Origin: a virus
Lineage: Duplodnaviria; Heunggongvirae; Uroviricota; Caudoviricetes
Length of the DNA stretch: 12,227 bases
Virus record (IMG/VR): IMGVR_UViG_2671180903_000014
Coordinates: 1-12,227 of that record
Strand: one strand, 5' to 3'
Shown: positions 1 to 12,227 of the stretch, in pieces
How the letters are laid out: each line of letters opens with the position of its first letter
Numbering within the stretch: the first letter of the stretch is position 1
The notes under the pieces: generated by a model
What the model was told of the DNA's origin: nothing
Databases searched by the model: none
The model's input: only the letters and a program-made list of their open reading frames with translations
Position numbers and translations under genes: made by a program

Positions 1-1461
1 ATGAAAAAATTACTGCATCTTTTTTTCCCGCTCTCGCTGCGGGTACGTTTTCTGTTAGCAACGGCAGCAGTAGTATTGGTGCTTTCGCTTGCCTACGGAA
101 TGGTTGCGCTGATCGGTTATAGCGTCAGTTTCGATAAAACCACGTTTCGGCTGTTACGTGGCGAGAGCAATCTGTTCTATACCCTTGCGAAGTGGGAAAA
201 CAATAAGTTGCATGTCGAGTTACCCGAAAATATCGACAAGCAAAGCCCCACCATGACGCTAATTTATGATGAGAACGGGCAGCTTTTATGGGCGCAACGT
301 GACGTGCCCTGGCTGATGAAGATGATCCAGCCTGACTGGCTGAAATCGAATGGTTTTCATGAAATTGAAGCGGATGTTAACGATACCAGCCTCTTGCTGA
401 GTGGAGATCATTCTATACAGCAACAGTTGCAGGAAGTGCGGGAAGATGATGACGACGCGGAGATGACCCACTCGGTGGCGGTAAACGTCTACCCGGCAAC
501 ATCGCGGATGCCAAAGTTAACCATTGTGGTGGTGGATACCATTCCGGTGGAGCTAAAAAGTTCCTATATGGTCTGGAGCTGGTTTATCTATGTGCTCTCA
601 GCCAATCTGCTGTTAGTGATCCCGCTGCTGTGGGTCGCCGCCTGGTGGAGTTTACGCCCCATCGAAGCCCTGGCAAAAGAAGTCCGCGAACTGGAAGAAC
701 ATAACCGCGAATTGCTCAATCCAGCCACAACGCGAGAACTGACCAGTCTGGTACGAAACCTGAACCGACTGTTAAAAAGTGAACGCGAACGTTACGACAA
801 ATATCGTACGACGCTCACCGACCTGACCCATAGTCTGAAAACGCCACTGGCGGTGCTGCAAAGTACGCTGCGTTCTCTGCGTAGTGAGAAGATGAGCGTC
901 AGTGATGCTGAGCCGGTAATGCTGGAGCAAATCAGCCGCATTTCACAGCAAATTGGCTACTACCTGCATCGTGCCAGTATGCGCGGCGGGACATTGCTTA
1001 GCCGCGAGCTGCATCCGGTCGCCCCACTGCTGGACAATCTCACCTCGGCGCTGAACAAAGTGTATCAACGCAAAGGGGTCAATATCTCTCTCGATATTTC
1101 GCCAGAGATCAGCTTTGTCGGTGAGCAGAACGATTTTGTCGAGGTGATGGGCAACGTGCTGGATAATGCCTGTAAATATTGCCTCGAGTTTGTCGAAATA
1201 TCTGCAAGGCAAACAGACGAGCATCTCTATATTGTGGTCGAGGATGATGGCCCCGGTATTCCCTTAAGCAAGCGAGAGGTCATTTTCGACCGTGGTCAAC
1301 GGGTTGATACTTTACGCCCTGGGCAAGGTGTAGGGCTGGCGGTAGCCCGCGAAATCACCGAGCAGTATGAGGGTAAAATCGTCGCCGGAGAGAGCATGCT
1401 GGGCGGTGCGCGGATGGAGGTGATTTTTGGTCGCCAGCATTCTGCGCCGAAAGATGAATAA
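1..1461 (+). CDS. phoQ: Sensor histidine kinase PhoQ of the PhoP/PhoQ two-component system
   Basis: 486-aa ORF with N-terminal transmembrane segment, periplasmic acidic patch EDDDDAE, second transmembrane segment, HAMP region, H-box [12 protein letters not shown] and ATPase motifs (DNACKY, DDGPGI, GQGVGL); matches enterobacterial PhoQ from memory. Confidence 0.95.
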
Positions 1462-1972
1462 ATATGTCCTTTTATCACCACAGCAAGGCAACCAATTGAT
1501 TTAATTAAACAACTCACACTGCAAAAAGTGCTAAAAACAGCAAATTGACTACACCATTAACTACACCGTTCGGTGCACTGTATGAAACAACGTTGAACAA
1601 ATAGACACAAGAAATATACAGGCGGGTAATCTTTCCAGGGGGAAGCGCACCAATTCATGAGGGGCGTTAATGTCGATATGGGGATCCCCATAACGGGGCT
1701 ACCAGATTTTTTTTCCGGTTAACTGTTAATCAGGCTGGTGGGCTTTACCTGTTCGGTAGGTGTTATGATTATCGTAATACCTTTCCCCCAATGGGGTAAA
1801 AGCTCCAACCGTAACGATGTTCGTTATGGTTGCCTTGATGGTCTGAGTGGTCATTTTGACCATTCAGCCAATGACCTTAATCAGAATTTTTCGCTAAAAA
1901 ATGACGTTGGCCACGTCATCCGGAAAGCACAAAATCACGTCGATTTTTAATGAACGGTTAAACCGTCTTTTT

Positions 1973-2007
1973 GTCACGGTGTGTCACTGGTTGTCACTCT
2001 CCGTCAC
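1973..2007. repeat. Four direct copies of (T)GTCAC spaced exactly 10 bp apart
   Basis: GTCAC at 1973, 1983, 1993 and 2003, in non-coding DNA downstream of phoQ; resembles tandem arm-type recombinase sites (lambda Int arm consensus contains AGTCAC) or another phased binding array. Confidence 0.6.
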
Positions 2008-2096
2008 GATTGAGGTGGTGGACATTCTGCCCGACCGCGCATTTTTGCGCTATCGGGAATATCAAACAGTTACCGCGCCGACTTCCTCAAATTGAG

Positions 2097-2239
2097 GTTT
2101 CCGAAAATATCAGCGGGTTAGCGATTAAGCTGACGAGTAATTAAACTGCGAAAATTTCGTAGTTTGTGACTATCTGAAAGATAGTCGGTTGTTCCGGCCT
2201 CAGCCGTTGGCTGTTTCCGAAAATATCAGTAGGTTAGGC
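2097..2239. repeat. Pair of ~26-bp direct repeats (GTTTCCGAAAATATCAG..GGTTAG) 115 bp apart
   Basis: 2097-2124 and 2212-2239 differ at 2-3 positions; palindromes lie between them (GACTATCT-gaa-AGATAGTC at 2169-2187; CCAAAGCTCA-aaaa-TGAGCTTTGG at 2240-2263). Confidence 0.6.
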
Positions 2240-2277
2240 CAAAGCTCAAAAATGAGCTTTGGAACAATATCAACAAG

Positions 2278-2559
2278 TTACCGCCGTAACCGCTCCGGCT
2301 TCTTCCAGTGGTACGTAATTTTCTCCGTTTCCCGATACAGTGCCACGCGGCGATTGTAGGCCAGCATTTCAAGAACGCGGATCCGTATGTTGCGCATATC
2401 CACATCATTAAGCTGGATACCATCACGGCGCATCACCTCAGCAACAACACGCGCATAATTTTCGGCTGTCACGCTGTCCGGCTGCGTGGCCTGTTCGTCA
2501 GTCTGCTGGCTGATTCCACCAGCACGGCGGATTAATCCCAGTATTTCGGCTTCTGTCAT
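2278..2559 (-). CDS. Hypothetical 93-aa protein
   Basis: ATG at 2559 with upstream GGGTG; charged, protein-like composition; the overlapping plus-strand ORF looks like antisense. No family recognised. Confidence 0.4.
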   Translation of the reverse strand: MTEAEILGLIRRAGGISQQTDEQATQPDSVTAENYARVVAEVMRRDGIQLNDVDMRNIRIRVLEMLAYNRRVALYRETEKITYHWKKPERLRR

Positions 2560-2592
2560 TGTGCACCCATCGTTCTGATTGTCTGGTGTCGT

Positions 2593-2795
2593 CGGGTCCT
2601 TCCTGGAATTATGGACCCGTTACGGGGCGGCGACCTCGCGGTTTTTATCTGTTTATGAAAATTTTCCGGCAAAAGTCAGATCCGTTCTTCTTCTCTGTAA
2701 CAGACTGTTTAACAATGAAAATATTAAAAAAAGAAAGGATCTGACACGAGGCATTTTAGCCAGAAAATGCCATTATCAGATCCTTTCTCATTTTT
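2593..2795 (+). other. Lambda-type cos site 'cos-A' (cosQ, cosN, cosB) in plus orientation
   Basis: GGGTCCTTCC..GTTACG|GGGCGGCGACCT|CGCGGTTTTT..TTATGAAAATTTTCCGG..CCGTTCTTCTTC closely follows the lambda right-end/left-end junction as recalled; the 12-nt cohesive-end sequence is at 2625-2636. Three R-site-like repeats GATCC(G/T)TTCT follow (2681-2695 plus, 2730-2745 inverted, 2777-2789 plus), with an A/T-rich IHF-like stretch between the first two. Confidence 0.8.
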
Positions 2796-2815
2796 GTTCA
2801 ATAATTGCGCGTCTG

Positions 2816-3358
2816 TTACTCGCCTTTCTTCTGTAGCAACTTTTCCGGTACGTTTCCGGTTGTTTCTTTCAAGTAATCAGCCAGTATCTGTGGGAGGTTG
2901 TCGGCAACTCTGGCACTGGCATTACAGGCTTTAACCACTTCCCTTTTAAGCCTATCCAGCATGGCGGGGGTAATCTGTGGGAAGCTCCTTTGCATAGTAA
3001 GCGGGAGGCTGTCCATGATTGATGAAATCTGACTCGCCAGCTTTGAAAGCGCGTACAGGCAAAACTCAGTATCAATCACGTCACCGCGATCGCGCTCGTT
3101 TTTAAGTTCCTGCGCCTCCGCCTGTGCTGTCAGTAATCTGATCCTGACTCGTAAGAGTTCATCATCATCAATATCGCCTTTGTCGTTTGTAAGCTGGCTA
3201 ATTGCATTGTTAACCCTATTGTCTATCACGCTGGCAACATCATAAAACGCCTCACGGCCTTTACGTTCAACGGGAGTCACTCCCCACTTGTCGAACGCTG
3301 TCGCACTTACACGGCAGCTTTTCGCCATGTTTTTTTTGTTCATCAGGTGCGATTTCAT
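2816..3358 (-). CDS. Terminase small subunit, lambda Nu1-like
   Basis: Residues LLTAQAEAQELKNERDRGDVIDTEFCLYALSKLASQISSIMDSLPLTMQRSFP align with lambda Nu1 (LTRAQADAQELKNARDSAEVVETAFCTFVLSRIAGEIASILDGLPLSVQRRFP); N-terminus NKK..W..G..PV matches the Nu1 DNA-binding region. Start may be ATG 3358 or ATG 3343. Confidence 0.85.
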   Translation of the reverse strand: MKSHLMNKKNMAKSCRVSATAFDKWGVTPVERKGREAFYDVASVIDNRVNNAISQLTNDKGDIDDDELLRVRIRLLTAQAEAQELKNERDRGDVIDTEFCLYALSKLASQISSIMDSLPLTMQRSFPQITPAMLDRLKREVVKACNASARVADNLPQILADYLKETTGNVPEKLLQKKGE

Positions 3359-3399
3359 TAATACACCAACTTAATTACTGCTTCAGGTTGGTGTATTGT

Positions 3400-3534
3400 T
3401 TGCATCTTTCCCTTTTTATTCATAAAGATAGATCAAACAACGAAACCACCACCCCCCCCCTGAAAAGGCTCATAAATAGCGAAAAACCGCTAGGTCGCCG
3501 CCCCGTAACGGGCCATAATTCCAGGAAGGACCCG
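3400..3534 (-). other. Second lambda-type cos site 'cos-B' (cosQ, cosN, degenerate cosB) in minus orientation
   Basis: Minus strand reads GGGTCCTTCCTGGAATTATGGCCCGTTACG|GGGCGGCGACCT|AGCGGTTTTTCGCTATTTATGA and then diverges, including a G9 run; cohesive-end sequence at 3492-3503. The 53-bp stretch 3482-3534 is an inverted repeat of 2593-2646 with one mismatch and one 1-bp indel. Confidence 0.75.
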
Positions 3535-3535
3535 T

Positions 3536-3557
3536 AAAAAAGCCGGATTTCTCCGGC
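3536..3557 (-). terminator. Rho-independent terminator after the 137-aa gene
   Basis: Minus strand GCCGGAGAAATCCGGC hairpin followed by TTTTTT; 6 bp past the stop of the 137-aa ORF. Confidence 0.7.
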
Positions 3558-3563
3558 CTTGTC

Positions 3564-3977
3564 TCAGATGGTTTTCAGTATGCGATCGATGTCGCCGTCA
3601 TCGCCCTGGTTTCTGCCATCGTATGCCATGCCAGCTGATACGGCTTGCGGGCTGTGCATGTCCATAAAGTTTTCAAAGGCTGCGGTAAGTTCCGGCGCAA
3701 CCTTCGGACGTTCCTGCTCTATGGTCATGCTAAGGATGCTTTTAGCCGTACCAACATCGATACAAGGCACGTTTGCCATTGCACGCAACAGCGGCTGATA
3801 GTCTTTATGCTCATGAAGCGCCATAATCGCATCAGCGCGCGGCTTGTCCTGCTCTTCCAGTTTGTTTAGTTGATATACGGCCTCATAGGTTGATAAACCT
3901 CTGTCAGCCATTGCCCGCGCTTCGACTTTAAATTTACTCGCCAGCGGTAGCGTCATGATGCTTTCATTCGTTGCCAT
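3564..3977 (-). CDS. Hypothetical 137-aa acidic protein, last gene of the capsid operon
   Basis: Strong RBS (AGGGGGA) before ATG 3977; 12 bp after the gpD-like stop; followed by a terminator. No family recognised; not lambda FI or W by recalled sequence. Confidence 0.55.
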   Translation of the reverse strand: MATNESIMTLPLASKFKVEARAMADRGLSTYEAVYQLNKLEEQDKPRADAIMALHEHKDYQPLLRAMANVPCIDVGTAKSILSMTIEQERPKVAPELTAAFENFMDMHSPQAVSAGMAYDGRNQGDDGDIDRILKTI

Positions 3978-3989
3978 CGTTCCCCCTGC

Positions 3990-4325
3990 TTATCGGGCCA
4001 GCGGCTGAACGGATACGCCGGAACCCGCAAAGGCGGCGCATTTTTTCGCATCGGTGTCGACGCTCTCAGGCCAGTTAACGGCGGCAATATTGAATATCCC
4101 CGTCTTGTAACACTGTGCTGATTTCTGCTTTGACGTGCCCACAGGGTACGAGGTCAGATAAACAGCCTTGCCAGATTCCTGACCATCCCACGGCTTAAAC
4201 TCGCCATTGTCTGCCAGCATCAGCGGGGTAAATTCCTGAATAACGCCAGCATCAGCGGCAAAATGTACCAACGTCGTGGATACCTGCTGACTGCCTGCAA
4301 ATAACTCAATGTATGGAGTGTCCAT
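3990..4325 (-). CDS. Head decoration protein, lambda gpD family
   Basis: 111 aa; TPLML, WDG, YKTGIF, WPE and AFAG motifs align with lambda gpD (TPLML..WDG..YKSGTF..WPE..AFAG); RBS GGGGGGA. Confidence 0.85.
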   Translation of the reverse strand: MDTPYIELFAGSQQVSTTLVHFAADAGVIQEFTPLMLADNGEFKPWDGQESGKAVYLTSYPVGTSKQKSAQCYKTGIFNIAAVNWPESVDTDAKKCAAFAGSGVSVQPLAR

Positions 4326-4337
4326 AGAATCCCCCCG

Positions 4338-5393
4338 TTAACCAATTTTGACGGTAACAAATTTGCGAATATCTGCCGGTACCGGCTGCGGTGCACTGTG
4401 TGTCTGCACGTACTCAATCGCCGGATCGCCGTCCTCAATCCAGTTTTTCGGGTAAAACATGTTTTGTGTTGCGCCCGTTCTTACCGCTTCCTGATCCATT
4501 ATCGCACCATAGGCCACCAGCCCTTTATTGTTGGTGTTACCCAGGACCAGCAAATCAGGCTCAAGGAAATATTTTTCGGTACCATCGCTGTCAGTGTATT
4601 TGCCGGAATAGACGATAAGGGCCAGATCACCAAGATAGCCTTTAAAGCTCACCACTTCGCCCAGGTTTTTACAGGCCAGTTCGGCGGCGGATTCTGAACC
4701 ACGGGAAAGATCGTACAGCTCACGGAATTTTTTAAAGCTGCCTAATGTGCGCCATACCTCAGCGCCCATAATCATGACGTTTGCGGGGCAACCAGCCTGA
4801 TCAGCATAAAGCTCGATGTCATAGATTGGGTCGTGCATGTCTTTATCCTGCTCGGACCATTTTTTACCCTTGGCCTGCTCTATGATGCAGTTTTCCGGTA
4901 TTTTCCAGTCGATTTCATAGCGTTCTATGCCTTCGCCCTCAATGATGTTTTTTCCGGTCGTTACCGCATTCACCGCCAGCCATTCCACGCGTGCCTTAAT
5001 GGCGTTTATCTGGCGGCGCATGTTGCCAGTAATCAGGCGCATACGGCGATAGGTAGGGTCGTTAAGCTGTGCCGGATCTTCTCCAGCCATGCGCATGATG
5101 GTTTTCGTTGGATCGATTTCGTGCTTTGGCTTCATGTAGCCAGGTTTGATTGTGCTGGTTTCGTACCCTTTATCGCGCTGAACCTGGCTACCCACCATAG
5201 GCGAACAAAACGCCGACATGGTGACTTCTTCAATGTCCAGGGTATCCAGCATGATGTTTTGCGTGCTGAATGTCGCCACGTTCGGGAAAAACAGCGTGGT
5301 AAACAGAGGGCTGAATTTAAAATCCGCAATATCCCCGCGATTCAGGTACATGAAAAGCTGGTTAGTGTTAAGTGCCGTTGCTTTGCCTGCCAT
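4338..5393 (-). CDS. Major capsid protein, lambda gpE family
   Basis: 351 aa; collinear with lambda gpE (FKF.PLF..LFF, PGY.KPKHE, DP.YRR.R, RDK..DP..DIE.YA, YKG..GD.A.VYSG, VLGNT, YPKNW, GDPA.E); RBS GGGGGTGA. Confidence 0.9.
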   Translation of the reverse strand: MAGKATALNTNQLFMYLNRGDIADFKFSPLFTTLFFPNVATFSTQNIMLDTLDIEEVTMSAFCSPMVGSQVQRDKGYETSTIKPGYMKPKHEIDPTKTIMRMAGEDPAQLNDPTYRRMRLITGNMRRQINAIKARVEWLAVNAVTTGKNIIEGEGIERYEIDWKIPENCIIEQAKGKKWSEQDKDMHDPIYDIELYADQAGCPANVMIMGAEVWRTLGSFKKFRELYDLSRGSESAAELACKNLGEVVSFKGYLGDLALIVYSGKYTDSDGTEKYFLEPDLLVLGNTNNKGLVAYGAIMDQEAVRTGATQNMFYPKNWIEDGDPAIEYVQTHSAPQPVPADIRKFVTVKIG

Positions 5394-5599
5394 TATTCAC
5401 CCCCATAATTTTTATGCATCCCAAGCGCCGCAAGTAAATAAGAGCGTACAAGTGAACCTATCGACGGCTCCGGCGTCATCAGCGGATCCAGTCCAGCCGC
5501 AACGCCAGCTTCATAGTTTTTTTTGTGGCGCTGCTTGAGCACCTCCACGATTTCGGGGCTTATGTACACCGAAACACCGCCTTTTTTCTCTTCAGCCAT
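5393..5599 (-). CDS. Hypothetical 68-aa protein, first gene of the capsid operon
   Basis: ATG at 5599 preceded by AAGAGGAA; its stop overlaps the capsid start codon (TAATG), suggesting translational coupling. No family recognised. Confidence 0.45.
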   Translation of the reverse strand: MAEEKKGGVSVYISPEIVEVLKQRHKKNYEAGVAAGLDPLMTPEPSIGSLVRSYLLAALGMHKNYGGE

Positions 5600-5633
5600 A
5601 GTAAGAAATTCCTCTTCGACTAAAAAAATCATA

Positions 5634-5684
5634 ACTGGATGTTTATCCAGTCCTGATTATAATCAGAATTGCATTTTATGCAAT
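5634..5684 (-). promoter_or_regulatory. Sigma70-like promoter overlapped by three adjacent palindromic operators
   Basis: Minus-strand -35 TTGCAT (5683-5678), 16-bp spacer, -10 TATAAT (5661-5656). Palindromes: ACTGGAT-gttt-ATCCAGT (5634-5651), CTGATTATAATCAG (5653-5666), ATTGCAT-ttt-ATGCAAT (5668-5684). Confidence 0.55.
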
Positions 5685-5764
5685 GATATTGAGTTATGTT
5701 GCAAATTATGAAATGATTATCCCGATCACGAACGCCAGTGCATCCAAAAACCTCATATGCAAAA

Positions 5765-5830
5765 GCCCGATAAGAACCCTCTGACCTTATCGGGCTTTTT
5801 TTGGGCGCAAAAAAGCCGGATTGCTCCGGC
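5765..5830. terminator. Tandem terminators between the 74-aa gene and the capsid promoter
   Basis: Hairpin GCCCGATAAG..CTTATCGGGC with T7 on the plus side and A4 on the other (5765-5802), then minus-strand GCCGGAGCAATCCGGC plus T6 (5809-5830). Confidence 0.65.
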
Positions 5831-5850
5831 TATGTGTGCTGTGTGCTGGC

Positions 5851-6075
5851 TCAGTCTCTGATCTCTTTCAGAAATTCTATCAATGCATCTATCTGTTCAG
5901 GATTTACCGCCAGCATTTCACCGGATAGAGCACATCTCACAAAACCATGCTGATCCTTTTCAATCAGTGCGCCCGTCTCCAGGAATGCGCGGTAATCATT
6001 GATGCTCATCGTCTCCATGTTGTCAGCATGGTATTTATCACGCTGTTTTAATATCTCATCAAATTTCATCGGCAT
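5851..6075 (-). CDS. Hypothetical 74-aa protein, monocistronic between terminators
   Basis: ATG at 6075 preceded by AGAGGAAAAA; terminators on both sides. No family recognised; only one Cys, so not an Ogr/Delta zinc finger. Confidence 0.5.
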   Translation of the reverse strand: MPMKFDEILKQRDKYHADNMETMSINDYRAFLETGALIEKDQHGFVRCALSGEMLAVNPEQIDALIEFLKEIRD

Positions 6076-6171
6076 TGTTTTTTTCCTCTGTTGTGTCTGT
6101 TTGTTTCAGATAGTAACTATGCCTGACCGTGACGAAAACCCGGTAATGCGCCATACCGTTTCAACTGGTGC

Positions 6172-6194
6172 AAAAAAAGCCGGATTTCTCCGGC
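6172..6194 (-). terminator. Rho-independent terminator after the PerC-like gene
   Basis: Minus strand GCCGGAGAAATCCGGC followed by T7; near-identical to the terminators at 3536-3557 and 5809-5830. Confidence 0.7.
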
Positions 6195-6201
6195 TGTTTG
6201 A

Positions 6202-6474
6202 TTAGCTGTCCTGGTAATTGCGCCATATTTCATCACCAGCACCATCTATACCCATTTCGGCATAAGTGCGATCGACTGCCTTTTTCAGGTCTCCGAAATT
6301 ATCCGGCGGCTCCGGTGCCCTCTGTGCCTTCCTTGAACATTCCAGCCGTCGCATCGTGATGTGATGCCGTTCCTTGTCTGTCTCCACCAGCTGCATGACT
6401 TCACCCCATCGCGCCGCCGCCCTCCGGTAAAAGCCTTTCGCCTCCAGTTCCTCCGCTATGCGGTCATGTACCAT
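6202..6474 (-). CDS. Small PerC-family-like regulator (about 90 aa)
   Basis: Start taken at ATG 6474 (MVHDRIAEELEAKGFYRRAAARWGEVM), 11 nt after the SSB stop with GGGGGTG as RBS; the A..LE..G.YRRAA.RW motif resembles PerC-family proteins from memory. The longer 130-aa ORF call would overlap SSB. Confidence 0.45.
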   Translation of the reverse strand: MVHDRIAEELEAKGFYRRAAARWGEVMQLVETDKERHHITMRRLECSRKAQRAPEPPDNFGDLKKAVDRTYAEMGIDGAGDEIWRNYQDS

Positions 6475-6484
6475 CGTCACCCCC

Positions 6485-6895
6485 TCAGAACGAAATATCA
6501 TCACCGTAAGAGTCATCGCCTCCCGCTGGTGGCTGATTACCCTGTGTGCCTGTGGTTTTGCGTCTGTTCCCGCCTGGACGTGCCGCGCGGGCACTGATTA
6601 CGCTGTCTGCGATAACCTGCCAGCCCTGCCGCGTTTCTCCGTTCTGTCCGGTCCACTGGCTTACCTGCATCGTGCCGGATACGCTGGCAACATCGCCTTT
6701 TTGATGTTTAGCCAGGAAGTCGGCCTGTTTGCCAAATGCGATGACCGATAACCATAACGTCGCCTGTCCGTCCTGTGCCTGGCTGCATGGCAAAGATACC
6801 GCCATACGCGCCAGCGTCATCGGTGTGCCCTTGCTGGTCTGTTTTACCTGCGGGTCGTCCACCAGCCGCCCGTAAGCGGCTATCTGTGCCGTCAT
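6485..6895 (-). CDS. Single-stranded DNA-binding protein, SSB-like
   Basis: 136 aa; OB-fold-like N-terminal region, Gly/Pro/Gln-rich linker and acidic C-terminal tip GDDISF (compare E. coli SSB DDDIPF). Confidence 0.65.
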   Translation of the reverse strand: MTAQIAAYGRLVDDPQVKQTSKGTPMTLARMAVSLPCSQAQDGQATLWLSVIAFGKQADFLAKHQKGDVASVSGTMQVSQWTGQNGETRQGWQVIADSVISARAARPGGNRRKTTGTQGNQPPAGGDDSYGDDISF

Positions 6896-7143
6896 AATTC
6901 CACCTCTCCGGTTTTAACGTTGATGGTTGTTACCTGTTCCGCTTCGGCAATCTCCCGTTCTGTCAGCGTGGCAAAGTTTGCCGCCGCCGTGGTCATGAAT
7001 GCGCTTATCAGGTCGGGATGTTCCTTCGCGTATCCTTCCCGCGTGTGGCGGTCTATCGTTCTGATTGCCACCTTTAAGGTGTGCTCAGTCATGTCTAACG
7101 CTTTATATTTTGGCTCTGTTCTGTCTCTGCGTTTTTGGGTCAT
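6892..7143 (-). CDS. Hypothetical small protein between the origin and ssb
   Basis: The longest ORF begins at a GTG (7173) inside the iteron array; ATG 7143 or ATG 7092 are more plausible starts. Stop overlaps the ssb start (ATGA). Confidence 0.35.
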   Translation of the reverse strand: MTQKRRDRTEPKYKALDMTEHTLKVAIRTIDRHTREGYAKEHPDLISAFMTTAAANFATLTEREIAEAEQVTTINVKTGEVEL

Positions 7144-7149
7144 TTCTCG

Positions 7150-7350
7150 CAACCTCTCACTTTTTCGCCTCACTTTTTCAAGCGTCTCACTTCGTCGCAG
7201 TTGGGATTTTCGGTTTTTCTATGTGTGTGTTTCATAAGTATTTTTTTACCCCTCACTTTTGAGGATGTATACAGGTCGAAAAGTGAGGGAGAGCGGGCTA
7301 ATTTTGGCCCTCTTTCTATCCCCCTCGCTTTTGCTCCTCACTTTTATAGC
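7150..7350. repeat. Iteron array with a central A/T-rich stretch; candidate replication origin
   Basis: Seven copies of CCTCAC(T/G)TTT (7156, 7169, 7186, 7250, 7323, 7337 direct; 7279 inverted) flanking an A/T-rich stretch at 7201-7248, immediately 3' of the rep gene. Confidence 0.6.
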
Positions 7351-8743
7351 GGCGCTACATCATCCCCATCGATACGAATAACCCCATCTTTTTCCAGCTT
7401 GTACAGCCAGCGCCGGAAGTTTTTCATTTCATACCCCAGCTTTTTCATGTCATCACGTAACAGCGGGATCGTGCACTTGTCGCCGTTCTGTGTGCGTGAA
7501 CGGATGCACCCCCATAGCGCGGTATGGTTTTCCGTCTTGTTCCCTGCCTCCTCGATGCGCTCCAGTTCAACAGGAGGGCGCGGATCATCCACCACCACCA
7601 GCGACGTGATTAATTCACCGTCAGCGTCGGTAAAAAGCTCCACCACGCGTAAGTCATATGCGGCTTCTTTGAGTTCCTCCGCGTCCTTCATTTTGGTGCA
7701 TGAGATAACCAGCGCTTCGCTTCCTGCGTCCTCCCTGCGTATCCGGTATTCAGCATCCAGCGAAGCACGAAATGCACTGGAACCGCGCGCGCCTTTCGTC
7801 TCATCCTTGCCGGAATGGTGAACCACCAGCACCGTGGCCCCTGTGCGTCGTTTCAGTTCGTCACAACCACGGATAAACGCCCCATATCACGGGAATCATT
7901 TTCATCATTCCCACCAAAGCAACGCGCCAGCGTATCCAGAATAATCATGCGTACAGGTTTACCCGTTTCCCGCTCCACCTGACGGGCAGCGATAACCATT
8001 TCATCAACATCAAGCGGGGCAGCCGGAAAGATGGGGCGGTTTACCAGATACAGATTTTTCACCTGCTCATCGTGCACAACCTCCCAGGCTTTTACACGAC
8101 GCGGAACACCTATACCGCCTTCACCAACCACATAGAGAACCGCACCATGTGCAACCCTGCGGCCTCCCCACTGGCGACCAGTGGCAACATGGCACGCCCA
8201 CGATCCGGCAAGGAATGATTTATAGGACCCGCTAGCCCCGTATATGCTGCATAGCGATACCGCCGGAATAATCCCCTTAACCACGTAATCCAGTTGCGTG
8301 TCGTATCCGGTAGATCCAACGCTCATCGGTAGCGTGGTTTTTCGCTGGTGGTTTTTTTCTTCCGCCGGCTCTTTCCCGCGCACCCGTTCCAGGTATTCGC
8401 GCCAGTTCTCCCGCATATGGCTGTGCATCCCTTCGGGGTAATAATTCGCATCAGTTACACCCGCCGCCGCCAGCTTGTGCGCAATGGCATTAATATTTGA
8501 TGGCCTGATGTGGCCTGCCTTGTACAGCCGGACACAATAGCGCCCCTCGTCGATGATTCTCAGGTCTGCCAGTTCATCCAGTTGATCATCAGCCAGCACA
8601 ACGGGAGGCACATTATCGCCAGCCAGTCGCCCGTCCTGTTCCTGCCACTGTTTCGCATGTGCCCAGGCATCACTACCCGCAAAAATAATGACTTCGGTCA
8701 TCTTGTCGTAAGGCTGTTTTTTTAAGTTCGGTGCGCTTTTCAT
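7344..8743 (-). pseudogene. RepA-like AAA ATPase (RecA-fold replication helicase) split by a frameshift
   Basis: The upstream ORF (8743-7853) ends ..ILDTLARCFGGNDENDSRDMG; the downstream ORF continues in another frame with AFIRGCDELKRRTGATVLVVHHSGKDETKG. Joined, they give the typical DEN..M......L....G..VL.VHH..K motif. The frames meet in the C4/G4 run at 7880-7883; one extra G would restore a ~470-aa protein. Confidence 0.75.
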
Positions 8744-8761
8744 TTCTTGCCCCTGAATCCG

Positions 8762-9208
8762 TTAAAATCTGGCCTGAACTGCCGGAGGCGTAGGCCATTC
8801 AATATCTGGCGCACTGGAGGTATCAACCAGCTCCAGTGCATCCAGATAATCCAGCCACAAATTATATTGCGCCAGTTCCTCACCTTTCAGACGACCAATA
8901 GCGGCTTTACCGGGCCATTGCTTACTGTTCATGTATTCGTTGGCCTGGTTAATTAGTAGCTGTCTTTCTGATTCAGTAATTTCAATAAGCTCTTCATGCG
9001 TGGGTGGAGGAATATCTGCCCACGCAGGCAGCCCATCATCTCCGGCAATACGGATTTTTCCTTGTGGCGGTTCAGCCATAAACTCACTGATAATATTTTG
9101 ATTTACTTCCTTAGCGTCTGATAAATCCCATCCCTCTGATTTATATTTATCAATCATATCCACAGGGAAAAAAGCATTATGCCTTGCGCTATAAACATAT
9201 TCGTTCAT
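8762..9208 (-). CDS. Tail fibre assembly protein (Tfa)
   Basis: N-terminus MNEYVYSARHNAFFP and C-terminus ..VDTSSAPDIEWPTPP match Tfa proteins (lambda Tfa ends ..VDTSTAPDIEWP); RBS AGGGTGA before ATG 9208. The longest ORF starts at a GTG (9217). Confidence 0.85.
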   Translation of the reverse strand: MNEYVYSARHNAFFPVDMIDKYKSEGWDLSDAKEVNQNIISEFMAEPPQGKIRIAGDDGLPAWADIPPPTHEELIEITESERQLLINQANEYMNSKQWPGKAAIGRLKGEELAQYNLWLDYLDALELVDTSSAPDIEWPTPPAVQARF

Positions 9209-9228
9209 ATAAATCACCCTGAATAAAA

Positions 9229-9642
9229 TTACTCACCAACAGCCCACCAACTGTAATTCATCGATACCGTGTCGCTGGTTGATGACGTTCTGTAAGCAGA
9301 ATTAAAGCCGGTTAACGTTGGGCCTTCTGCAGTCATCACGAACCCTCGCCCAGCGCCTAAAGGCGCACCGCCATCACCAGAATGAGTAAGCATGGCGCAG
9401 TCCGCTTTTTTGGGGAAAGGGATGCTGAATGTAATTCTCATTGTTTGCGTCGATAATGTCGGCGTAACCGCACCACGACCATATTGCAGGATTTTCCCGT
9501 TGGGTAATTTCATCCATCCATCACCACTGGCAAAAGAGGCCATGTCCGGTATCTGATTTTCCCCTGTCCCCACATCCCGTTTTGCCGCTTCTCCCAAACC
9601 AACGTTTATGAAAATGCAGAAATAACGAGCAAATGGCATCAT
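9229..9642 (-). pseudogene. Tail-fibre C-terminal variable segment without its constant N-terminal part (alternate cassette of an invertible segment)
   Basis: Lies between the crossover site and tfa, reading away from pin, as for the alternate Sv' cassette of the Mu G segment and the e14 P segment; no tail-fibre N-terminal domain upstream. Confidence 0.5.
9589..9614. other. Candidate Pin crossover site (pix-like)
   Basis: TTCTCCCAAACCAACGTTTATGAAAA matches the recalled hixL site TTCTTGAAAACCAAGGTTTTTGATAA at 20 of 26 positions; sits just upstream of pin inside the tail-fibre fragment. Confidence 0.55.
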
Positions 9643-9668
9643 TCCTGCTTTTGTCAGGGGGATCTACC

Positions 9669-10223
9669 ATGCTTATTGGCTATGTACGCGTATCAACAAA
9701 TGACCAGAACACAGATCTACAACGTAATGCGCTGAACTGTGCAGGATGCGAGCTGATTTTTGAAGACAAGATAAGCGGTACAAAGTCCGAAAGGCCGGGA
9801 CTGAAAAAACTGCTCAGGACATTATCGGCAGGTGACACGCTGGTGGTCTGGAAACTGGACCGGCTGGGGCGCAGTATGCGGCATCTTGTCGTGCTGGTGG
9901 AGGAGTTGCGCGAACGAGGCATCAACTTTCGTAGTCTGACGGATTCAATTGATACCAGTACCCCAATGGGGCGCTTTTTCTTTCATGTGATGGGTGCCCT
10001 GGCTGAAATGGAGCGTGAACTGATTGTTGAAAGAACAAAAGCTGGACTGGAAGCTGCTCGCGCACAGGGACGAATTGGTGGACGTCGTCCCAAACTTACA
10101 CCAGAACAATGGGAACAGGCCGGACGATTAATTGCATCAGGAGTTCCTCGCCAGAAGGTGGCGATTATCTATGATGTTGGTGTGTCAACTTTGTATAAGA
10201 GGTTTCCTGCAGGGGATAAATAA
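9669..10223 (+). CDS. pin: Serine DNA invertase Pin (Hin/Gin/Cin family)
   Basis: MLIGYVRVSTNDQNTDLQRNAL..VVWKLDRLGRS..GINFRSLTDSIDTS.PMGRFFFHVMGALAEMERELI..GRIGGR with C-terminal HTH; RBS AGGGGGA before ATG 9669. The listed ORF start at 9633 is an upstream extension. Confidence 0.92.
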   Translation: MLIGYVRVSTNDQNTDLQRNALNCAGCELIFEDKISGTKSERPGLKKLLRTLSAGDTLVVWKLDRLGRSMRHLVVLVEELRERGINFRSLTDSIDTSTPMGRFFFHVMGALAEMERELIVERTKAGLEAARAQGRIGGRRPKLTPEQWEQAGRLIASGVPRQKVAIIYDVGVSTLYKRFPAGDK

Positions 10224-10329
10224 AGTTAAAGACACTTTGTGTACAAAAGAAAGTAAAACAACAGCAACTTGTTGCAATTTTATCAATAAAAGTAGTATTG
10301 TCGTGAAAAATTGATTAAAGATTAATATT

Positions 10330-11163
10330 ATGCATGTTTTTGATAATAATGGAATTGAACTGAAAGCTGAGTGTTCGATAGGTGAAGAGGATGGTGTTTA
10401 TGGTCTAATCCTTGAGTCGTGGGGGCCGGGTGACAGAAACAAAGATTACAATATCGCTCTTGATTATATCATTGAACGGTTGGTTGATTCTGGTGTATCC
10501 CAAGTCGTAGTATATCTGGCGTCATCATCAGTCAGAAAACATATGCATTCTTTGGATGAAAGAAAAATCCATCCTGGTGAATATTTTACTTTGATTGGTA
10601 ATAGCCCCCGCGAGATACGCTTGAAGATGTGTGGTTATCAGGCTTATTTTAGTCGTACGGGGAGAAAGGAAATTCCTTCCGGCAATAGAACGAAACGAAT
10701 ATTGATAAATGTTCCAGGTATTTATAGTGACAGTTTTTGGGCGTCTATAATACGTGGAGAACTATCAGAGCTTTCACAGCCTACAGATGATGAATCGCTT
10801 CTGAATATGAGGGTTAGTAAATTAATTAAGAAAACGTTGGGTCAACCCGAGGGCTCCAGGAAACCAGTTGAGGTAGAAAGACTACAAAAAGTTTATGTCC
10901 GAGACCCGATGGTAAAAGCTTGGATTTTACAGCAAAGTAAAGGTATATGTGAAAACTGTGGTAAAAATGCTCCGTTTTATTTAAATGATGGAAACCCATA
11001 TTTGGAAGTGCATCATGTAATTCCCCTGTCTTCAGGTGGTGCTGATACAACAGATAACTGTGTTGCCCTTTGTCCGAATTGTCATAGAGAATTGCACTAT
11101 AGTAAAAATGCAAAAGAACTAATCGAGATGCTTTACGTTAATATAAACCGATTACAGAAATAA
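10330..11163 (+). CDS. mcrA: Type IV modification-dependent restriction endonuclease McrA (HNH)
   Basis: 277 aa; matches e14 McrA from memory, with C-terminal HNH motif HHVIPLSSGG..NCVALCPNCH; A/T-rich context typical of acquired DNA. Confidence 0.92.
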   Translation: MHVFDNNGIELKAECSIGEEDGVYGLILESWGPGDRNKDYNIALDYIIERLVDSGVSQVVVYLASSSVRKHMHSLDERKIHPGEYFTLIGNSPREIRLKMCGYQAYFSRTGRKEIPSGNRTKRILINVPGIYSDSFWASIIRGELSELSQPTDDESLLNMRVSKLIKKTLGQPEGSRKPVEVERLQKVYVRDPMVKAWILQQSKGICENCGKNAPFYLNDGNPYLEVHHVIPLSSGGADTTDNCVALCPNCHRELHYSKNAKELIEMLYVNINRLQK

Positions 11164-11397
11164 AATTGTTTATTAAAGTCACATTTAAGACGTAATACCC
11201 TACAGGGTAAAAATTTTCTCTGATCTTAACTTCTGCAAATGTTAACTGCTATTTTTATGCTAAAAATGGTTATCAAAACTCAAAAACACATGTTTATAAT
11301 CAATGAGTTATAGAAATGCTAAGGGCTAATGAGTTATATGCAAATTAGTAAAATTATGTTGCTATCTCAAATAGTTACGATTTAGTCATCTAACTAA

Positions 11398-11562
11398 TGC
11401 TGCGCCATATGGGCTGGACTGAAGCCGCAGACCTGATTGTTAAAGGTATGGAAGGCGCAATCAACGCCAAGACCGTAACCTATGACTTCGAACGTCTGAT
11501 GGAAGGCGCTAAACTGCTGAAATGTTCAGAGTTTGGTGACGCGATCATCAAAAATATGTAAT
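11398..11562 (+). pseudogene. icdC: Displaced 3' end of icd (isocitrate dehydrogenase), marking the e14-type attR
   Basis: In-frame translation [53 protein letters not shown] is the ICD C-terminus; no upstream icd body. Confidence 0.85.
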
Positions 11563-11584
11563 TACCACATGTGTTAAATATTAT

Positions 11585-11613
11585 AACGGGCGTATAACAC
11601 GCCCGTTGTTTTT
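11585..11613 (+). terminator. Rho-independent terminator after the icd remnant
   Basis: AACGGGCGT-ataac-ACGCCCGTT hairpin followed by GTTTTT, 23 bp past the stop. Confidence 0.6.
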
Positions 11614-11822
11614 ATAAATATGTTAACCGTTATAAAATAACGTATCAAAAGTCAAGTGAACACATTTCAAATATCAATTTGATCGTATTGGTCTGGTGAT
11701 TATTTATGGGGAGCAATAAAAAGACAGTATTAATCATCCATAGGGATAGTCTCTGCACTTTTATTTCCATTATGCTAATGCCTTACTGAATTATGAAGCA
11801 TTTTTTAAGCTCCCAACTTTAG

Positions 11823-12227
11823 CTAGATTAATGGTTTATTATTTTCTACATCTTCAATATATAAAAGCGTATTATCAATGGCGTAGTAACTGCGTTTGTT
11901 ATGATTAACATCAGTAACCCACCGGAAAACGCCAGCGCCTGCCAGTGTTGAACAGTATTCCCGAAATGTAGATTTTCCGCGAATATGAAGCAATGCGGCC
12001 TCTTTTATTTTAGCTGGGTTCTTGGTCGTACTAACTTTTAACAGGTTCCTGGTTCCTCTTAATAACAAAACCGTGTCATCGTGAGTAATAATTCTGATGT
12101 TATCCGTAGCCAGATAATAAATGTAATGTGCAATACGGTGATGTTTTAATTCTGAATAAAACCAGGAGAAGTTTTGCTCTTTTCTCACTTGCTCAAACAT
12201 CTTTTGAAAAACAACGACCTGATCCAT
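11823..12227 (-). CDS. DUF1398-family protein (YcgX/YbcV/YdfO-like)
   Basis: 134 aa; C-terminal AGVFRWVTD..YYAIDNTLLYIE resembles the prophage-flanking DUF1398 family from memory. Position next to icdC fits K-12 ycgX, but iraM is not seen between them. Confidence 0.55.
   Translation of the reverse strand: MDQVVVFQKMFEQVRKEQNFSWFYSELKHHRIAHYIYYLATDNIRIITHDDTVLLLRGTRNLLKVSTTKNPAKIKEAALLHIRGKSTFREYCSTLAGAGVFRWVTDVNHNKRSYYAIDNTLLYIEDVENNKPLI

Follow-up and report, generated by a model that had tools for sequence, protein, structure and literature searches.

A phage-satellite/e14 contact downstream of phoQ that falls on a one-base scaffold gap in an Escherichia coli draft assembly

Introduction

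In E. coli K-12, roxA lies 75 bp from phoQ (minus strand), pinE and mcrA lie ~20 kb away on the plus strand, and iraM is found between icdC and ycgX. Din-family DNA invertases have secondary ('quasi') crossover sites, as described for Cin (cixQ) and Gin. For Hin, Gin, and Cin, unequal core dinucleotides disfavor productive exchange, and 55 kb is a long distance for an enhancer-dependent invertase. E. coli O157 is known to undergo prophage-mediated inversions. Short-read scaffolders such as SSPACE/GapFiller place single-N joins where contigs are inferred to abut or overlap.

Enterobacterial phage-inducible chromosomal islands (PICIs) have as core components a tyrosine integrase, a regulator of the HTH or AlpA type, a replicase, a capsid-morphogenesis gene, and a small terminase (PMC10085698), and the cf-PICIs are defined by terL, a head-tail adaptor, and a connector (PMC10085698; bioRxiv 10.1101/2022.09.08.507074). 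Here, we analyze a 12,227-nt stretch of DNA (the window) in which phoQ, satellite DNA of PICI type, and the right end of an e14-family prophage follow one another in an order discordant with K-12.

Results

The window begins with a complete phoQ gene (1–1461, plus strand; 486 aa), which encodes the commonest E. coli PhoQ variant (an identical protein is recorded in 32,716 blocks of the collection), continues with minus-strand phage-like genes from ~1467 to 8765, and ends with genes of the e14 right end. The gene-level statements of the first-pass annotation were all borne out by the letters of the window, and the K-12 map on which it drew is correct: in the window, phoQ sits directly beside phage DNA, phoQ and mcrA are both on the plus strand, pin, mcrA, icdC, and ycgX are present on the strands claimed, roxA and iraM are absent from the 12,227 nt, and ycgX follows icdC. 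The annotation had gone on to propose an inversion or other rearrangement, possibly prophage-mediated, with one breakpoint just 3′ of phoQ, or else a misassembly. The boundary at 1400–2300 is no rearrangement breakpoint but the junction at which a phage satellite has integrated, and the boundary at 8700–8800 is the real discontinuity and corresponds to an N in the source record, which supports the misassembly or unverified-join branch of the proposal. By the same evidence, the phoQ-phage-e14 order is confirmed for the genes but not as one contiguous sequenced molecule. Phage DNA at phoQ, the absence of iraM, and the contact between satellite and e14 have three different causes, which we take in turn.

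The phage DNA from 1467 to 8765 (minus strand) is the right-hand 7.3 kb of an 11-kb PICI-type satellite, as judged by identity to intact elements. Strains of O55:H7 and O157:H7 have the same satellite in complete form in the phoQ-roxA spacer; identity to the element of O55:H7 CB9615 is 99.0% over 2266–8765, and identity to three other relatives is 99.97–99.99%. The stretch adjoining the attachment site (1868–2265) is unlike the O157 type. When the window is compared with the K-12 spacer and the CB9615 element, the attachment junction falls at 1462–1471, with homology to the K-12 phoQ-roxA spacer stopping at ~1466, so that the satellite is inserted ~5 nt past the phoQ stop codon. The short core ATATGTCC stands at this junction and again at the roxA side of the CB9615 element, as expected for site-specific insertion with a duplicated core. 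A terminal direct repeat, AATTGACTACACCATTAACTACACCG (1543–1568, plus strand), has its second copy at the integrase end of intact elements and is absent from the K-12 phoQ-roxA spacer. Ordinary satellite insertion thus explains why phoQ lies beside phage DNA, and it also explains why roxA is missing, since this gene lies past the gap together with the integrase-proximal half of the satellite.

Domain annotation of the satellite identified, all on the minus strand, a small terminase subunit (Phage_Nu1; 2816–3358), a head decoration protein resembling lambda gpD (HDPD; 3990–4325), and a major capsid protein resembling lambda gpE (Phage_cap_E; 4338–5393). A PerC-family regulator (6202–6474), a single-stranded DNA-binding protein (6485–6895), and the repA helicase gene (AAA_25; 7344–8743) follow. 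The replicase gene is frameshifted: a 1-nt deletion at nucleotide 860 of repA leaves open reading frames of 296 and 162 aa, where RepA of CB9615 has 466 aa. The integrase is found in intact relatives only, with a 409-aa enzyme adjoining roxA in two of them and none in the window. The CB9615 element also encodes a 62-aa HTH regulator, and the homologous position in two other elements is occupied by a Phage_AlpA protein. No tail, lysis/holin, portal, or terL annotation was found in the 11-kb CB9615 element.

The e14-family right end occupies 8767–12,227. The tail fibre assembly gene tfa (Caudo_TAP; 8767–9208, minus strand) lies in the invertible P segment of this prophage family and is followed by an alternative tail-fibre C-terminal segment (Gp53-like_C, stfE-type; 9229–9639, minus strand). 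The Pin crossover site ixR, TTCTCCCAAACC AA CGTTTATGAAAA (9589–9614, plus strand), was recognized from its sequence and from the inverted repeat that it forms with ixL in another e14-family prophage. Next on the plus strand are an intact pinE gene for a 184-aa serine DNA invertase (Resolvase plus HTH_7; 9669–10,223), mcrA (HNH, 277 aa; 10,330–11,163), and icdC, the duplicated icd 3′ end that marks the right attachment site of e14 (11,397–11,561). Thus, a serine invertase gene beside alternative tail-fibre C-termini, then mcrA and icdC, identify the family. Of the paired inverted ix sites, the window has ixR only, its partner ixL being on the far side of the gap with the rest of the P segment; the 11 e14-family prophages that we compared have the complete pair. 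The tfa/tail-fibre module is not that of K-12 and is identical to the module of a larger, Mu-like e14-family prophage.

Farther downstream, the window carries a single hybrid copy (11,566–11,612) of a ~45-nt hairpin repeat. In other strains, two copies of this repeat flank an iraM-ymgK cassette of ~0.8 kb that is absent in the window, where ycgX (DUF1398; 11,823–12,227, minus strand) completes the sequence. The same iraM-less allele occurs in two e14-free genomes, and the iraM-less ycgX-ymgL arrangement is a natural, ordinary allele.

The satellite-e14 contact has a different basis. Window positions 6453–10,143 match positions 52,384–56,074 of scaffold CXZF01000007.1 (E. coli GCA_001283985.1) over all 3,691 bases compared except 8766, which is A in the window and N in the scaffold. 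The window and CXZF01000007.1 also share a C at window position 10,091, where a sister assembly has T. With 8766 an N in this record, the contact of satellite (8765) and e14 (8767) is a scaffold gap. The letters across it read CCGTTAA-A-ATCTGG, in which the A fits neither the satellite nor the e14 parental sequence. Four intact satellites run past 8765 into a DUF4222 gene, and the 11 e14-family prophages run leftwards past 8767 into the convergent tfa gene. The apparent stop codon of tfa (8762–8764) comes from satellite DNA across the gap; no record of a tfa protein with the junction-derived C-terminus of the window was found, and the N-containing record carries a 148-aa tfa call.

The satellite and e14 pieces are joined in two sister assemblies as well, again in this orientation, and the coordinates of the join differ in each of the three. 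Scaffold CYEM01000008.1, which is 99.99% identical to the window (two mismatches over 11.4 kb aligned, 1–8765 plus 9588–12,227), passes from 8765 through one N to 9588 and omits 8766–9587, and CYGR01000008.1 passes from 8385 through 231 N to 9777. Of 5,426 complete E. coli genomes, none has the adjacency, as judged by a search for loci that cover 80% or more of the window. The source record thus carries a gap character at the join, and the join is not repeated base for base in relatives or finished genomes.

We therefore consider it very probable that the window comes from a scaffolded short-read draft and that two pieces, each assembled on its own, meet in it at a one-base gap. The source would be GCA_001283985.1, scaffold CXZF01000007.1, at approximately 45,932–58,158; identity of this scaffold to the other 8.5 kb of the window is presumed from the sister scaffold. 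Piece A (1–8765) comprises phoQ and the right half of the 11-kb satellite, and piece B (8767–12,227) comprises half of a P segment, ixR, pin, mcrA, icdC, and the iraM-less ymgL-ycgX allele. The joins would come from read-pair scaffolding, and the A at 8766 would replace the N of the record; the K-12-discordant orientation of A and B is supported by the scaffolder's join at 8766 only. The window could alternatively derive from another version of the record in which 8766 was called A. Because the join falls on an unsequenced N, the inversion that had been proposed is unproven. Conversely, three assemblies that join the same pieces in one orientation may reflect real molecules, and these joins suggest that read pairs do link the pieces. 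The chances of a real rearrangement (a ~55-kb inversion that places A next to pin in cells) and of a mis-scaffold are about even.

The single explanation that survives best, although we rate it slightly below an even chance, is a pure mis-scaffold, in which the chromosome would be ordered as in K-12, the satellite lying complete between phoQ and roxA and the e14-family prophage lying complete at icd. Contig ends would then be repeat boundaries, the wrong end of the 55-kb piece would have been attached, and near-identical genomes in the same pipeline would repeat the error. First, RepA-type satellites and two satellites of the common primase type differ for the last time exactly at position 8766, and beyond it the DUF4222 genes of the two types are identical for 145–210 nt. 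Second, satellites of the window's family occupy several loci per genome and share the repA 5′ region from ~8352–8378, near the contig end at 8385 in the third assembly. Third, many different prophages have the P-segment/pin module, in which the position corresponding to 8766 is polymorphic (C/T). Finally, the satellite is intact in closely related strains, the join has three coordinates in three assemblies, and none of the finished genomes has the adjacency. Set against these observations, a mis-scaffold leaves unexplained three read-pair links between the repA side and the pin side, one with a 231-N estimate between seemingly unique flanks; it assumes that the source strain has another satellite and another P module, and it needs a chance coincidence of the break with the sole ix-like motif.

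That motif is the basis of a second explanation, which we regard as unlikely though distinctly better than the last one below: a real inversion of ~55 kb catalyzed by Pin between ixR and an ix-like site, Q, upstream of the satellite repA gene. The flipped segment would run from repA through phoQ (with phoPQ and purB) and icd to the e14 body, bringing repA beside pin, and Pin would have used, or would still use, a secondary crossover site in the neighboring satellite. In intact satellites, Q reads AACC AT GGTTT, just upstream of repA, and AACCATGGTTT stands at the break, where the assembled piece stops on the satellite side with the last two bases kept of Q (8764–8765). AACCWWSGTTT, the core that ixL and ixR have in common, has one match in the 32.5-kb CB9615 locus (0.12 expected), at 20,549–20,559, exactly on the break; in 49 loci (~0.7 Mb), it matches ixL, ixR, and the Q site only. 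Moreover, pin is intact, the e14-side end of the sister scaffold CYEM01000008.1 (9588) is the outer edge of the ixL/ixR inverted repeat, and the repA-pin linkage in all three assemblies has the orientation that an inversion predicts. Forks arising from alternative states or repeated copies would have made the assembler fail at such a junction.

Other details fit Pin exchange poorly. The assembled piece ends at 8765, 3–4 nt short of the crossover expected at the AT core, and the sister scaffold has a complete ixR rather than a hybrid site, with CC and the core of Q missing. The window's own join is at the end of tfa, 822 nt away from ixR, and no ix-like site is present there. The central dinucleotide is AT in Q and AA in ix, and these unequal cores and the 55-kb distance count against exchange in light of the biochemistry of Hin, Gin, and Cin. 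The predicted hybrid sites were not recovered from metagenome or species-representative genome contigs, a search for a protein that fuses DUF4222 to a tail fibre was negative, and no reciprocal junction came to light; the search space was limited, so that these negatives are weak. Finally, the ix-like motif was spotted after the junction had been inspected.

The remaining explanations, a real rearrangement by homologous recombination between inverted satellite/prophage modules flanking the phoQ-icd segment, by an illegitimate join with a one-base filler, or by insertion of a partial repA 5′ duplicate beside pin, are jointly improbable: each single-N join can be read literally as a junction with one uncalled base between forks (8765 + 1 nt + 8767; 8765 + 1 nt + 9588), a two-copy segment of ~380 nt would account for the contig ends at 8385 and 8765, and the O157 inversions offer precedent, but the join has no microhomology, the satellite DUF4222 region has no nucleotide similarity to the DUF4222 gene of icd-integrated prophages, two e14-side partners in sister strains would need an additional exact 822-nt deletion, and nothing similar occurs in the 5,426 finished genomes.

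Discussion

The real differences from K-12 in this window are a satellite in the phoQ-roxA spacer and the iraM-less allele, both ordinary strain variation. The join between the two pieces is a caution, as one N turned into a base makes two contigs resemble a rearranged chromosome. If the join were real, with a cryptic-prophage serine invertase having recombined a look-alike site within a satellite, it would document how mobile elements can invert segments of the core chromosome, and it would be a natural example of core-genome rearrangement between two such elements by the recombinase of a phage tail-fibre switch.

How does each part compare with the systems described previously? The intact relatives of the satellite are ~11 kb in length and have the listed core components of enterobacterial PICIs, resembling EcCICFT073; the window holds the integrase-distal 7.3 kb only, with a frameshifted repA, and its satellite is known here from sequence. 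Having its own capsid-related proteins and TerS, the satellite also recalls the cf-PICIs (prototype EcCIEDL933); we rejected that assignment because terL, head-tail adaptor, and connector genes are not annotated in the intact CB9615 element. The break sequence is like the quasi sites of Cin (cixQ) and Gin in sharing the inner part of a crossover site only, and it differs from them in that no hybrid site was recovered here, the core is AT rather than AA, and the partner site is ~55 kb away. The e14-family end has the gene order of K-12 e14 (tfa, stf C-terminus, ix site, pinE, mcrA, icdC), with half a P segment, a different tail-fibre module, no ixL, and no iraM downstream. The contact itself resembles the single-N joins of short-read scaffolders: one N stands between sequences that each continue otherwise in all finished relatives.

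Layout of the window

The window falls into three blocks, as seen from its ORFs and from comparison against 5,426 complete E. coli genomes: phoQ (1-1461), whose protein is widespread (32,716 blocks); a satellite block (~1467-8765) that matches an 11-kb element found between phoQ and roxA; and the right end of an e14-family prophage with flanking chromosome (8767-12227), assigned by homology to such prophages. The last block contains a tail fibre assembly gene (tfa), the C-terminus of a gp53-like tail fibre, pinE, mcrA, icdC, and ycgX; over 1,700 nt it is identical to the Mu-like prophage that L007 carries at icd. The first-pass annotation compared this order with a K-12 map that has roxA near phoQ and a distant e14 right end in the opposite relative orientation. 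That map was correct when checked against K-12, and the observation stood gene by gene, but the decisive satellite-e14 adjacency is not sequence.

A scaffold gap at the satellite-e14 contact

The last base with satellite homology is 8765, which lies within the 3' end of a DUF4222 gene and 22 nt upstream of the repA start codon, and e14 homology began at 8767, at the tfa stop codon; base 8766 fits neither parental sequence. Scaffold CXZF01000007.1 (GCA_001283985.1) shares the window arrangement and equals the window over 6453-10143 except that 8766, near position 54,697 of the record, is 'N'; position 10091 is C in both and T in the sister. The sister CYEM01000008.1 (GCA_001283345.2) differs from the window at two positions in 11.4 kb; in it, 8765 is followed by one N and then by 9588, and 8766-9587 is omitted. 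A third, CYGR01000008.1 (GCA_001286665.1), identified by look-up of the 162-aa RepA fragment, runs from 8385 through 231 N to 9777. Coordinate arithmetic puts the piece carrying phoQ and the satellite half at the end of its scaffold in each of the three assemblies, where it spans 53-55 kb, and no assembly reads through the contact. The two pieces lay within 6.6 kb of each other in none of the 5,426 complete E. coli genomes, the exact window junction had no match in species-representative genomes, and a literature search found no papers naming the three assemblies.

Protein look-ups returned no record, with either start codon, of the junction-specific tfa protein encoded with 'A' at 8766. We infer that the window is CXZF01000007.1 with the N rendered as A. 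The first-pass annotation, which offered misassembly as an alternative and asked for a check of 8700-8800, was well aimed here. The tfa ORF seems to be lengthened by one codon and closed by a TAA stop (8762-8764), both supplied by satellite DNA, giving ...QARF* rather than ...QAR*, and the gene call in the public record has X at the gap position; this C-terminal extension is an artefact of the join. Two other candidates were rejected at the contact: microhomology, none being present at 8765/8767, and a hidden IS element, against which the 231-N read-pair gap argues.

Origin of the join

Short-read scaffolders can place a single 'n' between contigs that they take to abut or overlap, and assemblers can drop short junction nodes. 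Given this behavior, single-N joins would be the expected product of a forked junction, and forks could arise from a mixed population or duplicated flanks. Our tentative preference, at somewhat below an even chance, is that the satellite-e14 join is purely a mis-scaffold, as both contig ends are places where repeats start. First, 8766 is the last base separating RepA-type from the common primase-type satellites, after which the DUF4222 genes are identical for 145-210 nt. Second, the repA 5' region from ~8352-8378 is also common to primase-type satellites and lies near the contig end of the third assembly at 8385. Third, many prophages contain the P-segment/pin module, in which the equivalent of 8766 is polymorphic. 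Finally, 9588 coincides with the outer end of the inverted repeat made by ixL and ixR, the Pin crossover sites flanking the invertible P segment, and flipping of this segment makes a fork there. In two loci (L013 and L015, ~9790 in window coordinates), prophage remnants keep half of the P segment, ixR, and only the first ~120 nt of pin, beyond which lies a GmrSD-type gene; truncated pin copies of this type would act as repeats in short-read assemblies.

A real, Pin-related rearrangement, in which inversion occurred between ixR and a secondary ix-like site at the satellite break, appears rather unlikely, although all three assemblies tie the same ends in the same orientation and the 231-N gap of CYGR01000008.1 resembles a distance estimated from read pairs, with unique repA and pin sequence as its flanks. 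On the satellite side, the break coincides with AACCATGGTTT, the sole match to AACCWWSGTTT, the core shared by ixL and ixR, in 32.5 kb of the O55:H7 CB9615 locus (0.12 expected) and, across the 49 loci fetched (~0.7 Mb), the one match other than the ix sites themselves; the motif was spotted after inspection of the junction, which somewhat inflates its significance. Together, the three same-orientation links and a break on an ix-like core suggest Pin-mediated inversion between ixR and this secondary site. However, the satellite piece stops 3-4 nt before the expected crossover, the cores are unequal (AT versus AA), CYEM01000008.1 retains a complete ixR rather than a hybrid, and the window's own join lies 822 nt from ixR with no ix-like sequence there. 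Candidate hybrid junctions would read GAATCCGTTAACC-NN-CGTTTATG and GCTGAAAACC-NN-GGTTTGGGAGAAG. In searches of a small overall space, the predicted Pin hybrid sites H1 and H2 were not found in metagenome and genome contigs, and the predicted DUF4222-tail-fibre fusion protein was not found among 5.8 billion proteins, where two longer variants (P0003 and P0055) had unrelated tails. A literature search on Pin quasi-sites gave no relevant match.

Some other real rearrangement, unrelated to Pin, is improbable; homologous recombination between the DUF4222 genes of the satellite and of icd-integrated prophages was rejected, as nucleotide similarity is absent. Lambdoid prophages integrated at icd (L032-L039, ~1540-1780) have their own 79-aa DUF4222 gene adjoining xis and int, inverted relative to that of the phoQ-side satellite and with undetectable nucleotide similarity to it. 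In other genomes (L010, L012, and L016), integrases of satellite-like or P4-like elements occur a few kb away from the pin/tail-fibre end of Mu-like prophages. Proximity of pin-bearing prophage ends to satellites is therefore a recurrent feature.

An iraM-less allele

Relative to e14-bearing genomes, ~0.8 kb with iraM and ymgK is missing. In other strains, two copies of a ~45-nt hairpin repeat flank the iraM-ymgK cassette; in the window, a single hybrid copy (AACGGGCGT...ACGCCCGTT, 11566-11612) stands in its place. No finished genome with this deletion junction was found in our search. The order ycgX-ymgL (41 aa) without iraM also adjoins icd in two e14-free genomes (L040 and L041), and the iraM-less arrangement is a standing allele.

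A satellite between phoQ and roxA

Window 2266-8765 is 99.0% identical to the 11-kb element between phoQ and roxA of O55:H7 CB9615, an element also present in many O157:H7, O55:H7, and O111 genomes. From the phoQ side, the CB9615 element encodes a small terminase, a 137-aa protein, a head decoration protein, the major capsid protein, a PerC-family regulator, SSB, the RepA helicase, a DUF4222 gene, and several small ORFs, and ends with an HTH regulator and a tyrosine integrase adjoining roxA. Pfam assignments for the identical genes of a sister scaffold were concordant (Phage_Nu1, HDPD, Phage_cap_E, PerC, SSB, and AAA_25). Homology to the K-12 phoQ-roxA spacer ends ~5 nt past the phoQ stop codon and picks up again at the far end of the intact CB9615 element, and comparison of CB9615 with the K-12 spacer placed a short core, ATATGTCC, at both junctions. 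The proposed breakpoint just 3' of phoQ is the satellite attachment site. A 26-nt direct repeat just inside either satellite end was rejected as the att core, as the K-12 spacer is without it; the true core is the short ATATGTCC.

Several features vary among related elements. The segment from the attachment site to the 93-aa gene (1868-2265, 398 nt) does not align with the O157/O55 version (183 nt) and was absent from the complete RefSeq genomes searched. The 93-aa satellite protein is widespread (6,082 blocks); the window's version differs from the O157 protein at 10 residues, yet is common in satellites at other loci. Three copies of a GC-rich hairpin, AAAAAGCCGGATTNCTCCGGC, lie between satellite genes (3537-3557, 5810-5830, and 6174-6194); read on the minus strand, which is the coding one, they resemble terminator stem-loops that come after the genes for the 137-aa protein, the 74-aa protein, and PerC. 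No copies are expected by chance.

In repA (7344-8743), a 1-nt deletion at gene nt 860 (near 7884) relative to CB9615 breaks the gene into two ORFs, of 296 and 162 aa. The 296-aa fragment is specific to this lineage, and its look-up defined a set of nine contigs, CXZF01000007.1 and CYEM01000008.1 among them, all of which share the lesion; from this sequence pattern, the satellite lineage with split repA is therefore probably unable to replicate on its own. Four sources in this set (L004, L005, L006, and L018) run past 8765 into DUF4222, and the satellite is intact there. In one contig (L005/L052; GCA_000704845.1, JNRU01000025.1), the phoQ-side half is 99.98% identical to the window, and the integrase-proximal half differs and is of the kind seen in L022 at narP/ccm, with a 413-aa integrase and a Phage_ASH gene; the switch occurs within ~0.5 kb upstream of DUF4222. 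This contig is either a mosaic satellite or one that crosses between two co-resident satellites.

Related satellites with the same packaging genes occupy several other chromosomal sites. The cf-PICI class requires terL and head-tail adaptor/connector genes (PMC10085698; bioRxiv 10.1101/2022.09.08.507074), and membership was rejected for this satellite, which has no terL, adaptor, or connector; portal, tail, and lysis genes are likewise absent from its gene set. With an integrase, an AlpA-type regulator, a replicase, capsid-morphogenesis genes, and TerS, the satellite agrees with the definition of enterobacterial PICIs given in PMC10085698. All that is firmly present in the window belongs to known types: a PICI-type satellite at phoQ-roxA, an e14-family right end, and an iraM-less allele.

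What the first reader, a model, noticed from the sequence alone, without database searches (positions are those of the whole stretch)
1462..2277. About 800 bp of repeat-rich non-coding DNA follows phoQ
There is no convincing ORF here, but there are four GTCAC repeats at exact helical phase, a pair of 26-bp direct repeats sharing GTTTCCG with lambda terminase R-site cores, and several perfect palindromes. This looks like a protein-binding landscape (attachment-site arm, packaging or regulatory region) or a non-coding RNA locus, and it probably holds the chromosome-to-element joint.
Basis: seen in the sequence. Interest (0 to 1): 0.5.

Follow-up and report, generated by a model that had tools for sequence, protein, structure and literature searches.

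The report
Non-coding end of a phage satellite
The 800 bp after phoQ is the non-coding outer end of a known type of phage satellite (an EcCICFT073-like PICI): it holds the chromosome/element joint and the integrase attachment arm, then a patchwork of hairpin repeats, a conserved Chi site and a GTCAC repeat array of unknown binder, while the real packaging (cos) sites lie further inside the element.

Summary
The interval has no credible ORF. It has four GTCAC at exact 10-bp spacing (0 of 200 shuffles), a 25-nt direct repeat and many hairpins (folding z = -7.6 and -4.8).

It is the integrase-distal end of an EcCICFT073-family phage-inducible chromosomal island (PICI) inserted in the phoQ-roxA spacer.
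- The joint is the 10-bp core AAATATGTCC (1460-1469).
- About 280 bp of attachment arm follow: an IHF-like site, two tandem 12-bp arm-type repeats, three 10-bp-phased GAnACAA boxes (also upstream of alpA in full copies), a 22-bp palindrome and a conserved Chi site.
- The remaining ~500 bp is a mosaic. It holds a PICI-linked repeat family (short hairpin plus IHF-consensus motif; 41 variants in related islands) and an optional GTCAC module. That module is found in 256 of 5426 E. coli genomes and is absent from the mobilisable EcCICFT073.

It is not a packaging site. Two inverted lambda-type cos sites sit at 2593-2800 and 3380-3534, flanking a Nu1-like terS. No Rfam family matches.

Overall this is a known kind of element. 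The small new points are the repeat family, the oriented Chi and the unassigned GTCAC iterons.

The parts
1460..1469 (.). att core and chromosome/element joint (AAATATGTCC). It overlaps the last two bases of the phoQ stop codon.
   Evidence: The window matches the empty K-12 site up to 1469 and diverges after it. The same core lies at the roxA side of the full-length copies L001 and L002.
1489..1501 (-). IHF-consensus site (AATCAATTGGTTG), 20 bp from the core.
   Evidence: Matches WATCARNNNNTTR. The sequence is conserved in phoQ-site and tqsA-site islands. Binding was not tested.
1544..1567 (+). Two tandem 12-bp repeats (ATTGACTACACC ATTAACTACACC), taken to be integrase arm-type sites.
   Evidence: Repeat family D8. 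The pair occurs exactly once in each arm of L001, L002 and L004, in the same orientation. ACTACACC x2 is invariant in islands at four different attB sites.
1584..1610 (+). Three GAnACAA boxes in exact 10-bp phase, candidate binding sites for the excision factor/regulator AlpA.
   Evidence: The same phased boxes lie in the int-proximal arm, in the int-alpA spacer (5 units) and just upstream of alpA in L001, L002 and L004. The assignment to AlpA is an inference.
1674..1695 (.). 22-bp palindrome CGATATGGGGATCCCCATAACG; binder unknown.
   Evidence: It is a perfect palindrome in L007, L211 and L212 and is kept at the sequence level across islands with different attB. There is one copy per island.
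1734..1741 (+). Chi site (GCTGGTGG), oriented to be read by RecBCD arriving from the cosN(+) end 0.89 kb to its right.
   Evidence: It sits 262-264 bp from the element's left boundary in all four elements compared (the window and L001, L002, L004). 34 of 38 distinct island tails have Chi in this orientation and 7 have it in the other.
1806..1872 (.). Two long imperfect hairpins (1806-1832 and 1838-1872), a module shared with islands at other sites.
   Evidence: The module is also present in L006, a yejO-site island.
1896..1919 (-). Weak terminator-like hairpin plus U-run for leftward (late-operon) transcripts.
   Evidence: Folded: dG -10.1 kcal/mol, z = -1.5. The consensus scanner did not list it; my reading, not tested, is that it counts G-T pairs as stem and so uses up the T-run.
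1973..2007 (+). GTCAC x4 iteron array at 10-bp phase; binder unknown.
   Evidence: Among 9 variants (29 copies) all 20 GTCAC positions are invariant and 5 of 15 spacer positions vary. The array always lies in island tails. In L007-L009 it has 5 units and starts 6 nt from the stop of the 93-aa ORF.
2037..2072 (+). Repeat unit 1: hairpin 2037-2050 plus IHF-consensus motif 2060-2072.
2085..2120 (+). Repeat unit 2: hairpin 2085-2097 plus IHF-consensus motif 2108-2120.
2143..2186 (.). Two further palindromes (2143-2161 and 2168-2186).
   Evidence: and read directly from the sequence.
2200..2236 (+). Repeat unit 3: hairpin 2200-2212 plus IHF-consensus motif 2224-2236. It holds the second copy of the 26-bp repeat.
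2239..2280 (+). Repeat unit 4: 10-bp-stem hairpin 2239-2262 plus IHF-consensus motif 2268-2280. The motif overlaps the stop codon of the 93-aa ORF.
   Evidence: The hairpin folds at dG -15.4 kcal/mol, z = -6.4.
2278..2559 (-). Last gene of the island (93 aa, phrog_1561), occupying the same position as the last gene of EcCICFT073. Function unknown.
   Evidence: No Pfam, NCBIfam or PDB match. The AlphaFold2 model is three helices at pLDDT 67 with no fold match.
2593..2800 (+). Lambda-type cos site: cosQ-like stretch, cosN 2625-2636, and altered R-like elements at 2676-2692, 2728-2745 and 2776-2794.
2816..3358 (-). Nu1-like small terminase gene.
   Evidence: Pfam Phage_Nu1, E = 2.3e-23; phrog_57.
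3380..3534 (-). Second, inverted cos site (cosN 3492-3503), upstream of terS in the lambda arrangement.
   Evidence: CFT073 has the same inverted pair.

Best explanation
Window 1462-2277 is the integrase-distal, non-coding end of an EcCICFT073-family PICI, a phage satellite, integrated in the 75-bp phoQ-roxA spacer.

Shown:
- The joint is the 10-bp core at 1460-1469.
- The next ~280 bp is conserved among islands that use different chromosomal sites. It carries the same tandem 12-bp repeats and 10-bp-phased GAnACAA boxes as the integrase-proximal arm.
- A Chi octamer sits in one orientation in nearly all related tails.
- The right ~500 bp is a mosaic of modules. Each module is present or absent between islands.

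Inferred:
- The left part is the attachment arm. The tyrosine integrase (12-bp repeats), IHF (1489-1501) and the AlpA excision factor (GAnACAA boxes) would assemble on it for integration and excision.
- The Chi site stops RecBCD when it enters the free cosQ-side end left by cos cleavage 0.89 kb away. This would protect the island's concatemer, because the island has no RecBCD inhibitor of its own.
- The hairpin plus IHF-motif units form the structured 3' flank of the leftward late operon. They would insulate or stabilise transcripts and, being repeated, drive module shuffling.
- The GTCAC array is a helically phased landing pad for a DNA-binding protein that is still unknown.

The interval is not a packaging site.
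For: Identity and joint:
- The gene content and order match CFT073's EcCICFT073 and about 12-kb islands at the same site.
- The empty site and both junctions were aligned.

Attachment arm:
- The 12-bp repeat pair occurs once in each arm of three full copies.
- The arm is conserved across four attB sites.
- GAnACAA boxes also lie in the int-alpA spacer.
- An IHF-consensus site lies next to the core.

Chi:
- 11 octamers in the window against 0.30 in shuffles.
- The three full-length copies carry 1 Chi per 0.86-1.19 kb and the window's truncated copy 1 per 0.81 kb, against 10 in 46.9 kb of flanking chromosome.
- 34 of 38 tails carry Chi in the orientation that PMC12315714 describes as active relative to cos.

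Mosaic right half:
- Alignments show module-sized indels.
- 41 repeat-unit variants have 17 distinct 5' stem arms but fixed geometry.
- The GTCAC module is in 256 of 5426 genomes and absent from CFT073.
- Conservation within the array falls on GTCAC and not on the spacers.

Not packaging, not coding, not a known RNA:
- cos lies elsewhere.
- No ORF or RNA family fits.
Against: - No protein-DNA binding, transcript or recombination assay could be run. The assignments to Int, AlpA, IHF and RecBCD rest on motif, position and analogy.
- The window holds neither int nor alpA. Island homology stops at 8765, where e14 prophage DNA begins, and the helicase gene has an in-frame stop. This copy is probably defective, so the arm may no longer function here.
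- The related tails are homologous, so the counts 34 of 38 and 9 variants are not independent events.
- Chi octamers in the island interior show no orientation bias.
- The hairpins lack U-tracts, so they are not classical terminators.
Confidence: 0.8

Rival explanations
1. The right half (about 1750-2277) has no function of its own. It is recombination debris: scars and duplications left by repeated module exchange between islands, tolerated because the island end is free of genes.
For: - Each module is present or absent between closely related islands.
- The 19-bp repeat at 2058 and 2266 looks like a duplicated copy of the junction at the ORF's 3' end.
- The mobilisable EcCICFT073 lacks the GTCAC module.
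- A working marked derivative is named c1504-c1507::cat, that is, marked in the stretch after rppA (c1503). The exact endpoints are not given.
Against: - Hairpin stems differ in sequence but stay perfectly paired, at a fixed 8-10 nt from the IHF-like motif, in most of the 41 variants.
- GTCAC positions are invariant while the spacers vary.
- The fold is far below shuffles.

These patterns suggest selection rather than drift.
Confidence: 0.3
2. The interval encodes a structured RNA. This could be a long 3' UTR of the leftward late operon, a read-through tail of the phoPQ mRNA, or a small RNA. In that case the hairpins act at the RNA level.
For: - Strong excess of local structure on both strands, more on the + strand (z = -7.6 against -4.8).
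- Several stems contain G-U pairs that work only on the + strand (read from the sequence).
- The array and units lie between the ORF stop and a weak leftward terminator-like hairpin.
Against: - No Rfam match.
- No sigma-70-like promoter was found inside the interval on either strand.
- Loop sequences are not conserved among units.
- Exact 10-bp phasing is a duplex-DNA property.
- Module-level indels would break any long-range fold.
Confidence: 0.15
3. The GTCAC array imitates binding sites of a helper-phage protein. One candidate is the origin iterons (TGTCACG at 10-bp spacing) that lie inside O-like replication-initiator genes of some E. coli lambdoid phages. Another is lambda-type integrase arm sites (CAGTCACTAT). 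The array would then titrate or borrow that helper protein.
For: - A scan of viral contigs for four GTCAC at 10-bp spacing found many arrays. The largest family lies inside O-like initiator genes, next to a P-like loader or a DnaB-like helicase.
- Named E. coli phages carry that sequence.
- The unit TGTCAC(G/T), the 10-bp spacing and the copy number (4-6) are the same.
- The island's own origin iterons are different (AAGTGAG).
Against: - The similarity is limited to a 6-7-bp core, which my search pattern selected for.
- blastn of the array finds nothing in 50,697 phage records.
- Presence of the array does not track the type of replication or packaging gene.
- No co-occurrence test could be run.
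Confidence: 0.1
4. The interval is a packaging region: the 26-bp repeats or the GTCAC array are terminase-binding sites (cosB- or pac-like).
For: - GTTTCCG is shared with lambda R3.
- Phased repeats would suit wrapping of DNA around a small-terminase ring.
- A different GTCAC array sits just upstream of a portal gene in an unrelated viral contig (L012).
Against: - Complete lambda-like cosQ-cosN-cosB sets lie at 2593-2800 and 3380-3534, and the first has its own R-like elements. Published work shows that such cos sites suffice for plasmid transfer (PMC6092414, PMC6739421).
- The repeats lie about 400-530 bp from cosN, behind an ORF.
- EcCICFT073 has no GTCAC array yet is packaged efficiently.
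Confidence: 0.04

Closest known systems
EcCICFT073, the prototype Gram-negative cos-type PICI of E. coli CFT073 (Fillol-Salom 2018, 2019)
   Same: - Same insertion site (phoQ-roxA) and same att core.
- The first ~285 bp of the tail are nearly identical.
- Same gene order: SSB, PerC, capsid, decoration, 137-aa protein, packaging-specificity gene, 93-aa ORF.
- Same pair of inverted lambda-like cos sites.
   Different: - The window carries a 180-aa Nu1-like terS where CFT073 has rppA.
- The window's tail is about 250 bp longer, with the GTCAC module and extra repeat units.
- The window copy has a nonsense-interrupted helicase gene, and it is cut off from its int end by a junction with e14 DNA.
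Lambda attP arms (heterobivalent tyrosine integrase with IHF and Xis) and the P2 Cox / P4 Vis box arrays
   Same: - A short core flanked by arms.
- Tandem arm-type repeats in both arms.
- An IHF-consensus site next to the core.
- Helically phased direct repeats that recur at a regulator's promoter, as for a combined excisionase and regulator.
   Different: - The repeat sequences are unrelated (ATTAACTACACC and GAnACAA).
- No binding data exist for this island family.
- The resemblance to Cox and Vis boxes comes from my own knowledge, not from a test here.
Chi-rich lambdoid phages that lack a recombination module (phage LLS class; Zheng et al. 2025, PMC12315714)
   Same: - No recombination or RecBCD-inhibitor gene turned up among the island's genes (by PHROG/Pfam scans of the window and by the RefSeq annotation of three full copies).
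- Chi density is several times the host's.
- A Chi site in the active orientation lies close to the cosQ-side end.
   Different: - This is a satellite, not a phage, and that paper does not mention satellites.
- Interior Chi sites show no orientation bias, perhaps because there are two inverted cos sites.
BIME / RIP elements of E. coli (REP palindromes interleaved with IHF sites at operon 3' ends)
   Same: Extragenic arrays of short palindromes alternating with IHF-consensus motifs, placed downstream of an operon.
   Different: - No sequence similarity to REP.
- The units occur in only 23% of E. coli genomes, median one place per genome; wherever the context was examined they lay in island tails.
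- The resemblance is one of architecture only, and rests on my own knowledge.

Membership tests
EcCICFT073-type (Gram-negative, cos) PICI | Integration at a specific attB, flanked by direct repeats of the core. | tested here: met
   The window's left junction was aligned with the empty K-12 site, and both junctions were aligned in the full copies. The window's own right junction is not in the window.
EcCICFT073-type (Gram-negative, cos) PICI | Tyrosine integrase plus an AlpA regulator at one end. | tested here: inconclusive
   Both are present in the orthologous full copies L001, L002 and L004. They are absent from the window, where island homology ends at 8765 against e14 DNA.
EcCICFT073-type (Gram-negative, cos) PICI | Own primase/helicase replicon, with origin iterons 3' of the rep gene. 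| tested here: met
   Helicase-primase match to phrog_2850. AAGTGAG iterons at 7160-7343. The gene carries an in-frame stop at 7853-7855.
EcCICFT073-type (Gram-negative, cos) PICI | Lambda-like cosQ/cosN with a divergent cosB, and a packaging-specificity gene (Rpp or TerS). | tested here: met
   Two exact cosN 12-mers. blastn match to lambda cos. R-like elements CAGATCC(G/T)TTCT in place of lambda's CGTTTCC(G/T)TTCT (and reading of the sequence). Nu1-like terS.
EcCICFT073-type (Gram-negative, cos) PICI | Induction and high-frequency transfer by a helper phage. | not testable with these tools
   Shown for EcCICFT073 in the literature, not for this copy.
attP arm of a heterobivalent tyrosine integrase | Arm-type repeats present in both arms and distinct from the core. 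| tested here: met
   The pair ATTRACTACACC x2 occurs once in each arm of L001, L002 and L004 and at window 1544-1567.
attP arm of a heterobivalent tyrosine integrase | Binding by Int, IHF and the excision factor. | not testable with these tools
   Only motifs were found: IHF consensus and GAnACAA boxes shared with the alpA upstream region.
Lambda cosB R sites (applied to the 26-bp repeats) | About 16-bp R consensus; three sites with the middle one inverted; within about 50-170 bp of cosN. | tested here: not met
   Only GTTTCCG is shared. The repeats lie about 400-530 bp from cosN, behind an ORF, and both are in direct orientation. A set that does fit lies at 2676-2794.
Iteron-type replication origin (applied to the GTCAC array) | Iterons next to the cognate rep gene and required for replication. 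| tested here: not met
   The island's origin iterons are AAGTGAG, next to the helicase gene. The array lies about 5 kb away. It is absent from the replicating EcCICFT073 and does not track rep type.
Known structured RNA family (Rfam) | Covariance-model match at the gathering score. | tested here: not met
   No match at gathering score. The only match inside the interval has E = 4.3.
Chi recombination hotspot | Exact 5'-GCTGGTGG-3', oriented towards the DNA end where RecBCD enters. | tested here: met
   The octamer is at 1734-1741 on the top strand, with cosN(+) to its right. The orientation rule is taken from PMC12315714. Activity was not tested.

The most novel reading that the evidence does not exclude
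The tails of enterobacterial PICIs carry dedicated cis-acting devices that nobody has described.
- A GTCAC iteron array that imitates the origin iterons, or the integrase arm sites, of lambdoid helpers. It would capture a helper DNA-binding protein, either to interfere with the helper or to borrow its function.
- A Chi site aimed at the cos end, which lets a satellite with no RecBCD inhibitor survive RecBCD during concatemer packaging.
Probability: 0.12. Interest if true: 0.6.

Novelty: new member of a known kind. Interest (0 to 1): 0.33.

Why it matters
- It settles what lies after phoQ: an accessory satellite end, not core DNA, a packaging site or a gene. This helps place island borders correctly, since many viral-contig predictions stop at the last ORF and drop this tail.
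- It gives testable candidate sites for Int, IHF and AlpA in a satellite family whose recombination sites are not described in the papers I read.
- It extends to satellites the recent finding that lambdoid phages without recombination genes are rich in Chi.
- The GTCAC iterons and the hairpin/IHF repeat family are small open questions rather than surprises.

Tried and rejected
- Coding potential. The ORFs of 44-70 aa have no Pfam hit. blastx finds only the homologous non-coding DNA. The 44-aa minus-strand ORF at 1557-1691 is broken by a 2-nt gap in L212 and a 24-nt deletion in L211. Rejected.
- tRNA or tmRNA target site: none found.
- Known RNA families: none.
- Replication origin at the GTCAC array: rejected, because the origin iterons differ.
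- The 93-aa ORF as the binder of the array. There is no family or PDB match. The AlphaFold2 model has low confidence (pLDDT 67) and Foldseek finds nothing with E below 1. Left undecided.
An alignment query would have reached further.
- The PDB search with the 180-aa terS found neither RppC nor Nu1 structures. Only Pfam links it to Nu1.
- The promoter and terminator scan found nothing above chance inside the interval.
- The exact endpoints of the published c1504-c1507::cat allele could not be recovered.

Full report
**What was checked**

The window starts with phoQ (1-1461, +). The interval 1462-2277 contains only ORFs of 70 aa or less. None matches Pfam. A blastx of the interval against all ORFs of the related loci finds only translations of the same non-coding DNA. 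Orthologous copies carry frame-breaking indels. There is no tRNA and no Rfam match at gathering score; the only match inside the interval has E = 4.3.

- GTCAC starts at 1973, 1983, 1993 and 2003. None of 200 shuffles gives such an array, even with two mismatches allowed.
- A 25-nt repeat lies at 2097-2121 and 2213-2237, 92% identical.
- There are many palindromes.
- The interval as a whole folds far better than shuffled versions, z = -7.6 (+) and -4.8 (-).

**What the element is**

megablast against 5426 complete E. coli genomes finds no identical copy. It does find about 12-kb islands between phoQ and roxA that are 92-95% identical over the stretches that align. Their annotation reads integrase, AlpA-type regulator, Icd-like protein, DUF4222, RepA-type helicase, SSB, (PerC), major capsid protein, head decoration protein, small terminase and a 93-aa ORF. 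CFT073 carries such an island at this site. Its position, integrase-alpA-primase module and capsid and decoration genes fit EcCICFT073, the prototype Gram-negative cos-type PICI (PMC6092414, PMC6739421).

The window's genes match this layout: 93-aa ORF 2278-2559, Nu1-like terS 2816-3358, 137-aa protein, decoration protein, capsid protein, PerC, SSB, and a helicase gene split by an in-frame stop.

**The joint and the attachment arm**

K-12 has 75 bp between phoQ and roxA. The window follows K-12 up to 1469 and then diverges. The same core, AAATATGTCC, is found at the roxA side of the full-length copies. The chromosome/element joint therefore lies at 1460-1469, at the very left edge of the finding.

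The next ~280 bp are almost identical in the CFT073, RM10466 and O157-type copies. They are largely kept in islands at yifB and tqsA; the clpS-site island shares only the 12-bp repeat pair and the phased boxes. This stretch contains:
- an IHF-consensus site at 1489-1501;
- two tandem 12-bp repeats at 1544-1567, which occur exactly once in each arm of three full copies, in the same orientation;
- three GAnACAA boxes in exact 10-bp phase at 1584-1610. The same phased boxes lie in the integrase-proximal arm, in the int-alpA spacer (five units) and just upstream of alpA. That distribution is typical of a combined excision factor and regulator, such as the Cox boxes of P2 (my own knowledge). AlpA is the obvious candidate; this is an inference;
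- a 22-bp palindrome at 1674-1695, one copy per island.

**Chi**

The octamer GCTGGTGG lies at 1734-1741 on the top strand. The window has 11 Chi octamers against 0.30 in shuffles. The three full-length copies carry one per 0.86-1.19 kb, and the window's truncated copy one per 0.81 kb, against 10 in 46.9 kb of flanking chromosome.

The tail Chi sits 262-264 bp from the element's left boundary in all four elements compared. Of 38 distinct island tails, 34 have Chi in this orientation and 7 have it in the other. This is the orientation read by RecBCD coming from the right, where cosN(+) lies 0.89 kb away. It is the rule described for lambda and for Chi-rich lambdoid phages that lack recombination genes (PMC12315714). 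That paper does not mention satellites.

A second conserved Chi, on the other strand, lies 1021-1022 bp beyond the inverted cosN. I infer that these sites protect the free cosQ-side end of the island's concatemer. Two caveats apply: the tails are related by descent, and the interior Chi sites show no orientation bias.

**The right half**

From about 1750 the copies differ by module-sized indels. Two features stand out.

First, a repeat family. Each unit is a short perfect hairpin (4-11 bp stem, 3-5 nt loop) followed 8-10 nt later by WATCARNNNNTTR, the IHF consensus.
- The window has four units, with motifs at 2060, 2108, 2224 and 2268. The whole window has 8 matches to the motif against 1.16 expected.
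- Across related islands there are 41 distinct units in 115 copies. They have 17 distinct 5' stem arms but the same geometry.
- The unit occurs in 1239 of 5426 genomes, with a median of one place per genome. It is therefore not a general E. coli repeat; in every context I examined it lay in an island tail.
- The hairpins lack U-tracts. The only terminator-like structure for leftward transcripts is weak (1896-1919, dG -10.1 kcal/mol).

Second, the GTCAC module.
- It occurs in 256 of 5426 genomes. In every context examined it lay in an island tail, including the tails of capsid-forming islands. In L007-L009 it has five units and starts 6 nt from the stop of the 93-aa ORF.
- Among nine variants all 20 GTCAC positions are invariant and 5 of 15 spacer positions vary. 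The hypergeometric p is about 0.009, without correction for relatedness.
- It is absent from EcCICFT073 and the O157-type copies. It is therefore not needed for mobilisation by lambda or phi80.
- It is not the island's origin, whose iterons are AAGTGAG at 7160-7343.

**Who might bind GTCAC**

A scan of viral contigs shows that GTCAC arrays at 10-bp spacing are common. The largest family lies inside O-like replication-initiator genes of E. coli lambdoid phages. The lambda integrase arm-site consensus also contains GTCAC (my own knowledge). These are leads only. The shared core is 6-7 bp and was selected by my search pattern, and blastn of the array finds no phage match.

The neighbouring 93-aa protein has no family or PDB match. 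Its model is three helices at low confidence, with no fold match.

**Packaging lies elsewhere**

Exact lambda cosN 12-mers lie at 2625-2636(+) and 3492-3503(-), within an inverted repeat of about 80 bp that flanks terS. The first copy aligns to lambda cos. It has three R-like elements in the lambda arrangement but with an altered 5' half (2676-2692, 2728-2745, 2776-2794). The same inverted pair flanks rppA in CFT073 and occurs in most related loci. [quoted passage not shown] The GTTTCCG shared between the 26-bp repeats and lambda R3 is therefore most likely coincidence.

**State of this copy**

Island homology ends at 8765. From 8767 the window matches the right end of prophage e14 (tfa, stf, pinE, mcrA). 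No complete E. coli genome shares this junction. Together with the nonsense-interrupted helicase gene, this suggests a rearranged, defective island. If so, the arm may be a relic in this genome.

**Verdict**

The finding is real and is explained as the outer, non-coding end of a known satellite family. It is a new member of a known kind, with three modest open points: the oriented Chi, the hairpin/IHF repeat family and the unassigned GTCAC iterons.

Noticed in passing
window 2593-2800 (+) and 3380-3534 (-): Two lambda-type cos sites in inverted orientation flank the Nu1-like terS. Both have an exact cosN 12-mer. The first has R-like elements reading CAGATCC(G/T)TTCT where lambda has CGTTTCC(G/T)TTCT.
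   Followed up: partly
window 1462-8765; L001, L002, L004: Chi octamers are 4-6 times denser in these islands (1 per 0.8-1.2 kb) than in the flanking chromosome (10 in 46.9 kb). One Chi lies 1021-1022 bp from the inverted cosN in three copies, inside the capsid gene.
   Followed up: partly
window 8765/8766: Island homology stops exactly at the DUF4222 stop / helicase start. It is followed by the right end of prophage e14 (tfa, stf C-terminus, pinE, mcrA-like). This rearrangement junction is not seen in any of 5426 complete E. coli genomes.
   Followed up: partly
window 7344-8743 (-): The RepA-type helicase/primase gene is split by an in-frame stop at 7853-7855 into ORFs of 296 and 162 aa, so the island's replicon is probably dead. 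L008 is annotated with the same kind of defect.
   Followed up: no
window 7160-7343: Probable island origin: six AAGTGAG-type iterons, one of them inverted, just 3' of the helicase gene.
   Followed up: no
L026 4705-4739; L018 1968-2002 and about 30 other viral contigs: TGTCACG repeats at 10-bp spacing lie inside O-like replication-initiator genes of lambdoid phages (for example Escherichia phages Evi, Tritos and vB_EcoS-813R8). They are presumably the origin iterons of that initiator class.
   Followed up: partly
L012 543-577: A different GTCAC array (TGTCACCGTT x4) sits between a 169-aa ORF with no family match and a portal gene, in a satellite-like viral contig.
   Followed up: no
L001 22185-22484 (-); L004 9194-9240 (+): Two clusters of 10-bp-phased GAnACAA boxes lie between int and alpA in full-length islands. 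They match the boxes in both attachment arms.
   Followed up: partly
L131-L210 (IMG/VR contigs): Many predicted viral contigs for these islands end exactly at the stop codon of the 93-aa ORF. The non-coding tail and the true att boundary are therefore routinely trimmed off.
   Followed up: no

What the first reader, a model, noticed from the sequence alone, without database searches (positions are those of the whole stretch)
2278..8743. Compact satellite-like module: capsid and decoration homologues, TerS and Rep-origin without portal, protease, large terminase, tails or lysis
All genes lie on one strand in the order rep, iteron origin, ssb, PerC-like regulator, insulated small gene, regulated operon (68-aa protein, gpE-like capsid, gpD-like decoration, 137-aa protein), cos, terS, cos. 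Lambda's order (Nu1, A, W, B, C, Nu3, D, E) is not preserved and the obligatory partners of E and D are absent. That pattern, with intact RBSs, coupling and terminators, looks like a designed minimal element that supplies its own capsid shell and packaging specificity while borrowing the rest from a cos-type helper, rather than like random decay. I do not recognise it as a described satellite family.
Basis: inference. Interest (0 to 1): 0.85.

Follow-up and report, generated by a model that had tools for sequence, protein, structure and literature searches.

The report
Truncated copy of known E. coli PICI
This is the replication, capsid-gene and DNA-packaging arm of an already catalogued E. 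coli phage satellite (a phage-inducible chromosomal island of the EcCICFT073/EcCIRM12579 type); this copy has lost its integrase arm and has a broken replication gene, so it is a real but known element.

Summary
All real genes between 2278 and 8743 lie on the minus strand in the stated order. There are two exact lambda cosN 12-mers around a Nu1-type terS, six iterons after rep, and no portal, protease, terL, tail or lysis genes.

It is a satellite that depends on a cos-type helper, but it is a described one. Window 2266-8765 is 99.0% identical to EcCIRM12579, a PICI listed in Fillol-Salom et al. 2018 (Table S1, ycfD-phoQ site, att GGACATATTT). It shares that site and 96-97% identical capsid, decoration and 137-aa proteins with the model island EcCICFT073.

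It differs from EcCICFT073 in two places:
- The slot between the two inverted cos copies holds a full-length TerS plus three lambda-like cosB R repeats instead of rppA.
- Rep is a RepA-type helicase.

In EcCICFT073 the capsid and decoration genes did not cause the interference with lambda, and the DNA is packaged in full-size capsids. "Supplies its own shell" is therefore unsupported.

This copy is damaged. The int-alpA arm is cut off at 8765/8766, where it joins an e14-like tail-fibre segment, and rep carries a 1-base frameshift.

Novelty: already known. Interest: low.

The parts
1460..1469 (-). att core GGACATATTT (right end of the island), overlapping the phoQ stop codon
   Evidence: Exact match. 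The same core and the ycfD-phoQ site are given for EcCICFT073 and EcCIRM12579 in Table S1 of PMC6092414.
1470..2277 (.). Non-coding right-end region of the island. It contains direct repeats (2097-2121 / 2213-2237 and 2058-2076 / 2266-2284) and a 210-bp stretch (1868-2077) absent from EcCIRM12579 and strain 95NR1.
   Evidence: Positions 1-1748 are 97.7% identical to the EcCICFT073 locus. No annotated genes lie here in relatives.
2278..2559 (-). 93-aa conserved hypothetical protein, the last gene of the island
   Evidence: phrog_1561 at 1e-55. 91% aa identity to the EcCICFT073 homologue.
2593..2669 (+). cos copy A: a cosQ-like box, exact lambda cosN (2625-2636), and a conserved stretch (CGCGGTTTTTATCTGTTTATGAAAATTTTCCGG) matching the ~33 nt that follow cosN in lambda. 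It reads opposite to the genes.
   Evidence: alignment with lambda cos, both EcCICFT073 cos copies and a CFT073 prophage cos.
2676..2788 (+). cosB-like array: three R-like repeats TCAGATCCKTTCT at 2676-2688 (+), 2732-2744 (-) and 2776-2788 (+), in the lambda R3/R2/R1 layout. Proposed TerS binding sites.
   Evidence: 3 matches against 0.35 expected. The alignment places the first repeat on lambda R3. The array lies inside the block that is not homologous to EcCICFT073.
2816..3358 (-). terS: 180-aa Nu1-family small terminase
   Evidence: Pfam Phage_Nu1 2e-23. phrog_57 3e-53. 35% identity to lambda Nu1 over residues 6-166 vs 3-180. Best phage match is N15 gp1 at 46%, and no phage exceeds 60%. No similarity to RppA.
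3459..3534 (-). cos copy B: exact cosN at 3492-3503 on the coding strand, 134 nt upstream of terS as in lambda, but without the R-like repeats
3533..3562 (-). Terminator hairpin after the morphogenesis operon, one of three near-identical copies
   Evidence: Repeat family D1; sequence.
3564..3977 (-). 137-aa protein (c1501 homologue). Residues ~43-117 resemble the C-terminal repeat of the lambda Nu3/gpC scaffold.
   Evidence: 97% aa identity to EcCICFT073. phrog_53 (protease/scaffold C-terminus) 6e-9. Linked to Nu3 through P0041. hhalign against Nu3 gives probability 78%, E 1.8e-5.
3990..4325 (-). gpD-like head decoration protein (c1500 homologue)
   Evidence: Pfam HDPD 6e-17. 97% identity to c1500 and 34% to lambda gpD.
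4338..5393 (-). gpE-like major capsid protein (c1499 homologue), full length
   Evidence: Pfam Phage_cap_E 2e-49. 96% identity to c1499 and 43% to lambda gpE. Best phage match is 47%. dN/dS against EcCICFT073 is 0.14.
5393..5599 (-). 68-aa protein (c1498 homologue), first gene of the operon; its stop overlaps the capsid start
   Evidence: phrog_3255. 68% identity to EcCICFT073. The annotated start in relatives corresponds to 5599.
5806..6199 (-). Inserted cassette: the 74-aa gene (5851-6075) bracketed by duplicated terminators (5806-5835 and 6170-6199). It is absent from EcCICFT073.
   Evidence: No homology to L002 over 5843-6251. Repeat family D1. Terminator scan. phrog_1957. No defence-family hit.
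6202..6474 (-). PerC-family protein (90 aa as annotated in relatives)
   Evidence: Pfam PerC 1e-42. 84% identity to EcCICFT073.
6485..6895 (-). Single-stranded DNA-binding protein
   Evidence: Pfam SSB 2e-16. 97% identity to EcCICFT073.
6892..7143 (-). 83-aa conserved hypothetical protein, translationally coupled to ssb
   Evidence: phrog_1231. 73% identity to EcCICFT073. Annotated in relatives.
7155..7343 (-). Replication origin: two sets of AAGTGAGR iterons (7336, 7281 inverted, 7251 / 7185, 7168, 7155) flanking an A+T-rich spacer, directly 3' of rep
   Evidence: The same layout is described for E. coli PICI origins in PMC6092414 Fig. 2.
7344..8743 (-). rep, a RepA/AAA_25 helicase-type initiator, broken into 296-aa and 162-aa ORFs by a 1-base deletion in the G run at 7880-7883
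   Evidence: Pfam AAA_25. phrog_2850 covers both halves. There is a single 1-nt difference from the intact 466-aa gene of strain 95NR1. The same allele occurs in 4 other loci.
8765..8766 (.). Rearrangement junction. Island sequence stops inside the 3' end of the DUF4222 gene and is joined to an e14-like tail-fibre-assembly gene.
   Evidence: The junction is absent from all 5,426 complete E. coli genomes.

Best explanation
Window ~1460-8765 is the right-hand 7.3 kb of an 11.2-kb Gram-negative phage-inducible chromosomal island (PICI). It belongs to the EcCICFT073 lineage and is essentially the catalogued element EcCIRM12579, integrated between roxA (ycfD) and phoQ.

How the intact element works. 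These steps are inferred from experiments on EcCICFT073 and from the anatomy here; none was tested here.
1. A lambdoid helper phage triggers AlpA. Int then excises the island.
2. Rep binds the iterons just downstream of its own gene and replicates the circle into concatemers, with help from the island's SSB.
3. The island's Nu1-type TerS binds the island-specific R repeats (TCAGATCCKTTCT, three copies) next to a cosN/cosQ that is identical or near-identical to lambda's.
4. Through its conserved C-terminal region, TerS recruits the helper's large terminase (gpA type). The terminase cuts at cosN and packages island DNA into helper-made heads. Tails and lysis also come from the helper.

This differs from EcCICFT073, where Rpp occupies the same cos-flanked slot and re-targets the helper's own TerS.

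The operon of the 68-aa protein, gpE-like capsid, gpD-like decoration and Nu3-C-terminus-like 137-aa protein is conserved and under purifying selection. In the close relative its capsid and decoration genes did not cause the interference with lambda, and the literature reports PICI capsid genes as not required for transfer. Its role is unknown.

The copy in this window cannot run the cycle unaided. The int, alpA and Icd-like arm is missing: the element is cut 22 nt upstream of rep and joined to an e14-type invertible tail-fibre segment, most simply by a ~28-kb inversion. In addition, rep is frameshifted inside the helicase domain.
For: Identity and family:
- 99.0% nt identity over 2266-8765 to NC_017656.1, the coordinates of EcCIRM12579. 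That element is listed as a PICI with att GGACATATTT at ycfD-phoQ.
- The att core is found at 1460-1469.
- EcCICFT073 sits at the same site with the same gene order. Protein identities are capsid 96%, decoration 97%, 137-aa 97%, SSB 97%, PerC 84%.
- Intact relatives carry Int and AlpA (PF05930, 5e-17).
- The five PICI core components are given in PMC10085698.

Packaging module:
- TerS is full length relative to lambda Nu1.
- There are two exact cosN copies and three R-like repeats in the lambda cosB layout.
- Homology with EcCICFT073 breaks exactly at the cos arms.

Origin and selection:
- Iterons lie in two sets around an AT-rich spacer, as described.
- dN/dS is 0.14 for the capsid gene.
- The capsid-decoration pair is full length in 598 genomes.

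Damage in this copy:
- rep is frameshifted.
- The junction is documented.
Against: - No experiment exists for the TerS-type variant. The TerS-R repeat and TerS-helper TerL interactions are inferred from homology and layout only.
- The R repeats sit next to the cos copy that is inverted relative to terS, not the one upstream of it. The functional cos is therefore uncertain.
- In this window three defining parts (int, alpA, intact rep) are absent or broken.
- The inversion is inferred from gene order. The reciprocal junction was not seen.
Confidence: 0.9

Rival explanations
1. It is a minimal capsid-forming satellite. The gpE-like, gpD-like and Nu3-like proteins build or re-size a shell of the island's own, using helper portal and protease, so that ~11-kb monomers are packaged in small heads.
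For: - The capsid and decoration genes are full length. They are under purifying selection (dN/dS 0.14 and 0.22).
- They are less than 50% identical to any phage capsid, so they are not a recent capture.
- They are intact in 598 genomes.
- The adjacent 137-aa protein resembles the scaffold C-terminus.
- Capsid homologues cause size redirection in SaPIbov5, and this is suspected for PmCI172.
Against: - With lambda as helper, all DNA packaged from EcCICFT073 lysates was phage-sized, and deleting c1499 or c1500 did not relieve interference.
- PICI capsid genes are stated not to be required for transfer.
- There is no portal, protease or head-tail adaptor, which defined capsid-forming PICIs have.
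Confidence: 0.15
2. It is a deletion remnant of an ordinary lambdoid prophage that happened to keep the capsid, decoration and small-terminase genes.
For: - The head and packaging genes belong to lambda families.
- cosN is identical to lambda's.
- This copy is visibly rearranged and has a frameshift.
Against: - Homologous loci in 349 complete genomes are uniform ~11-kb islands with their own int, alpA and rep and no portal, protease or terL.
- The gene order is not lambda's.
- Capsid and TerS are at most 47% and 46% identical to any phage protein.
- The att site is reported as never used by prophages.
Confidence: 0.02
3. The capsid module is not for the island's own particles. It is either an anti-helper decoy (a capsid, decoration or scaffold-like protein that poisons helper head assembly with some phages) or a spare copy of the helper capsid gene, as proposed for helper-embedded PICIs that integrate into gene E.
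For: - PICIs generally interfere with their helpers.
- The 137-aa protein keeps only the scaffold C-terminal motif.
- PMC10111431 proposes a backup-copy role and notes that capsid genes are the commonest late gene in Gram-negative PICIs, present in 21 of 29.
Against: - Expressing each EcCICFT073 gene downstream of ori alone, only c1503 (rppA) blocked lambda.
- Deleting c1499 or c1500 did not restore lambda plaques.
- This island is not embedded in a helper capsid gene.
Confidence: 0.2

Closest known systems
EcCIRM12579, the same element as in O157:H7 EC4115/TW14359 (Fillol-Salom et al. 2018, Table S1)
   Same: 99.0% nt identity over window 2266-8765. Same ycfD-phoQ site, att core and gene order, including terS.
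   Different: The window copy lacks int through DUF4222, carries a 1-nt frameshift in rep, and has a 210-bp difference in the non-coding right end.
EcCICFT073, the model Gram-negative cos PICI (Fillol-Salom 2018, 2019)
   Same: Same att site. Two inverted lambda-type cos copies. The 68-aa, capsid, decoration and 137-aa operon is ~94% identical at the nt level. It also has SSB, PerC, the last 93-aa gene, and an iteron origin after rep.
   Different: The cos-flanked slot holds rppA (144 aa, binds helper TerS) there, and a full Nu1-type terS plus R repeats here. Rep is a 584-aa primase type there and a 466-aa RepA helicase type here. The 74-aa cassette is absent there.
pac-type SaPIs with their own TerS (SaPI1/SaPIbov1 type)
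   Same: The logic is the same: the satellite encodes a TerS homologue that pairs with the helper TerL and recognises only satellite DNA (PMC6739421 discussion).
   Different: They are Gram-positive, use headful (pac) packaging, have an unrelated TerS family, and need Ppi to block the phage TerS. No Ppi or Rpp homologue was found here.
SaPIbov5 Ccm and the PmCI172 capsid homologue
   Same: A satellite-encoded homologue of the helper major capsid protein.
   Different: Ccm demonstrably makes small capsids. The E. coli PICI capsid gene has shown no such effect with lambda.
Capsid-forming PICIs (EcCIEDL933)
   Same: An E. coli PICI backbone (int, alpA, rep) carrying head genes.
   Different: Capsid-forming PICIs carry portal, protease, head-tail connectors, HNH, terS and terL, and build complete heads. 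None of the portal, protease, connector or terL genes is present here.

Membership tests
Gram-negative PICI (EcCICFT073 lineage; SatelliteFinder Type A) | Near-identity to a catalogued member at the family's own att site (ycfD-phoQ, core GGACATATTT) | tested here: met
   99.0% identity to EcCIRM12579. The att core is at 1460-1469.
Gram-negative PICI (EcCICFT073 lineage; SatelliteFinder Type A) | Tyrosine integrase at one end | tested here: not met
   Absent from the window, because the island is cut at 8765. Present in intact relatives. The window therefore holds part of a member, not a complete one.
Gram-negative PICI (EcCICFT073 lineage; SatelliteFinder Type A) | AlpA-type regulator next to int | tested here: not met
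   Absent from the window. Relatives have PF05930 at 5e-17.
Gram-negative PICI (EcCICFT073 lineage; SatelliteFinder Type A) | Primase/replicase gene with an iteron origin immediately 3' of it | tested here: met
   The AAA_25 Rep is followed by six iterons in two sets around an AT-rich spacer. Caveat: rep is frameshifted here.
Gram-negative PICI (EcCICFT073 lineage; SatelliteFinder Type A) | Capsid-morphogenesis gene (a capsid homologue) | tested here: met
   Phage_cap_E 2e-49, and 96% identity to c1499.
Gram-negative PICI (EcCICFT073 lineage; SatelliteFinder Type A) | Small terminase (or Rpp) and a packaging site | tested here: met
   Phage_Nu1 2e-23, and two exact cosN copies.
Gram-negative PICI (EcCICFT073 lineage; SatelliteFinder Type A) | Unidirectional transcription, with no tail, portal or lysis genes | tested here: met
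   All annotated genes are on one strand. Plus-strand ORFs have no family hits.
Gram-negative PICI (EcCICFT073 lineage; SatelliteFinder Type A) | Helper-dependent excision, replication, packaging and interference | not testable with these tools
   Shown experimentally only for EcCICFT073 (PMC6092414, PMC6739421).
Rpp-type cos PICI (EcCICFT073 in the strict sense) | Encodes an Rpp homologue that binds the helper TerS | tested here: not met
   No BLASTP similarity between any window protein and RppA. TerS has no match among PDB sequences at E<=0.01; the RppC structure was solved, but I did not confirm that it is in the searched copy. The slot holds a Nu1-type TerS.
Capsid-forming PICI | Portal, protease, head-tail connectors and terL | tested here: not met
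   None appear among the ORFs or in intact relatives. Definition taken.
P4-like satellite | psu-delta-sid operon, alpha primase, epsilon/Ash | tested here: not met
   No such families appear in the Pfam or PHROG scans of all the genes. Core list taken. cosN is the lambda 12-mer.
Defective lambdoid prophage | Homologous loci elsewhere carry portal, protease and terL in lambda order | tested here: not met
   349 genomes show the same compact island.

The most novel reading that the evidence does not exclude
The conserved operon of gpE-like capsid, gpD-like decoration and Nu3-C-terminus-like 137-aa protein may be a working head-remodelling module. It would act only with natural helpers other than lambda, for example by co-assembling with the helper portal and protease into small heads sized for one or two 11-kb genomes.

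Separately, the terS-plus-R-repeat cassette between the inverted cos copies may be the ancestral state from which rpp evolved by cassette replacement.
Probability: 0.2. Interest if true: 0.55.

Novelty: already known. Interest (0 to 1): 0.2.

Why it matters
As a discovery it matters little. The element type, its att site, its capsid and decoration genes and its double cos are in the 2018-2019 PICI papers, and this island is in their catalogue.

Three modest points are worth keeping:
1. The terS cassette is full length in 595 of 5,426 complete E. coli genomes, against 53 for the experimentally studied rppA cassette. The commoner packaging variant of this PICI lineage is therefore the unstudied one.
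2. Homology between the two variants breaks exactly at the inverted cos arms. The terS cassette also brings its own lambda-like R repeats. This bears on the question in PMC6739421 of where Rpp came from.
3. The 137-aa protein next to the capsid genes looks like the C-terminal motif of the lambda scaffold Nu3. This sharpens the unanswered question of what the capsid module does.

Tried and rejected
- **Other species.** A scan of genome contigs with the capsid protein found no relatives, so there is no cross-species survey.
- **Solved structures.** PDB sequence searches with TerS and the 137-aa protein found nothing useful.
- **Structure prediction.** The single-sequence AlphaFold model of the 137-aa protein was too poor to use (mean pLDDT 42). 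No fold search was run.
- **Deeper alignment.** The search of 1.8 billion representatives showed the 137-aa family is very narrow, with 8 hits. A deeper alignment was not possible.
- **Small ORFs.** NCBIfam, PADLOC and Rfam gave nothing for the small ORFs or the non-coding regions.
- **Reciprocal junction.** I tried to find it through the conserved 77-aa left-arm protein. That protein is too widespread and the exact sequence is unknown, so I abandoned the attempt.
- **Pin-mediated recombination at the junction.** I considered this as the cause of the 8765/8766 junction. Intact islands do have a hix-like palindrome (GTTAACCATGGTTTTC) at the breakpoint. However, no site within 8 mismatches of the e14 pix site exists in the island, the e14-side breakpoint lies at the tfa stop codon and not at a pix site, and the join is not precise. 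The mechanism is left open.
- **EcCIEDL933 as the identity.** Rejected, because that element is the capsid-forming PICI with portal and terL.

Full report
**Setting.** The window is E. coli chromosome. It begins with phoQ (1-1461, +). It ends with an e14-type prophage remnant and its neighbours: tail-fibre assembly gene 8762-9217 (-), tail-fibre C-terminal fragment 9229-9642 (-), pin 9633-10223 (+), mcrA 10330-11163 (+), icdC, ymgL and ycgX. The finding lies between these two.

**Observation.**
- The genes are rep (AAA_25), an 83-aa ORF, ssb, PerC, a 74-aa gene, then the 68-aa gene / gpE-like capsid (Phage_cap_E 2e-49) / gpD-like decoration (HDPD 6e-17) / 137-aa gene, then a Nu1-family terS (2e-23) and a 93-aa ORF.
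- Plus-strand ORFs match no phage family.
- The lambda cohesive-end sequence GGGCGGCGACCT occurs exactly twice in the element, at 2625-2636 (+) and 3492-3503 (-). Both copies lie in a ~79-nt inverted repeat that brackets terS.
- Six of the window's seven AAGTGAGR motifs (0.48 expected) lie in 7155-7343, directly after rep. They form two sets around an A+T-rich spacer.
- Three near-identical terminator hairpins close the PerC gene, the 74-aa gene and the capsid operon.

The description is confirmed, with four corrections:
1. rep is split into 296- and 162-aa ORFs by loss of one G from a run of five, at 7880-7883.
2. The cos copies are inverted relative to each other.
3. The element continues to the att core at 1460-1469.
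4. The left limit at 8765/8766 is a rearrangement junction.

**Identity.** The region matches 349 of 5,426 complete E. coli genomes over at least 80% of its length.
- In these genomes it is the right arm of an ~11-kb island between roxA (ycfD) and phoQ. The full order is int, AlpA-type regulator, Icd-like genes, five small ORFs, DUF4222, an intact 466-aa rep, and then the genes seen here.
- Table S1 of Fillol-Salom et al. 2018 (PMC6092414) lists this island as PICI EcCIRM12579 (NC_017656.1:1438155-1449376, 11.2 kb, att GGACATATTT, ycfD-phoQ), "same as" the island of O157:H7 EC4115. Window 2266-8765 is 99.0% identical to it.
- The model PICI EcCICFT073 occupies the same site with the same order. 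Its capsid (c1499), decoration (c1500), 137-aa (c1501) and SSB proteins are 96-97% identical to those here.
- The intact island has all five core components that SatelliteFinder uses for a 'Type A' PICI. That class is found almost only in E. coli.
- PMC10111431 notes that a major capsid gene is present in 21 of 29 reference Gram-negative PICIs.
- The family is therefore described.

**What differs from EcCICFT073.** DNA homology between the two islands is interrupted in three blocks.
- *Block 2669-3462.* This is exactly the interval between the inverted cos arms. EcCICFT073 has rppA here: a 144-aa protein that binds the helper's TerS and redirects it to the island.
  - This island instead has a 180-aa protein that aligns with lambda Nu1 from residue 3 to 180 at 35% identity. 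It is at most 46% identical to any phage TerS in 50,697 phage records.
  - The same block carries three copies of TCAGATCCKTTCT (+, -, +; 0.35 expected) just beyond cos copy A. In an alignment with lambda cos, the first copy falls on R3 (CGTTTCCGTTCT in lambda), and the orientation pattern mirrors R3/R2/R1.
  - cosQ, cosN and the adjacent ~33 nt are conserved with lambda in both copies. The R region is not.
- *Block 5843-6251.* This is the 74-aa gene between duplicated terminators, so it looks like an inserted cassette.
- *Block 7071-8378.* This covers the origin and most of rep. Only the first 125 residues of Rep resemble the EcCICFT073 primase, at 62% identity.

**Mechanism (inferred).** By analogy with EcCICFT073 and with lambda terminase, the intact island is excised and replicated after a lambdoid helper is induced.
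- Its TerS then binds its own R repeats and brings the helper's large terminase to a cosN that the enzyme can cut.
- Heads, tails and lysis are supplied by the helper.
- The logic resembles the SaPI TerS strategy described in PMC6739421, not the Rpp strategy.
- Among complete E. coli genomes, the terS cassette is full length in 595 and the rppA cassette in 53. The untested variant is therefore the commoner one.
- One uncertainty remains. The R repeats adjoin the cos copy that reads opposite to terS, whereas the copy upstream of terS lacks them. Which copy is used is open. In EcCICFT073 both copies function.

**The capsid module.** The capsid and decoration genes are full length and coupled.
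- They are under purifying selection (dN/dS 0.14 and 0.22 against EcCICFT073).
- They are intact in 598 genomes.
- The capsid protein is at most 47% identical to any phage capsid.
- The 137-aa protein has no listed function in the 2018 tables, and its family is very narrow.
  - It hits the C-terminal end of a protease/scaffold PHROG at 6e-9.
  - It is related to a 195-aa protein (P0041) made of three copies of a motif also found in lambda Nu3 residues 115-186.
  - A profile comparison with Nu3 gives probability 78% and E 1.8e-5.
  - I read it as a scaffold-C-terminus-like protein, with moderate confidence.
- Experiments on EcCICFT073 argue against a shell of the island's own. With lambda, all packaged DNA was phage-sized, and deleting c1499 or c1500 did not relieve interference. 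[quoted passage not shown]
- No later paper in the searchable library assigns the module a function. Its role is unknown. Size redirection with other helpers, helper interference, and a spare capsid gene all remain possible.

**State of this copy.** Island sequence ends at 8765, inside the 3' end of the DUF4222 gene and 22 nt upstream of the rep ATG. It is joined to the stop codon of a tail-fibre assembly gene.
- Homology to K-12 e14 begins exactly at the pix recombination site at 9589. Positions 8767-9587 are one half of a flipped invertible tail-fibre segment.
- phoQ-phoP-purB lie on the far side of the island (L003). The simplest account is therefore an inversion of about 28 kb between the island and e14, which would leave int-alpA next to roxA. 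This is inference, because the reciprocal junction was not seen.
- The junction is absent from all complete genomes. It recurs in assembly GCA_001283345.2, where the 822-bp segment is replaced by a single N, probably a collapsed repeat.
- The rep frameshift is a real allele. It occurs in four other loci, including islands that still have an integrase.
- This copy has no integrase, no AlpA and a broken initiator, so it should not be mobilisable as a unit.

**Verdict.** The satellite interpretation is right in kind, wrong about novelty, and unsupported on the capsid claim. Novelty: already known. Interest: 0.2.

Noticed in passing
window 8765-9614; L003 9950-10010: The island is fused to half of an e14-type invertible tail-fibre segment. 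K-12 homology starts exactly at the pix site (9589-9614). Intact islands have a hix-like palindrome, GTTAACCATGGTTTTC, at the breakpoint. A second assembly (GCA_001283345.2) has the same flanks but a single N in place of 8766-9587. Gene order implies a ~28-kb inversion spanning phoQ to icd and the left part of e14.
   Followed up: partly
window 7880-7883; L003-L006: The rep frameshift (G5 to G4) is shared by at least four other loci from NCBI, ENA and Logan. Two of them are islands that still carry an integrase (L004 and L005, the latter with a different left arm). It is therefore a circulating null allele and not a sequencing slip.
   Followed up: partly
window 2670-3458 compared with L002 7603-8275: In 5,426 complete E. 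coli genomes the terS cassette is full length in 595 and the studied rppA cassette in 53. The boundaries of non-homology coincide with the inverted cos arms, which suggests cassette exchange by recombination at cos.
   Followed up: partly
window 5806-6199: The 74-aa gene (phrog_1957, function unknown) sits between two copies of the same terminator and is missing from EcCICFT073. It looks like a moron-type insertion. It has no defence-system hit.
   Followed up: partly
L005 209-4362: A locus with the identical right arm and the same rep frameshift has a different left arm (a 413-aa integrase and a 409-aa Phage_ASH protein). The two arms of these islands therefore reassort.
   Followed up: no
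window 1868-2284: The non-coding right end differs from EcCIRM12579 and strain 95NR1 by a 210-bp stretch. It contains direct repeats (GTTTCCGAAAATATCAGNNGGTTAG twice, AATATCAANNAGTTACCGC twice) that could be integrase arm sites or regulator sites.
   Followed up: no
window 11567-11612: Relative to K-12, about 0.8 kb holding iraM and ymgK is absent between icdC and ymgL. The window sequence at the boundary aligns to both K-12 flanks, which suggests a ~46-nt direct repeat there.
   Followed up: no
window 11575-11723 (-): A weak match to the Hfq-binding sRNA family STnc150 (31 bits against a gathering score of 60, E 0.0018). It lies outside the island, next to ymgL.
   Followed up: no
window 6202-6594: The mechanical PerC ORF of 130 aa starts at a GTG inside ssb. 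The Pfam match and the RefSeq annotation both start at residue 41 (ATG at 6474, with a GGGGG ribosome-binding site), giving the 90-aa protein.
   Followed up: yes

What the first reader, a model, noticed from the sequence alone, without database searches (positions are those of the whole stretch)
2593..3534. Two lambda-type cos sites in inverted orientation bracket the small terminase gene
A 53-54 bp inverted repeat (2593-2646 and 3482-3534) carries cosQ-like sequence plus the 12-nt lambda cohesive-end sequence GGGCGGCGACCT on each arm. cos-A continues into a full cosB but faces the 3' end of terS; cos-B sits upstream of terS as in lambda but has a degenerate cosB. Lambdoid genomes carry a single cos. 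Two inverted copies 0.9 kb apart could direct packaging in opposite directions (rightward into the element, leftward towards phoQ) or make the terS cassette invertible by recombination between the arms.
Basis: partly seen in the sequence, partly recalled or inferred. Interest (0 to 1): 0.85.

Follow-up and report, generated by a model that had tools for sequence, protein, structure and literature searches.

The report
Satellite island's two inverted cos sites
The two back-to-back lambda-type DNA-packaging sites are real, but they belong to a known family of phage-parasitising islands in which two cos sites were already shown to work. What looks new is that the segment between them occurs in both orientations in nature, and that the second site carries interchangeable phage-type recognition modules.

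Summary
Arms 2593-2669 (+) and 3534-3459 (-) are about 77-nt inverted copies of lambda-type cosQ-cosN, each with GGGCGGCGACCT, and they flank a 180-aa Nu1-family gene.

The element is not a lambdoid phage. It is an EcCICFT073-family phage-inducible chromosomal island (PICI) at the roxA/phoQ site. Fillol-Salom et al. (2018, 2019) showed that this family carries two functional cos sites. Arm B corresponds to published cos1 and arm A to cos2. So the core finding is already known.

This island differs in two ways. An N15-gp1-like full-length TerS replaces Rpp. Arm A carries a complete lambda-architecture cosB (R3-I1-R2-R1) of a "GATCC" class.

A survey of 56 related loci added three points:
- The gene-proximal cosB tracks the gene type without exception.
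- The distal cosB is one of four phage-type classes that assort independently of the gene.
- The cassette occurs in both orientations in nature. The exchange maps to 25 bp centred on cosN. Counts were 484 versus 5 genomes for this type and about 1:1 for gene-less cassettes.

I found no description of the orientation or the flipping in the papers I could search. The 2019 paper lists "why two cos sites?" as an open question.

The parts
2278..2559 (-). 93-aa conserved island gene (phrog_1561), the last gene of the island before phoQ; it flanks arm A
   Evidence: the same gene follows cos2 in EcCICFT073 and CB9615
2593..2669 (+). Arm A, equivalent to published cos2: cosQ-like 2593-2624, cosN 2625-2636 (GGGCGGCGACCT), conserved post-cosN segment 2637-2669
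   Evidence: mapped to cos2 using the Fig. S1A sequences of PMC6739421 and CFT073 DNA
2675..2789 (+). Complex lambda-architecture cosB of arm A: R3 2675-2693 (GTCAGATCCGTTCTTCTTC), IHF-like site 2714-2726, R2 2731-2745 (AAGAAAGGATCTGAC, inverted), R1 2776-2789 (TCAGATCCTTTCTC)
   Evidence: inverted repeats I3 and I4; alignment to lambda, PhiR5_1 and SerU-LTIIb; IHF-like match with 1 mismatch
2816..3358 (-). Island terS: a full-length Nu1-family small terminase (180-aa ORF; the probable start is M6 at 3343, giving 175 aa). The N-terminal DNA-binding domain is N15-gp1-like and the C-terminal half is lambdoid.
   Evidence: Pfam PF07471, 83 bits; phrog_57; 46% identity to N15 gp1 and 35-36% to lambda Nu1 over 90% of its length; residues 1-60 are 55% identical to N15 gp1 and residues 61-175 are 61% identical to PhiR5_1 TerS; no similarity to RppA; median dN/dS 0.175
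3359..3458 (-). Gene-proximal (island-type) cosB region of arm B: G9 tract 3452-3460, conserved TTYGTTGTTTGATC 3431-3445, and a hairpin at 3362-3399 just upstream of terS
   Evidence: this type is found with all 26 TerS-type cassettes; resemblance to N15 R3 GAGGTTGTTGTTTAATC; hairpin -14.5 kcal/mol, z -3.3
3459..3534 (-). Arm B, equivalent to published cos1: cosQ-like 3534-3504, cosN 3503-3492, conserved post-cosN segment 3491-3459; co-oriented with terS
   Evidence: mapped to cos1
3536..3557 (-). Intrinsic-terminator-like hairpin (GCCGGA-GAAA-TCCGGC followed by U6) between the 137-aa gene and arm B
   Evidence: fold -18 kcal/mol, z -4.5, 0 of 200 shuffles as good; conserved in all site-1 flanks; not listed by the consensus scan
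3564..5393 (-). Neighbouring island morphogenesis genes: 137-aa gene (3564-3977), head-decoration homolog (3990-4325), major-capsid homolog (4338-5393)
   Evidence: Pfam HDPD and Phage_cap_E; phrogs; same order in EcCICFT073

Best explanation
**What it is.** Window 2593-3534 is the packaging module of an EcCICFT073-family, O-island-51-type phage-inducible chromosomal island inserted between roxA and phoQ. In this genome the island's integrase-proximal half has been lost. The module consists of two convergent lambda-type cos sites around an island-encoded small terminase.

**Arm B (position of published cos1).** I propose that arm B is the island's own packaging site: cosQ-cosN followed by a simple, N15-like cosB, directly upstream of and co-oriented with terS. 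The island TerS has an N15-type DNA-binding domain. Its C-terminal half is lambdoid and aligns through the region that in lambda Nu1 binds TerL. I infer that it binds arm B and recruits the helper phage's TerL to nick cosN. In that case this island does with one full-length TerS what EcCICFT073 does with Rpp plus the helper's TerS.

**Arm A (position of published cos2).** Arm A is a complete phage-type cos (cosQ-cosN-R3-IHF-R2-R1) of a different specificity class, 'GATCC'. It is one of several interchangeable phage-type modules found at this position in the family. I infer that it lets terminases of a matching helper class package the island directly.

**Why inverted.** Packaging runs from cosN towards cosB, and termination needs cosQ-cosN met in the same orientation. 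The two sites therefore drive packaging in opposite directions and cannot terminate each other. The cassette is then not excised the way it would be between directly repeated cos sites. Exchange at the two cosN sites inverts it instead.

**Shown here.** The anatomy, the homology to cos1/cos2, the covariation between gene and proximal cosB, the natural inversions with their exchange interval, and purifying selection on terS.

**Taken from the literature.** Both sites work in EcCICFT073.

**Inferred.** Which protein reads which site in this island, and how the inversion occurs.
For: - **Family and site.** The gene order is that of EcCICFT073 at the same roxA/phoQ site. CFT073 has cosN at 15559 (+) and 16298 (-) flanking rppA.
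- **Published function.** cos1 is essential and RppA-dependent. Deleting cos2 raises transfer by lambda and phi80. Deleting both abolishes transfer. The Fig. S1A sequences fix which site is which.
- **The gene.** It belongs to the Nu1 family. It is 46% identical to N15 gp1 and is a mosaic of an N15-like DNA-binding domain and a lambdoid C-terminal half aligned to the end of Nu1. dN/dS is 0.175.
- **Survey of 56 paired-cos loci.**
  - cosN is exact at both sites in 48 of them.
  - The proximal cosB matches the gene type in all cases: Rpp with ACCACCACC in 20/20, TerS with G-run+TTYGTTG in 26/26.
  - The distal cosB falls into four phage-type classes (21, 21-like, N15/Monarch, GATCC) that assort independently of the gene.
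  - The TerS DNA-binding domain is identical whether the distal class is GATCC or 21.
  - Single-cos relatives keep only the proximal site.
- **Distal sites look like phage cos.** They have the R3/R2(inverted)/R1 layout and are 71% identical over cosB to SerU-LTIIb (GATCC class) or to PhiR5_1 and the CFT073 prophage (21 class).
- **Inversions.** Window 2593-3534 is inverted in L009 and L010 with collinear flanks. Gene-less cassettes that are 99.1-100% identical occur in both orientations, 4 versus 5. cosQ-side variants stay with the flanks and cosB-side variants move. Flank haplotypes are intermixed between orientations. Both junctions occur in closed genomes, 28 and 31.
Against: - No experiment exists for a TerS-type island. 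Binding of the island TerS to arm B is inferred from position and from a partial resemblance to N15 R3. At N15's R3 position (bp 48-59) 8 of 12 bases match, and the best-conserved motif is shifted by 9 bp. No rR2-like second site was found in terS.
- The G/(GGT) tract in arm B varies in length between relatives, which is odd for a spacing-sensitive site.
- Phage modules with a GATCC-type cosB plus the matching TerS are rare (38 of 5,426 genomes). None is evident in CB9615, which carries this island type. A matching helper for arm A is therefore not demonstrated.
- In EcCICFT073, deleting cos2 increased transfer by lambda and phi80, so the second site can be a cost with non-matching helpers.
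- In this window the island is truncated (no int; helicase gene split), so the module may no longer be used at all here.
Confidence: 0.6

Rival explanations
1. Arm A, with its complete R3-I1-R2-R1 cosB, is the true target of the island TerS, and arm B is a decayed or purely regulatory copy.
For: Arm A has the full lambda architecture. Arm B has no obvious R repeats and no rR2-like site.
Against: The same TerS DNA-binding-domain sequence occurs with two different distal cosB classes, GATCC and 21, so protein and distal site do not co-vary. The proximal cosB type tracks the gene in 26/26 and 20/20 loci. Single-cos relatives keep only the proximal site. In EcCICFT073 the proximal site is the essential one. 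The N15-type DNA-binding domain is expected to read GTT/GGT-rich R3 sequences, not CAGATCC.
Confidence: 0.1
2. The second cos is a functionless scar of recombination with helper phages at cos. It is carried along and occasionally swapped, and the inversions are neutral by-products of ordinary (RecA or phage Red) recombination between the arms.
For: The distal modules are mosaic and exchangeable. Deleting cos2 increases EcCICFT073 transfer. Some relatives lack the second site. Gene conversion between arms is visible: Q2-type cosQ on both arms in the window and CB9615, and chimeric bp 17-18 in L064. Rad52-like phage recombinases recombine diverged short homologies (PMC3945230; title and abstract only, seen in the listing).
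Against: cosN is exact at both sites in 48 of 56 loci, and the distal site keeps an intact three-R architecture in every class. The paired layout is present in hundreds of closed genomes. The cos2 plasmid is transferable and the double deletion is worse than deleting cos1 alone. Flips recur although only 25 bp of perfect identity is available in most islands.
Confidence: 0.25
3. The cassette is a programmed invertible segment driven by a dedicated site-specific invertase, for example the Pin invertase encoded at 9633-10223.
For: A Pin-family invertase gene and a pix-like site (9588-9613) lie 6 kb away in this window.
Against: The window has only one match to the invertase crossover core (AAACCNNGGTTT, allowing 1 mismatch), at 9596, and it lies outside the arms. 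Pin is adjacent only because of a lineage-specific rearrangement; intact islands L092, L093, CB9615 and CFT073 have no invertase nearby. Flipped islands sit at yejO, mdtJ and clpS sites with no such gene in the 6-9 kb flanks fetched.
Confidence: 0.02
4. One arm, or the inverted forms, are assembly artefacts.
For: Short inverted repeats can confuse assemblers. Several viral-collection contigs end near the arms.
Against: Both arms and both orientations occur in complete RefSeq chromosomes. The arms are shorter than typical read lengths.
Confidence: 0.01

Closest known systems
EcCICFT073 cos1 / cos2 with RppA (Fillol-Salom et al. 2018 ISME J, PMC6092414; 2019 Mol Cell, PMC6739421)
   Same: The chromosomal site (roxA/phoQ), the island gene order and the flanking genes (137-aa and 93-aa) are the same. 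Both have two lambda-type cosQ-cosN sites in inverted orientation around one small gene with a winged-helix DNA-binding domain. Arm B corresponds to cos1 and arm A to cos2.
   Different: The gene is a 180-aa full-length Nu1/N15-gp1-type TerS with a C-terminal half like lambdoid TerS, not the 144-aa Rpp (no detectable similarity). The proximal cosB is G-run+TTYGTTG rather than ACCACCACC. The distal cosB is GATCC-type rather than CATGTCCGG-type. Function has not been tested for this variant.
Bacteriophage lambda cos (cosQ-cosN-cosB with R3, I1, R2, R1)
   Same: Arm A has the same 12-nt cohesive-end sequence, the cosQ core, the same spacing, and R3/R2(inverted)/R1 at lambda-like positions. It is 80% identical to lambda over the first 100 nt.
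   Different: The R-element core is CAGATCC rather than CGTTTCC. The site faces the 3' end of terS instead of preceding it. A second, inverted cos lies 0.87 kb away. The host element is a satellite, not a phage.
Phage N15 simple cosB, and the Monarch-type complex cosB of the same specificity (Feiss et al. 2015, PMC4669245)
   Same: The island TerS DNA-binding domain is 55% identical to that of N15 gp1, with a similar recognition helix (SATAFDKWG vs SVQAFDKWG). Arm B, like N15, lacks I1/R2/R1 and has a G/T-rich element near the R3 position. True Monarch-type triple GGTTGTTGT sites occur at the distal or short-cassette sites of relatives.
   Different: Arm B is not identical to R3-N15. No rR2 was found. 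cosN is lambda's, not N15's (N15 differs at bp 9 and 12).
SaPI-encoded TerS (pac SaPIs) and cos SaPIs (SaPIbov5; SaPIbov4 with two putative cos sites)
   Same: A satellite encodes its own small terminase to redirect the helper's large terminase, or carries helper-type cos sites. PMC6092414 says SaPIbov4 has two putative cos sites.
   Different: Those are Gram-positive elements with unrelated sequences. The SaPI TerS works with pac/headful packaging. No inverted pair around terS is described for them in the texts I read.
Serine-invertase switches (Hin/Gin/Cin/Pin)
   Same: A short DNA segment bounded by inverted repeats is found in both orientations in natural populations.
   Different: There is no invertase gene in the islands and no crossover-site consensus in the arms. 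The exchange point coincides with a terminase nicking site.

Membership tests
lambda-type cos site | 12-nt cohesive-end sequence (cosN) matching the lambda group | tested here: met
   GGGCGGCGACCT is exact in both arms. It is exact at both sites in 48 of 56 related loci.
lambda-type cos site | Conserved cosQ upstream of cosN at lambda spacing | tested here: met
   CGGGTCCTT...CCCGTTACG lies upstream of cosN in both arms and aligns with lambda cosQ. It matches the cosQ given in Fig. S1A of PMC6739421.
lambda-type cos site | Complex cosB: R3, IHF site, inverted R2 and R1 downstream of cosN | tested here: met
   Met for arm A: R3 2675-2693, R2 2731-2745 (inverted), R1 2776-2789. The IHF-like site has 1 mismatch. 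Not met for arm B, which has a simple cosB.
lambda-type cos site | Staggered nicking by terminase and use as packaging start and end | not testable with these tools
   Shown experimentally only for the homologous sites of EcCICFT073.
Gram-negative PICI, EcCICFT073 family | About 11-kb island at a dedicated att site with int, alpA-type regulator, pri/rep, capsid homologs and cos, and no tail or lysis genes | tested here: met
   Intact relatives with identical proteins have the full set (L092, L093; CB9615). The site and gene order match EcCICFT073. The window copy itself lacks int, alpA and everything beyond 8765.
Gram-negative PICI, EcCICFT073 family | Helper-phage-dependent induction, packaging and transfer | not testable with these tools
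   Published for EcCICFT073 only.
Rpp (redirecting phage packaging) proteins | 139-154-aa protein homologous to RppA/B/C, lacking the TerS C-terminal TerL-binding region | tested here: not met
   BLASTP against RppA gives E = 1.4. The window protein has 175-180 aa and aligns to the C-terminal end of lambda Nu1 and PhiR5_1 TerS.
Nu1-family small terminase (TerS) | Pfam Phage_Nu1 match above the curated threshold, full length including the C-terminal domain | tested here: met
   PF07471, 83 bits against a cut-off of 30. 89-90% coverage against N15 gp1 and lambda Nu1. dN/dS 0.175.
N15-type simple cosB | A single R3 at bp 48-59 (GAGGTTGTTGTT) plus an inverted rR2 about 200 bp away inside the terS gene | tested here: inconclusive
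   Arm B bp 48-59 is GGGGGTGGTGGT (8/12). The motif GTTGTTTGATC resembles N15 GTTGTTTAATC but lies 9 bp further from cosN. No inverted copy was found in terS.
Serine-invertase (Pin/Hin/Gin) invertible segment | 26-bp crossover sites with an AAACCNNGGTTT core at the segment ends, and an adjacent invertase | tested here: not met
   The only core-like match in the window is at 9596-9607, outside the arms. Related islands, including flipped ones, have no invertase gene in the flanks fetched.

The most novel reading that the evidence does not exclude
The paired inverted cos sites form a recombinase-independent invertible element driven by the packaging enzyme itself. If helper terminase nicks both cosN sites, the inner fragment is released with two identical 'left' cohesive ends, and the outer DNA carries two 'right' ends. 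The fragment can then re-anneal and be ligated in either orientation. The same hybrid junctions would arise if island molecules packaged from the two different sites joined end to end. Each helper induction could in this way flip which cosB specificity points along the island's direction of transcription. The specificities swapped are island-specific versus phage-type or, in gene-less cassettes, 21-like versus N15-like. That would act as a switch of helper range and packaging polarity. It would also answer the question left open in 2019 of why these islands keep two cos sites.
Probability: 0.2. Interest if true: 0.8.

Novelty: new variant of a known kind. Interest (0 to 1): 0.5.

Why it matters
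The two-cos arrangement is the packaging signal that lets a widespread family of E. coli pathogenicity-associated satellites exploit lambda-like phages. According to the 2018 paper, such islands in O157:H7 carry RgdR- and PerC-type virulence regulators, and this window's island encodes a PerC homolog.

The authors who discovered the two sites left their purpose as an open question. The comparative data here turn it into testable hypotheses:
- One site is tied to the island's own specificity protein (Rpp or a full TerS).
- The other is a swappable phage-type cos in at least four specificity classes, including a 21-like R3/R2 pair in EcCICFT073 cos2 that was reported as lacking a cosB.
- The segment between them flips at cosN.

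If terminase itself causes the flip, it would be a new way of inverting DNA. Either way, the inverted layout explains how a satellite can carry two cos sites without terminase deleting the DNA between them.

For this particular window the practical verdict is modest. It is a truncated copy of a known island type.

Tried and rejected
- **RppA homology.** I tested whether the 180-aa gene is an Rpp. It is not (BLASTP E 1.4).
- **Solved structures.** A sequence search gave no meaningful hit.
- **Remote rR2 site.** I looked for an N15-like remote rR2 site inside terS and found none.
- **Pin-driven inversion.** I rejected this because the arms contain no crossover core and other islands have no invertase nearby.
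- **Matching resident helper.** I looked for a resident prophage with GATCC-type cosB and SerU-like TerS. Such modules are rare (38 of 5,426 genomes) and none is evident in CB9615, so co-residence does not support the helper-mimic idea.
- **Promoter/terminator scan.** It gave nothing above shuffle expectation and missed the clear hairpin after the 137-aa gene, which I then folded directly.
- **Generic cos regex.** A first regex for finding cos sites failed outright. I replaced it with a BLAST of the arm.
- **Literature on orientation or inversion.** Searches for any description of orientation or inversion of PICI cos sites found nothing.
- **Recombination mechanism.** I could not separate homologous recombination from cohesive-end rejoining. 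Both predict exchange inside the 25-bp identical block around cosN.
Full report
**1. The observation**

The inverted repeat is real and slightly longer than reported.
- The repeat finder gives arms 2593-2617/3510-3534 (96%) and 2616-2669/3459-3512 (85%). Together they make one arm of about 77 nt with a single 1-nt indel.
- GGGCGGCGACCT occurs at 2625-2636 (+) and 3492-3503 (-). About 0.04 matches (allowing one mismatch) are expected per window.
- Arm A matches the lambda cos region at 80% over window 2593-2693, in 99 phage records.
- A multiple alignment with lambda, PhiR5_1, SerU-LTIIb and the two CFT073 sites shows cosQ and cosN in both arms. In arm A it also shows R3 (2675-2693), inverted R2 (2731-2745) and R1 (2776-2789) at lambda-like positions.
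- Between the arms, on the - strand, lies a 180-aa ORF that matches Pfam Phage_Nu1 (83 bits, cut-off 30).

**2. Context**

- Position 1-1461 is phoQ.
- Downstream, on the - strand, are a 93-aa gene, the cos/terS module, a 137-aa gene, head-decoration and major-capsid homologs, PerC, SSB and a RepA-type helicase.
- In O55:H7 CB9615 the same genes form an island of about 11 kb between phoQ and roxA, ending in an AlpA-like regulator and a tyrosine integrase. Both cos arms are conserved there.
- CFT073 has the same layout at the same site. That island is EcCICFT073, the model Gram-negative phage-inducible chromosomal island (PICI).

**3. What is already known**

- Fillol-Salom et al. 2018 reported that EcCICFT073 carries two cosN sequences. 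Each cloned site makes a plasmid transferable by lambda and phi80. Deleting cos1 strongly reduces island transfer, deleting cos2 increases it, and deleting both abolishes it.
- The 2019 paper showed that the island protein RppA (c1503) binds the helper's TerS and redirects it to the cosB of cos1. [quoted passage not shown]".
- The Fig. S1A sequences, compared with CFT073 DNA, show that cos1 lies just upstream of rppA and is co-oriented with it. cos2 lies beyond rppA in inverted orientation next to the 93-aa gene.
- Window arm B therefore corresponds to cos1 and arm A to cos2.
- Searches of both papers' main texts and of Murialdo & Feiss (2022) for orientation and inversion terms found nothing about the relative orientation of the two sites. 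Further literature searches found nothing on it either.

**4. How this island differs**

- The gene is not an Rpp. BLASTP against RppA gives E = 1.4.
- It is a full-length small terminase: 46% identical to N15 gp1 and 35-36% to lambda Nu1 over about 90% of its length.
- It is a mosaic. Residues 1-60 are 55% identical to the N15 gp1 DNA-binding domain. Residues 61-175 are 61% identical to the TerS of lambdoid phage PhiR5_1, and they align through the C-terminal region that in lambda Nu1 binds the large subunit (the role of that region is stated in PMC9026076).
- It is under purifying selection, with median dN/dS 0.175 over 248 pairs.
- Arm A's R elements have the core CAGATCC rather than lambda's CGTTTCC. 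The same set occurs in phage SerU-LTIIb, which is 71% identical over cosB.
- Arm B has no R2 or R1. It has a G9 tract followed by TTCGTTGTTTGATC, which recalls N15's single R3 (GAGGTTGTTGTTTAATC). The match at N15's exact position is only 8 of 12 bases, and no remote rR2 was found.

**5. Survey of relatives**

I used the 137-aa neighbour gene as an anchor and fetched 80 loci from the viral-contig collection. I analysed them together with the window, CB9615, CFT073 and two closed genomes. Fifty-six loci have a paired, inverted cosN with discrete spacings.

| Cassette | Spacing | Count |
|---|---|---|
| N15-like TerS | about 878 bp | 26 |
| RppA/B | 750-770 bp | 20 |
| About 536 bp, no intact gene | about 536 bp | 9 |
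| Other (637 bp; related to the gene-less cassette) | about 637 bp | 1 |

- The gene-proximal cosB tracks the gene type in every locus: ACCACCACC with Rpp (20/20) and G-run+TTYGTTG with TerS (26/26).
- The distal cosB is one of four phage-type classes: 21 (CRTGTCGG), 21-like (CATGTCCGG), N15/Monarch (GGTTGTTGTTTAAT) and GATCC. These assort independently of the gene type.
- Distal sites of the 21, N15/Monarch and GATCC classes have R3/R2(inverted)/R1. EcCICFT073 cos2 (21-like class) has R3 and an inverted R2 at the positions seen in the 21-type prophage next to icd in CFT073, but its third repeat is oriented like R2. The original authors reported no recognisable cosB in it.
- The TerS DNA-binding domain is the same whether the distal class is GATCC or 21.
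- Relatives with a single cos keep only the proximal one.
- cosN is exact at both sites in 48 of the 56 loci.

Together these results argue that the proximal site belongs to the island's own specificity protein. The distal site looks like a modular, phage-derived cos.

**6. Inversion**

- I built the junction that an inversion between the arms would create and searched all complete E. coli genomes. It occurs at full length in 5 genomes. The native junction occurs in 484.
- In two of the five (L009 near yejO, L010 near mdtJ), window 2593-3534 aligns in reverse at 94% and 90% identity. Both flanks remain collinear and the alignments overlap on the arms.
- In the gene-less cassette class, inner segments 99.1-100% identical occur in both orientations, 4 versus 5.
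- cosQ-side differences stay with the flanks and cosB-side differences travel with the segment. This places the exchange inside the 25-bp block CCCGTTACG-GGGCGGCGACCT-CGCG.
- Flank haplotypes are intermixed between orientations, so there were several independent events.
- Both junction types occur in closed genomes, 28 and 31. They include islands at the same clpS-adjacent site in opposite states.
- The strong bias for gene-containing cassettes (484:5; 20:0 for Rpp) against about 1:1 for gene-less ones suggests that selection acts on orientation when a gene, or the island-specific site, is involved. This is an inference.

**7. Mechanism**

- Established lambda biology, as summarised in PMC6739421 and PMC4669245, says that packaging starts at cosN-cosB and proceeds towards cosB. 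Termination needs cosQ-cosN met in the same orientation.
- The two sites must therefore package in opposite directions and cannot terminate each other.
- From my own knowledge of lambda derivatives with duplicated cos sites, two directly repeated sites would let terminase delete or duplicate the intervening DNA. Inverted sites avoid this and can only invert it.
- The flip can be explained in two ways. One is recombination within the short identical block, by RecA or by the helper's Red functions, possibly stimulated by the break at cosN. The other is cohesive-end rejoining: cutting both sites leaves an inner fragment with two identical left-type ends that can religate either way.
- The data cannot separate these two explanations. 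Arm homogenisation in the window and CB9615, and a chimeric arm in L064, show that some ordinary gene conversion also occurs.

**8. Caveats**

- No TerS-type island has been tested experimentally.
- The assignment of arm B to the island TerS rests on position, covariation and a partial N15 resemblance.
- The G/(GGT) tract in arm B varies in length between relatives.
- Phage modules of the GATCC class are rare (38 of 5,426 genomes) and are not evident in CB9615.
- The window's copy is a remnant. It ends at 8765 and is fused to the right end of an e14-like prophage, and its helicase gene is split. Here the sites may do nothing, or may merely be cut in situ by a helper's terminase.

**9. Verdict**

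The element is a member of a known family whose two cos sites are published and functional. The parts that look new are the TerS-for-Rpp substitution with its own proximal cosB, the modular phage-type distal cosB classes, and the natural flipping of the cassette at cosN. I rate this a new variant of a known kind, of moderate interest.

Noticed in passing
window 8743-9642 (junction at 8765/8766): The island stops just upstream of the helicase start. It is joined to e14-like tfaE (8762-9217), a stfE fragment (9229-9642), pin (9633-10223), mcrA (10330-11163) and ycgX (11823-12227). No complete E. coli genome holds more than 69% of the window. The same breakpoint occurs at 99.99% identity in GCA_001283345.2, where an N and then the pix-like site TTCTCCCAAACCAACGTTTATGAAAA (window 9588-9613) follow. 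The gene orientations fit a chromosomal inversion of roughly 30 kb between the island and the e14 invertible region.
   Followed up: partly
window 7344-8743: The RepA-type helicase gene is split into 296-aa and 162-aa ORFs, whereas CB9615 has one 466-aa gene. The same split is present in otherwise intact islands (L092, L093), so this lineage may be replication-defective.
   Followed up: partly
window 1875-2284: There are about 190 extra bases relative to CB9615. Two direct repeats (25 nt at 2097 and 2213; 19 nt at 2058 and 2266) lie in the intergenic region between phoQ and the island's last gene. This may be a leftover of a second integration event at the att site.
   Followed up: no
window 3446-3460: The C9 (G9 on the cos strand) tract and adjoining GGT repeats, between cosN of arm B and the conserved TTYGTTGTTTGATC motif, vary in length among relatives (G3 to G11, or (GGT)4). 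This looks slippage-prone, and it changes the spacing in a region where cosN-to-R3 distance is critical in lambda.
   Followed up: partly
window arm B bp 44-58 vs L003 (CFT073) cos1 bp 55-63: The proximal site of Rpp-type islands has ACCACCACC, which lies within the 18-bp segment (bp 48-65) that Murialdo & Feiss propose as R3-PICI; they note bp 55-63 are identical in four PICIs. TerS-type islands have its reverse complement, (GGT)n, at about the same distance from cosN. This is unexplained.
   Followed up: no
L003 16120-16309 (EcCICFT073 cos2) vs L002 34745-34930: EcCICFT073 cos2 has an R3 (CCATGTCCGG) and an inverted R2 (CCGGACATG) at the same positions as the 21-type cos of the CFT073 prophage next to icd (CGTGTCGG / CCGACATG / CATGTCGG). 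The original papers stated that no phage cosB could be identified.
   Followed up: partly
window 3362-3399 and 3536-3557: There is an 11-bp-stem hairpin immediately upstream of the terS start (-14.5 kcal/mol, z -3.3). A strong terminator-like hairpin followed by U6 lies between the 137-aa gene and arm B (-18 kcal/mol, z -4.5). The latter suggests that terS is not simply read through from the capsid operon.
   Followed up: partly
L067, L070, L071, L080, L089, L090 (first 120 nt after the 137-aa gene): Some related islands carry a variant cohesive-end sequence, GGGCGGGAGCGG, in place of GGGCGGCGACCT, followed by a 21-like R3. This suggests adaptation to helpers with a different cosN.
   Followed up: no
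L045, L020 and relatives (site with GGTTGTTGTTTAAT): These sites have three GGTTGTTGT repeats in R3/R2(inverted)/R1 layout. That matches the description of the Monarch-type complex cosB of N15 specificity, here carried by satellites rather than phages.
   Followed up: partly
window 6202-6594: The island encodes a PerC-family regulator (Pfam PF06069, E 1e-42). According to PMC6092414, some PICI-encoded PerC homologs activate the LEE pathogenicity island.
   Followed up: no

What the first reader, a model, noticed from the sequence alone, without database searches (positions are those of the whole stretch)
3452..3460. Nine-base C/G homopolymer inside cos-B between cosN and the terS start
A mononucleotide run of nine replaces the part of cosB where lambda has R3 and the IHF site. 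Tracts this long are slippage-prone, so tract length could modulate cos-B function or terS expression.
Basis: seen in the sequence. Interest (0 to 1): 0.4.

Follow-up and report, generated by a model that had tools for sequence, protein, structure and literature searches.

The report
G-run in a satellite's packaging site
The nine-base run is real, but it is a rare point-mutation variant of a TGG-repeat DNA-packaging signal in a defunct E. coli phage satellite (a PICI, not a lambda prophage), and there is no evidence that it acts as a slippage switch.

Summary
The C9 run (G9 on the strand carrying cos and terS) is at 3452-3460 and is the only homopolymer of 9 or more bases in the window. This is cos1 of an EcCICFT073-family phage-inducible chromosomal island (PICI) next to phoQ. 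It is the subtype that carries its own Nu1-type small terminase where EcCICFT073 has Rpp, and a second, inverted cos2 lies downstream of terS. The run occupies bp 44-52 from the cohesive end, where helper-like sequence (cosQ, cosN, bp 1-45) gives way to island-specific cosB. It is the 5' part of a 15-bp G/T block, commonly GGG(TGG)4. That block aligns without gaps with the (GTT)n R3 site of phage N15, whose TerS DNA-binding domain is the closest relative of the island's (58%). Among 5,426 complete E. coli genomes the alleles are G3 (246), G6 (98) and G9 (4). They differ by T-to-G substitutions at constant length. Length variants are rare (G7, G13, loss of one or two TGG units; about 1-4% of sampled sites). 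No promoter is predicted near the tract, no allele changes predicted terS start accessibility, and no IHF site was found. The window's island is a truncated remnant. Verdict: an ordinary polymorphism in a known kind of site, with some specialist interest in the N15-like recognition site.

The parts
3452..3460 (-). The G9 run (C9 on the + strand), bp 44-52 of cos1
   Evidence: A rare allele: 4 of 5,426 complete E. coli genomes carry G9 with TTTT flanks, and none carries the window's exact 64-mer.
3446..3460 (-). 15-bp G/T block, bp 44-58 (GGGGGGGGGTGGTGG here; GGG(TGG)4 or GGGGGG(TGG)3 in most relatives)
   Evidence: All indels between cosN and terS in the alignment of 19 distinct cos1 sequences fall in bp 44-52.
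3441..3455 (-). Proposed R3-equivalent TerS-binding site (R3'), bp 49-63: GGGGTGGTGGTTTCG here, GTGGTGGTGGTTTTG in relatives
   Evidence: It aligns without gaps to the N15-type R3 of locus L027 and to N15. bp 50-62 is conserved in divergent relatives. It sits where lambda R3 (bp 50-65) and the proposed R3-PICI (bp 48-65) lie (PMC9026076). This is inferred and has not been shown experimentally.
3492..3503 (-). cosN cohesive-end 12-mer of cos1 (GGGCGGCGACCT, identical to lambda). bp 13 (3491) is a window-private C-to-A change next to the nick.
3527..3533 (-). cosQ-like GGGTCCT of cos1
   Evidence: Conserved in the alignment. It is part of inverted-repeat arm I2. The identification as cosQ rests on my own knowledge of lambda and on the description in PMC6739421.
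3536..3560 (-). Conserved hairpin followed by a T-run (terminator-like) just upstream of cosQ, after the 137-aa gene
   Evidence: 9-bp stem, GAAA loop, T6 tail; whole-fragment z-score -2.1. Conserved in most of the TerS-type islands and in EcCICFT073.
2816..3358 (-). Island terS: 180 aa, Nu1 family, with an N15-like DNA-binding domain and a PhiR5_1-like C-terminal region
   Evidence: Not an Rpp.
3360..3397 (.). Inverted repeat AATACACCAAC / GTTGGTGTATT with a 16-nt spacer, abutting the terS start. The distal arm read on the + strand (AGGTTGGTGTAT, 3385-3396) matches the N15 R3 12-mer at 10 of 12 positions. These may be R2'/R1'-like sites.
   Evidence: (I13). Only the ACACCAACCTGAA arm is conserved in divergent relatives.
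2594..2794 (+). cos2: a second complete cos in inverted orientation. cosQ is at 2594-2600 and the cohesive end at 2625-2636. Its lambda-architecture cosB has an R3-like site at 2675-2692, an inverted R2-like site at 2728-2745 and an R1-like site at 2776-2794 (motif CAGATCC).
   Evidence: (I1-I4, D4). It corresponds in position and orientation to EcCICFT073 cos2.
3564..5393 (-). Island morphogenesis genes upstream of cos1: E-like major capsid (4338-5393), D-like decoration protein (3990-4325), and a 137-aa protein with a weak match to the C-terminus of head maturation proteases (3564-3977)
2278..2559 (-). Conserved 93-aa gene of unknown function (phrog_1561), the last island gene before phoQ

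Best explanation
The run is a substitution-derived, rare allele at the 5' edge of the small-terminase recognition site (an R3 equivalent) in cos1 of a phage satellite.

The element is an EcCICFT073-family cos-PICI. It is the subtype that encodes a full-length Nu1-type TerS in the slot where EcCICFT073 has Rpp.

Inferred mechanism:
- The island TerS binds the G/T block (core bp 50-62, TGGTGGTGGTTTT) through an N15-like winged-helix domain.
- Its C-terminal region, which resembles that of PhiR5_1-type lambdoid phages, recruits the helper phage's large terminase.
- The helper terminase nicks the lambda-identical cosN 40-50 bp away, so island DNA is packaged into helper-derived particles.

The block is a G/T-only, 3-nt-periodic sequence. 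The T next to the 5' G run has been converted to G stepwise (T47G gives G6; T50G gives G9) without changing length. This preserves the cosN-to-R3 spacing that is critical in lambda.

T47G lies in a variable flank and is common. T50G removes the first of three conserved TGG units and is rare. It is probably neutral to mildly weakening for packaging.

The run is not a phase-variation switch for cos function or terS expression. In this window the island is a truncated, non-mobilisable remnant, so the allele most likely has no current function.

Shown here: the anatomy, the allele distribution and the homologies. Inferred: which bases TerS contacts, that the island TerS recruits helper TerL directly, and the effect of T50G.
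For: Element identity:
- It has the same site (next to phoQ) and gene order as EcCICFT073, with a 180-aa Nu1 homologue in place of the 144-aa RppA.
- Two cos sites and a cos1-specific cosB are published for the family (PMC6092414 and PMC6739421).
- TerS-encoding relatives, including the IHE3034 island (my L028), are on record.

Junction position: the inverted-repeat homology between cos1 and cos2 ends at 3459, which is bp 45.

Alleles:
- G3 is in 246 genomes, G6 in 98 and G9 in 4 of 5,426 genomes.
- All 13 metagenome and IMG/VR loci have the same block length.
- Non-standard spans appear in 7 of 180 evenly sampled rows overall, and in about 1 of 99 among close relatives.
- G9 occurs on two different flank backgrounds.

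R3 homology:
- N15 gp1 is the best phage match to the island TerS (46% overall).
- The DNA-binding domain is 58% identical to N15, against 27% to lambda and 23% to PhiR5_1. The C-terminal region is 51% identical to PhiR5_1, against 32% to both lambda and N15.
- L027 has an N15-identical recognition helix and the N15 R3 verbatim. It aligns without gaps to the PICI block, with 11 of 14 positions identical at bp 50-63.
- bp 50-62 is conserved in divergent relatives, whereas bp 44-49 varies.

Spacing: in lambda, R3 spans bp 50-65 with contacts at bp 55-63, and a 3-bp deletion between cosN and cosB is severely defective (PMC9026076; PMC4669245).

Expression: no promoter-like site lies near the tract, and the predicted terS start accessibility is the same for all alleles.

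Remnant status: the island is joined to e14 genes at about 8766, the helicase is split, and int and alpA are absent.
Against: - There is no experimental binding or packaging data for any TerS-type island. The only transfer tests gave near-zero frequencies and no helper was identified.
- The helix/site covariation rests on only two clades, so it amounts to one event.
- The block is the only indel hot spot in cos1. G7, G13, -3 and -6 variants exist, so some slippage does occur, and at a spacing-critical position it could matter.
- Other candidate TerS sites exist downstream: GTTGTTTG at bp 63-70, and the inverted repeat at bp 107-144 (window 3360-3397), one arm of which matches N15 R3 at 10 of 12 positions.
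- The window has two private substitutions in cos1 and none in 656 nt of flanking coding sequence. That hints at something more than neutral drift, although the numbers are small.
Confidence: 0.57

Rival explanations
1. The G/T block is only a length-constrained spacer. The island TerS actually recognises sequences further from cosN: GTTGTTTG at bp 63-70 and/or the CACCAACC/GTTGGTG inverted repeat at bp 107-144 (window 3360-3397). The G run would then be irrelevant apart from its length.
For: T-to-G changes at bp 47 and 50 are tolerated in apparently intact islands, and bp 44-49 is variable. The inverted-repeat arm AGGTTGGTGTAT matches the N15 R3 12-mer at 10 of 12 positions. Three GGTTGGTG-like motifs are arranged forward, inverted, forward, like lambda R3, R2 and R1. 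GTTGTTT also occurs in N15 R3.
Against: The gapless, equal-length alignment with L027 puts the N15 R3 exactly over the TGG block. The proximal inverted-repeat arm is not conserved in divergent relatives. The GGTTGGTG motif was derived from this same region, so the enrichment is partly circular. R3 in lambda, N15 and the proposed R3-PICI all lie at bp 48-65.
Confidence: 0.2
2. The homopolymer is a slippage-prone contingency tract whose length changes tune cos1 function (through cosN-to-R3 spacing) or terS expression.
For: G7 (L021) and G13 (L022) variants exist, and the tract region is the only indel hot spot between cosN and terS. Spacing here is critical in lambda. A 9-nt G run is long enough to slip at an appreciable rate (general knowledge).
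Against: Most islands have only G3 or G6 at this place, and G9 is found in 4 of 5,426 genomes. The main allelic series is by substitution at constant length. The +1 variants come from single assemblies and may be homopolymer sequencing errors. No promoter is predicted nearby, there is no predicted effect on the terS start, and no ORF contains the tract. The island in the window cannot be mobilised in any case.
Confidence: 0.08
3. T50G, together with the private bp 13 and bp 62 changes, is an inactivating lesion in cos1. It would be either selected for (a live cos site in an immobile chromosomal remnant invites terminase cutting of the chromosome) or accumulated by decay.
For: The island is truncated and its helicase is split. 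The window's only private substitutions in 861 nt (bp 13 and bp 62) lie in the 205-nt cos1 interval, and none lies in 656 nt of coding flanks. bp 62 is invariant and T50 is conserved in other islands. bp 13 flanks the nick site.
Against: There are only three changes (P of about 0.01-0.06 by length alone). G9 also occurs in other genomes whose islands I did not check for integrity. bp 13 is C or T in relatives, so it is not invariant. cos2 also carries window-specific differences, so the cos regions may simply be mosaic or recombinogenic.
Confidence: 0.12
4. The run length is a sequencing or assembly artefact of a homopolymer.
For: Homopolymers are error-prone on long-read platforms. The G7 and G13 variants in single assemblies may be such errors.
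Against: The G9 state at the same total block length is seen independently in four complete genomes. It keeps the 15-bp block length shared by nearly all relatives, which is what substitution predicts and miscounting does not.
Confidence: 0.03

Closest known systems
EcCICFT073 cos1/cos2 and the Rpp system (Fillol-Salom et al. 2018 ISME J, PMC6092414; 2019 Mol Cell, PMC6739421)
   Same: Same chromosomal site next to phoQ and the same gene order: PerC, capsid, decoration protein, 137-aa gene, cos1, packaging-specificity gene, inverted cos2, 93-aa gene. cosQ, cosN and about bp 1-43 are near-identical to lambda. cosB is island-specific and starts at about bp 44.
   Different: The specificity gene here is a 180-aa full-length Nu1 homologue, not the 144-aa RppA (BLASTP E=1.4). 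It retains a TerS C-terminal region, so it could recruit TerL directly instead of through a heterodimer with helper TerS. The cosB core is (TGG)n on the top strand at bp 47-58, whereas EcCICFT073 has ACCACCACC at bp 55-63, the same repeat on the other strand.
Phage N15 cos (single-R3 cosB) and gp1 TerS (Feiss et al. 2015, PMC4669245; Murialdo and Feiss 2022, PMC9026076)
   Same: The TerS DNA-binding domain is 58% identical and shares N15's indels relative to lambda. The site is a G/T-only, 3-nt-periodic R3 at the canonical distance from cosN (N15 bp 48-60 GAGGTTGTTGTTT; here bp 49-61). There is no IHF consensus.
   Different: The R3 units are GGT rather than GTT, and the recognition helix is SATAFDKW rather than SVQAFDKW. 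The cosN-to-terS distance is 146 bp against 89 bp, and it contains extra conserved sequence and an inverted repeat. The cohesive end is lambda's, not N15's. The TerS C-terminal region is PhiR5_1-like rather than N15- or lambda-like.
Lambda cosB (R3-I1-R2-R1)
   Same: It lies immediately right of cosN and upstream of the Nu1-type gene, with the R3 position at about bp 50-65. The island's cos2 has this full architecture.
   Different: cos1 has no lambda-type R sequences and no IHF site.
Slipped-strand contingency loci (phase-variable homopolymer tracts in Neisseria, Haemophilus, Campylobacter)
   Same: A G/C homopolymer of 9 bases in a functionally sensitive, spacing-dependent intergenic position. 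Rare plus or minus 1 variants exist.
   Different: The tract is not conserved as a homopolymer (most relatives have G3 or G6). The variation is mainly by substitution. The tract lies in no promoter or ORF, and there is no evidence of ON/OFF states.

Membership tests
Lambda-type cos site | 12-base cohesive-end sequence (cosN) matching lambda, with cosQ upstream at the lambda spacing | tested here: met
   GGGCGGCGACCT at 3503..3492 and GGGTCCT at 3533..3527. Phage matches cover only cosQ to about bp 45.
Lambda-type cos site | cosB made of R3, an IHF site, an inverted R2 and R1 | tested here: not met
   cos1 has no lambda-like R sequences and no IHF consensus within one mismatch. cos2 (2625-2794) does have three R-like repeats in this arrangement.
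EcCICFT073-family cos-PICI | Gene order and location: capsid, decoration protein, 137-aa gene, cos1, specificity gene, inverted cos2, 93-aa gene, adjacent to phoQ | tested here: met
EcCICFT073-family cos-PICI | Integrase, AlpA activator and primase/helicase replication module (needed for induction, excision and replication) | tested here: not met
   In the window the island stops at about 8766, where e14 genes begin. The helicase is split into two ORFs, and int and alpA are absent. Intact relatives have them. The window copy is a remnant.
EcCICFT073-family cos-PICI | Rpp protein that heterodimerises with helper TerS | tested here: not met
   The protein in the Rpp slot shows no similarity to RppA (E=1.4) and no PDB sequence hit to RppC. 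It is 35% identical to Nu1 over residues 6-166. This is the TerS-encoding subtype noted in PMC6092414.
EcCICFT073-family cos-PICI | Helper-phage-dependent high-frequency transfer through cos1 | not testable with these tools
   Published tests of TerS-type islands (IHE3034, 18098) gave at most 110 CFU, and no helper was identified.
N15-type cosB / TerS | TerS winged-helix domain of the N15 type | tested here: met
   Residues 1-50 are 58% identical to N15 gp1 with shared indels, against 27% to lambda.
N15-type cosB / TerS | R3 at about bp 48-60 with the N15 sequence GAGGTTGTTGTTT | tested here: inconclusive
   The position is met and the sequence is related but not identical: GTGGTGGTGGTTT in relatives and GGGGTGGTGGTTT in the window. 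The link is a gapless alignment through L027. Binding was not tested.
N15-type cosB / TerS | A single R sequence, with no further R sites and no IHF site | tested here: inconclusive
   No IHF consensus was found. However, an inverted repeat with R3-like arms lies at bp 107-144, window 3360-3397.
Slipped-strand phase-variable tract | Frequent plus or minus 1 repeat-unit length polymorphism among close relatives or within cultures | tested here: inconclusive
   Across genomes about 1% of close relatives and about 4% of all sampled sites have a non-standard length. +1 was seen in two assemblies (L021, L022). No read-level data were available.
Slipped-strand phase-variable tract | Tract placed in a promoter spacer or ORF so that its length sets expression | tested here: not met
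   No sigma-70-like site near the tract, no ORF contains it, and predicted terS start accessibility is unchanged across alleles.
Slipped-strand phase-variable tract | The homopolymer is maintained as such across the family | tested here: not met
   G3 in 246 genomes, G6 in 98, G9 in 4.

The most novel reading that the evidence does not exclude
The G/T trinucleotide block is an evolvable specificity element. Because it is a microsatellite-like TerS-binding site at a spacing-critical distance from cosN, T-to-G conversions and TGG-unit or single-G slippage could shift the binding register or affinity. Related satellites could then diversify packaging specificity, avoid cross-packaging or helper counter-measures, or silence cos1 reversibly. 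The mirror-image (CCA)n core in Rpp-type islands would then reflect a shared, orientation-flippable recognition code for N15-like and Rpp winged-helix domains.
Probability: 0.08. Interest if true: 0.6.

Novelty: new member of a known kind. Interest (0 to 1): 0.27.

Why it matters
The run itself matters little. It is a rare allele in a dead copy of a known satellite family.

The context has some value for people who study DNA packaging and phage satellites. The TerS-encoding subtype of the EcCICFT073 family (present in O157:H7, O55:H7, O145, O26, O103 and ExPEC strains; about 780-840 of 5,426 complete genomes match the cos1 probes) has no defined helper or recognition site in the papers I read. 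The analysis here gives a concrete, testable proposal: an N15-like winged-helix TerS reads a (TGG)n R3 at bp 49-63 and delivers a helper TerL to a lambda-type cosN without Rpp.

The natural allelic series (G3, G6, G9, G13, -3, -6) is a ready-made mutant set for testing which bases and what spacing matter.

Tried and rejected
1. Lambdoid prophage context. Rejected because the neighbours are PICI genes and phoQ.
2. The 'terS' is an Rpp. Rejected, and RppA and RppC are 144 and 153 aa.
3. My own interim idea that the block is an extra 10-bp (one helical turn) spacer in front of an N15-like R3 at bp 57-70 (after). Rejected once L027 gave a gapless, equal-length alignment that places N15's R3 over the TGG block.
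4. An IHF site in cos1. None within one mismatch of WATCAANNNNTTR.
5. A promoter at or near the tract. None predicted.
6. An mRNA-structure effect on terS. None predicted.
7. Rfam, tRNA and tandem-repeat scans. Nothing found. TRF does not score the TGG block in the window.
8. The genome contigs pattern scan returned 0 loci, and the metagenome scan only 3. Allele counts were therefore obtained with allele-specific 64-mer probes against complete E. coli genomes.
9. A G-quadruplex role. I considered it but did not pursue it, because only two-tetrad structures are possible, the site acts as duplex DNA, and these tools offer no test.
10. A helper phage with an identical cos2 cosB. Not found; the best match is PhiR5_1 at 78%.
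11. Whether T-to-G changes happen only at the run boundary. I could not test this rigorously, because the identity bands cannot separate the alternative single-T alleles.

Full report
**Observation**

Window 3452-3460 is nine consecutive C on the + strand. On the - strand, which carries the cos site and terS, this reads as G9. It is the only homopolymer of 9 or more bases in the window and the only G or C run of 7 or more. A first-order Markov model of the window expects about 0.06 such C or G runs. The lambda cohesive-end 12-mer GGGCGGCGACCT lies at 3503..3492 on the - strand. The run is therefore bp 44-52 counted from the left cohesive end, and the annotated terS start at 3358 is bp 146.

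**Context: a phage satellite, not a lambda-like prophage**

On the element's coding strand (the window's - strand), the genes upstream of cos are:
- an E-like major capsid protein;
- a D-like head decoration protein;
- a 137-aa protein with a weak match to the C-terminus of head maturation proteases.

A 180-aa Nu1-family terS, a 93-aa gene and then phoQ lie downstream of cos. There is no terL, portal, protease or tail gene.

In E. coli O55:H7 CB9615 the same module closes an island of about 11 kb between roxA and phoQ. That island carries int, an HTH regulator, Icd-like genes, a RepA helicase, SSB and PerC. E. coli CFT073 has the same layout at the same site. This is EcCICFT073, the prototype Gram-negative cos-PICI. 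The one difference is that a 144-aa gene, c1503 (rppA), sits where the window has terS.

The literature already establishes the following for this family:
[quoted passage not shown] Both have phage-like cosQ and cosN and a non-phage cosB.
- cos1 is needed for transfer, and its cosB is what the RppA-TerS complex recognises (PMC6092414 and PMC6739421).
- Some relatives, including the IHE3034 island (my locus L028), "encode TerS". They transferred only at trace levels, and no helper was identified.

**The second cos site**

The window also contains a complete second cos. Its cosQ is at 2594-2600 and its cohesive end at 2625-2636, on the + strand. It therefore points back into the 3' end of terS. 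Its cosB has three R-like repeats (motif CAGATCC) in the lambda arrangement of forward, inverted, forward.

The two cos sites form an inverted repeat with arms 2593-2669 and 3459-3534, 85-96% complementary. The homology ends at 3459, which is bp 45. So the G run begins exactly where helper-like sequence stops and cos1-specific cosB starts. Phage genomes in the collection match cos1 only from cosQ to about bp 45.

**The specificity protein**

The window's TerS is 35% identical to lambda Nu1 over residues 6-166. It shows no similarity to RppA (E=1.4) and has no PDB sequence match to RppC or to the Nu1 DNA-binding domain. Its best phage relative is N15 gp1, at 46% identity. By region it is chimeric:

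| TerS region | N15 gp1 | lambda Nu1 | PhiR5_1 |
|---|---|---|---|
| Residues 1-50 (winged-helix DNA-binding domain) | 58% | 27% | 23% |
| Residues 126-166 (region that binds TerL in lambda, per PMC9026076) | 32% | 32% | 51% |

The N-terminal domain also shares N15's indels relative to lambda. PhiR5_1, a lambdoid E. coli phage, is also the best phage match to cos2 (78%).

**What the tract is**

In relatives, the 15 bp between GAGCCTTTTCA and TTTTG read GGGTGGTGGTGGTGG (G3) or GGGGGGTGGTGGTGG (G6). The window reads GGGGGGGGGTGGTGG.

Allele-specific 64-mers, for which only an exact match scores 99% or more, gave these counts among 5,426 complete E. coli genomes:

| Allele | Genomes |
|---|---|
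| G3 (O157:H7, O55:H7, O145:H28 and others) | 246 |
| G6 | 98 |
| G9 with TTTT flank | 4 |
| Window's own variant, G9 with TTTC | 0 |

- The four G9 genomes include 96_1414B and 96_1414P, apparently two variants of one strain.
- All 13 loci recovered from metagenomes and IMG/VR with a variable-gap pattern have the same interval length.
- The main allelic series is therefore T47G and then T50G at constant length. It is not slippage.
- G9 occurs on two different flank backgrounds. L016 matches a G6 group whose cohesive end is GGGCGGAGACCT. The window's flanks resemble those of L017, L018, L024 and L028. So G9 arose at least twice.

Length variants do exist:
- G7 (L021, +1);
- G13-TGG (L022, +1);
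- loss of one TGG unit (L020, L023);
- loss of two TGG units (L019).

In an alignment of 19 distinct cos1 sequences, every indel between cosN and terS falls in bp 44-52. These variants are rare. Seven of 180 evenly sampled rows have a non-standard span, and about 1 of 99 among close relatives. The two +1 cases come from single assemblies, so homopolymer sequencing error cannot be excluded.

**Why I think the block is the R3 equivalent**

Murialdo and Feiss (PMC9026076) summarise the relevant background:
- Lambda R3 spans bp 50-65, with TerS contacts at bp 55-63.
- N15's single R3 spans bp 48-60.
- Even a 3-bp deletion between cosN and cosB is severely defective in lambda.
- Rpp-type PICIs have a proposed R3 at bp 48-65, with an invariant bp 55-63.

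I computed that invariant core in EcCICFT073 as ACCACCACC.

Locus L027 (E. coli A34) supplies the link. Its TerS recognition helix is identical to N15's (SVQAFDKW). Its cosB contains N15's R3 verbatim (GGTTGTTGTTTAA). Its bp 43-70 interval has exactly the same length as in the PICI sites. The two therefore align without gaps: L027 bp 50-63 TGGTTGTTGTTTAA against PICI TGGTGGTGGTTTTG, with 11 of 14 positions identical.

Islands carrying the (TGG)n version have the helix SATAFDKW instead. Across divergent relatives bp 50-62 (TGGTGGTGGTTTT) is conserved, while bp 44-49 varies (GGGTGG, GGGGGG, GGGGAC, GGGTGC, GGTTGG).

So the G9 run covers the variable 5' flank (bp 44-49) plus the first three positions of the conserved core. 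T47G lies in the variable flank and is common. T50G removes the first of three conserved TGG units and is rare. The lambda-equivalent contact zone, bp 55-63, is untouched by the run. The window does, however, carry a private T62C change within that zone.

**How it most likely works (inferred)**

- The island TerS binds R3' through its N15-like domain.
- Its PhiR5_1-like C-terminal region recruits a helper TerL to the lambda-identical cosN.
- This gives island-specific packaging without Rpp.
- cos2 resembles a helper-type cos with phage-style R sites. By analogy with EcCICFT073 it may be dispensable or helper-specific.

The G run is a by-product of mutation in a G/T-only, 3-nt-periodic site. 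Each T next to the growing G run is converted in turn. The constant length fits a strict spacing constraint.

I found nothing to connect the tract with terS expression:
- no sigma-70-like site lies nearby;
- a conserved hairpin with a T-run sits upstream of cosQ;
- the predicted accessibility of the terS start is 0.107-0.108 for G3, G6, G8, G9, G10 and G12;
- no IHF consensus occurs in cos1;
- there are no Rfam, tRNA or TRF hits.

**State of this particular copy**

Window 5400-8765 matches PICI replication genes at 99.9%. At about 8766 the sequence joins e14-prophage genes: tail-fibre assembly, a tail-fibre C-terminus, pinE, mcrA and ycgX. The RepA helicase is split into two ORFs, and there is no int or alpA. 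No complete genome holds this junction. The island here is an immobile remnant.

Within an 861-nt segment, the window's only private substitutions are bp 13 (next to the nick) and bp 62. Both lie in the 205-nt cos1 interval, and none lies in 656 nt of flanking coding sequence. This fits decay or inactivation of cos1, but the numbers are small.

**Rivals**

- The block is a pure spacer and the true TerS sites lie downstream. An inverted-repeat arm matches N15 R3 at 10 of 12 positions. This is less likely given the L027 alignment and the poor conservation of the other arm.
- The tract is a slippage switch. This is weakly supported at best.
- T50G and the private changes are an inactivating lesion in a dead island. 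This is possible.
- The run length is a sequencing artefact. This is unlikely, because G9 at constant block length recurs in independent genomes.

**Comparison and novelty**

The element belongs to a known family, and its TerS-encoding subtype is on record. The tract is one rare allele of its cos1 recognition region. I did not find the following described in the papers I read:
- the N15-like nature of the TerS domain and of the R3 in this subtype;
- the helix/site covariation;
- the mirror-image repeat core, (TGG)n here against (CCA)n in Rpp-type islands.

These are modestly interesting and directly testable.

**Verdict**

The finding is ordinary, with a useful by-product for packaging-specificity work.

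Noticed in passing
window 2594-2794 (+), paired with 3459-3534: A second complete cos (cos2) in inverted orientation downstream of terS. It has cosQ, a lambda-identical cohesive end, and a lambda-architecture cosB with three CAGATCC-type R repeats. Relatives carry either this type or a CATGTCGG type at the same place (L004, L013). EcCICFT073's cos2 has CATGTCCGG repeats. Two cos sites are published for EcCICFT073, but I did not see the phage-like R-site architecture of cos2 noted in the papers I read.
   Followed up: partly
window ~8766 (junction); 8762-12227: The PICI is fused directly to e14-prophage genes: tail-fibre assembly, a gp53-like tail-fibre C-terminus, the pinE invertase, mcrA and ycgX. 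The int, alpA, Icd and DUF4222 part is missing. No complete E. coli genome holds this junction. An inversion between the PICI and e14 spanning phoQ to icd would give exactly this order. Alternatively it is an assembly chimera.
   Followed up: partly
window 7344-8743 (-): The RepA-family helicase (about 466 aa and intact in relatives) is split into 296-aa and 162-aa ORFs, despite 99.9% DNA identity to intact copies. It is presumably a nonsense or frameshift pseudogene.
   Followed up: no
window 3330-3337 (T8 on +, A8 in terS codons 7-10): A second homopolymer inside the terS 5' end (AAC AAA AAA AAC). Two IMG/VR loci (L013, L014) have A7, which frameshifts the annotated ORF. This is either real inactivation or sequencing error.
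   Followed up: no
L031 (CFT073) cos1 bp 53-65, compared with window 3446-3457: Rpp-type EcCICFT073 has ACACCACCACCAC at bp 53-65, including the published invariant bp 55-63 ACCACCACC. That is the reverse complement of the GGTGGTGGTGGT repeat that TerS-type islands carry on the top strand at bp 48-59 (G3 allele, bp numbering in CB9615 cos1). The same trinucleotide repeat sits at nearly the same distance from cosN but on opposite strands. Unexplained.
   Followed up: partly
L006, L007, L011, L012, L016, L021 (cos1 cohesive end); L020, L026, L027: There are natural variants of the cohesive-end sequence within the family: GGGCGGAGACCT in one group of closely similar loci, GGGCGTCGACCT in L020, GGGCGTCAGGCG in L026 and GGGTCGGCAGAC in L027. 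All are combined with a related cosB, which suggests modular exchange of cosN and cosB.
   Followed up: no
window 3491 and 3442; also 2625-2700: Window-private substitutions sit at cos1 bp 13 (C to A, beside the nick site) and bp 62 (T to C, invariant elsewhere). In cos2, two differences from the six CAGATCC-type relatives with cos2 available (GAAAAT for GAGAAT; CCGTTC for CCGATC) make it more lambda-like.
   Followed up: partly
window 3536-3560 (-): A conserved 9-bp-stem hairpin with a GAAA loop and a T6 tail lies immediately upstream of cosQ, in most TerS-type islands and in the Rpp-type island. It looks like an intrinsic terminator between the morphogenesis genes and cos/terS. That leaves open how terS or rpp is transcribed. 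The consensus terminator scan did not list it.
   Followed up: partly
window 3564-3977 (-): The conserved 137-aa protein (phrog_1999; annotated 'head-tail connector' in some genomes) has a weak match to the C-terminal part of head maturation protease profiles (phrog_53 positions 496-567). This suggests a scaffold-like (Nu3-like) role alongside the island's capsid and decoration homologues.
   Followed up: no

What the first reader, a model, noticed from the sequence alone, without database searches (positions are those of the whole stretch)
3564..5599. Two unknown small proteins bracket the capsid and decoration genes in one operon
The 68-aa gene is translationally coupled to the capsid gene, and the 137-aa acidic gene follows the decoration gene with a strong RBS. 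Neither resembles lambda Nu3, W, FI or FII by recalled sequence. In satellites such co-encoded small proteins are typically scaffolds or capsid-size redirectors, or inhibitors of helper assembly.
Basis: inference. Interest (0 to 1): 0.55.

Follow-up and report, generated by a model that had tools for sequence, protein, structure and literature searches.

The report
Satellite capsid operon with own scaffold
The two small genes lie in the capsid operon of a well-known E. coli phage satellite (EcCICFT073 / O-island 51 family): the 137-aa protein is a relative of the phage lambda scaffolding protein Nu3, and the 68-aa protein is a satellite-only protein whose function is still unknown.

Summary
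On the minus strand, a 68-aa gene (5599-5393), a gpE-like capsid gene, a gpD-like decoration gene and an acidic 137-aa gene (3977-3564) form one unit between two copies of the same terminator hairpin.

The unit belongs to a phage-inducible chromosomal island (PICI) of the EcCICFT073 / O157 OI-51 family, inserted beside phoQ. The four genes are orthologues of CFT073 c1498-c1501.

The 137-aa protein does resemble lambda Nu3. It matches the C-terminal scaffold part of lambdoid S49 prohead proteases and phage genes annotated Nu3, and the model is helical with a disordered acidic linker and a terminal helix. I read it as the cognate internal scaffold of the satellite's own capsid protein.

The 68-aa protein has no phage, Pfam or PDB relative. 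It is under purifying selection, and its stop always overlaps the capsid start (TAATG). Its strand-helix-helix pattern only hints at a ribbon-helix-helix fold.

A conserved promoter with a LexA-box-like site precedes the operon.

Published work found no lambda interference from c1499-c1501. Replacing c1498-c1501 with cas9 still allowed transfer, so "inhibitor of helper assembly" is not supported.

This is an annotation gain in a known element. What the module does biologically remains open.

The parts
5806..5835 (-). Terminator hairpin (AGCCGGAGCAATCCGGCT + T-run) ending the upstream 74-aa gene unit; marks the upstream edge of the capsid operon
   Evidence: repeat family D1
5656..5683 (-). Promoter-like site: TTGCAT (5683-5678), 16 nt, TATAAT (5661-5656). 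It lies in a ~100-nt block that is more conserved than the coding sequence across E. coli and Salmonella elements
   Evidence: read from sequence; alignment; 80-locus table. The consensus scanner did not report it because the -35 matches only 3 of 6
5635..5650 (.). LexA-box-like palindrome CTGGATAAACATCCAG (CTG-N10-CAG), starting 5 nt after the -10 and covering the expected transcription start
   Evidence: one exact match; 0.35 expected by chance at up to 1 mismatch; kept in nearly all related loci; LexA binding is inferred
5393..5599 (-). 68-aa protein (orthologue of CFT073 c1498): PICI-specific, function unknown, strand-helix-helix pattern, stop overlaps the capsid start
   Evidence: (phrog_3255)
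4338..5393 (-). gpE-like major capsid protein, 351 aa (orthologue of c1499)
3990..4325 (-). gpD-like head decoration protein, 111 aa (orthologue of c1500)
3564..3977 (-). 137-aa acidic Nu3-type scaffolding-protein homologue (orthologue of c1501)
3533..3562 (-). Terminator hairpin (GGCCGGAGAAATCCGGCT + T6) closing the four-gene operon
   Evidence: D1
3459..3534 (-). cos site copy (cosQ-like sequence plus cosN GGGCGGCGACCT) directly after the operon
   Evidence: the two cos sites of EcCICFT073 are described in PMC6092414
2816..3358 (-). Nu1-like small terminase, 180 aa. It occupies the slot that holds RppA (c1503) in EcCICFT073
2593..2669 (+). Second cos copy, inverted relative to the first

Best explanation
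Window 5835-3533 is the head-shell operon of an EcCICFT073 / OI-51-type PICI. It encodes a satellite-specific clade of gpE-like capsid protein, a gpD-like decoration protein, and the capsid protein's own internal scaffold, which is the 137-aa protein.

The 137-aa protein is a stand-alone relative of lambda Nu3. It has two helical units of the motif I-M-x-L...P-x-x-x-V-x-x-A-x-x-I-L, an F-E-x-F-M-x-x-H-S-P segment, a disordered acidic linker, and a short C-terminal helix (IDRILKTI; lambda has VNDLLNTPV). By analogy with Nu3 and other scaffolds, that helix would dock on the capsid protein.

The operon has no portal, protease or large terminase, so any shell it builds must use the helper's.

The 68-aa protein is made in step with the capsid protein because the genes overlap (TAATG). 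Its N-terminal strand followed by two helices looks like a ribbon-helix-helix protein. My best guess is a small dimeric DNA-binding regulator of this operon or of the helper-satellite switch.

Transcription most likely starts at a conserved TTGCAT-16-TATAAT promoter that a LexA-like box overlaps. The module would then switch on with the SOS response, as SaPI operon I does.

Shown: gene structure, homologies, conservation and selection.
Inferred: scaffold-capsid pairing, LexA control, and the fold and role of the 68-aa protein.
For: Element identity: the same insertion site (roxA/phoQ) and gene order as CFT073 and O55:H7. Identity to c1498-c1501 is 68, 96, 97 and 97%.

Scaffold:
- The 137-aa protein matches phrog_1999 over its full length, and matches the C-terminal end of phrog_53 (head maturation protease) at E 6e-9.
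- Lambda Nu3 hits phrog_1999 at E 2.7e-26.
- BLASTP E 5e-11 to P0066. P0066 in turn matches lambda Nu3 at E 2e-16.
- BLASTP E 3e-10, 37% identity, to the C-terminus of the S49 protease of the CFT073 lambdoid prophage at icd.
- tblastn against 50,697 phages hits only features annotated Nu3.
- AlphaFold model: pLDDT above 90 for residues 11-80, all-helical, disordered 111-126, terminal helix 128-135.
- The capsid's nearest phage relatives (47% identity) are the same PhiR12 phages whose Nu3 best matches the 137-aa protein.

68-aa protein:
- Purifying selection: dN/dS 0.08-0.43, pooled 0.32.
- The TAATG junction is conserved everywhere.
- Model: extended 8-14, helices 15-34 and 47-58.
- Sub-threshold Pfam RHH_1 and BrnA hits for single family members.

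Regulation: conserved promoter block and CTG-N10-CAG box. One natural variant (ATACAG) weakens the hairpin but moves the site closer to the LexA consensus.
Against: - Direct comparison of the 137-aa family with lambda Nu3 itself is weak (BLASTP not significant; hhalign E 0.013). The link runs through intermediate lambdoid sequences.
- No solved structure exists to confirm the fold.
- Published genetics on the orthologues show no phenotype. Deleting c1499 or c1500 did not change transfer or interference, packaged DNA was phage-sized (PMC6092414), and the c1498-c1501::cas9 island still transfers (PMC10530653). A shell-building role has therefore never been observed.
- Its two alleles (69% identical) do not track the variants of the nearby palindrome.
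- The LexA-like box is absent in the divergent element L008.
Confidence: 0.6

Rival explanations
1. The 68-aa protein is a capsid-assembly cofactor (chaperone, nucleator or size determinant in the manner of SaPI1 CpmB). It would bind the satellite capsid protein stoichiometrically and would not be a DNA-binding regulator.
For: - The TAATG translational coupling to the capsid gene is kept across about 45% protein divergence in E. coli, L008 and Salmonella.
- It is found only next to PICI capsid genes and never in 50,697 phage genomes.
- At lineage level it is present or absent together with the Nu3-like gene.
- It is near-neutral in charge.
Against: - Two alleles only 69% identical sit on capsid genes that are 90-100% identical to the window's, so it does not co-vary with its supposed partner.
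- Its conserved C-terminal G-x-E is explained by the overlapping capsid SD.
- EcCICFT073 gave only phage-sized packaged DNA with lambda (PMC6092414).
- Its strand/S-P/helix pattern resembles ribbon-helix-helix proteins.
Confidence: 0.25
2. The four-gene block is a functionless remnant (a decaying piece of a lambdoid prophage or of a capsid-forming PICI), and the small ORFs have no role.
For: - No phenotype for c1499 or c1500 deletions.
- The block can be replaced by cas9 without losing transfer.
- The authors call it the 'adaptable module' (PMC6092414, PMC10530653).
- Natural deletions of the 137-aa gene occur (L019, L039, L046, L083) and a 93-aa internal-deletion form exists.
Against: - All four genes are under purifying selection (pN/pS 0.11-0.32).
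- The block is intact in 598 complete genomes and in most of the 80 IMG/VR loci (65-80 of 80 per gene).
- The promoter region is more conserved than the coding sequence between E. coli and Salmonella.
- The architecture survives 45-50% protein divergence.
Confidence: 0.1
3. The small proteins inhibit helper head assembly.
For: Satellites often carry such inhibitors. A scaffold homologue with a Nu3-like C-terminus could in principle compete for the helper capsid protein (alignment).
Against: - pBAD18 clones of c1499, c1500 and c1501 did not reduce lambda plaques.
- Only c1503 (RppA) did, and deleting c1503 restored lambda plating (PMC6739421; clone list confirmed).
- The 68-aa gene was not among the clones, so it is untested.
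Confidence: 0.08
4. The 137-aa protein is a head-tail connector, as many NCBI records name it.
For: NCBI and UniRef names: 'phage head-tail connector protein' and 'Putative head-tail preconnector protein from prophage'.
Against: - No Pfam or NCBIfam connector family matches.
- In this dataset 'head-tail preconnector protein' is attached to phage Nu3 genes (feature names); from my own knowledge it is an older name for the lambda C/Nu3 products. The label therefore points to the same homology and has drifted.
- The model is a helical scaffold-like protein with a long disordered tail.
Confidence: 0.03

Closest known systems
EcCICFT073 (E. coli CFT073 PICI) genes c1498-c1501; the same family as O157:H7 O-island 51 / CP-933C
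   Same: Same integration site (roxA/phoQ). Same order: 68 aa, capsid, decoration, 137 aa, cos, packaging gene, cos, 93-aa gene. Identities 68, 96, 97 and 97%.
   Different: The window's element carries a 180-aa Nu1-like small terminase where EcCICFT073 has RppA. It has the other allele of the 68-aa gene. It is itself a remnant: the helicase gene is broken, and the int/alpA end is replaced by e14-like DNA.
Lambda Nu3 / C-terminal scaffold region of lambdoid S49 prohead proteases (gpC)
   Same: Shared motif units, the F-E-x-F-M-x-x-H-S-P segment, the acidic tail and the C-terminal hydrophobic helix. Similar size (137 aa against 131 aa). Encoded next to the D and E homologues.
   Different: A stand-alone gene, not nested in frame inside a protease gene. 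It lies after E and D rather than before them. It has two motif units where lambda has one and some prophage proteases have three. It is only 37-39% identical to the closest phage proteins. HMMER over 1.8 billion representative proteins found only 8 relatives.
SaPIbov5 Ccm and SaPI1 CpmB/CpmA (satellite-encoded capsid homologue and small internal scaffold)
   Same: A satellite carries its own capsid-protein homologue and a small helical scaffold-type protein. SaPI operon I is also LexA-controlled (as cited in PMC6092414).
   Different: No sequence relationship was found. For EcCICFT073 no small capsids and no interference from these genes were seen with lambda (PMC6092414, PMC6739421).
Capsid-forming PICIs (cf-PICI, e.g. 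EcCIEDL933)
   Same: A satellite with its own head genes and related int, alpA and rep genes (bioRxiv 10.1101/2022.09.08.507074).
   Different: cf-PICIs carry a full head and packaging set: portal, protease, connectors, HNH, TerS and TerL. Here there are only the shell (E, D), a scaffold and TerS or Rpp.
Helper-embedded PICIs of the 11capE type (PMC10111431)
   Same: gpE-like capsid followed by a gpD-like decoration gene inside a PICI.
   Different: That lineage lacks both the 68-aa gene and the Nu3-like gene and has a different upstream region.

Membership tests
Nu3-type internal scaffolding proteins (lambda Nu3 / gpC C-terminal region) | Significant sequence similarity to the Nu3 region | tested here: met
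   BLASTP E 3e-10 to the C-terminus of a lambdoid prophage S49 protease. tblastn E 4e-5 to phage Nu3 genes in a 2.3-Gb database. Lambda Nu3 hits the query's own PHROG at 2.7e-26. The direct match to lambda Nu3 itself is weak.
Nu3-type internal scaffolding proteins (lambda Nu3 / gpC C-terminal region) | Small, helical, acidic protein with a flexible tail and a terminal helix | tested here: met
   pI 5.0. AlphaFold: six helices, disordered 111-126, helix 128-135.
Nu3-type internal scaffolding proteins (lambda Nu3 / gpC C-terminal region) | Encoded as the in-frame C-terminal part of the prohead protease gene | tested here: not met
   Stand-alone ORF 3977-3564. No S49 peptidase is present in the window or in the intact elements.
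Nu3-type internal scaffolding proteins (lambda Nu3 / gpC C-terminal region) | Enters the procapsid with the capsid protein and is removed on maturation | not testable with these tools
   Needs co-expression with electron microscopy, or proteomics.
Ribbon-helix-helix DNA-binding proteins (68-aa protein) | N-terminal strand followed by two helices | tested here: inconclusive
   The monomer model shows an extended segment 8-14 and helices 15-34 and 47-58, pLDDT 74. The loop between the helices is longer than in classic members.
Ribbon-helix-helix DNA-binding proteins (68-aa protein) | Significant profile or structure match to a ribbon-helix-helix family | tested here: not met
Ribbon-helix-helix DNA-binding proteins (68-aa protein) | Dimerises and binds repeated DNA sites | not testable with these tools
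   Candidate sites (TTGCA repeats, the TGATTATAATCA palindrome) lie upstream, but binding is unknown.
Gram-negative PICI, EcCICFT073 type | Synteny and sequence identity with EcCICFT073 in the replication-to-packaging region, at the roxA/phoQ site | tested here: met
Gram-negative PICI, EcCICFT073 type | Integrase, AlpA and an intact replication gene in the same element | tested here: not met
   The window's copy stops at about 8766 and continues into e14-like DNA. The helicase gene is split (7344-7832 and 7853-8743). Intact relatives have int, alpA and a 466-aa helicase.
Capsid-forming PICI (cf-PICI) | Own portal, protease, head-tail connectors and large terminase | tested here: not met
   None of these is in the window or in the intact O55:H7 and CFT073 elements.
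Satellite capsid-size redirectors (CpmB, Sid, Ccm, TcaP) | Production of small capsids / helper interference that depends on the gene | not testable with these tools
   Literature on the orthologues: phage-sized packaged DNA, and no interference from c1499-c1501 (PMC6092414, PMC6739421). The 68-aa gene is untested.
LexA-regulated (SOS) operon | CTG-N10-CAG box overlapping the promoter | tested here: met
   CTGGATAAACATCCAG at 5650-5635, 5 nt after TATAAT. Conserved in related loci. LexA binding itself was not tested.

The most novel reading that the evidence does not exclude
EcCICFT073-type PICIs could be 'shell-forming' satellites, intermediate between classical PICIs and capsid-forming PICIs. 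With their natural helpers they would build their own gpE/gpD shell on the helper's portal, using their own Nu3-like scaffold. That scaffold might also recruit the helper's protease through the shared motif units. The 68-aa protein would then be a new kind of assembly or size factor made in step with the capsid protein. The published lack of phenotype would reflect the laboratory helpers and read-outs used.
Probability: 0.15. Interest if true: 0.7.

Novelty: new member of a known kind. Interest (0 to 1): 0.35.

Why it matters
About 11% of complete E. coli genomes, including O157:H7 and O55:H7, carry this block. The papers I read report no phenotype for its capsid gene.

Recognising that the block is a self-consistent shell kit (capsid, decoration and cognate scaffold), apparently wired to the SOS response, turns "why does a classical PICI keep a capsid gene?" into concrete experiments.

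It also corrects a misleading database label ("head-tail connector") and marks the 68-aa protein as the one member of the block that has never been tested.

Tried and rejected
1. Direct BLASTP and hhalign of the 137-aa family against lambda gpC/Nu3 were weak. The link needed intermediates.
2. HMMER of the 137-aa protein against 1.8 billion representatives gave only 8 hits, so the family is narrow.
3. PDB sequence and fold searches for both proteins found nothing significant.
4. NCBIfam and PADLOC found no family for either small protein.
5. The 68-aa profile found no homologue in the lambda head region, in 50 kb of CFT073 chromosome that includes the lambdoid prophage at icd, or in an 11capE-type locus.
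6. A genome-contig scan with the 68-aa alignment found nothing.
7. I tested whether the palindrome around the -10 co-varies symmetrically, or with the allele of the 68-aa gene. It does not: asymmetric variants are common.
8. I first read 'c1501::tetA' as a disruption of the 137-aa orthologue. The primer shows the cassette sits after the stop codon, so that gene is intact.
9. I first read the hairpin at 5652-5633 as an intrinsic terminator. The T-run is 5 nt away, and a natural variant breaks the stem while improving the LexA consensus, so I prefer a protein-binding site.
10. RgdR, the OI-51 regulator, is the 99-aa DUF4222 protein upstream of the replication gene and is neither small protein.
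11. The internal repeat of the 137-aa protein is not detectable by BLASTP of its two halves. It is inferred from the alignment to a three-repeat relative and from natural 93-aa deletion forms.
Full report
**What is in the window.** The window starts with phoQ (1-1461). A block of minus-strand genes follows:
- a 93-aa gene (2559-2278);
- a Nu1-like small terminase (3358-2816);
- the 137-aa gene (3977-3564);
- a gpD-like decoration gene (4325-3990);
- a gpE-like capsid gene (5393-4338);
- the 68-aa gene (5599-5393);
- a 74-aa gene, a PerC-family gene, an SSB gene, a 93-aa gene and a split RepA-type helicase gene.

From about 8766 the sequence is e14-like (tail-fibre assembly, tail-fibre fragment, pin, mcrA, icd fragment).

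**Checking the observation.**
- The 68-aa ORF has a good Shine-Dalgarno sequence. Its stop overlaps the capsid ATG (TAATG), and the capsid's own G-rich SD lies in its last codons.
- The same junction is present in every related locus examined. This probably explains the invariant C-terminal G-x-E of the protein.
- The 11-codon upstream extension (79-aa reading) is interrupted by a stop in many relatives, so 68 aa is the right call.
- The 137-aa protein is acidic (pI 5.0) and follows the decoration gene after 12 nt, with a GGGGGA SD.
- Copies of one terminator hairpin bracket the four genes, at 5835-5806 and 3562-3533. The four genes are therefore a discrete transcription unit.

**What the element is.** Megablast places window 1400-8765 at 98.9% identity in 347 complete E. 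coli genomes, including O157:H7 and O55:H7.
- In O55:H7 CB9615 the intact element lies between phoQ and roxA. It carries a tyrosine integrase, an AlpA-like regulator, Icd-like genes, a DUF4222 gene and a 466-aa helicase.
- CFT073 has the same element type at the same site. This is EcCICFT073, the model Gram-negative PICI.
- The supplement of PMC6092414 lists c1498 as 68 aa and c1501 as 137 aa. c1499 and c1500 are the capsid and decoration genes.
- That paper also equates this family with O157 O-island 51.
- RgdR, the regulator described on OI-51, is a 99-aa protein (c1493 in CFT073) and is not one of the two small proteins. By size and position it matches the DUF4222 gene.

**The 137-aa protein is a Nu3-type scaffold homologue.**
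- It matches phrog_1999 (unknown function) over its full length. It also matches the C-terminal end of phrog_53, head maturation protease, at E 6e-9.
- Lambda Nu3 hits phrog_1999 at E 2.7e-26.
- An exhaustive HMMER search found only 8 relatives. One of them (P0066, 195 aa) has three copies of a roughly 40-residue motif. It aligns to the query at E 5e-11 and to lambda Nu3 at E 2e-16.
- The query aligns directly to residues 416-493 of the 501-aa S49 prohead protease of the lambdoid prophage at icd in CFT073 (E 3e-10, 37% identity).
- A tblastn search of 50,697 phage genomes hits only six lambdoid phages, each under a feature annotated Nu3.
- The alignment shows a shared layout: motif unit(s), an F-E-x-F-M-x-x-H-S-P segment, an acidic stretch, and a C-terminal D-(I/V)-x-x-(I/L)-L-x-(T/S) helix.
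- The AlphaFold model is confidently helical to about residue 90, disordered at 111-126, and ends in a short helix.
- No solved structure resembles it. I take this to mean that no Nu3-type scaffold has been solved.
- The UniRef name 'head-tail preconnector protein' uses the same label that phage records attach to Nu3. From my own knowledge it is an older name for the lambda C/Nu3 products. The NCBI name 'head-tail connector protein' looks like a drifted version, and no NCBIfam model supports it.

**The 68-aa protein remains unassigned.**
- It belongs to phrog_3255 (unknown function). It has no Pfam, NCBIfam, PADLOC or PDB match.
- tblastn finds nothing in 50,697 phage genomes.
- Its profile finds nothing in the lambda head region, the CFT073 region holding the icd prophage, or an 11capE-type locus.
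- Homologues occur only in E. coli, Shigella and Salmonella.
- It is a real protein: dN/dS is 0.08-0.43 between lineages, and pooled pN/pS is 0.32.
- The model (pLDDT 74) has an extended segment at 8-14 followed by helices 15-34 and 47-58.
- The sequence V-S-V-Y-I-S-P-E-I-V-E-V-L resembles, from my own knowledge of Arc, CopG and MetJ, the strand-to-helix junction of ribbon-helix-helix proteins.
- Two alleles only 69% identical occur on capsid genes that are 90-100% identical to the window's. That argues against tight co-evolution with the capsid protein.

**Regulation.**
- The 100 nt upstream of the 68-aa gene are more conserved between E. coli and Salmonella than the gene itself.
- They contain TTGCAT, 16 nt, a perfect TATAAT inside a palindrome, and then CTGGATAAACATCCAG.
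- That last site fits the CTG-N10-CAG spacing of E. coli LexA boxes (consensus from my own knowledge).
- It is kept in nearly all of the roughly 80 loci. One variant, ATACAG, weakens the hairpin while approaching the LexA consensus.
- It is not kept in the divergent element L008.
- SaPI operon I is LexA-controlled (cited in PMC6092414). I found no mention of LexA control for EcCICFT073 in that paper.

**Conservation of the pairing.**
- The full block is in 598 of 5426 complete E. coli genomes at 90% identity or more.
- Across 80 IMG/VR loci the order is constant. A few loci lack the 137-aa gene or carry a 93-aa internal-deletion form.
- A divergent E. coli PICI at tRNA-Pro (L008; proteins 50-63% identical) keeps all four genes, with a 141-aa Nu3-like protein.
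- A Salmonella PICI keeps the 68-aa homologue, capsid and decoration genes. It has a 79-aa protein with a Nu3-like C-terminus.
- A second lineage of capsid-carrying PICIs lacks both small genes. This is the helper-embedded 11capE type, seen here in E. coli, Kluyvera, Cedecea, Superficieibacter and Kosakonia.
- The satellite capsid protein has no phage relative above 47% identity. Its closest phages are the ones whose Nu3 best matches the 137-aa protein. This fits joint descent of capsid and scaffold.

**What the literature says about function.**
- Deleting c1499 or c1500 changed neither lambda interference nor transfer, and EcCICFT073 DNA was packaged in phage-sized heads (PMC6092414).
- Clones of c1499, c1500, c1501 and the downstream genes did not inhibit lambda. 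Only c1503 (RppA) did (PMC6739421).
- The c1499 clone starts inside the 68-aa gene, so the 68-aa gene was never tested alone.
- The c1501::tetA marker sits after the stop codon.
- A synthetic island with c1498-c1501 replaced by cas9 was still packaged and delivered by a phi80 helper (PMC10530653).
- I found no paper linking PICIs and Nu3.

**Interpretation.** The block is a shell kit: capsid, decoration and cognate scaffold, plus a small satellite-specific protein. It probably switches on with the SOS response. It is dispensable in the laboratory assays done so far, yet it is clearly maintained by selection. The scaffold assignment is well supported by homology. The role of the 68-aa protein (regulator or assembly cofactor) and the biological purpose of the kit remain open.

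Noticed in passing
window 7344-8743 and about 8766: The PICI copy in this window is a remnant. Its RepA-type helicase gene is split into 162-aa and 296-aa ORFs (466 aa in O55:H7). The element ends at about 8766, where e14-like tfa/stf/pin/mcrA/icd' DNA begins in place of the DUF4222-alpA-int end. None of the 5426 complete E. coli genomes contains this junction.
   Followed up: partly
window 2593-2669 and 3459-3534: Two lambda-type cos copies (cosN GGGCGGCGACCT) in inverted orientation flank the small-terminase gene. The two cos sites of EcCICFT073 are described in PMC6092414; the inverted arrangement around the swappable packaging gene is worth noting.
   Followed up: partly
window 2816-3358; loci L009-L088: The slot after the operon holds a 180-aa Nu1-like TerS, or RppA, or neither, and never both. 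The packaging-specificity gene looks like an exchangeable cassette between the two cos copies.
   Followed up: partly
window 3533-3562, 5806-5835, 6170-6199: One terminator hairpin (AGCCGGAnnAATCCGGCT + T-run) occurs three times, separating the modules of the island.
   Followed up: no
loci L019, L039, L046, L083, L076, L086; proteins P0028, P0030, P0031: Natural variants lack the 137-aa gene or carry a 93-aa form in which the segment between the two RAMA motifs is deleted. This fits recombination between the two motif units.
   Followed up: partly
window 5393-5599 compared with L004 15462-15668: The 68-aa gene has two alleles 69% identical, next to capsid genes that are 90-100% identical to the window's. 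This implies a recombination breakpoint at or near the TAATG junction.
   Followed up: partly
L007, L089-L092: A second PICI capsid lineage (346-aa capsid, 113-aa decoration, 127-aa HTH protein) lacks both small genes. It occurs in Kluyvera, Cedecea, Superficieibacter and Kosakonia. In L007 and L090 it lies next to a fragment of a lambdoid capsid gene (helper-embedded type).
   Followed up: partly
window 5690-5720: Conserved TTGCA-containing repeats (ATTTGCAAC, ATTGCATAAAATGCAAT) lie upstream of the -10 in all lineages that have the 68-aa gene. They are candidate sites for an unknown regulator.
   Followed up: no
window 3564-3977: Many NCBI records name this protein 'phage head-tail connector protein' with no supporting family model. 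The label appears to be a drifted form of 'head-tail preconnector', the name phage records attach to Nu3.
   Followed up: yes
L005 10157-11025: The Salmonella element carries two tandem Rpp-like winged-helix genes (141 and 146 aa) after its capsid block.
   Followed up: no

What the first reader, a model, noticed from the sequence alone, without database searches (positions are those of the whole stretch)
5634..5832. Capsid operon promoter packed with three palindromic operators and shielded by tandem terminators
A near-consensus promoter is covered by three different perfect dyads (18, 14 and 17 bp) across the -35, -10 and start region, and two terminators upstream block read-through. This implies tight repression until a specific signal, as expected for a late operon that should fire only when a helper is active.
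Basis: seen in the sequence. Interest (0 to 1): 0.55.

Follow-up and report, generated by a model that had tools for sequence, protein, structure and literature searches.

The report
SOS-locked promoter of a satellite capsid operon
This is the conserved control region in front of the capsid genes of an E. coli phage satellite (a PICI); one of its three palindromes looks like a binding site for LexA, the host DNA-damage repressor, so the operon is probably switched on by the SOS response, as in the staphylococcal satellites.

Summary
Three abutting dyads with 7-bp arms (5634-5651, 5653-5666, 5668-5684) cover a promoter on the minus strand, TTGCAT-16-TATAAT. Two hairpins lie upstream. The element is an EcCICFT073-type PICI. 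The promoter drives a 68-aa gene, a lambda-E-like capsid gene, a lambda-D-like decoration gene and a 137-aa gene.

The start-site dyad is a LexA (SOS) box, CTGGAT-N4-ATCCAG. Its arms are identical to the box upstream of ruvAB in K-12. It is kept in 48 of 49 distinct protein-anchored E. coli upstream sequences and in Salmonella. One lineage changed ATCCAG to ATACAG, which weakens the hairpin but improves the LexA match.

The -35 dyad is older. A motif near ATCATTGCA-N5-TGCAATGAT sits at about -27, with a second copy at about -57, in all five lineages examined. Two of those lineages lack the LexA box. What binds it is unknown. The operon's first product has weak ribbon-helix-helix signals and is a candidate.

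The -10 "dyad" is mostly the TATAAT plus conserved TGAT/ATCA flanks, and its outer pair does not covary.

Terminator 1 belongs to the upstream gene. Terminator 2 belongs to the capsid module, but its long T-run is on the antisense strand.

No binding or expression was tested. The verdict is a new member of a known kind, comparable to the LexA-controlled SaPI operon I.

The parts
5809..5831 (-). T1: intrinsic terminator of the upstream 74-aa gene (stem AGCCGGA/TCCGGCT, loop GCAA, then a T-run)
   Evidence: Listed by the terminator scan. It travels with the 74-aa gene into other islands, including the capsid-forming PICI of EDL933 (one search hits H67-H79). A near-identical hairpin lies at 6178-6195.
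5761..5802 (.). T2: 14-bp-arm hairpin at the upstream edge of the capsid module. It has T7 on the plus (antisense) strand and only TTTT on the minus (sense) strand.
   Evidence: Inverted repeat I1. The stems are invariant and the loop varies in E. coli variants. Hairpins with the same polarity but unrelated stems occur at the same place in Salmonella, Edwardsiella tarda and a metagenomic lineage. Homology between island variants starts here.
5695..5717 (-). Distal operator-like element O2 (ATCATTTCATAATTTGCAACATA), centred about -57. It is a degenerate copy of the -35 dyad, 30 bp upstream of it.
   Evidence: Direct repeat D1. Nearly invariant in 59 variants. Present in all five lineages, and a good dyad in Edwardsiella. 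Found only once in a complete island.
5668..5684 (-). It covers the -35 hexamer TTGCAT (5683-5678). The flanks extend it towards ATCATTGCA-N5-TGCAATGAT (5665-5687).
   Evidence: TTGC...ATGCAA is invariant in five lineages. It is a perfect palindrome with 9-bp arms in the metagenomic loci L235, L237 and L238. It occurs twice, 32 bp apart, in Edwardsiella.
5653..5666 (-). The 14-bp palindrome CTGATTATAATCAG, which contains the -10 hexamer TATAAT (minus strand 5661-5656)
   Evidence: TGATTAWAAT is invariant in five lineages. The outer pair shows every combination, so it does not covary, and rare changes in an arm are not compensated.
5633..5652 (.). LexA (SOS) box GACTGGATAAACATCCAGTT, about -3 to +17 relative to the predicted start (5651-5648)
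   Evidence: Heterology index 5.8/7.2 on a matrix of 23 E. coli boxes. It is the only site of 13 or better in the window, and 2 of 200 shuffles reach it. The arms are identical to the ruvAB box found in MG1655. Kept in 48 of 49 protein-anchored variants and in Salmonella. The ATACAG variants improve the score.
5600..5632 (-). 5' leader: the conserved ATGATTTTTT stretch and the Shine-Dalgarno sequence GAGGA (5614-5610)
   Evidence: Sequence. AAGAGGAA and the T-run are conserved in all lineages.
5393..5599 (-). First gene of the operon: 68 aa, PHROG 3255, always directly downstream of this block. It is a possible ribbon-helix-helix DNA-binding protein, and so a candidate binder of O1 and O2.

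Best explanation
The region is the control block of the sigma-70 promoter (TTGCAT-16-TATAAT, minus strand) that drives the capsid module of an EcCICFT073-type phage-inducible chromosomal island. That module is a 68-aa protein, a lambda-E-like capsid protein, a lambda-D-like decoration protein and a 137-aa protein.

I propose two independent locks on the promoter.

Lock 1 (sequence shown, function inferred). Host LexA binds the box CTGGAT-N4-ATCCAG, which lies from just after the -10 across the transcription start, and blocks RNA polymerase. DNA damage triggers RecA-dependent self-cleavage of LexA. The same signal induces lambdoid helper prophages, so the satellite's capsid genes would come on together with the helper.

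Lock 2 (conservation shown; function and binder inferred). A dimeric DNA-binding protein recognises a dyad close to ATCATTGCA-N5-TGCAATGAT, centred at about -27 over the -35 hexamer, and a second copy about 30 bp upstream. This element is older than the LexA box. It is present in E. coli, Salmonella, Edwardsiella and a fourth, metagenomic lineage. My preferred candidate is the operon's own first product, acting as a ribbon-helix-helix autorepressor, but that is a guess.

The 14-bp palindrome is largely the -10 hexamer plus conserved ATGAT/ATCAT flanks shared with lock 2.

T1 ends the upstream gene. T2 marks the start of the capsid module and terminates mainly antisense transcription.
For: Identity of the element:
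- Pfam and annotation and matches in 773 of 5,426 complete E. coli genomes.
- The literature on EcCICFT073 (PMC6092414, PMC6739421).

LexA box:
- Heterology index 5.8/7.2, inside the range of the matrix's own sites (1.0-9.6).
- It is the only such site in 12.2 kb, and 2 of 200 shuffles reach it anywhere.
- Its arms are identical to the box found 52-67 nt upstream of ruvA in MG1655.
- It starts 4 nt after the -10.
- In 80 protein-anchored IMG/VR loci, 48 of 49 distinct upstream sequences hold a box (index 4.3-8.4) at the same distance from the ATG. The exception has a 1-nt insertion.
- Salmonella keeps it although its flanks cannot be aligned.
- Variation is confined to the central 4 nt and the outer 2 nt.
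- ATCCAG to ATACAG lowers the leader hairpin from -9.8 to -4.7 kcal/mol and improves the index to 4.3.

Operators O1 and O2:
- Invariant cores in five lineages.
- A perfect palindrome with 9-bp arms in L235, L237 and L238.
- Two good copies in Edwardsiella.
- ATGAT/ATCAT pentamers occur 3-6 times per 121 nt against about 0.5 expected (the motif was chosen after seeing the data).

The block as a whole is more conserved than the coding DNA.

First gene as a DNA binder. Its most conserved stretch is GGV(S/T)VYISP, at the position of the putative DNA-reading strand.
Against: - No binding, transcription-start or expression data exist for this promoter. The one SOS RNA-seq table I could read concerns a strain whose island at this site carries a different capsid module.
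- The LexA matrix was built from boxes recalled from memory, and only the ruvAB box was checked against sequence.
- The box is absent in two of five lineages, so it is not essential to the promoter.
- By chance a 5-Mb genome should hold several sites of this score.
- The -35 matches only 3/6 and the promoter scan did not list the promoter.
- The ribbon-helix-helix evidence is all below threshold.
- A site at -57 could equally serve an activator.
- During helper infection without SOS the operon would stay shut under lock 1, which fits poorly with a role in interference. However, the known interference gene rpp lies 205 bp beyond the last gene and may have its own promoter.
Confidence: 0.6

Rival explanations
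1. Three different operators are bound by three element- or helper-encoded regulators (the PerC-like, 74-aa and 93-aa proteins), so that the operon fires only when a specific helper is active.
For: The dyad cluster is not a chance event and is conserved. AlpA-dependent, helper-specific induction is known for the early genes of this type of island (PMC6092414).
Against: The start-site dyad matches the host LexA operator. PerC-like and 74-aa genes are missing upstream of many islands with the same promoter, such as L004, L005, L009, the Salmonella loci and Edwardsiella. None of the dyads recurs elsewhere in a full island or in lambda. No phage record holds a similar promoter.
Confidence: 0.15
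2. The O1/O2 elements are sites for an activator, for example the island's AlpA or a helper late-gene activator. On this view the promoter is weak on its own, and LexA only adds a veto.
For: The -35 matches only 3/6 and the spacer is 16 nt. Two same-oriented copies lie about 30 bp apart, at roughly -27 and -57. AlpA is the known positive regulator in these islands.
Against: A site centred at -27 lies between and over the core promoter elements, which is the usual place for a repressor. The -10 is a perfect TATAAT. There is no significant O1-like site in the alpA promoter region of a complete island. The only match there has 3 mismatches, with 1.2 such matches expected by chance.
Confidence: 0.25
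3. The start-site dyad acts as RNA. It would be either a 5' stem-loop that stabilises the message, or a leader attenuator (hairpin plus U-run) that is read through only after antitermination, like a lambda PR'/Q late promoter.
For: The terminator scan lists 5652-5633 plus the T-run as terminator-like. The hairpin folds at -9.8 kcal/mol. A stretch of the lambda PR' spacer (TTGAATAAAAT) resembles TTGCATAAAAT.
Against: The U-run starts 5 nt after the stem. The ATACAG variants halve the stem's stability with no compensating change. Two lineages have no hairpin but keep the rest of the leader. The lambda resemblance sits at a different position relative to -35 and -10. There is no phage match.
Confidence: 0.08
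4. Part of the conservation reflects a short divergent (plus-strand) transcript that starts in the promoter block and ends at T2. That would make the block a bidirectional promoter with a small-RNA gene.
For: T2-type hairpins carry their long T-run on the antisense strand in four lineages: T7, TTTTCTTTT, T8 and T8-T9. The -10 region is palindromic, so TATAAT reads on both strands. T1 and T2 form a convergent terminator pair.
Against: No conserved antisense -35/-10 pair was found. The 5720-5760 stretch differs between variants. There is no Rfam match even at E up to 1. Many intrinsic terminators are simply bidirectional.
Confidence: 0.12

Closest known systems
SaPI operon I, the packaging and capsid-morphogenesis operon of Staphylococcus aureus pathogenicity islands, repressed by LexA (Ubeda et al. 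2007, Mol Microbiol 65:41; cited in PMC6092414 and PMC6739421)
   Same: Both are phage satellites whose late (capsid or packaging) module has its own promoter carrying a host LexA site. In both, SOS induction of the helper prophage would switch on the satellite's late genes at the same time.
   Different: The phylum, the LexA consensus and the genes are unrelated. Here the box is only predicted. It is combined with an older second operator system and it is missing in some lineages. No published description for Gram-negative PICIs was found in the searchable library.
The E. coli ruvAB SOS box (CTGGATATCTATCCAG)
   Same: The arms CTGGAT/ATCCAG and the 4-nt A/T-rich centre are identical in form. 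This was verified in MG1655 upstream of ruvA.
   Different: The central 4 nt differ (AAAC or GAAC against ATCT). That the ruvAB site binds LexA is from my own knowledge of the literature, not from a tool result.
Colicin promoters held by two repressors ('double locking' by LexA plus IscR or AsnC; Butala et al. 2012; own knowledge)
   Same: A strong promoter has a LexA box at the start site and a second, independent operator just upstream. This is proposed to delay or tighten expression of a costly gene set.
   Different: The second operator here has a different sequence and an unknown binder. Nothing has been tested.
Ribbon-helix-helix autorepressors encoded as the first gene of the operon they control (Arc, Mnt, CopG; PutA recognises GTTGCA; TraM; own knowledge)
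   Same: A small first-gene product with a strand-helix-helix topology sits next to a promoter that overlaps dyads with TGCA cores 9 bp apart and (A/G)TTGCA half-sites.
   Different: All fold and family signals are below threshold, and there is a 13-residue insert between the helices. No DNA binding has been shown.

Membership tests
LexA (SOS) operator of enterobacteria | A 16-bp core CTG-N10-CAG with dyad symmetry and an A/T-rich centre, inside a 20-bp site | tested here: met
   GACTGGATAAACATCCAGTT at 5652-5633
LexA (SOS) operator of enterobacteria | A score within the range of experimentally established boxes | tested here: met
   Heterology index 5.8/7.2 against 1.0-9.6 for the 23 boxes of the matrix. 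It is still 6.4 when the two CTGG-type boxes are left out. The matrix was recalled from memory. The ruvAB box was verified in sequence.
LexA (SOS) operator of enterobacteria | Overlaps the core promoter or the transcription start of the regulated gene | tested here: inconclusive
   It lies 4 nt downstream of a perfect, conserved TATAAT. The start site is predicted, not mapped.
LexA (SOS) operator of enterobacteria | Kept in orthologous promoters, with substitutions the consensus tolerates | tested here: met
   48 of 49 E. coli variants and Salmonella keep it, and the ATACAG variants improve the score. It is absent in Edwardsiella and in one metagenomic lineage.
LexA (SOS) operator of enterobacteria | LexA binding in vitro and SOS-dependent derepression in vivo | not testable with these tools
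   No data were found. The RNA-seq table of PMC5931665 covers an island with another capsid module.
Sigma-70 promoter | -35 and -10 hexamers close to consensus, with a 16-18-nt spacer | tested here: inconclusive
   -10 is 6/6, -35 is 3/6 (TTG kept) and the spacer is 16. It falls below the scan's threshold and was not listed. TTGC and TAWAAT at a fixed spacing are invariant in five lineages.
Intrinsic (Rho-independent) terminator | A G+C-rich hairpin directly followed by a U-run on the transcribed strand | tested here: met
   T1 on the minus strand
Intrinsic (Rho-independent) terminator | The same feature, applied to T2 in the direction of the capsid operon | tested here: inconclusive
   Only TTTT follows the stem on the minus strand, while T7 follows it on the plus strand. 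The same polarity is seen in four lineages.
Phage-inducible chromosomal island (EcCICFT073 type) | Integrase, AlpA, primase/helicase, then a short late module with lambda-E/D-like genes and a Nu1-like Rpp, all on one strand | tested here: met
   The complete relative L001 has all of these. The window itself has the late module, the SSB, PerC-like and RepA-family genes, but lacks int and alpA.
Ribbon-helix-helix DNA-binding proteins (first gene, 68 aa) | A significant match to a family profile, or to the fold | tested here: inconclusive
Lambda PR'-type Q-dependent late promoter | A Q-binding element between -35 and -10, a promoter-proximal pause element, a downstream terminator, and similarity to helper late promoters | tested here: not met
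   The 11-nt resemblance to the PR' spacer is out of register. No phage record matches. The leader U-run is 5 nt from the stem.

The most novel reading that the evidence does not exclude
The block is a three-input switch found in a large family of enterobacterial satellites. It would combine an ancestral autoregulatory operator pair read by the operon's own 68-aa ribbon-helix-helix protein, a LexA box added later in the E. coli/Salmonella branch to couple capsid-gene expression to prophage induction, and a divergent short RNA that ends at the antisense terminator T2.
Probability: 0.12. Interest if true: 0.65.

Novelty: new member of a known kind. Interest (0 to 1): 0.5.

Why it matters
How Gram-negative PICIs time their late genes (capsid, decoration and packaging redirection) is not described. 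Only the helper-induced activator AlpA is known, and it acts on the early genes.

A LexA box on the capsid-module promoter gives a simple, directly testable answer. It would also be a case of convergence with the staphylococcal islands.

The module is common. It matches in 773 of 5,426 complete E. coli genomes, including CFT073-type strains, Nissle 1917 and many O157, O145 and O26 strains. SOS-inducing antibiotics could therefore switch on satellite capsid genes in many clinical and probiotic strains.

The second, older operator defines a regulator-operator pair that has not been characterised.

Tried and rejected
- Lambda PR'/Q mimicry. The resemblance between TTGAATAAAAT and TTGCATAAAAT is out of register. 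blastn of the block against 50,697 phage records gave no real match.
- Copies of the dyads elsewhere. There are none beyond chance in the window, in a complete island or in lambda.
- Rfam at E up to 1 found nothing in the region. There are no tRNAs.
- Two genome-contig scans, with the capsid protein and with the 68-aa alignment, returned no relatives.
- SOS transcriptome of O157 (PMC5931665 supplement). The island next to phoQ in Sakai is the capsid-forming PICI with HK97-type genes, so the data do not bear on this promoter. Its equivalent region has no LexA box.
- A hexamer-repeat idea for the window copy alone was not significant. The pentamer ATGAT/ATCAT is enriched across lineages, but I picked it after seeing the data.
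- Covariation in the 14-bp dyad: none found.
- A 16-codon open reading frame between T2 and O2 is not conserved in all variants and has no Shine-Dalgarno sequence, so I dropped it.
- I considered host factors with similar motifs from memory only: CytR octamers (GTTGCATT), Fur, IHF, FNR, lambda CII and NsrR. None fits well enough to claim.

Full report
**What the window is.** Bases 1-1461 encode PhoQ. From about 2270 to 8765, on the minus strand, lies a phage-inducible chromosomal island of the EcCICFT073/EcCIEDL933 kind. Its genes, in order of transcription, are:
- a RepA-family helicase, an SSB (6485-6895) and a PerC-like protein (6202-6474);
- a 74-aa gene (5851-6075);
- a 68-aa gene (5393-5599), a lambda-E-like major capsid gene (4338-5393), a lambda-D-like decoration gene (3990-4325) and a 137-aa gene (3564-3977);
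- a Nu1-like gene (2816-3358), which corresponds to the published Rpp.

This rests, and on PMC6092414 and PMC6739421. The 683 bases around the finding match in 773 of 5,426 complete E. coli genomes. The finding is the intergenic region between the 74-aa gene and the 68-aa gene. The 68-aa gene starts at 5599, behind a GAGGA Shine-Dalgarno sequence.

**The observation.**
- The three dyads are real. They are 5634-5651 (7-bp arms, 4-nt spacer), 5653-5666 (a perfect 14-mer) and 5668-5684 (7-bp arms, 3-nt spacer). Single bases separate them.
- A cluster of three such dyads in 60 bp appeared in 1 of 500 composition-preserving block shuffles.
- On the minus strand the -10 is TATAAT (5661-5656), the -35 is TTGCAT (5683-5678) and the spacer is 16 nt. 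The consensus scan did not list this promoter, because the -35 matches only 3/6.
- T1 (5831-5809) is a canonical terminator for the minus strand.
- T2 (5761-5799) is a strong hairpin. Its T-run is long (T7, 5796-5802) on the plus strand and short (TTTT) on the minus strand.

**Comparative evidence.**
- Ten E. coli variants aligned by BLAST show near-invariance from ATCATTTCATAATTTGCAA to the ATG. Similarity between island types breaks between T2 and T1. T2 therefore belongs to the capsid module and T1 to the 74-aa gene. That 74-aa gene with T1 also sits in the capsid-forming island of EDL933 and Sakai.
- Relatives found through the 68-aa protein extend the comparison to three further groups. 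These are Salmonella, Edwardsiella tarda and an unnamed lineage from gut and food metagenomes. Together with two E. coli protein classes this makes five lineages (alignment A5).
- Between E. coli and Salmonella the block is 77-80% identical. The first gene is 58-62% identical and the capsid gene 70-71%. The 90 nt upstream do not align.
- Among 59 distinct variants, the variable columns fall in four places: the centre of the -35 dyad, between the dyads, in the 3 nt before the start-site dyad, and in its central 4 nt.

**The start-site dyad is a LexA box.**
- GACTGGATAAACATCCAGTT has the CTG-N10-CAG core.
- On a matrix of 23 E. coli SOS boxes, written from memory of Lewis 1994 and Fernandez de Henestrosa 2000, its heterology index is 5.8 (7.2 on the other strand). 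The matrix's own sites span 1.0-9.6.
- No other site in the window scores better than 13.8. Two of 200 shuffles of the whole window reach 5.8 anywhere.
- The arms CTGGAT/ATCCAG with a 4-nt spacer are exactly those of the box upstream of ruvA. I confirmed that box in MG1655, 52-67 nt before the gene.
- The box begins 4 nt after the -10 and would cover about -3 to +17.
- In a set collected through the protein, and so unbiased for the promoter, 48 of 49 distinct upstream sequences carry a box (index 4.3-8.4) at the same distance from the ATG. The exception has a 1-nt insertion.
- Several variants read ATACAG instead of ATCCAG. This lowers the stability of the corresponding RNA hairpin from -9.8 to -4.7 kcal/mol and brings the site closer to the LexA consensus, at index 4.3. 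That argues for selection on LexA binding rather than on an RNA stem or a perfect palindrome.
- Edwardsiella and the metagenomic lineage have no box. The box is therefore an addition in the E. coli/Salmonella branch.

**The -35 dyad is the older element.**
- TTGC...ATGCAA is invariant in all five lineages.
- With its flanks the motif approaches ATCATTGCA-N5-TGCAATGAT. In L235, L237 and L238 it is a perfect palindrome with 9-bp arms.
- A second copy lies 30-32 bp upstream. In E. coli it is degenerate but invariant (5695-5717). In Edwardsiella it is a good dyad, and a further half-site sits at the start.
- The two copies are centred at about -27 and -57.
- In the 14-bp palindrome, TGATTAWAAT is invariant. 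The downstream ATCA arm is kept in four of the five lineages. The outermost pair occurs in every combination, and rare changes in an arm are not compensated. I read the 14-mer as the -10 hexamer plus flanks shared with the neighbouring operator, not as a proven third operator.
- ATGAT/ATCAT pentamers are enriched in every lineage, but I chose that motif after seeing the data.

**Who binds the older operator.**
- None of the dyads recurs in a complete island or in lambda.
- The PerC-like and 74-aa genes are absent upstream of many islands that share the promoter.
- This makes autoregulation by a ribbon-helix-helix protein a reasonable but unproven hypothesis. An activator such as AlpA, or a helper protein, cannot be excluded.

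**The terminators.** A sense terminator (T1 or an equivalent) is followed by a hairpin whose long T-run is on the antisense strand. This arrangement is seen with the E. coli stem, and with unrelated stems in Salmonella and the metagenomic lineage. Edwardsiella has the second hairpin only. The pair therefore looks like convergent terminators. It leaves open a short divergent transcript, for which I found no promoter and no Rfam family.

**Literature.** In the searchable library LexA appears in the papers on Gram-negative PICIs only as a citation of the SaPI operon I work. The EcCICFT073 papers describe AlpA as a helper-induced activator of early genes. They report no phenotype for the capsid and decoration gene deletions. 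I found no study of this promoter.

**Verdict.** The part of the signal that can be read from sequence is the host SOS response, acting through LexA. A second, older operator has an unknown regulator. Everything functional is inferred.

Noticed in passing
window 7344-12227: The island copy in this window is decayed. The RepA-family helicase is split into two reading frames (7344-7832 and 7853-8743). Similarity to intact islands stops at about 8765, inside the DUF4222 gene. After that come a tail-fibre assembly gene, a tail-fibre fragment, a Pin-like invertase (9633-10223), a 277-aa HNH endonuclease (10330-11163) and a DUF1398 gene, which together look like an e14-like remnant. There is no integrase or alpA. 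None of 5,426 complete E. coli genomes holds this junction.
   Followed up: partly
window 5814-5831 and 6178-6195: Nearly the same terminator hairpin (AGCCGGA-N4-TCCGGCT) lies on both sides of the 74-aa gene (5851-6075) and brackets it as an insulated unit. This gene plus T1 is shared with the capsid-forming island of O157:H7 EDL933 and Sakai (Sp7), whose late module is otherwise unrelated and has no LexA box.
   Followed up: partly
L001 15029-15048 and 15140-15159 (complete island of O55:H7, int-alpA intergenic region): Two LexA-like sites lie upstream of alpA: TAGTGTATAAAAAACCAGTA, which lacks the C of CTG, and ATCTGTTCGCATATCCAGTA. The published work reports that alpA induction depends on the helper, not on SOS.
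   Followed up: no
window 11575-11723 (minus) and 11583-11609: There is a weak, sub-threshold Rfam match to the Hfq-binding RNA STnc150 (31 bits, against a gathering score of 60). It sits next to a strong bidirectional terminator hairpin.
   Followed up: no
window 5705-5755 (minus): A 16-codon open reading frame (MRFLDALAFVIGIIIS) lies between T2 and the distal operator. It stays in frame in the Nissle-type variant but not in the O91-type variant, and it has no Shine-Dalgarno sequence. It is probably not a gene.
   Followed up: partly
window 6159-6173: There is one further match with a single mismatch to TTGCA-N5-TGCAA (TTTCAACTGGTGCAA), in the presumed promoter region of the 74-aa gene. About one such match is expected by chance.
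   Followed up: no
window 3359-3563: A 205-bp gap separates the 137-aa gene from the Nu1-like (Rpp) gene. The interference gene may therefore have its own promoter and not be under the control region studied here.
   Followed up: no

What the first reader, a model, noticed from the sequence alone, without database searches (positions are those of the whole stretch)
7150..7350. Iteron-type origin directly downstream of the Rep gene
Seven CCTCAC(T/G)TTT repeats in two clusters around an A/T-rich core, placed 3' of a RepA-like helicase gene, is the layout of rep-ori modules in phage-inducible chromosomal islands, and supports autonomous replication of the element after excision.
Basis: partly seen in the sequence, partly recalled or inferred. 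Interest (0 to 1): 0.55.

Follow-up and report, generated by a model that had tools for sequence, protein, structure and literature searches.

The report
Phage-satellite replication origin, stranded copy
The repeats are real and mark the replication origin of a known type of E. coli phage satellite (a PICI), but this copy sits beside a broken initiator gene in a rearranged island, so it is an ordinary and probably inactive example.

Summary
The 200-bp gap (7144-7343) between the stop of a minus-strand RepA-family helicase gene and the next gene carries seven CTCACTT-core repeats. Four are perfect CCTCACTTTT and one is inverted. They lie in two clusters around a 30%-GC core; chance predicts under one match in the whole window.

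The element is a PICI at the roxA-phoQ site. Its Rep is identical, apart from the frameshift, to that of the catalogued EcCIRM12579. It is a sister of EcCICFT073, whose rep-ori was shown experimentally to replicate.

In 73 related loci from many Enterobacterales, iteron-like motifs occur only from -20 to +200 of the rep stop, with the same spacing and orientation. The core sequence changes in all copies together, and it tracks the Rep C-terminal ~65 residues, a predicted winged helix. Between this PICI type and EcCICFT073, the Rep core and the origin are swapped as one cassette inside otherwise 82-94% identical DNA.

In this window rep has a 1-nt frameshift, and the integrase/AlpA half is missing because of a rearrangement at 8765/8766. 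The origin is intact but could fire only with Rep supplied in trans. It is a new member of a known kind, of low to moderate interest.

The parts
7344..8743 (-). rep: RepA-family (AAA_25) helicase-initiator gene, a pseudogene here. A 1-nt deletion in a C5 run near 7880-7884 splits it into ORFs 7853-8743 (296 aa) and 7344-7832 (162 aa).
   Evidence: ORFs. Alignment to the intact 466-aa gene of E. coli O103:H2 12009 shows a single missing base. Pfam AAA_25 at residues 148-315, E=2.4e-43. Closest solved structure by sequence is the RSF1010 RepA helicase 1g8y, E=0.005.
7347..7550 (-). Codons for Rep residues ~399-466: predicted winged-helix C-terminal domain, the inferred iteron reader.
   Evidence: In the AlphaFold2 model of the 162-aa ORF, the last ~60 residues have block-mean pLDDT about 89-97 (the block before them 74) and form three helices plus a beta-hairpin. 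Foldseek matches are all winged-helix domains (SelB, MarR/Fur/ArsR families, ORC and MCM8 WH), rmsd 2-3 A over 60-75 columns, but E>0.03. Iteron type tracks this domain rather than the helicase core.
7336..7345 (+). Iteron 1 (CCTCACTTTT; AAAAGTGAGG on the rep-sense strand), overlapping the rep stop codon; canonical position +1.
7323..7332 (+). Iteron 2 (CCTCGCTTTT, one mismatch); canonical position +13.
7279..7288 (-). Iteron 3, the only inverted copy; canonical position +56(-).
7250..7289 (.). 40-bp palindromic element: inverted iteron pair (11-bp perfect arms) around a conserved TGTATACA centre.
   Evidence: Inverted repeat I3. The centre is largely conserved (most of its columns invariant) in four diverged E. 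coli origins.
7251..7260 (+). Iteron 4 (CCTCACTTTT); canonical position +85, bordering the AT-rich core.
7204..7249 (.). A/T-rich, T-skewed core and presumed DNA-unwinding element. TGTTTCATAAG and a run of seven T followed by A are invariant among diverged E. coli origins.
   Evidence: 30% GC. Low duplex stability. Mean GC trough of 0.28-0.37 at +90..+129 in 73 loci. Invariant columns.
7185..7194 (+). Iteron 5 (TCTCACTTCG, weakest of the seven).
7168..7177 (+). Iteron 6 (CCTCACTTTT); canonical position +169.
7155..7164 (+). Iteron 7 (TCTCACTTTT); canonical position +181.
7195..7203 (+). Decayed iteron (TCGCAGTTG), aligned to TCTCACTTG in variant origins.
7145..7153 (+). Decayed iteron (TCTCGCAAC), aligned to CCTCACTCA in variant origins. 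It overlaps the ribosome-binding region of the next gene.
7072..8378 (-). Replicon cassette: Rep residues ~123-466, the whole iteron intergenic region, and the first ~72 nt of the next gene. It has no DNA similarity to EcCICFT073, while the flanks are 82-94% identical.
   Evidence: blastn of the O103 12009 element against the CFT073 element, converted to window coordinates.
6892..7143 (-). Downstream 83-aa gene (phrog_1231, unknown function), followed by SSB (6485-6895) and PerC. It is not the iteron partner.
   Evidence: RefSeq annotation of the identical DNA. It is 73% identical to the EcCICFT073 homologue although the iterons are unrelated. PHROG hit.

Best explanation
The 200-bp intergenic region 7144-7343 is the replication origin (ori) of a Gram-negative phage-inducible chromosomal island (PICI) of the EcCIRM12579 type. 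The inferred mechanism, by analogy with SaPI Rep and EcCICFT073 Pri-Rep, is as follows. After AlpA-driven induction of an intact island, the 466-aa Rep is made. Rep has an N-terminal domain, a RecA-type AAA_25 helicase core and a C-terminal winged helix. The winged helices bind the 9-10-bp iterons (AAAAGTGAGG on the rep-sense strand). The iterons form two arrays, at +1, +13, +56 (inverted) and +85 on the rep side and at about +152, +169 and +181 on the far side. Binding on both sides strains and melts the 45-bp A/T-rich core between the arrays. The helicase then loads itself there without DnaA, and no DnaA box or IHF consensus is present. Host or helper enzymes then copy the excised circle. 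What is shown here: the repeats, their statistical excess, their position, their conservation and co-variation, and the winged-helix prediction. What is inferred: binding, melting and firing. In this particular window the ori sequence is intact. It matches intact O103:H2 12009 base for base across the aligned region, and the 204-bp ori stretch is 100% identical in intact O157:H7 islands. But rep carries a frameshift, and the integrase, alpA and DUF4222 side has been separated from it by a rearrangement. This copy is therefore a stranded origin that could fire only if a matching Rep were supplied in trans.
For: Repeat excess and the AT dip. Element identity: the same DNA in E. coli O103:H2 12009 lies between phoQ and roxA, in the order int, alpA, icd-like, DUF4222, rep, this intergenic region, 83-aa gene, ssb, perC, capsid, decoration, terS. 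EcCICFT073 has the same site and gene order. EcCIRM12579, named in Table S1 of PMC6092414, encodes the identical Rep WP_000833618.1. Literature: PICI origins lie immediately 3' of rep with two iteron sets around an AT-rich region, and the EcCICFT073 rep-ori drives plasmid replication. SaPI Reps read iterons through a C-terminal winged helix. Conserved grammar: in 73 loci with Rep 50-72% identical, generalised iteron matches fall only between -20 and +200 of the rep stop. There are plus-strand peaks at -20..+19 and +70..+89, a minus-strand peak at +40..+59, an AT trough at +90..+129, and plus-strand peaks at +130..+199, with almost nothing in the flanks. Co-variation: the core is AAGTGAGG, AAGTGCGGC, AAGTGGGGGA, AAGTGGGT or AAATGAGG depending on lineage. 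All copies changed together from CTCAC to CCCAC in one E. coli variant while the spacers diverged. One helicase cluster (87-100% identical through about residue 390 in the L035-L029 pair) splits into two C-terminal clusters with two iteron types. For example, L035 versus L029 drops to 47-73% identity only after residue ~405. Cassette: Rep core and ori are replaced together relative to EcCICFT073, whose iterons are TGTCTACC. The flanks, the Rep N-terminal 125 aa (62% identical) and the downstream gene (73% identical) are shared. Winged-helix model. For the relic status of this copy.
Against: No experiment on this ori or this Rep type was found. The tested ori (EcCICFT073) belongs to a non-homologous Rep core with unrelated iterons. 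The helicase is RecA/AAA_25-type rather than the SF3 type of SaPI Rep, so self-loading is assumed and not known. Iteron classes also follow overall phylogeny: within-class identity exceeds between-class identity in every Rep region. The C-terminal assignment therefore rests on a few natural chimeras. Foldseek E-values for the winged helix are not significant. The AT core is only the third least stable 40-mer in 3 kb. Only one iteron is inverted, which differs from the SaPI description of opposed iterons on each side.
Confidence: 0.82

Rival explanations
1. The repeats are operator sites of a promoter for the downstream hyp-ssb-perC-capsid operon. They would be bound by a regulator other than Rep, such as AlpA or the 83-aa protein, and not serve as a replication origin.
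For: The region lies directly upstream of a co-oriented gene (6892-7143), and a decayed repeat overlaps its ribosome-binding region. Repeated and inverted short motifs are typical of operators.
Against: No sigma-70-like promoter was found on either strand in 6850-7500, and no terminator on the coding strand, so read-through from rep is likely. The alpA side and the 83-aa protein are shared with EcCICFT073 at 73-92% identity, although the iterons are unrelated. Iteron type follows the Rep C-terminal domain. The array is anchored to the rep stop codon in 73 loci.
Confidence: 0.05
2. The repeats bind Rep, but mainly for autoregulation, copy-number control or incompatibility (handcuffing or titration). 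The true start of synthesis would be elsewhere.
For: Iterons in plasmid systems serve both initiation and control (established knowledge of iteron plasmids). A frameshift allele that leaves a free-standing 162-aa ORF with the winged helix occurs on several contigs.
Against: The conserved AT-rich, low-stability core sits between the arrays. The matching architecture in SaPIs and EcCICFT073 was shown to be the functional origin. No second iteron cluster occurs in the roughly 6.7 kb around rep in the relatives.
Confidence: 0.06
3. The repeats are a packaging signal (pac or cosB-like TerS binding sites) for the island's Nu1-type small terminase.
For: The island encodes a Phage_Nu1 TerS. Lambda cosB consists of repeated R sites.
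Against: The array is about 4 kb from terS. The same Rep and iterons occur next to a different head module, a ClpP-protease/capsid fusion, in L089. The iterons change with Rep, not with the packaging genes.
Confidence: 0.02
4. The repeats are a chance or low-complexity feature of a T-rich intergenic region, without function.
For: The region is T-rich and short motifs recur easily. Three of the seven copies are imperfect.
Against: 0 of 200 shuffles reach the observed count. Position, spacing and orientation are conserved across genera while the spacers diverge, and all copies change in concert.
Confidence: 0.01

Closest known systems
EcCICFT073 pri-rep-ori (E. coli PICI; Fillol-Salom et al. 2018, PMC6092414)
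   Same: Same chromosomal site (roxA/ycfD-phoQ) and same gene order. The rest of the island is 82-94% identical in DNA. The ori occupies the same intergenic slot after rep, with iteron sets around an AT-rich stretch. The Rep N-terminal 125 aa are 62% identical.
   Different: The Rep core is a 584-aa 'DNA primase family' protein unrelated to the AAA_25 helicase here, and its iterons are TGTCTACC-type. Only that ori has been tested experimentally.
EcCIRM12579 (E. coli O55:H7 PICI listed in Table S1 of PMC6092414) and the equivalent islands of O157:H7 and O103:H2
   Same: Identical Rep protein WP_000833618.1, apart from the frameshift, and the same gene order with a 200-bp rep-to-next-gene gap (the ori sequence of EcCIRM12579 itself was not compared). 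The ori stretch is 100% identical in O157:H7 islands and matches O103:H2 12009 base for base. This is the same element type.
   Different: Those copies are intact, with int, alpA and a full-length rep. The window copy has a frameshifted rep and has lost its int/alpA side. Whether Fig. 2a of the paper shows this iteron set could not be checked, because figures are not held.
SaPI Rep-ori (Staphylococcus aureus pathogenicity islands; Ubeda et al., Qiao et al. 2022, PMC9371898)
   Same: The ori lies immediately after rep. It has 6-12 short iterons split around a central AT-rich region. A C-terminal winged helix reads the iterons. The initiator is also the helicase.
   Different: SaPI Reps are SF3/AAA+ helicases and their iterons are 5-6 nt. 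Here the core is RecA-type AAA_25, the iterons are 9-10 nt, and only one copy is inverted. This is analogy, not homology.
Satellite phage P4 alpha protein with ori and crr
   Same: The initiator combines a helicase with a C-terminal DNA-binding domain that recognises short repeats in the origin of an Enterobacterial phage satellite (own knowledge; mentioned).
   Different: P4 alpha is a primase plus SF3 helicase. Its iterons are TGTTCACC-type (recalled, not checked here), in two separated sites, ori and crr. Here there is a single compact ori and no recognisable primase domain.
RSF1010/IncQ RepA helicase with oriV iterons
   Same: It is the closest solved structure by sequence for the helicase core (1g8y, E=0.005) and is in the same Pfam family, AAA_25.
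   Different: In IncQ plasmids the iterons are read by a separate protein, RepC, and the helicase has no DNA-recognition domain (own knowledge). Here a winged helix is fused to the helicase.

Membership tests
PICI rep-ori module (functional class defined in SaPIs and EcCICFT073) | The origin lies immediately 3' of the replication initiator gene. | tested here: met
   The first iteron overlaps the rep stop codon (7336-7345 against 7344-7346). In 73 relatives the array starts at -20..+19 of the stop.
PICI rep-ori module (functional class defined in SaPIs and EcCICFT073) | Two sets of short iterons flank an AT-rich region. | tested here: met
   Four copies at 7251-7345, a 30%-GC core at 7200-7249, and three copies at 7155-7194. 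The same layout holds in relatives.
PICI rep-ori module (functional class defined in SaPIs and EcCICFT073) | [quoted passage not shown] | tested here: inconclusive
   Only one inverted copy (7279-7288) is present, on the rep-proximal side. The far side has direct copies only, although 18 of 73 loci show a minus-strand hit near +130.
PICI rep-ori module (functional class defined in SaPIs and EcCICFT073) | The initiator carries a C-terminal winged-helix domain specific for its own iterons. | tested here: met
   The fold is predicted with block-mean pLDDT about 89-97 over the last ~60 residues, with winged-helix-only structural matches. Iteron type follows this domain in natural chimeras. Physical binding was not tested.
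PICI rep-ori module (functional class defined in SaPIs and EcCICFT073) | The rep-ori segment alone drives autonomous replication. | not testable with these tools
   This needs cloning of an intact rep plus 7144-7343. Only the EcCICFT073 module has been tested.
SaPI Rep / D5-type Pri-Rep protein family (homology) | An SF3/AAA+ helicase core, with or without a fused primase. | tested here: not met
   The only Pfam hit is AAA_25. The nearest solved structure is RSF1010 RepA. The Rep core shows no significant similarity to the EcCICFT073 Rep core. PHROG hits are to RecA-type helicase modules of phage primase-helicases, and weakly to DnaB-like helicases.
Gram-negative PICI (element level) | Integrase, AlpA activator, unidirectional operon, rep-ori, capsid/terS module, and a dedicated attachment site. 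| tested here: met
   All are present in intact copies with identical rep-ori DNA (L001, L084, L092). The O103 12009 island is listed as a PICI in the supplement of PMC6092414. In the window itself int and alpA are absent, so the window holds only a fragment of such an element.
Iteron plasmids (Rep_3 / RepA-WH1-WH2 initiators such as pPS10, F, RK2) | A Rep_3-family initiator, plus DnaA boxes beside the iterons. | tested here: not met
   No Rep_3 hit. No DnaA box with at most 1 mismatch in 7100-7400.
IncQ (RSF1010) replicon | Separate RepA helicase, RepB primase and iteron-binding RepC, with ~20-bp iterons. | tested here: not met
   Only the helicase core is shared. The neighbouring genes are DUF4222, an 83-aa protein, SSB and PerC. 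The iterons are 9-10 bp.

The most novel reading that the evidence does not exclude
The RepA(AAA_25)-winged-helix protein may define a second, uncharacterised class of satellite initiator-helicase. It is RecA/SF4-like rather than the SF3 type studied in SaPIs, P4 and EcCICFT073. Its origin grammar is fixed across Enterobacterales (+1, +13, +56 inverted, +85, AT core, +152 to +181). Its specificity appears to be re-programmed by swapping about 65 C-terminal residues together with a concerted change of all iterons. In addition, the recurrent frameshift allele seen here leaves a free-standing 162-aa ORF that ends in the winged helix. That product could act as an origin-binding competitor, giving incompatibility or immunity against incoming islands of the same specificity, rather than being mere decay.
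Probability: 0.15. Interest if true: 0.5.

Novelty: new member of a known kind. Interest (0 to 1): 0.3.

Why it matters
PICIs spread virulence genes and anti-phage functions, and here the island carries a PerC-family regulator. Knowing the origin and what sets its specificity tells which islands can coexist, which can be cross-activated, and how to build or disable their replicons. The comparative result gives testable predictions: a fixed origin grammar, iterons changing in concert, and specificity following a swappable C-terminal winged helix. It concerns a Rep type that, as far as I could find, has not been studied biochemically. For this window the practical message is smaller. The origin is a correct annotation on a decayed, rearranged island. 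It should not be read as evidence of a mobile, self-replicating element in this strain.

Tried and rejected
- **Promoter and terminator scan of 6850-7500.** No sigma-70-like site was found, and only one terminator-like hairpin, on the non-coding strand. This gives no support to an operator or terminator reading.
- **Rfam scan of the whole window.** No hits.
- **DnaA-box and IHF consensus search in 7100-7400.** No hits.
- **Search for Rep alignment columns that separate the three main iteron classes.** No column passed at 85% consensus. All Rep regions were more alike within classes than between them, so global co-variation is confounded by phylogeny. I relied instead on natural chimeras and on the cassette boundary.
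- **Phage database search with 6400-8800.** It matched only a 34-bp tail-fibre-assembly stretch, so the replicon is not that of a catalogued phage.
- **Foldseek of the C-terminal model.** The matches are consistently winged helices, but none is significant. The model of the first 90 residues of the fragment was poor.
- **Literature searches for this Rep type or iteron sequence.** Nothing was found beyond the 2018 PICI paper and its tables. Its Fig. 2a could not be read.
- **Search for the 8765/8766 junction in 5,426 complete E. coli genomes.** It is absent.

Full report
**Observation.** The stretch 7144-7343 is the gap between two minus-strand genes. These are a RepA-family helicase gene (7344-8743) and an 83-aa gene (6892-7143).

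CCTCACTTTT with at most one mismatch occurs 7 times in the 12.2-kb window, and 6 of these lie in 7155-7345. Shuffles predict 0.82 matches, and none of 200 reaches 7. The core CTCACTT adds the copy at 7185-7194.

Four copies are perfect (7168, 7251, 7279 on the minus strand, 7336). Three are variants (7155, 7185, 7323). Two more are decayed (7145-7153, 7195-7203).

Three copies lie at 7155-7194 and four at 7251-7345. Between them is a core of 30% GC. That core is the third least stable 40-mer in 3 kb, about 2.9 sd below the mean. The copy at 7279-7288 is inverted. With 7250-7260 it forms an 11-bp perfect inverted repeat.

**What the element is.**
- The window opens with phoQ.
- DNA identical to 1853-8765 of the window lies between phoQ and roxA in E. 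coli O103:H2 12009 and O157:H7. There it forms an 11-kb island: integrase, AlpA, Icd-like, DUF4222, a 466-aa RepA-family helicase, this gap, the 83-aa gene, SSB, PerC, capsid-E homologue, decoration protein and Nu1-type TerS.
- The prototype Gram-negative PICI, EcCICFT073, sits at the same site with the same gene order.
- EcCIRM12579, named in the supplementary table of Fillol-Salom et al. 2018, encodes the identical Rep protein.
[quoted passage not shown] It also shows that the EcCICFT073 rep-ori segment drives plasmid replication.

**Comparative test.** I fetched 80 loci encoding Rep relatives (50-72% identity) from species genomes of Xenorhabdus, Citrobacter, Kosakonia, Pantoea, Serratia, Pectobacterium, Morganella and others.
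- In nearly all of them, the 300 bp after the rep stop carry repeated 8-mers. These cores are almost absent from the other ~6.7 kb of each locus.
- The layout is fixed relative to the stop codon. There are plus-strand copies near +1 and +13, a minus-strand copy near +56, a plus-strand copy near +85, an AT trough at +90 to +129, and plus-strand copies from +130 to +199 (73 loci).
- The core sequence differs by lineage: AAGTGAGG, AAGTGCGGC, AAGTGGGGGA, AAGTGGGT or AAATGAGG.
- Among four E. coli variants of the gap, the spacers have diverged. Yet every copy changed together from CTCAC to CCCAC in one strain. Two blocks of the AT core (TGTTTCATAAG and a run of seven T followed by A) stayed invariant, and the TGTATACA centre of the palindrome is largely conserved.
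- Such concerted change is what is expected when one protein reads all the copies.

**Which protein reads them.**
- Between the window-type island and EcCICFT073, the DNA is 82-94% identical almost throughout. The exception is one block with no similarity: Rep residues ~123-466, the whole gap, and ~72 nt of the next gene (window 7072-8378).
- The EcCICFT073 block carries an unrelated 584-aa primase-family Rep core and TGTCTACC iterons.
- The Rep N-terminal 125 aa (62% identical), the alpA side and the downstream 83-aa protein (73% identical) are shared. None of them can set iteron specificity.
- Within the RepA family, one helicase cluster splits into two C-terminal clusters with two iteron types. 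L035 and L029 are 87-100% identical up to about residue 390, then fall to 47-73%.
- An AlphaFold2 model gives the last ~60 residues block-mean pLDDT of about 89-97 and a three-helix plus hairpin winged-helix fold. All structural neighbours are winged helices, though with non-significant E-values.
- The helicase core is AAA_25, nearest to RSF1010 RepA and to the helicase modules of phage primase-helicases.

**Mechanism (inferred).** Rep winged helices bind the two iteron arrays. The AT core between them melts, and the helicase loads itself. This is what has been shown for SaPI Reps. No DnaA box or IHF consensus is present. No promoter-like site, and no terminator on the coding strand, was found in the gap, so rep and the downstream genes are probably co-transcribed.

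**State of this copy.**
- The ori matches intact O103:H2 12009 base for base, and the 204-bp ori stretch is 100% identical in intact O157:H7 islands.
- rep lacks one base of a C5 run near 7880, which splits it into 296-aa and 162-aa ORFs.
- The same allele occurs on at least 9 contigs, some in otherwise complete islands.
- At 8765/8766 the island is joined to e14-type tfa, a tail-fibre fragment, pin and mcrA. Integrase, alpA and DUF4222 are therefore not next to rep.
- This junction is in none of 5,426 complete E. coli genomes.
- One draft genome has the same breakpoint but lacks 8766-9587.
- Gene orientations, compared with the CFT073 order, fit an inversion between the island and the e14 invertible region. 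This is an inference.
- This copy therefore cannot excise and replicate by itself.

**Rivals.** An operator for another regulator, a Rep-binding control site that is not the origin, a TerS packaging site, and chance are each disfavoured. The data against them are the cassette boundary, the co-variation, the anchoring of the array to the rep stop, and the presence of the same Rep and iterons next to a different head module.

**Novelty.** The kind of feature is established, and this island type is already catalogued. What I could not find in the literature is any experiment on this Rep class or its iterons. The conserved grammar and the C-terminal swap are modest additions. The verdict is a correct and ordinary annotation, a new member of a known kind, on a decayed island.

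Noticed in passing
window 7880-7884 (rep), ORFs 7853-8743 and 7344-7832: The rep frameshift (C5 to C4) is not unique to this window. The exact 296-aa and 162-aa products occur on at least 9 contigs, including otherwise complete islands (L086, L087), and in named E. coli drafts such as 3-073-06_S1_C1. The 162-aa ORF starts with GTG and ends in the winged-helix domain.
   Followed up: partly
window 8765/8766 and 9587/9588: The island is fused, about 20 bp upstream of the rep start codon (8743), to the stop codon of an e14-type tail-fibre assembly gene (8762-9217). A tail-fibre fragment, pin (9633-10223), mcrA and ycgX follow. The junction is absent from 5,426 complete E. coli genomes. Draft L085 has the same left breakpoint but lacks 8766-9587. 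Orientations suggest a chromosomal inversion with one end in the Pin-invertible region.
   Followed up: partly
L003 (Xenorhabdus beddingii), +226 to +310 after the rep stop: After the AAGTGAGG-type array there is a second partial array of AAGTGGGG-type iterons at +226, +238, +282 (inverted) and +310. It repeats the +1/+13/+57/+85 grammar, as if half of an origin of a different specificity were placed in tandem.
   Followed up: no
window 8378-8743 (Rep residues 1-~122); L083 7242-7616: The N-terminal ~125 residues of Rep are shared (62% identity) between the RepA-helicase type and the unrelated primase-type Rep of EcCICFT073. They have no Pfam hit. This is a portable domain of unknown role that stays with the island backbone when the replicon cassette is exchanged.
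   Followed up: partly
L089 (E. coli NCCP 13963), 1-3400: The same Rep-iteron module lies upstream of a ClpP-like protease/major-capsid fusion gene, which suggests a capsid-forming PICI (my inference from that gene alone). The replicon module thus appears to be shared between PICI and cf-PICI-like backbones.
   Followed up: no
window 6202-6474 (PerC) and 6485-6895 (SSB): The island carries its own SSB directly after the origin, and a PerC-family transcriptional activator, which belongs to a family of virulence-gene regulators in pathogenic E. coli.
   Followed up: no
window 8767-8800: A 34-bp stretch at the 3' end of the tail-fibre assembly gene is 100% identical in P2, HK97, HK106, SfIV and several Klebsiella phages. 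It lies exactly at the rearrangement breakpoint.
   Followed up: no

What the first reader, a model, noticed from the sequence alone, without database searches (positions are those of the whole stretch)
7344..8743. Rep gene broken by a one-base shift in a G4 homopolymer
The two halves of the RepA-like ATPase join perfectly if the run at 7880-7883 has one more base. This is either a true inactivating mutation (a replication-dead element), a homopolymer sequencing error, or a slippage-prone switch for replication competence.
Basis: seen in the sequence. Interest (0 to 1): 0.5.

Follow-up and report, generated by a model that had tools for sequence, protein, structure and literature searches.

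The report
Frameshifted replication gene in satellite island
The replication helicase gene of a known kind of E. coli phage-satellite island (an EcCICFT073-type PICI next to phoQ) has lost one G from a five-G run; this is a real, inherited knockout in one bacterial lineage, so it is an ordinary pseudogene and neither a sequencing error nor a genetic switch.

Summary
On the minus strand, ORF 7853-8743 (296 aa) and ORF 7344-7832 (162 aa, -1 frame) are the two halves of a 466-aa RepA-family (AAA_25) helicase. Adding one G to the GGGG run (CCCC at 7880-7883 on the + strand) gives a 1401-nt gene with no nucleotide differences from the intact gene in E. coli 95NR1.

The deletion is real. The same G4 allele occurs in at least six clean independent assemblies, plus two weaker ones. 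All long contigs share one host backbone, within 1-2 SNPs per 8.7 kb.

It is not a switch:
- None of 563 complete E. coli genomes carrying the gene has G4.
- The intact protein is on at least 1000 contigs.
- In 79 homologues from other Enterobacterales the peptide DMGAF is kept, but the run is interrupted in 61.
- There is no stimulatory RNA structure downstream.

The gene is the replication initiator of an EcCICFT073-family PICI at the roxA/phoQ site. Its iteron origin and two lambda-like cos sites are intact. In this window the island has also lost its integrase/alpA half, through an illegitimate junction (8765/8766) with the right end of prophage e14. The finding is ordinary and of low interest.

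The parts
7853..8743 (-). 5' part of rep (296-aa product). It holds the N-terminal domain plus Walker A (GASGSYKS) and Walker B (MIILD) of the AAA_25/RepA-type helicase core, and ends in 8 out-of-frame codons and a TGA.
   Evidence: Pfam AAA_25 E=5.9e-31, covering profile positions 19-169 of 195. The exact product is already in NCBI as CTR58759.1 and KDZ47352.1.
7880..7883 (-). GGGG run on the coding strand (CCCC on the + strand). This is the site of the one-base deletion; the intact allele has GGGGG, from ATG-GGG-GCG = Met-Gly-Ala.
   Evidence: In 525 complete genomes the 60-mer aligns as 61 nt with one extra base, and none matches exactly.
7344..7879 (-). 3' part of rep in the -1 frame. It holds the HHSGK and KGARGSSAF helicase motifs and the C-terminal domain. 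The mechanical ORF is 7344-7832 (162 aa).
   Evidence: The intact protein aligns to RSF1010 RepA (1G8Y) across the break.
7155..7345 (.). Putative island replication origin, immediately 3' of rep. It has six CCTCACTTTT-type iterons (7155, 7168, 7251, 7279 inverted, 7323, 7336) around a more AT-rich spacer (7193-7250, 64% AT).
   Evidence: (7 matches in the window against 0.82 expected; 0 of 200 shuffles reach 7). The layout is the one described for PICI origins in PMC6092414. Function is inferred.
2278..7143 (-). Rest of the retained PICI half, with all ORFs intact: 83-aa hypothetical, SSB (6485-6895), PerC-family (6202-6594), small ORFs, lambda-E-like major capsid (4338-5393), D-like decoration (3990-4325), 137-aa hypothetical, Nu1-like TerS (2816-3358), 93-aa hypothetical.
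   Evidence: The gene order is the same as in EcCICFT073.
2593..2669 (+). cos-like site, copy 2, containing GGGCGGCGACCT. It is the inverted partner of 3459-3534.
   Evidence: inverted repeats of 54 and 25 nt. Two cos sites are described for EcCICFT073 (PMC6092414).
3459..3534 (-). cos-like site, copy 1, upstream of terS in the lambda-like arrangement.
   Evidence: It is about 80% identical to the cos regions of lambda, HK629, HK630 and DE3.
8765..8766 (.). Rearrangement junction. PICI sequence ends 22 nt upstream of the rep ATG, inside the 3' end of the DUF4222 gene, and e14 sequence (the last ~30 nt of tfaP, overlapping tfaE) begins. There is no homology across the junction, and base 8766 matches neither parent.
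   Evidence: The same adjacency is scaffolded in GCA_001283345.2, with an N in place of 8766-9587.
8766..11163 (.). Right end of prophage e14: tfaE (8762-9217 -), stfE variable part (9229-9642 -), pix crossover site (9589-9614), pinE (9633-10223 +), mcrA (10330-11163 +). icdC and ycgX follow.

Best explanation
A single G was lost from a five-G run (ATG-GGG-GCG) in the rep gene of an EcCICFT073-family phage-inducible chromosomal island (PICI) inserted between roxA and phoQ. The most likely cause is ordinary replication slippage. The loss shifts the frame after residue 288, between the Walker B strand and the HHSGK/arginine-finger motifs of a RepA/DnaB-type hexameric helicase. The result is a 296-aa stump without a complete ATPase site or the C-terminal domain, and a 3' part that is not translated. 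The iteron origin just downstream is intact but has no initiator, so the island cannot amplify itself after induction. The mutation is genuine, recent and inherited within one E. coli lineage. In the sub-lineage sampled here the island was disabled a second time: a chromosomal rearrangement, consistent with a roughly 30-45 kb inversion, joined rep to the right end of prophage e14 and removed int, alpA and the upstream operon. Shown here: the deletion, its recurrence in independent assemblies, the identity of the family and the junction. Inferred: loss of function, slippage as the cause, and the inversion (only one junction was seen).
For: The repaired gene has 0 of 1401 nt differences from the intact WP_000833618.1. 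The G4 allele was confirmed in DNA of GCA_001283345.2, GCA_000704845.1, GCA_000447105.2, ERZ15610015, SRR14872201 and ERR1744010, and more weakly in SRR24565210 and SRR24451064. The long contigs differ from the window by only 1-2 SNPs in 7.3-8.8 kb including phoQ, whereas strain 95NR1 differs at 29 of 1867 positions in phoQ; this points to one host lineage. None of 563 complete genomes with the gene has G4, and 525 have the extra base. The intact protein is on at least 1000 contigs, against 16 for the 162-aa product. AAA_25 spans residues 148-315 of the intact protein, and the break falls at profile position 169 of 195. The alignment to RSF1010 RepA runs across the break. The island has the architecture and attachment site of EcCICFT073, with iterons 3' of rep and two cos sites. 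In EcCICFT073, deleting pri-rep lowers transfer about 100-fold, and deleting int or alpA abolishes it (PMC6092414, Table 1). All other island ORFs in the window have the same length as in 95NR1, which fits a recent event.
Against: No reads were inspected, so support rests on agreement between assemblies. Sequencing platforms were not checked. One Logan contig (L096) has five other single-base gaps and is unreliable. L097 carries G4 with two extra SNPs, which could mean a second independent loss or later divergence. Loss of function has not been tested: low-level -1 slippage of tRNA-Gly on G-GGG would recreate the exact wild-type protein, and replication driven by a helper phage or another island cannot be excluded. 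The island core from 3500 to 8765 is about 99.9% conserved across E. coli, so the single-origin argument rests mainly on the host flank.
Confidence: 0.86

Rival explanations
1. Homopolymer sequencing or assembly error: the real genome has five G and the gene is intact.
For: Short homopolymers are typical indel-error sites in some platforms. The repaired gene is otherwise identical to the commonest allele. One Logan contig with G4 is visibly indel-prone (L096).
Against: The identical deletion is in at least six clean, independently produced assemblies from NCBI, ENA and Logan, in three different structural contexts. The same sequence context is assembled as G5 in 525 complete genomes, so a systematic context error is unlikely.
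Confidence: 0.03
2. A slippage-prone contingency switch: the run toggles between G4 and G5 to turn island replication off and on.
For: The mutation lies in a mononucleotide run and is reversible in principle. L097 carries G4 on a slightly different sequence, which could be a second event.
Against: Runs of 4-5 nt are far below the roughly 7 nt or more typical of phase-variable loci (general knowledge). None of 563 complete genomes has G4. G4 carriers with readable context share one host backbone. Among 79 homologues from other species the peptide DMGAF is kept in 77, but the Gly codon is GGC, GGT or GGA in 61, so the run is a by-product of codon choice and is not conserved.
Confidence: 0.04
3. 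Recoding: a -1 ribosomal slip of tRNA-Gly on G-GGG (or polymerase slippage) makes enough full-length Rep for the gene to be functional as it stands.
For: A P-site slip from GGG to the overlapping GGG re-pairs perfectly and would give exactly DMGAFIRG... (read directly from the sequence).
Against: The site is not a canonical X-XXY-YYZ heptamer. The next codon, CGT, is a common one. The 100 nt downstream fold no better than shuffles (z=+0.71; 157 of 200 shuffles fold at least as well). The allele is a rare derivative of an in-frame gene, so no frameshift signal has had time to evolve. G4 is too short for transcriptional slippage (general knowledge).
Confidence: 0.03
4. The two ORFs work as a split protein: separate N- and C-terminal polypeptides assemble into an active helicase.
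For: ORF2 has a possible GTG start 20 nt after the ORF1 stop.
Against: The split lies inside the RecA-like core, between Walker B and the next conserved strand. ORF2 would start inside the VVHHSGK motif. No homologue among the 80 loci fetched, nor among the cluster members read, is naturally split at this point.
Confidence: 0.02

Closest known systems
EcCICFT073, the prototype Gram-negative PICI of E. coli CFT073 (Fillol-Salom et al. 2018, PMC6092414)
   Same: It uses the same insertion site between roxA and phoQ. The gene order is the same and all genes face one way: int, alpA-type HTH, Icd-like, small ORFs, DUF4222, replication gene, hypothetical, SSB, PerC, capsid-E homologue, decoration-D homologue. 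Both have iterons 3' of the replication gene and two lambda-like cos sites.
   Different: The replication gene here is a 466-aa RepA-type helicase, whereas CFT073 has a 584-aa primase-family Pri-Rep; the paper mentions four allelic Pri-Rep variants in E. coli PICIs. This island has a Nu1-like TerS where CFT073 has a different 144-aa ORF. In the window rep is frameshifted and the int-to-DUF4222 half is missing.
RepA hexameric helicase of plasmid RSF1010 (PDB 1G8Y) / Pfam AAA_25
   Same: Both have a RecA-like core with Walker A, Walker B and an HH(S/A)xK motif. The alignment covers residues 150-321, and AAA_25 matches at E=2e-43.
   Different: Similarity is weak (E=0.005). The island protein has an extra ~145-aa N-terminal domain, which matches a segment of the PHROG 864 'DNA primase' family, and a ~150-aa C-terminal domain that is presumably for origin binding.
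Frameshift pseudogenes in decaying prophages and satellites (for example the cryptic prophage e14 itself)
   Same: A single-base indel in a short homopolymer inactivates a mobility or replication gene, the rest of the element is retained, and further rearrangement follows.
   Different: Nothing of substance. This is a very young example, with no other change in the gene.

Membership tests
PICI, EcCICFT073 family | PICI-specific attachment site (here roxA/phoQ) not used by prophages | tested here: met
   The island abuts phoQ in the window. Relatives L001 and L003, and CFT073, sit between roxA and phoQ. In the window only the phoQ-side end remains.
PICI, EcCICFT073 family | Integrase and AlpA-type master regulator | tested here: not met
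   Both are absent from the window, because island sequence stops at 8765. They are present in relatives carrying the same frameshift allele (L003). The window therefore holds a remnant of a member, not a complete member.
PICI, EcCICFT073 family | Replication initiator followed immediately by an iteron origin with an AT-rich spacer | tested here: met
   rep lies at 7344-8743 and six iterons at 7155-7345. However, rep is frameshifted.
PICI, EcCICFT073 family | Unidirectional transcription, small size, no tail or lysis genes, own packaging determinants (cos and/or terS) | tested here: met
   All island ORFs from 2278 to 8743 are on the minus strand. The island encodes capsid, decoration and TerS homologues only, and has two cos-like sites.
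PICI, EcCICFT073 family | Induction, replication and packaging dependent on a helper phage | not testable with these tools
   This needs experiments. It has been shown for EcCICFT073 in PMC6092414.
RepA/DnaB-type (AAA_25) helicase | Complete RecA-like core: Walker A, Walker B, HHxxK motif and arginine-finger region in one polypeptide | tested here: not met
   The intact allele meets this (AAA_25 148-315; 1G8Y alignment). The window allele stops after Walker B at profile position 169 of 195.
Phase-variable (contingency) homopolymer locus | Long, conserved repeat tract with both lengths common across the population | tested here: not met
   The run is 4-5 nt. It is interrupted in 61 of 79 homologues, and G4 is in none of 563 complete genomes.
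Programmed -1 ribosomal frameshift site | Slippery heptamer plus downstream stimulatory structure, conserved among relatives | tested here: not met
   There is no X-XXY-YYZ heptamer. The downstream fold has z=+0.71. All relatives are in frame.

The most novel reading that the evidence does not exclude
The replication-dead island is not just decaying but is being kept as a fixed chromosomal module. All other genes (PerC regulator, SSB, capsid and decoration homologues, TerS, two cos sites) are intact. The frameshift lineage has persisted through at least two further rearrangements of the island's left arm. A PICI stripped of replication and excision might still interfere with lambda-like phages or regulate host genes, and the 296-aa Rep stump might even act as a dominant-negative or decoy.
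Probability: 0.12. Interest if true: 0.35.

Novelty: already known. Interest (0 to 1): 0.1.

Why it matters
It matters little beyond annotation. The two ORFs should be annotated as one frameshifted pseudogene of a PICI rep gene, not as two 'prophage proteins'. The island in this strain should be scored as immobile, since it has no int or alpA and a broken rep. The case is also a clean example of how to separate a real homopolymer indel from a sequencing error without reads: by exact look-up of the truncated products in independent assemblies.

Tried and rejected
- **Pin-mediated origin of the PICI/e14 junction.** I scanned the window, an e14-type locus and an intact island for pix-like sites (up to 8 mismatches). 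Only the genuine pix at 9589-9614 was found, and nothing at 8765. A loose hix-like palindrome (TTAACC-AT-GGTTTT) sits in the intact island at the breakpoint, but the crossover point is 2 nt away from its centre. I rejected this idea.
- **The 822-bp difference between the window and L002.** I first read it as a deletion. It is a scaffold gap, a single N.
- **EcCIEDL933.** I considered this as the closest relative. It is the capsid-forming PICI prototype and a different kind of island, whereas EcCICFT073 matches.
- **Phage collection.** Searching with the rep region returned only a 34-nt tfa match, so the gene is not in deposited phage genomes at megablast level.
- **NCBIfam.** It gave only sub-threshold RadA hits.
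- **L093 and L094.** These contigs carry the 162-aa ORF but begin after the run, so they say nothing about G4 versus G5.

Full report
**1. The observation**

The minus strand of 7344-8743 carries two ORFs:
- 7853-8743, 296 aa;
- 7344-7832, 162 aa, in the -1 frame.

Frame 0 reads ...CFGGNDENDSRDMGRLSVVVTN*. The -1 frame is open from TAT at 7879 and reads YGAFIRGCDELKRRTGATVLVVHHSGK....

The run is CCCC at 7880-7883 on the + strand, which is GGGG on the coding strand. Inserting one G gives GAT ATG GGG GCG TTT, and a 1401-nt ORF. That ORF has no nucleotide difference from the annotated intact 'helicase RepA family protein' WP_000833618.1 of E. coli 95NR1.

**2. Real mutation or sequencing error?**

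A 60-mer centred on the run has no exact match in any of the 563 complete E. coli genomes that carry the gene. In 525 of them it aligns as 61 nt with one extra base.

Exact-sequence look-ups show that both truncated products are already deposited, for example as CTR58759.1, CTX21984.1 and KDZ47352.1. I fetched the encoding contigs and confirmed G4 in the DNA.

| Dataset | Locus | Quality of the evidence |
|---|---|---|
| GCA_001283345.2 | L002/L089 | clean |
| GCA_000704845.1 | L004/L091 | clean |
| GCA_000447105.2 | L092 | clean |
| ERZ15610015 | L003/L090 | clean |
| SRR14872201 | L005 | clean |
| ERR1744010 | L095 | clean |
| SRR24565210 | L097 | G4 with two extra SNPs |
| SRR24451064 | L096 | weak: five other single-base gaps |

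Two further contigs, L093 and L094, begin after the run and are uninformative.

Agreement between independent assemblies from different sources excludes a one-off error. The correct G5 assembly of the same sequence context in hundreds of genomes excludes a systematic one. No reads were inspected, and I did not check the sequencing platforms.

**3. Single origin or switch?**

- The long G4 contigs differ from the window by 1-2 SNPs over 7.3-8.8 kb, including phoQ. Strain 95NR1, with an intact rep, differs at 29 of 1867 positions in phoQ. The carriers therefore belong to one host lineage.
The 162-aa product is on 16.
- In 79 homologues from other Enterobacterales species the peptide D-M-G-A-F is kept in 77. 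The glycine codon is GGC, GGT or GGA in 61 and GGG in 18. The five-G run is therefore an accident of codon choice, not a conserved tract.
- A run of 4-5 nt is well below the length of known contingency tracts (general knowledge).
- The 100 nt downstream of the site fold no better than shuffled sequence (z=+0.71), and the site is not a canonical slippery heptamer. A low-level P-site slip on G-GGG cannot be excluded, but nothing supports it.

**4. What the gene is**

- The intact protein matches Pfam AAA_25 over residues 148-315 (E=2e-43). In the window product the match stops at profile position 169 of 195.
- It aligns to the RSF1010 RepA helicase (1G8Y) over residues 150-321. This places the break between Walker B (MIILD) and the VLVVHHSGK and KGARGSSAF motifs.
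- PHROGs place it in helicase-primase families.

Loss of helicase function is inferred, not tested.

**5. What the element is**

In relatives, the gene lies in a roughly 11-kb island between roxA and phoQ. The gene order there is int, HTH regulator, Icd-like, small ORFs, DUF4222, rep, hypothetical, SSB, PerC, hypotheticals, lambda-E-like capsid, D-like decoration, hypothetical, Nu1-like TerS.

E. coli CFT073 has the same layout at the same site. That island is EcCICFT073, the prototype Gram-negative PICI. Its capsid (c1499) and decoration (c1500) homologues, pri-rep-ori replicon and two cos sites are described in PMC6092414.

The window shows the matching features:
- Six CCTCACTTTT iterons lie directly 3' of rep, at 7155-7345, around an AT-richer spacer. 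The pattern has 7 matches in the window against 0.82 expected.
- Two inverted lambda-like cos sites (GGGCGGCGACCT) flank terS, at 2593-2669 and 3459-3534.

The replication gene itself differs. Here it is a RepA-type helicase; in CFT073 it is a 584-aa primase-family protein. That is consistent with the allelic Pri-Rep variants mentioned in the paper.

**6. Consequence**

In EcCICFT073, deleting pri-rep lowers transfer from about 8x10^3 to about 50, and deleting int or alpA abolishes it (PMC6092414, Table 1). By analogy, the frameshift alone would leave an island like L003 poorly transferable. L003 carries the G4 allele with int and the alpA region present.

In the window the island is doubly disabled. 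Island sequence stops at 8765, 22 nt upstream of the rep ATG. It is joined to the last ~30 nt of tfaP of prophage e14, and the sequence continues through tfaE, stfE', pix, pinE, mcrA, icdC and ycgX.

Relative to the K-12 gene order, the orientation of the two blocks fits an inversion of the segment from rep through phoQ and icd to tfaP. Only this one junction was seen. No pix-like site or homology lies at the breakpoint, so the join is illegitimate and not Pin-mediated. GCA_001283345.2 scaffolds the same adjacency, with an N across the repeated tfaE/stfE segment.

All other island ORFs keep the lengths they have in 95NR1, and rep carries no second change. The inactivation is therefore recent.

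**7. Verdict**

This is a genuine, lineage-specific one-base deletion that makes a pseudogene of the rep helicase in a remnant of a known PICI family. It is not an error, a switch or a recoding site. Novelty: already known. Interest: low.

Noticed in passing
window 8765-8766 (also L002 9977-9979): There is an abrupt junction between the PICI (3' end of the DUF4222 gene, just upstream of rep) and the 3' end of e14 tfaP. There is no homology across it, and base 8766 matches neither parent. The gene orientation on the two sides fits a roughly 30-45 kb chromosomal inversion spanning phoPQ-purB-icd and most of e14. No complete E. coli genome in the collection has this junction.
   Followed up: partly
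window 2593-2669 and 3459-3534: Two lambda-like cos sites containing GGGCGGCGACCT lie in inverted orientation on either side of the Nu1-like terS gene. This matches the two-cos arrangement reported for EcCICFT073.
   Followed up: partly
window 7155-7345: Six CCTCACTTTT iterons, one of them inverted, surround an AT-richer spacer directly 3' of rep. The last iteron overlaps the rep stop codon. This is the presumed island origin.
   Followed up: yes
window 9589-9614: There is a perfect 26-bp pix crossover site (TTCTCCCAAACCAACGTTTATGAAAA) just upstream of pinE. Only one of the two sites of the e14 invertible segment lies in the window; the other would now be at the far end of the inferred inversion. 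If so, Pin could flip a very large segment, or more likely the tail-fibre switch no longer works.
   Followed up: no
L004/L091 (GCA_000704845.1) 1-4360, compared with L003 5807-10000: The same frameshifted right arm of the island is attached to a different left arm in L004 (a 413-aa integrase and a Phage_ASH protein). Homology to the L003 version starts only about 800 nt upstream of rep. This suggests module exchange or recombination between two satellites.
   Followed up: partly
window 2000-3500, compared with L001: Nearly all island divergence from strain 95NR1 is in the terS/cos/attR-proximal 1.5 kb (58 of the 62 mismatches; 64 differences when the two gaps are counted). The stretch from 3500 to 8765 has about six differences in all, one of them the frameshift. 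The packaging module is therefore mosaic.
   Followed up: no
window 2097-2121 and 2213-2237: A 25-nt direct repeat (GTTTCCGAAAATATCAGCGGGTTAG, 92% identical copies, 116 nt apart) lies between the last island ORF and phoQ. It may be related to attR or to cosB.
   Followed up: no
L097 (SRR24565210): This contig has the G4 allele together with two SNPs in rep (window positions 7815 and 8070) that the other carriers lack. It is either later divergence or a second independent loss of a G.
   Followed up: no

What the first reader, a model, noticed from the sequence alone, without database searches (positions are those of the whole stretch)
8744..9669. Truncated Pin inversion module fused head-to-tail to the Rep gene
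Only one tail-fibre cassette (variable fragment plus tfa) and one pix-like site are present next to pin; the opposing cassette and second crossover site are missing, and the Rep gene starts 18 bp after the tfa stop. The switch is therefore frozen, and the 8744-8761 interval is probably a recombination joint between an e14-type element and the satellite-like module.
Basis: partly seen in the sequence, partly recalled or inferred. Interest (0 to 1): 0.5.

Follow-up and report, generated by a model that had tools for sequence, protein, structure and literature searches.

The report
Broken prophage switch joined to satellite remnant
This is a rearrangement scar in an E. coli chromosome where half of the e14 prophage's tail-fibre inversion switch has been welded to a crippled phage satellite, leaving the switch almost certainly unable to flip; it is an ordinary strain-specific genome scar, not a new system.

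Summary
A tail-fibre assembly gene (8762-9208, -), a tail-fibre C-terminal fragment (9229-9642, -) and one exact 26-bp pix site (9589-9614) lie beside an intact pinE (9669-10223). There is no second site or cassette in the window. The Rep ATG (8743) lies 18 nt after the tfa stop.

The true joint is at 8765/8766/8767, not in 8744-8761. Bases 1-8765 are 99% identical to the EcCICFT073-type satellite (PICI) at roxA-phoQ in O55/O157 strains. Bases 8767-11612 are 99% identical to the right end of an e14-type prophage. One base (8766) matches neither, and there is no microhomology.

phoQ and pinE are on the same strand here but on opposite strands in normal genomes, 55.7 kb apart in strain JB2. The joint is therefore best read as one end of a large inversion, not a simple truncation. 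The missing cassette and pixL may still exist far away, in direct orientation.

The satellite half is also dead: no integrase end, one att copy, and a frameshifted Rep.

None of 5,426 complete E. coli genomes carries the joint. Two draft assemblies link Rep to pin across a gap.

Verdict: real, correctly noticed, ordinary. Interest 0.18.

The parts
1..1461 (+). phoQ (chromosomal flank). Its orientation relative to pinE reveals the inversion.
   Evidence: annotated phoQ, 98.3% identical to CB9615. It is on the same strand as pinE here, but on the opposite strand in JB2.
1548..1568 (+). phoQ-proximal att repeat core of the satellite (PICI). It is the only copy in the window.
   Evidence: a 75-nt direct repeat flanks the 11-kb element in CB9615; a single match in the window.
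2278..8765 (-). Retained half of an EcCICFT073-type PICI. It holds a 93-aa ORF, a Nu1-like small terminase (2816-3358), a 137-aa ORF, head decoration (3990-4325), a capsid E homologue (4338-5393), PerC, SSB (6485-6895) and Rep.
   Evidence: It is 99.0% identical to the CB9615 element and 92-94% identical to the CFT073 element at the same roxA-phoQ site.
7344..8743 (-). RepA-family helicase pseudogene, split into 296-aa and 162-aa ORFs by a 1-nt deletion (G5->G4, about 7880-7883).
   Evidence: alignment to the intact 466-aa CB9615 gene. The same frameshift occurs in normal-context copies L005, L006, L029 and L030.
8744..8765 (-). Native satellite DNA: the last 22 nt of the DUF4222 gene, including the Rep ribosome-binding site. 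It ends inside what was the palindrome AACCATGGTT.
   Evidence: alignment.
8765..8767 (.). Recombination joint. 8765 is the last satellite base, 8766 (A) matches neither parent, and 8767 is the first e14 base.
   Evidence: The draft contig L004 stops matching at exactly 8765.
8762..9208 (-). Tail-fibre assembly gene (tfa) of the pin-proximal cassette. Its native TGA was destroyed by the joint, giving one extra codon (F) and then TAA.
   Evidence: The native protein ends ...PPAVQAR; here it ends ...PPAVQARF. The 148-aa product is absent from the 15-billion-protein collection.
9229..9642 (-). Pin-proximal StfE-type ORF: a 17-aa leader encoded outside and across pix, plus the tail-fibre C-terminal (Gp53-like_C) tip. 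This is the promoter-distal cassette of the switch.
   Evidence: The identical protein elsewhere always has tfa-tfa-stf neighbours.
9589..9614 (+). The only pix crossover site (pin-proximal).
9669..10223 (+). pinE serine DNA invertase, intact.
   Evidence: Resolvase + HTH_7; DNA invertase phrog_125; 180/184 identical to K-12 PinE.
10330..11561 (+). mcrA (10330-11163) and icdC (11397-11561), the displaced icd 3' fragment. Together they form the right end of e14 at its icd attachment site.

Best explanation
The region is a non-functional scar. It is most likely one end-point of a chromosomal inversion of roughly 50 kb, whose two breaks fell in two neighbouring mobile elements.

One break was 22 nt upstream of the Rep start codon of an EcCICFT073-type satellite (PICI) integrated between roxA and phoQ. 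The other was in the stop codon of the pin-proximal tfa gene, in the middle of the invertible P segment of an e14-type prophage integrated in icd. The ends were joined without homology, with a single filler base.

Consequences:
- Next to pinE there remains only the promoter-distal half of the switch (tfa, the stf C-terminal cassette and one pix site). With no inverted partner site nearby, Pin cannot flip it, so the pin-proximal StfE-type ORF is locked in one form.
- The other half (pixL, the constant stf N-terminal part, the second cassette) was either carried about 50 kb away and turned into direct orientation, or later deleted.
- The satellite is immobilised as well. Its integrase and regulatory half and one att copy are gone from this side, and its Rep gene already carried a frameshift.

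Shown: the identity of both halves, the exact joint, the lack of homology, the single pix site, the inverted orientation relative to standard genomes, and that the arrangement is derived and rare.

Inferred: that a single inversion (rather than an inversion followed by a deletion) made the joint, and that the switch is inactive.
For: - Window 1-8765 is 99.0% identical to the CB9615 phoQ+PICI locus. Window 8767-11612 is 98.98% identical to the e14-type right end of strain MEI2A-0323. Base 8766 is unmatched and no sequence is shared at the joint.
- In strain JB2, which carries both elements, the two halves lie on opposite strands with break-equivalent points 55.7 kb apart (H13, H40, gene map). 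CB9615 likewise has ycgX and phoQ on the same strand, whereas the window has them on opposite strands.
- Intact e14-type loci have two inverted pix sites and two opposed cassettes. The window has one of each.
- DUF4222 precedes the replicase in all homologous PICIs seen, at several integration sites.
- No complete E. coli genome of 5,426 spans the joint.
- Two independent draft assemblies, 99.96-100% identical to the window, link Rep to pin. One contig stops matching at exactly 8765.
- Published work shows that removing either inverted repeat locks the e14 P segment (PMC12529663, read).
Against: - The reciprocal junction was not found. The predicted DUF4222 chimeras are not in the protein collection, and no odd-length DUF4222 homologue turned up.
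- The junction 30-40-mers are absent from the GTDB representatives, IMG/VR and JGI metagenomes.
- The rest of the source genome could not be reached, so an inversion followed by deletion, or a more complex history, cannot be separated from a single inversion.
- The only sequence that actually reads through Rep|tfa is the window itself. The two drafts have an N or a 231-N gap there.
Confidence: 0.7

Rival explanations
1. Assembly artefact. The tfa-stf cassette is a repeat shared with other prophages, and the window's path Rep -> cassette -> pix-pin is a mis-join or a wrongly filled gap.
For: - The sister drafts have a single N (L004) or 231 Ns (L031) exactly where the 822-bp cassette sits.
- Contigs carrying the identical stf fragment typically break at pix.
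- The joint and the 148-aa tfa product are found nowhere else.
Against: - There is no shared sequence at 8765/8767 that could cause a repeat-induced mis-join.
- The L004 contig ends at exactly 8765 instead of running on into DUF4222, as normal copies do.
- Two assemblies independently scaffold Rep next to pin, which is impossible in the standard 55-kb-apart, opposite-strand layout.
Confidence: 0.12
2. Pin itself made the rearrangement by acting on a quasi-crossover site in the satellite. This would be followed by an aberrant repair or deletion that removed the hybrid site and the first cassette.
For: The satellite-side break lies inside a perfect palindrome, AACCATGGTT. AACCNNGGTT is the symmetric core of Hin/Gin/Cin/Pin sites. 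It occurs once in the 11-kb PICI and twice in 26.5 kb of L001, and in L003 its only occurrence is pixL.
Against: - The e14-side break (the tfa stop codon) has no pix-like sequence, and the joint carries no hybrid site.
- Scored over the whole 26 bp, the candidate site is unexceptional: 13/24, with 27 positions in the PICI scoring higher and 65 in all scoring 13.
- The predicted quasi-site x pixL hybrid junctions are absent from 5,426 complete genomes.
- The motif was chosen after seeing the break.
Confidence: 0.05
3. Simple deletion between two adjacent elements removed one cassette, pixL and the satellite's left half, with no inversion.
For: Only half of each element is present, and the two halves abut.
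Against: - In the standard backbone the two retained halves are on opposite strands, with purB-icd between them. A deletion cannot put phoQ and pinE on the same strand.
- phoP and purB continue beyond phoQ in the sister contig.
Confidence: 0.03
4. An ancestral or adaptive module: the satellite acquired a tfa/stf/pin tail-fibre module as cargo.
For: Both ORFs flanking the joint are kept whole, with tfa gaining one codon and the Rep RBS and ATG retained.
Against: - All relatives have DUF4222 upstream of rep and no tail genes.
- pin-mcrA-icdC is in its native chromosomal e14 position.
- Rep is a pseudogene, and the integrase end and one att copy are absent.
Confidence: 0.02

Closest known systems
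P-segment inversion system of the E. coli K-12 cryptic prophage e14 (PinE; stfP/tfaP and tfaE/stfE cassettes; 1797-bp segment)
   Same: - pinE is 98% identical.
- The pin-proximal crossover site is identical.
- The right-end context pinE-mcrA-icdC-ycgX is the same.
- The pin-proximal ORF has the same leader (MMPFA.YF.IFINVGLGE) fused to a Gp53-like tail-fibre tip.
   Different: - Only one of the two inverted sites and one of the two cassettes are present.
- The constant stf N-terminal gene is absent.
- The cassette alleles differ from K-12: the stf tip is 31% identical and the tfa 54% identical. They match the intact e14-type prophage of strain MEI2A-0323 instead.
Engineered locked e14 switches (delta-stfP, delta-stfE, delta-pinE) in Kirigo et al. 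2025, NAR, PMC12529663
   Same: Loss of one inverted repeat prevents inversion. The pin-proximal StfE/StfE2-type ORF is the product whose form the switch controls.
   Different: - Here the lock arose naturally, through a rearrangement.
- Whether this StfE-type allele blocks any phage is untested.
- pinE is intact.
EcCICFT073, the prototype Gram-negative phage-inducible chromosomal island (Fillol-Salom et al. 2018, PMC6092414)
   Same: - Same integration site (roxA-phoQ) and same gene order: DUF4222, replicase, SSB, PerC, capsid homologue, head decoration, 137-aa and 93-aa ORFs.
- 92-94% nucleotide identity over the morphogenesis and SSB/PerC modules.
- The paper notes capsid and decoration homologues c1499/c1500.
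   Different: - The replicase is a RepA-type helicase (AAA_25) instead of a D5_N primase, and it is frameshifted.
- The small-terminase-like gene is Nu1-like.
- The integrase/regulatory half and one att copy are missing from this locus.
Capsid-forming PICIs (EcCIEDL933; bioRxiv 10.1101/2022.09.08.507074)
   Same: A satellite that carries capsid genes.
   Different: The paper describes cf-PICIs as about 15.4 kb and as encoding all the proteins needed to make capsids. The element here has only capsid, decoration and Nu1-like genes, so it is not filed as a cf-PICI.

Membership tests
Hin/Gin/Cin/Pin-type invertible tail-fibre switch (e14 P segment) | Serine DNA invertase gene adjacent to the segment | tested here: met
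   Resolvase + HTH_7; phrog_125 DNA invertase; 98% identical to K-12 PinE, with the N-terminal catalytic region (MLIGYVRVSTNDQ) intact.
Hin/Gin/Cin/Pin-type invertible tail-fibre switch (e14 P segment) | Two 26-bp crossover sites in inverted orientation flanking the segment | tested here: not met
   One exact site at 9589-9614 and nothing else within 9 mismatches in 12.2 kb. Intact loci show two sites 1.89 kb apart.
Hin/Gin/Cin/Pin-type invertible tail-fibre switch (e14 P segment) | Two opposed cassettes (stf C-terminus + tfa) and a constant stf N-terminal gene outside the segment | tested here: not met
   Only tfa (8762-9208) and the stf tip (9229-9642) are present. The position of the second tfa is occupied by the satellite's Rep.
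Hin/Gin/Cin/Pin-type invertible tail-fibre switch (e14 P segment) | Fis-dependent recombinational enhancer within the 5' part of the invertase gene | not tested
   Not examined directly. The pin gene lies in a stretch 97.6% identical to K-12, so the enhancer is presumably retained (inference).
Hin/Gin/Cin/Pin-type invertible tail-fibre switch (e14 P segment) | Both orientations are present in a population | not testable with these tools
   Needs reads or PCR from the isolate.
e14-type prophage integrated in icd | Right end pinE-mcrA followed by the displaced icd 3' fragment (icdC) and ycgX | tested here: met
   Window 9579-11612 is 97.6% identical to K-12 (L002) and 8767-11612 is 99.0% identical to L003. 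icdC lies at 11397-11561.
e14-type prophage integrated in icd | Left end (intE/xisE) joined to a functional icd | not testable with these tools
   This lies outside the window. The sister contig could be followed only as far as purB.
EcCICFT073-type PICI | Integrase (and alpA-type regulator) at one end, flanked by att direct repeats | tested here: not met
   There is no integrase in the window and only one att copy (1548-1568), whereas CB9615 and CFT073 have both.
EcCICFT073-type PICI | Own replication initiator | tested here: inconclusive
   The gene is present but frameshifted after codon 287 of 466. Function was not tested.
EcCICFT073-type PICI | Conserved morphogenesis/packaging block (capsid E homologue, decoration, small-terminase-like) at the roxA-phoQ site | tested here: met
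   Pfam Phage_cap_E, HDPD and Phage_Nu1; 92-94% nucleotide identity to the CFT073 element.

The most novel reading that the evidence does not exclude
The joint is the footprint of an aberrant reaction by the Pin invertase at a quasi-crossover site in the satellite: the AACCATGGTT palindrome in which the break falls. On this reading, a prophage-encoded serine invertase drove a roughly 50-kb chromosomal inversion that welded a PICI to a prophage. As a by-product, it locked an StfE-type, potentially phage-adsorption-blocking, ORF in one state.
Probability: 0.05. Interest if true: 0.5.

Novelty: already known. Interest (0 to 1): 0.18.

Why it matters
As it stands, the value is mainly for annotation:
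- The tfa/stf/pin genes here should not be read as a working phase-variable switch.
- The capsid/terminase/Rep genes should not be read as a mobilisable satellite.
- The locus marks a lineage-specific inversion of the phoPQ-purB-icd region, which is useful as a strain marker and as a warning for short-read assemblies.

Two points give it some minor wider interest. First, it is a natural example of how two unrelated mobile elements about 50 kb apart can disable each other through a single rearrangement. Second, the e14 pin-proximal StfE-type product was recently reported to block phage T2 adsorption (PMC12529663). A naturally locked allele could therefore be compared with switching strains.

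Tried and rejected
- **Recovering the source genome or the reciprocal junction.** Exact look-ups of the tfa product failed. The junction 32-39-mers are absent from the GTDB representatives, IMG/VR and JGI metagenomes. The DUF4222 3' 30-mer is absent from the GTDB representatives. A homology search with DUF4222 returned no chimeric-length protein, and the 'partial' hits were N-terminally cut contig-end fragments. Three predicted chimeric DUF4222 products are not in the collection.
- **Walking along the sister contig.** The phoQ and 93-aa-ORF look-ups returned only common, unrelated contexts.
- **Pin quasi-site hypothesis.** The core palindrome is rare, but the whole-site score is ordinary and no hybrid junctions exist in 5,426 genomes. 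It is kept only as a low-probability reading.
- **Homologous recombination between the DUF4222 or PerC genes carried by both elements.** Rejected: in JB2 these genes are in direct orientation, which would give a deletion, and the joint is not in them.
- **cf-PICI identity of the satellite.** Rejected on gene content.
- **Literature searches for a name for the O157 element.** The SpLE2 searches were uninformative.

Full report
**What is in the window.**
The 12.2-kb window is E. coli chromosome. From left to right it holds the following (ORFs; Pfam/PHROG):
- phoQ (1-1461, +).
- A block of minus-strand genes typical of a phage satellite: a 93-aa ORF, a Nu1-like small terminase (2816-3358), a 137-aa ORF, a head-decoration D homologue (3990-4325), a major-capsid E homologue (4338-5393), PerC, SSB (6485-6895) and a RepA-type helicase (7344-8743).
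- A tail-fibre assembly gene (8762-9208, -).
- A Gp53-like tail-fibre C-terminal fragment (9229-9642, -).
- pinE (9669-10223, +), mcrA (10330-11163, +) and the displaced icd fragment icdC (11397-11561).
- ymgL and the start of ycgX.

**Checking the observation.**
- The tfa stop codon is at 8762-8764 and the Rep ATG at 8743-8741. This leaves 18 nt between two co-directional genes, with no terminator-like site.
- A 26-bp site, TTCTCCCAAACCAACGTTTATGAAAA, at 9589-9614 is identical to the pin-proximal crossover site of K-12 e14. It is the only such site in the window, even allowing 9 mismatches.
- Intact e14-type loci (K-12, MEI2A-0323, JB2) have a second, inverted site about 1.9 kb away inside the constant tail-fibre gene, and a second tfa/stf cassette.
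- PinE is intact and 98% identical to the K-12 protein.

**Where the joint really is.**
- Window 1-8765 aligns to the phoQ-plus-island locus of O55:H7 CB9615. The island part is 99.0% identical.
- Window 8767-11612 aligns at 98.98% to the right end of the e14-type prophage of strain MEI2A-0323.
- Base-by-base, the satellite sequence ends at 8765 and the e14 sequence starts at 8767. Base 8766 (A) matches neither parent, and the parents share no sequence there.
It is the last 22 nt of the DUF4222 gene, which in all relatives overlaps the replicase start, and it carries the Rep ribosome-binding site.
- The break on the e14 side destroyed the tfa TGA. The ORF now reads one extra codon (F) before a TAA supplied by the satellite.

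**Identity of the two partners.**
The right-hand partner is the right end of an e14-type prophage in its normal chromosomal place (pinE-mcrA-icdC-ycgX).

The left-hand partner is a PICI of the EcCICFT073 type:
- CFT073 carries the same gene order at the same roxA-phoQ site.
- It is 92-94% identical at the nucleotide level across the morphogenesis and SSB/PerC modules.
- The original description of EcCICFT073 mentions its capsid and decoration homologues (PMC6092414).
- Relatives at other integration sites keep the same order, always with DUF4222 immediately upstream of the replicase.

So tfa-Rep adjacency is derived, not ancestral.

**It is an inversion end-point, not a plain truncation.**
- In strain JB2, which has both elements, the PICI half of the window lies at 3,159,974-3,168,523 on the plus strand (H13). 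The e14 half lies at 3,108,564-3,112,824 on the minus strand (H40).
- Between them lie the rest of a roughly 43-kb e14-type prophage and the genes from icd to phoP (icd, rluE, nudJ, mnmA, hflD, purB, phoP). The two break-equivalent points are 55.7 kb apart.
- CB9615 shows the same relative orientation of ycgX and phoQ.
- In the window, phoQ and pinE are on the same strand. Inverting the segment between the two breaks reproduces the window exactly. A deletion cannot.
- The simplest history is one inversion with two non-homologous breaks. An inversion followed by a trimming deletion is equally compatible with what can be seen.
- Under a single inversion, the constant stf gene, pixL and the other cassette would now lie next to the satellite's DUF4222-integrase half near roxA. 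pixL would be turned into direct orientation relative to the retained site.

**Is it real?**
- No complete E. coli genome among 5,426 spans the joint.
- The junction string is absent from the GTDB representatives, IMG/VR and JGI metagenomes.
- The 148-aa tfa product is not in a 15-billion-protein collection.
- However, two draft assemblies (GCA_001283345.2 and GCA_001286665.1), 99.96-100% identical to the window on both sides, place the frameshifted Rep next to pinE.
In the second, a 231-N gap cuts into both genes.
- A break at exactly 8765, instead of continuation into DUF4222 as in normal copies (L005, L006, L007, L029, L030), supports a real discontinuity there.
- The interior (the 822-bp cassette) is resolved only in the window. 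I therefore leave about 12% for an assembly problem.

**State of the two elements.**
The switch lacks its second site, its second cassette and the expressed constant tail-fibre gene. What remains is the promoter-distal cassette.
- The pin-proximal ORF (9229-9642) has the same short leader as K-12 StfE, encoded outside and across pix. It is fused to a different tail-fibre tip, 31% identical to the K-12 version.
- Published experiments show that removing either inverted repeat locks the e14 P segment. They also show that the pin-proximal chimeric product StfE2 blocks T2 adsorption (PMC12529663).
- By analogy, this allele is locked. Whether it has any activity is unknown.

The satellite is also disabled.
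- Only the phoQ-proximal att copy is present, and the integrase/regulatory half is not on this side.
- Rep has a 1-nt deletion (G5 to G4) that truncates it after residue 287 of 466.
- The same frameshift is present in normal-context copies, so it predates the rearrangement.

**An unexplained detail.**
The satellite-side break falls inside a perfect 10-bp palindrome, AACCATGGTT. AACCNNGGTT is the symmetric core of Hin-family crossover sites. It occurs once in the 11-kb island, and in the e14-type locus L003 its only occurrence is pixL. This suggested Pin action at a quasi-site. Three tests argue against it:
- The e14-side break and the joint have no pix-like sequence.
- The candidate's whole-site score is ordinary. 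27 positions in the island score higher.
- The predicted hybrid junctions are absent from all 5,426 complete genomes.

I keep this only as a 5% reading. The motif was chosen after seeing the break.

**Comparison and verdict.**
Both partners are known elements (e14 with its Pin/P-segment switch, and an EcCICFT073-type PICI). The feature is a strain-specific rearrangement scar between them.
- As a switch, it fails two defining features that were tested here: two inverted sites and two cassettes. It should be annotated as a remnant.
The joint is 4-6 nt from where they placed it. The event was an inversion rather than a simple loss. 'Missing' applies to the window and not necessarily to the genome.
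- Novelty: already known kind. Interest: low (0.18).

Noticed in passing
window 7878-7884 (Rep, minus strand): A 1-nt deletion in a G run (G5->G4) splits the RepA helicase into 296-aa and 162-aa ORFs. The identical frameshift occurs in several other assemblies and metagenome contigs where the island is otherwise normal, so it is a circulating defective allele.
   Followed up: yes
window 11566-11612: About 0.8 kb containing iraM and ymgK is absent relative to K-12, MEI2A-0323 and JB2, with a 47-nt stretch matching both flanks. Other E. coli contigs also show ycgX-ymgL next to icd without iraM, so it looks like a common deletion variant.
   Followed up: partly
window 3537-3560, 5810-5833, 6174-6197: Three near-identical copies of a GC hairpin followed, on the coding (minus) strand, by a T run (GCCGGAGAAATCCGGCTTTTTT). 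They look like reused intrinsic terminators after three satellite genes.
   Followed up: no
window 1868-2265: About 400 bp between phoQ and the satellite's 93-aa ORF is only partly present in the CB9615 copy of the island (184 bp there). It is present in the closest relatives (L004, L006). Its content was not analysed.
   Followed up: no
L001 17549-17558 (parental satellite), equivalent to window 8764-8765 plus lost bases: The break lies within the perfect palindrome AACCATGGTT, which resembles the core of Hin-family crossover sites. The whole-site score is ordinary, and no hybrid junctions were found in 5,426 genomes.
   Followed up: yes
L004 9978 (GCA_001283345.2) and L031 2217-2447 (GCA_001286665.1): Public short-read drafts of the same lineage have a single N or 231 Ns exactly where the 822-bp tfa/stf cassette lies. 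Either the cassette is a collapsed repeat in those assemblies or it is deleted in those isolates.
   Followed up: partly
L037-L046, L048 (related islands): The same PICI family sits at several chromosomal sites (roxA-phoQ, next to clpS, next to the ccm/nap genes, and others). The morphogenesis block is conserved, but the replicases are interchangeable (RepA-type AAA_25 helicase versus D5_N/DUF5906 primase), as are the small-terminase-like genes.
   Followed up: partly
L049 33068-34669 versus window 6202-6594 and the DUF4222 region: The e14-type prophage and the PICI both carry PerC-family and DUF4222 genes, in direct orientation in the standard layout. Recombination between them would delete purB-icd rather than invert it, so they are not the cause of this joint.
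   Followed up: partly
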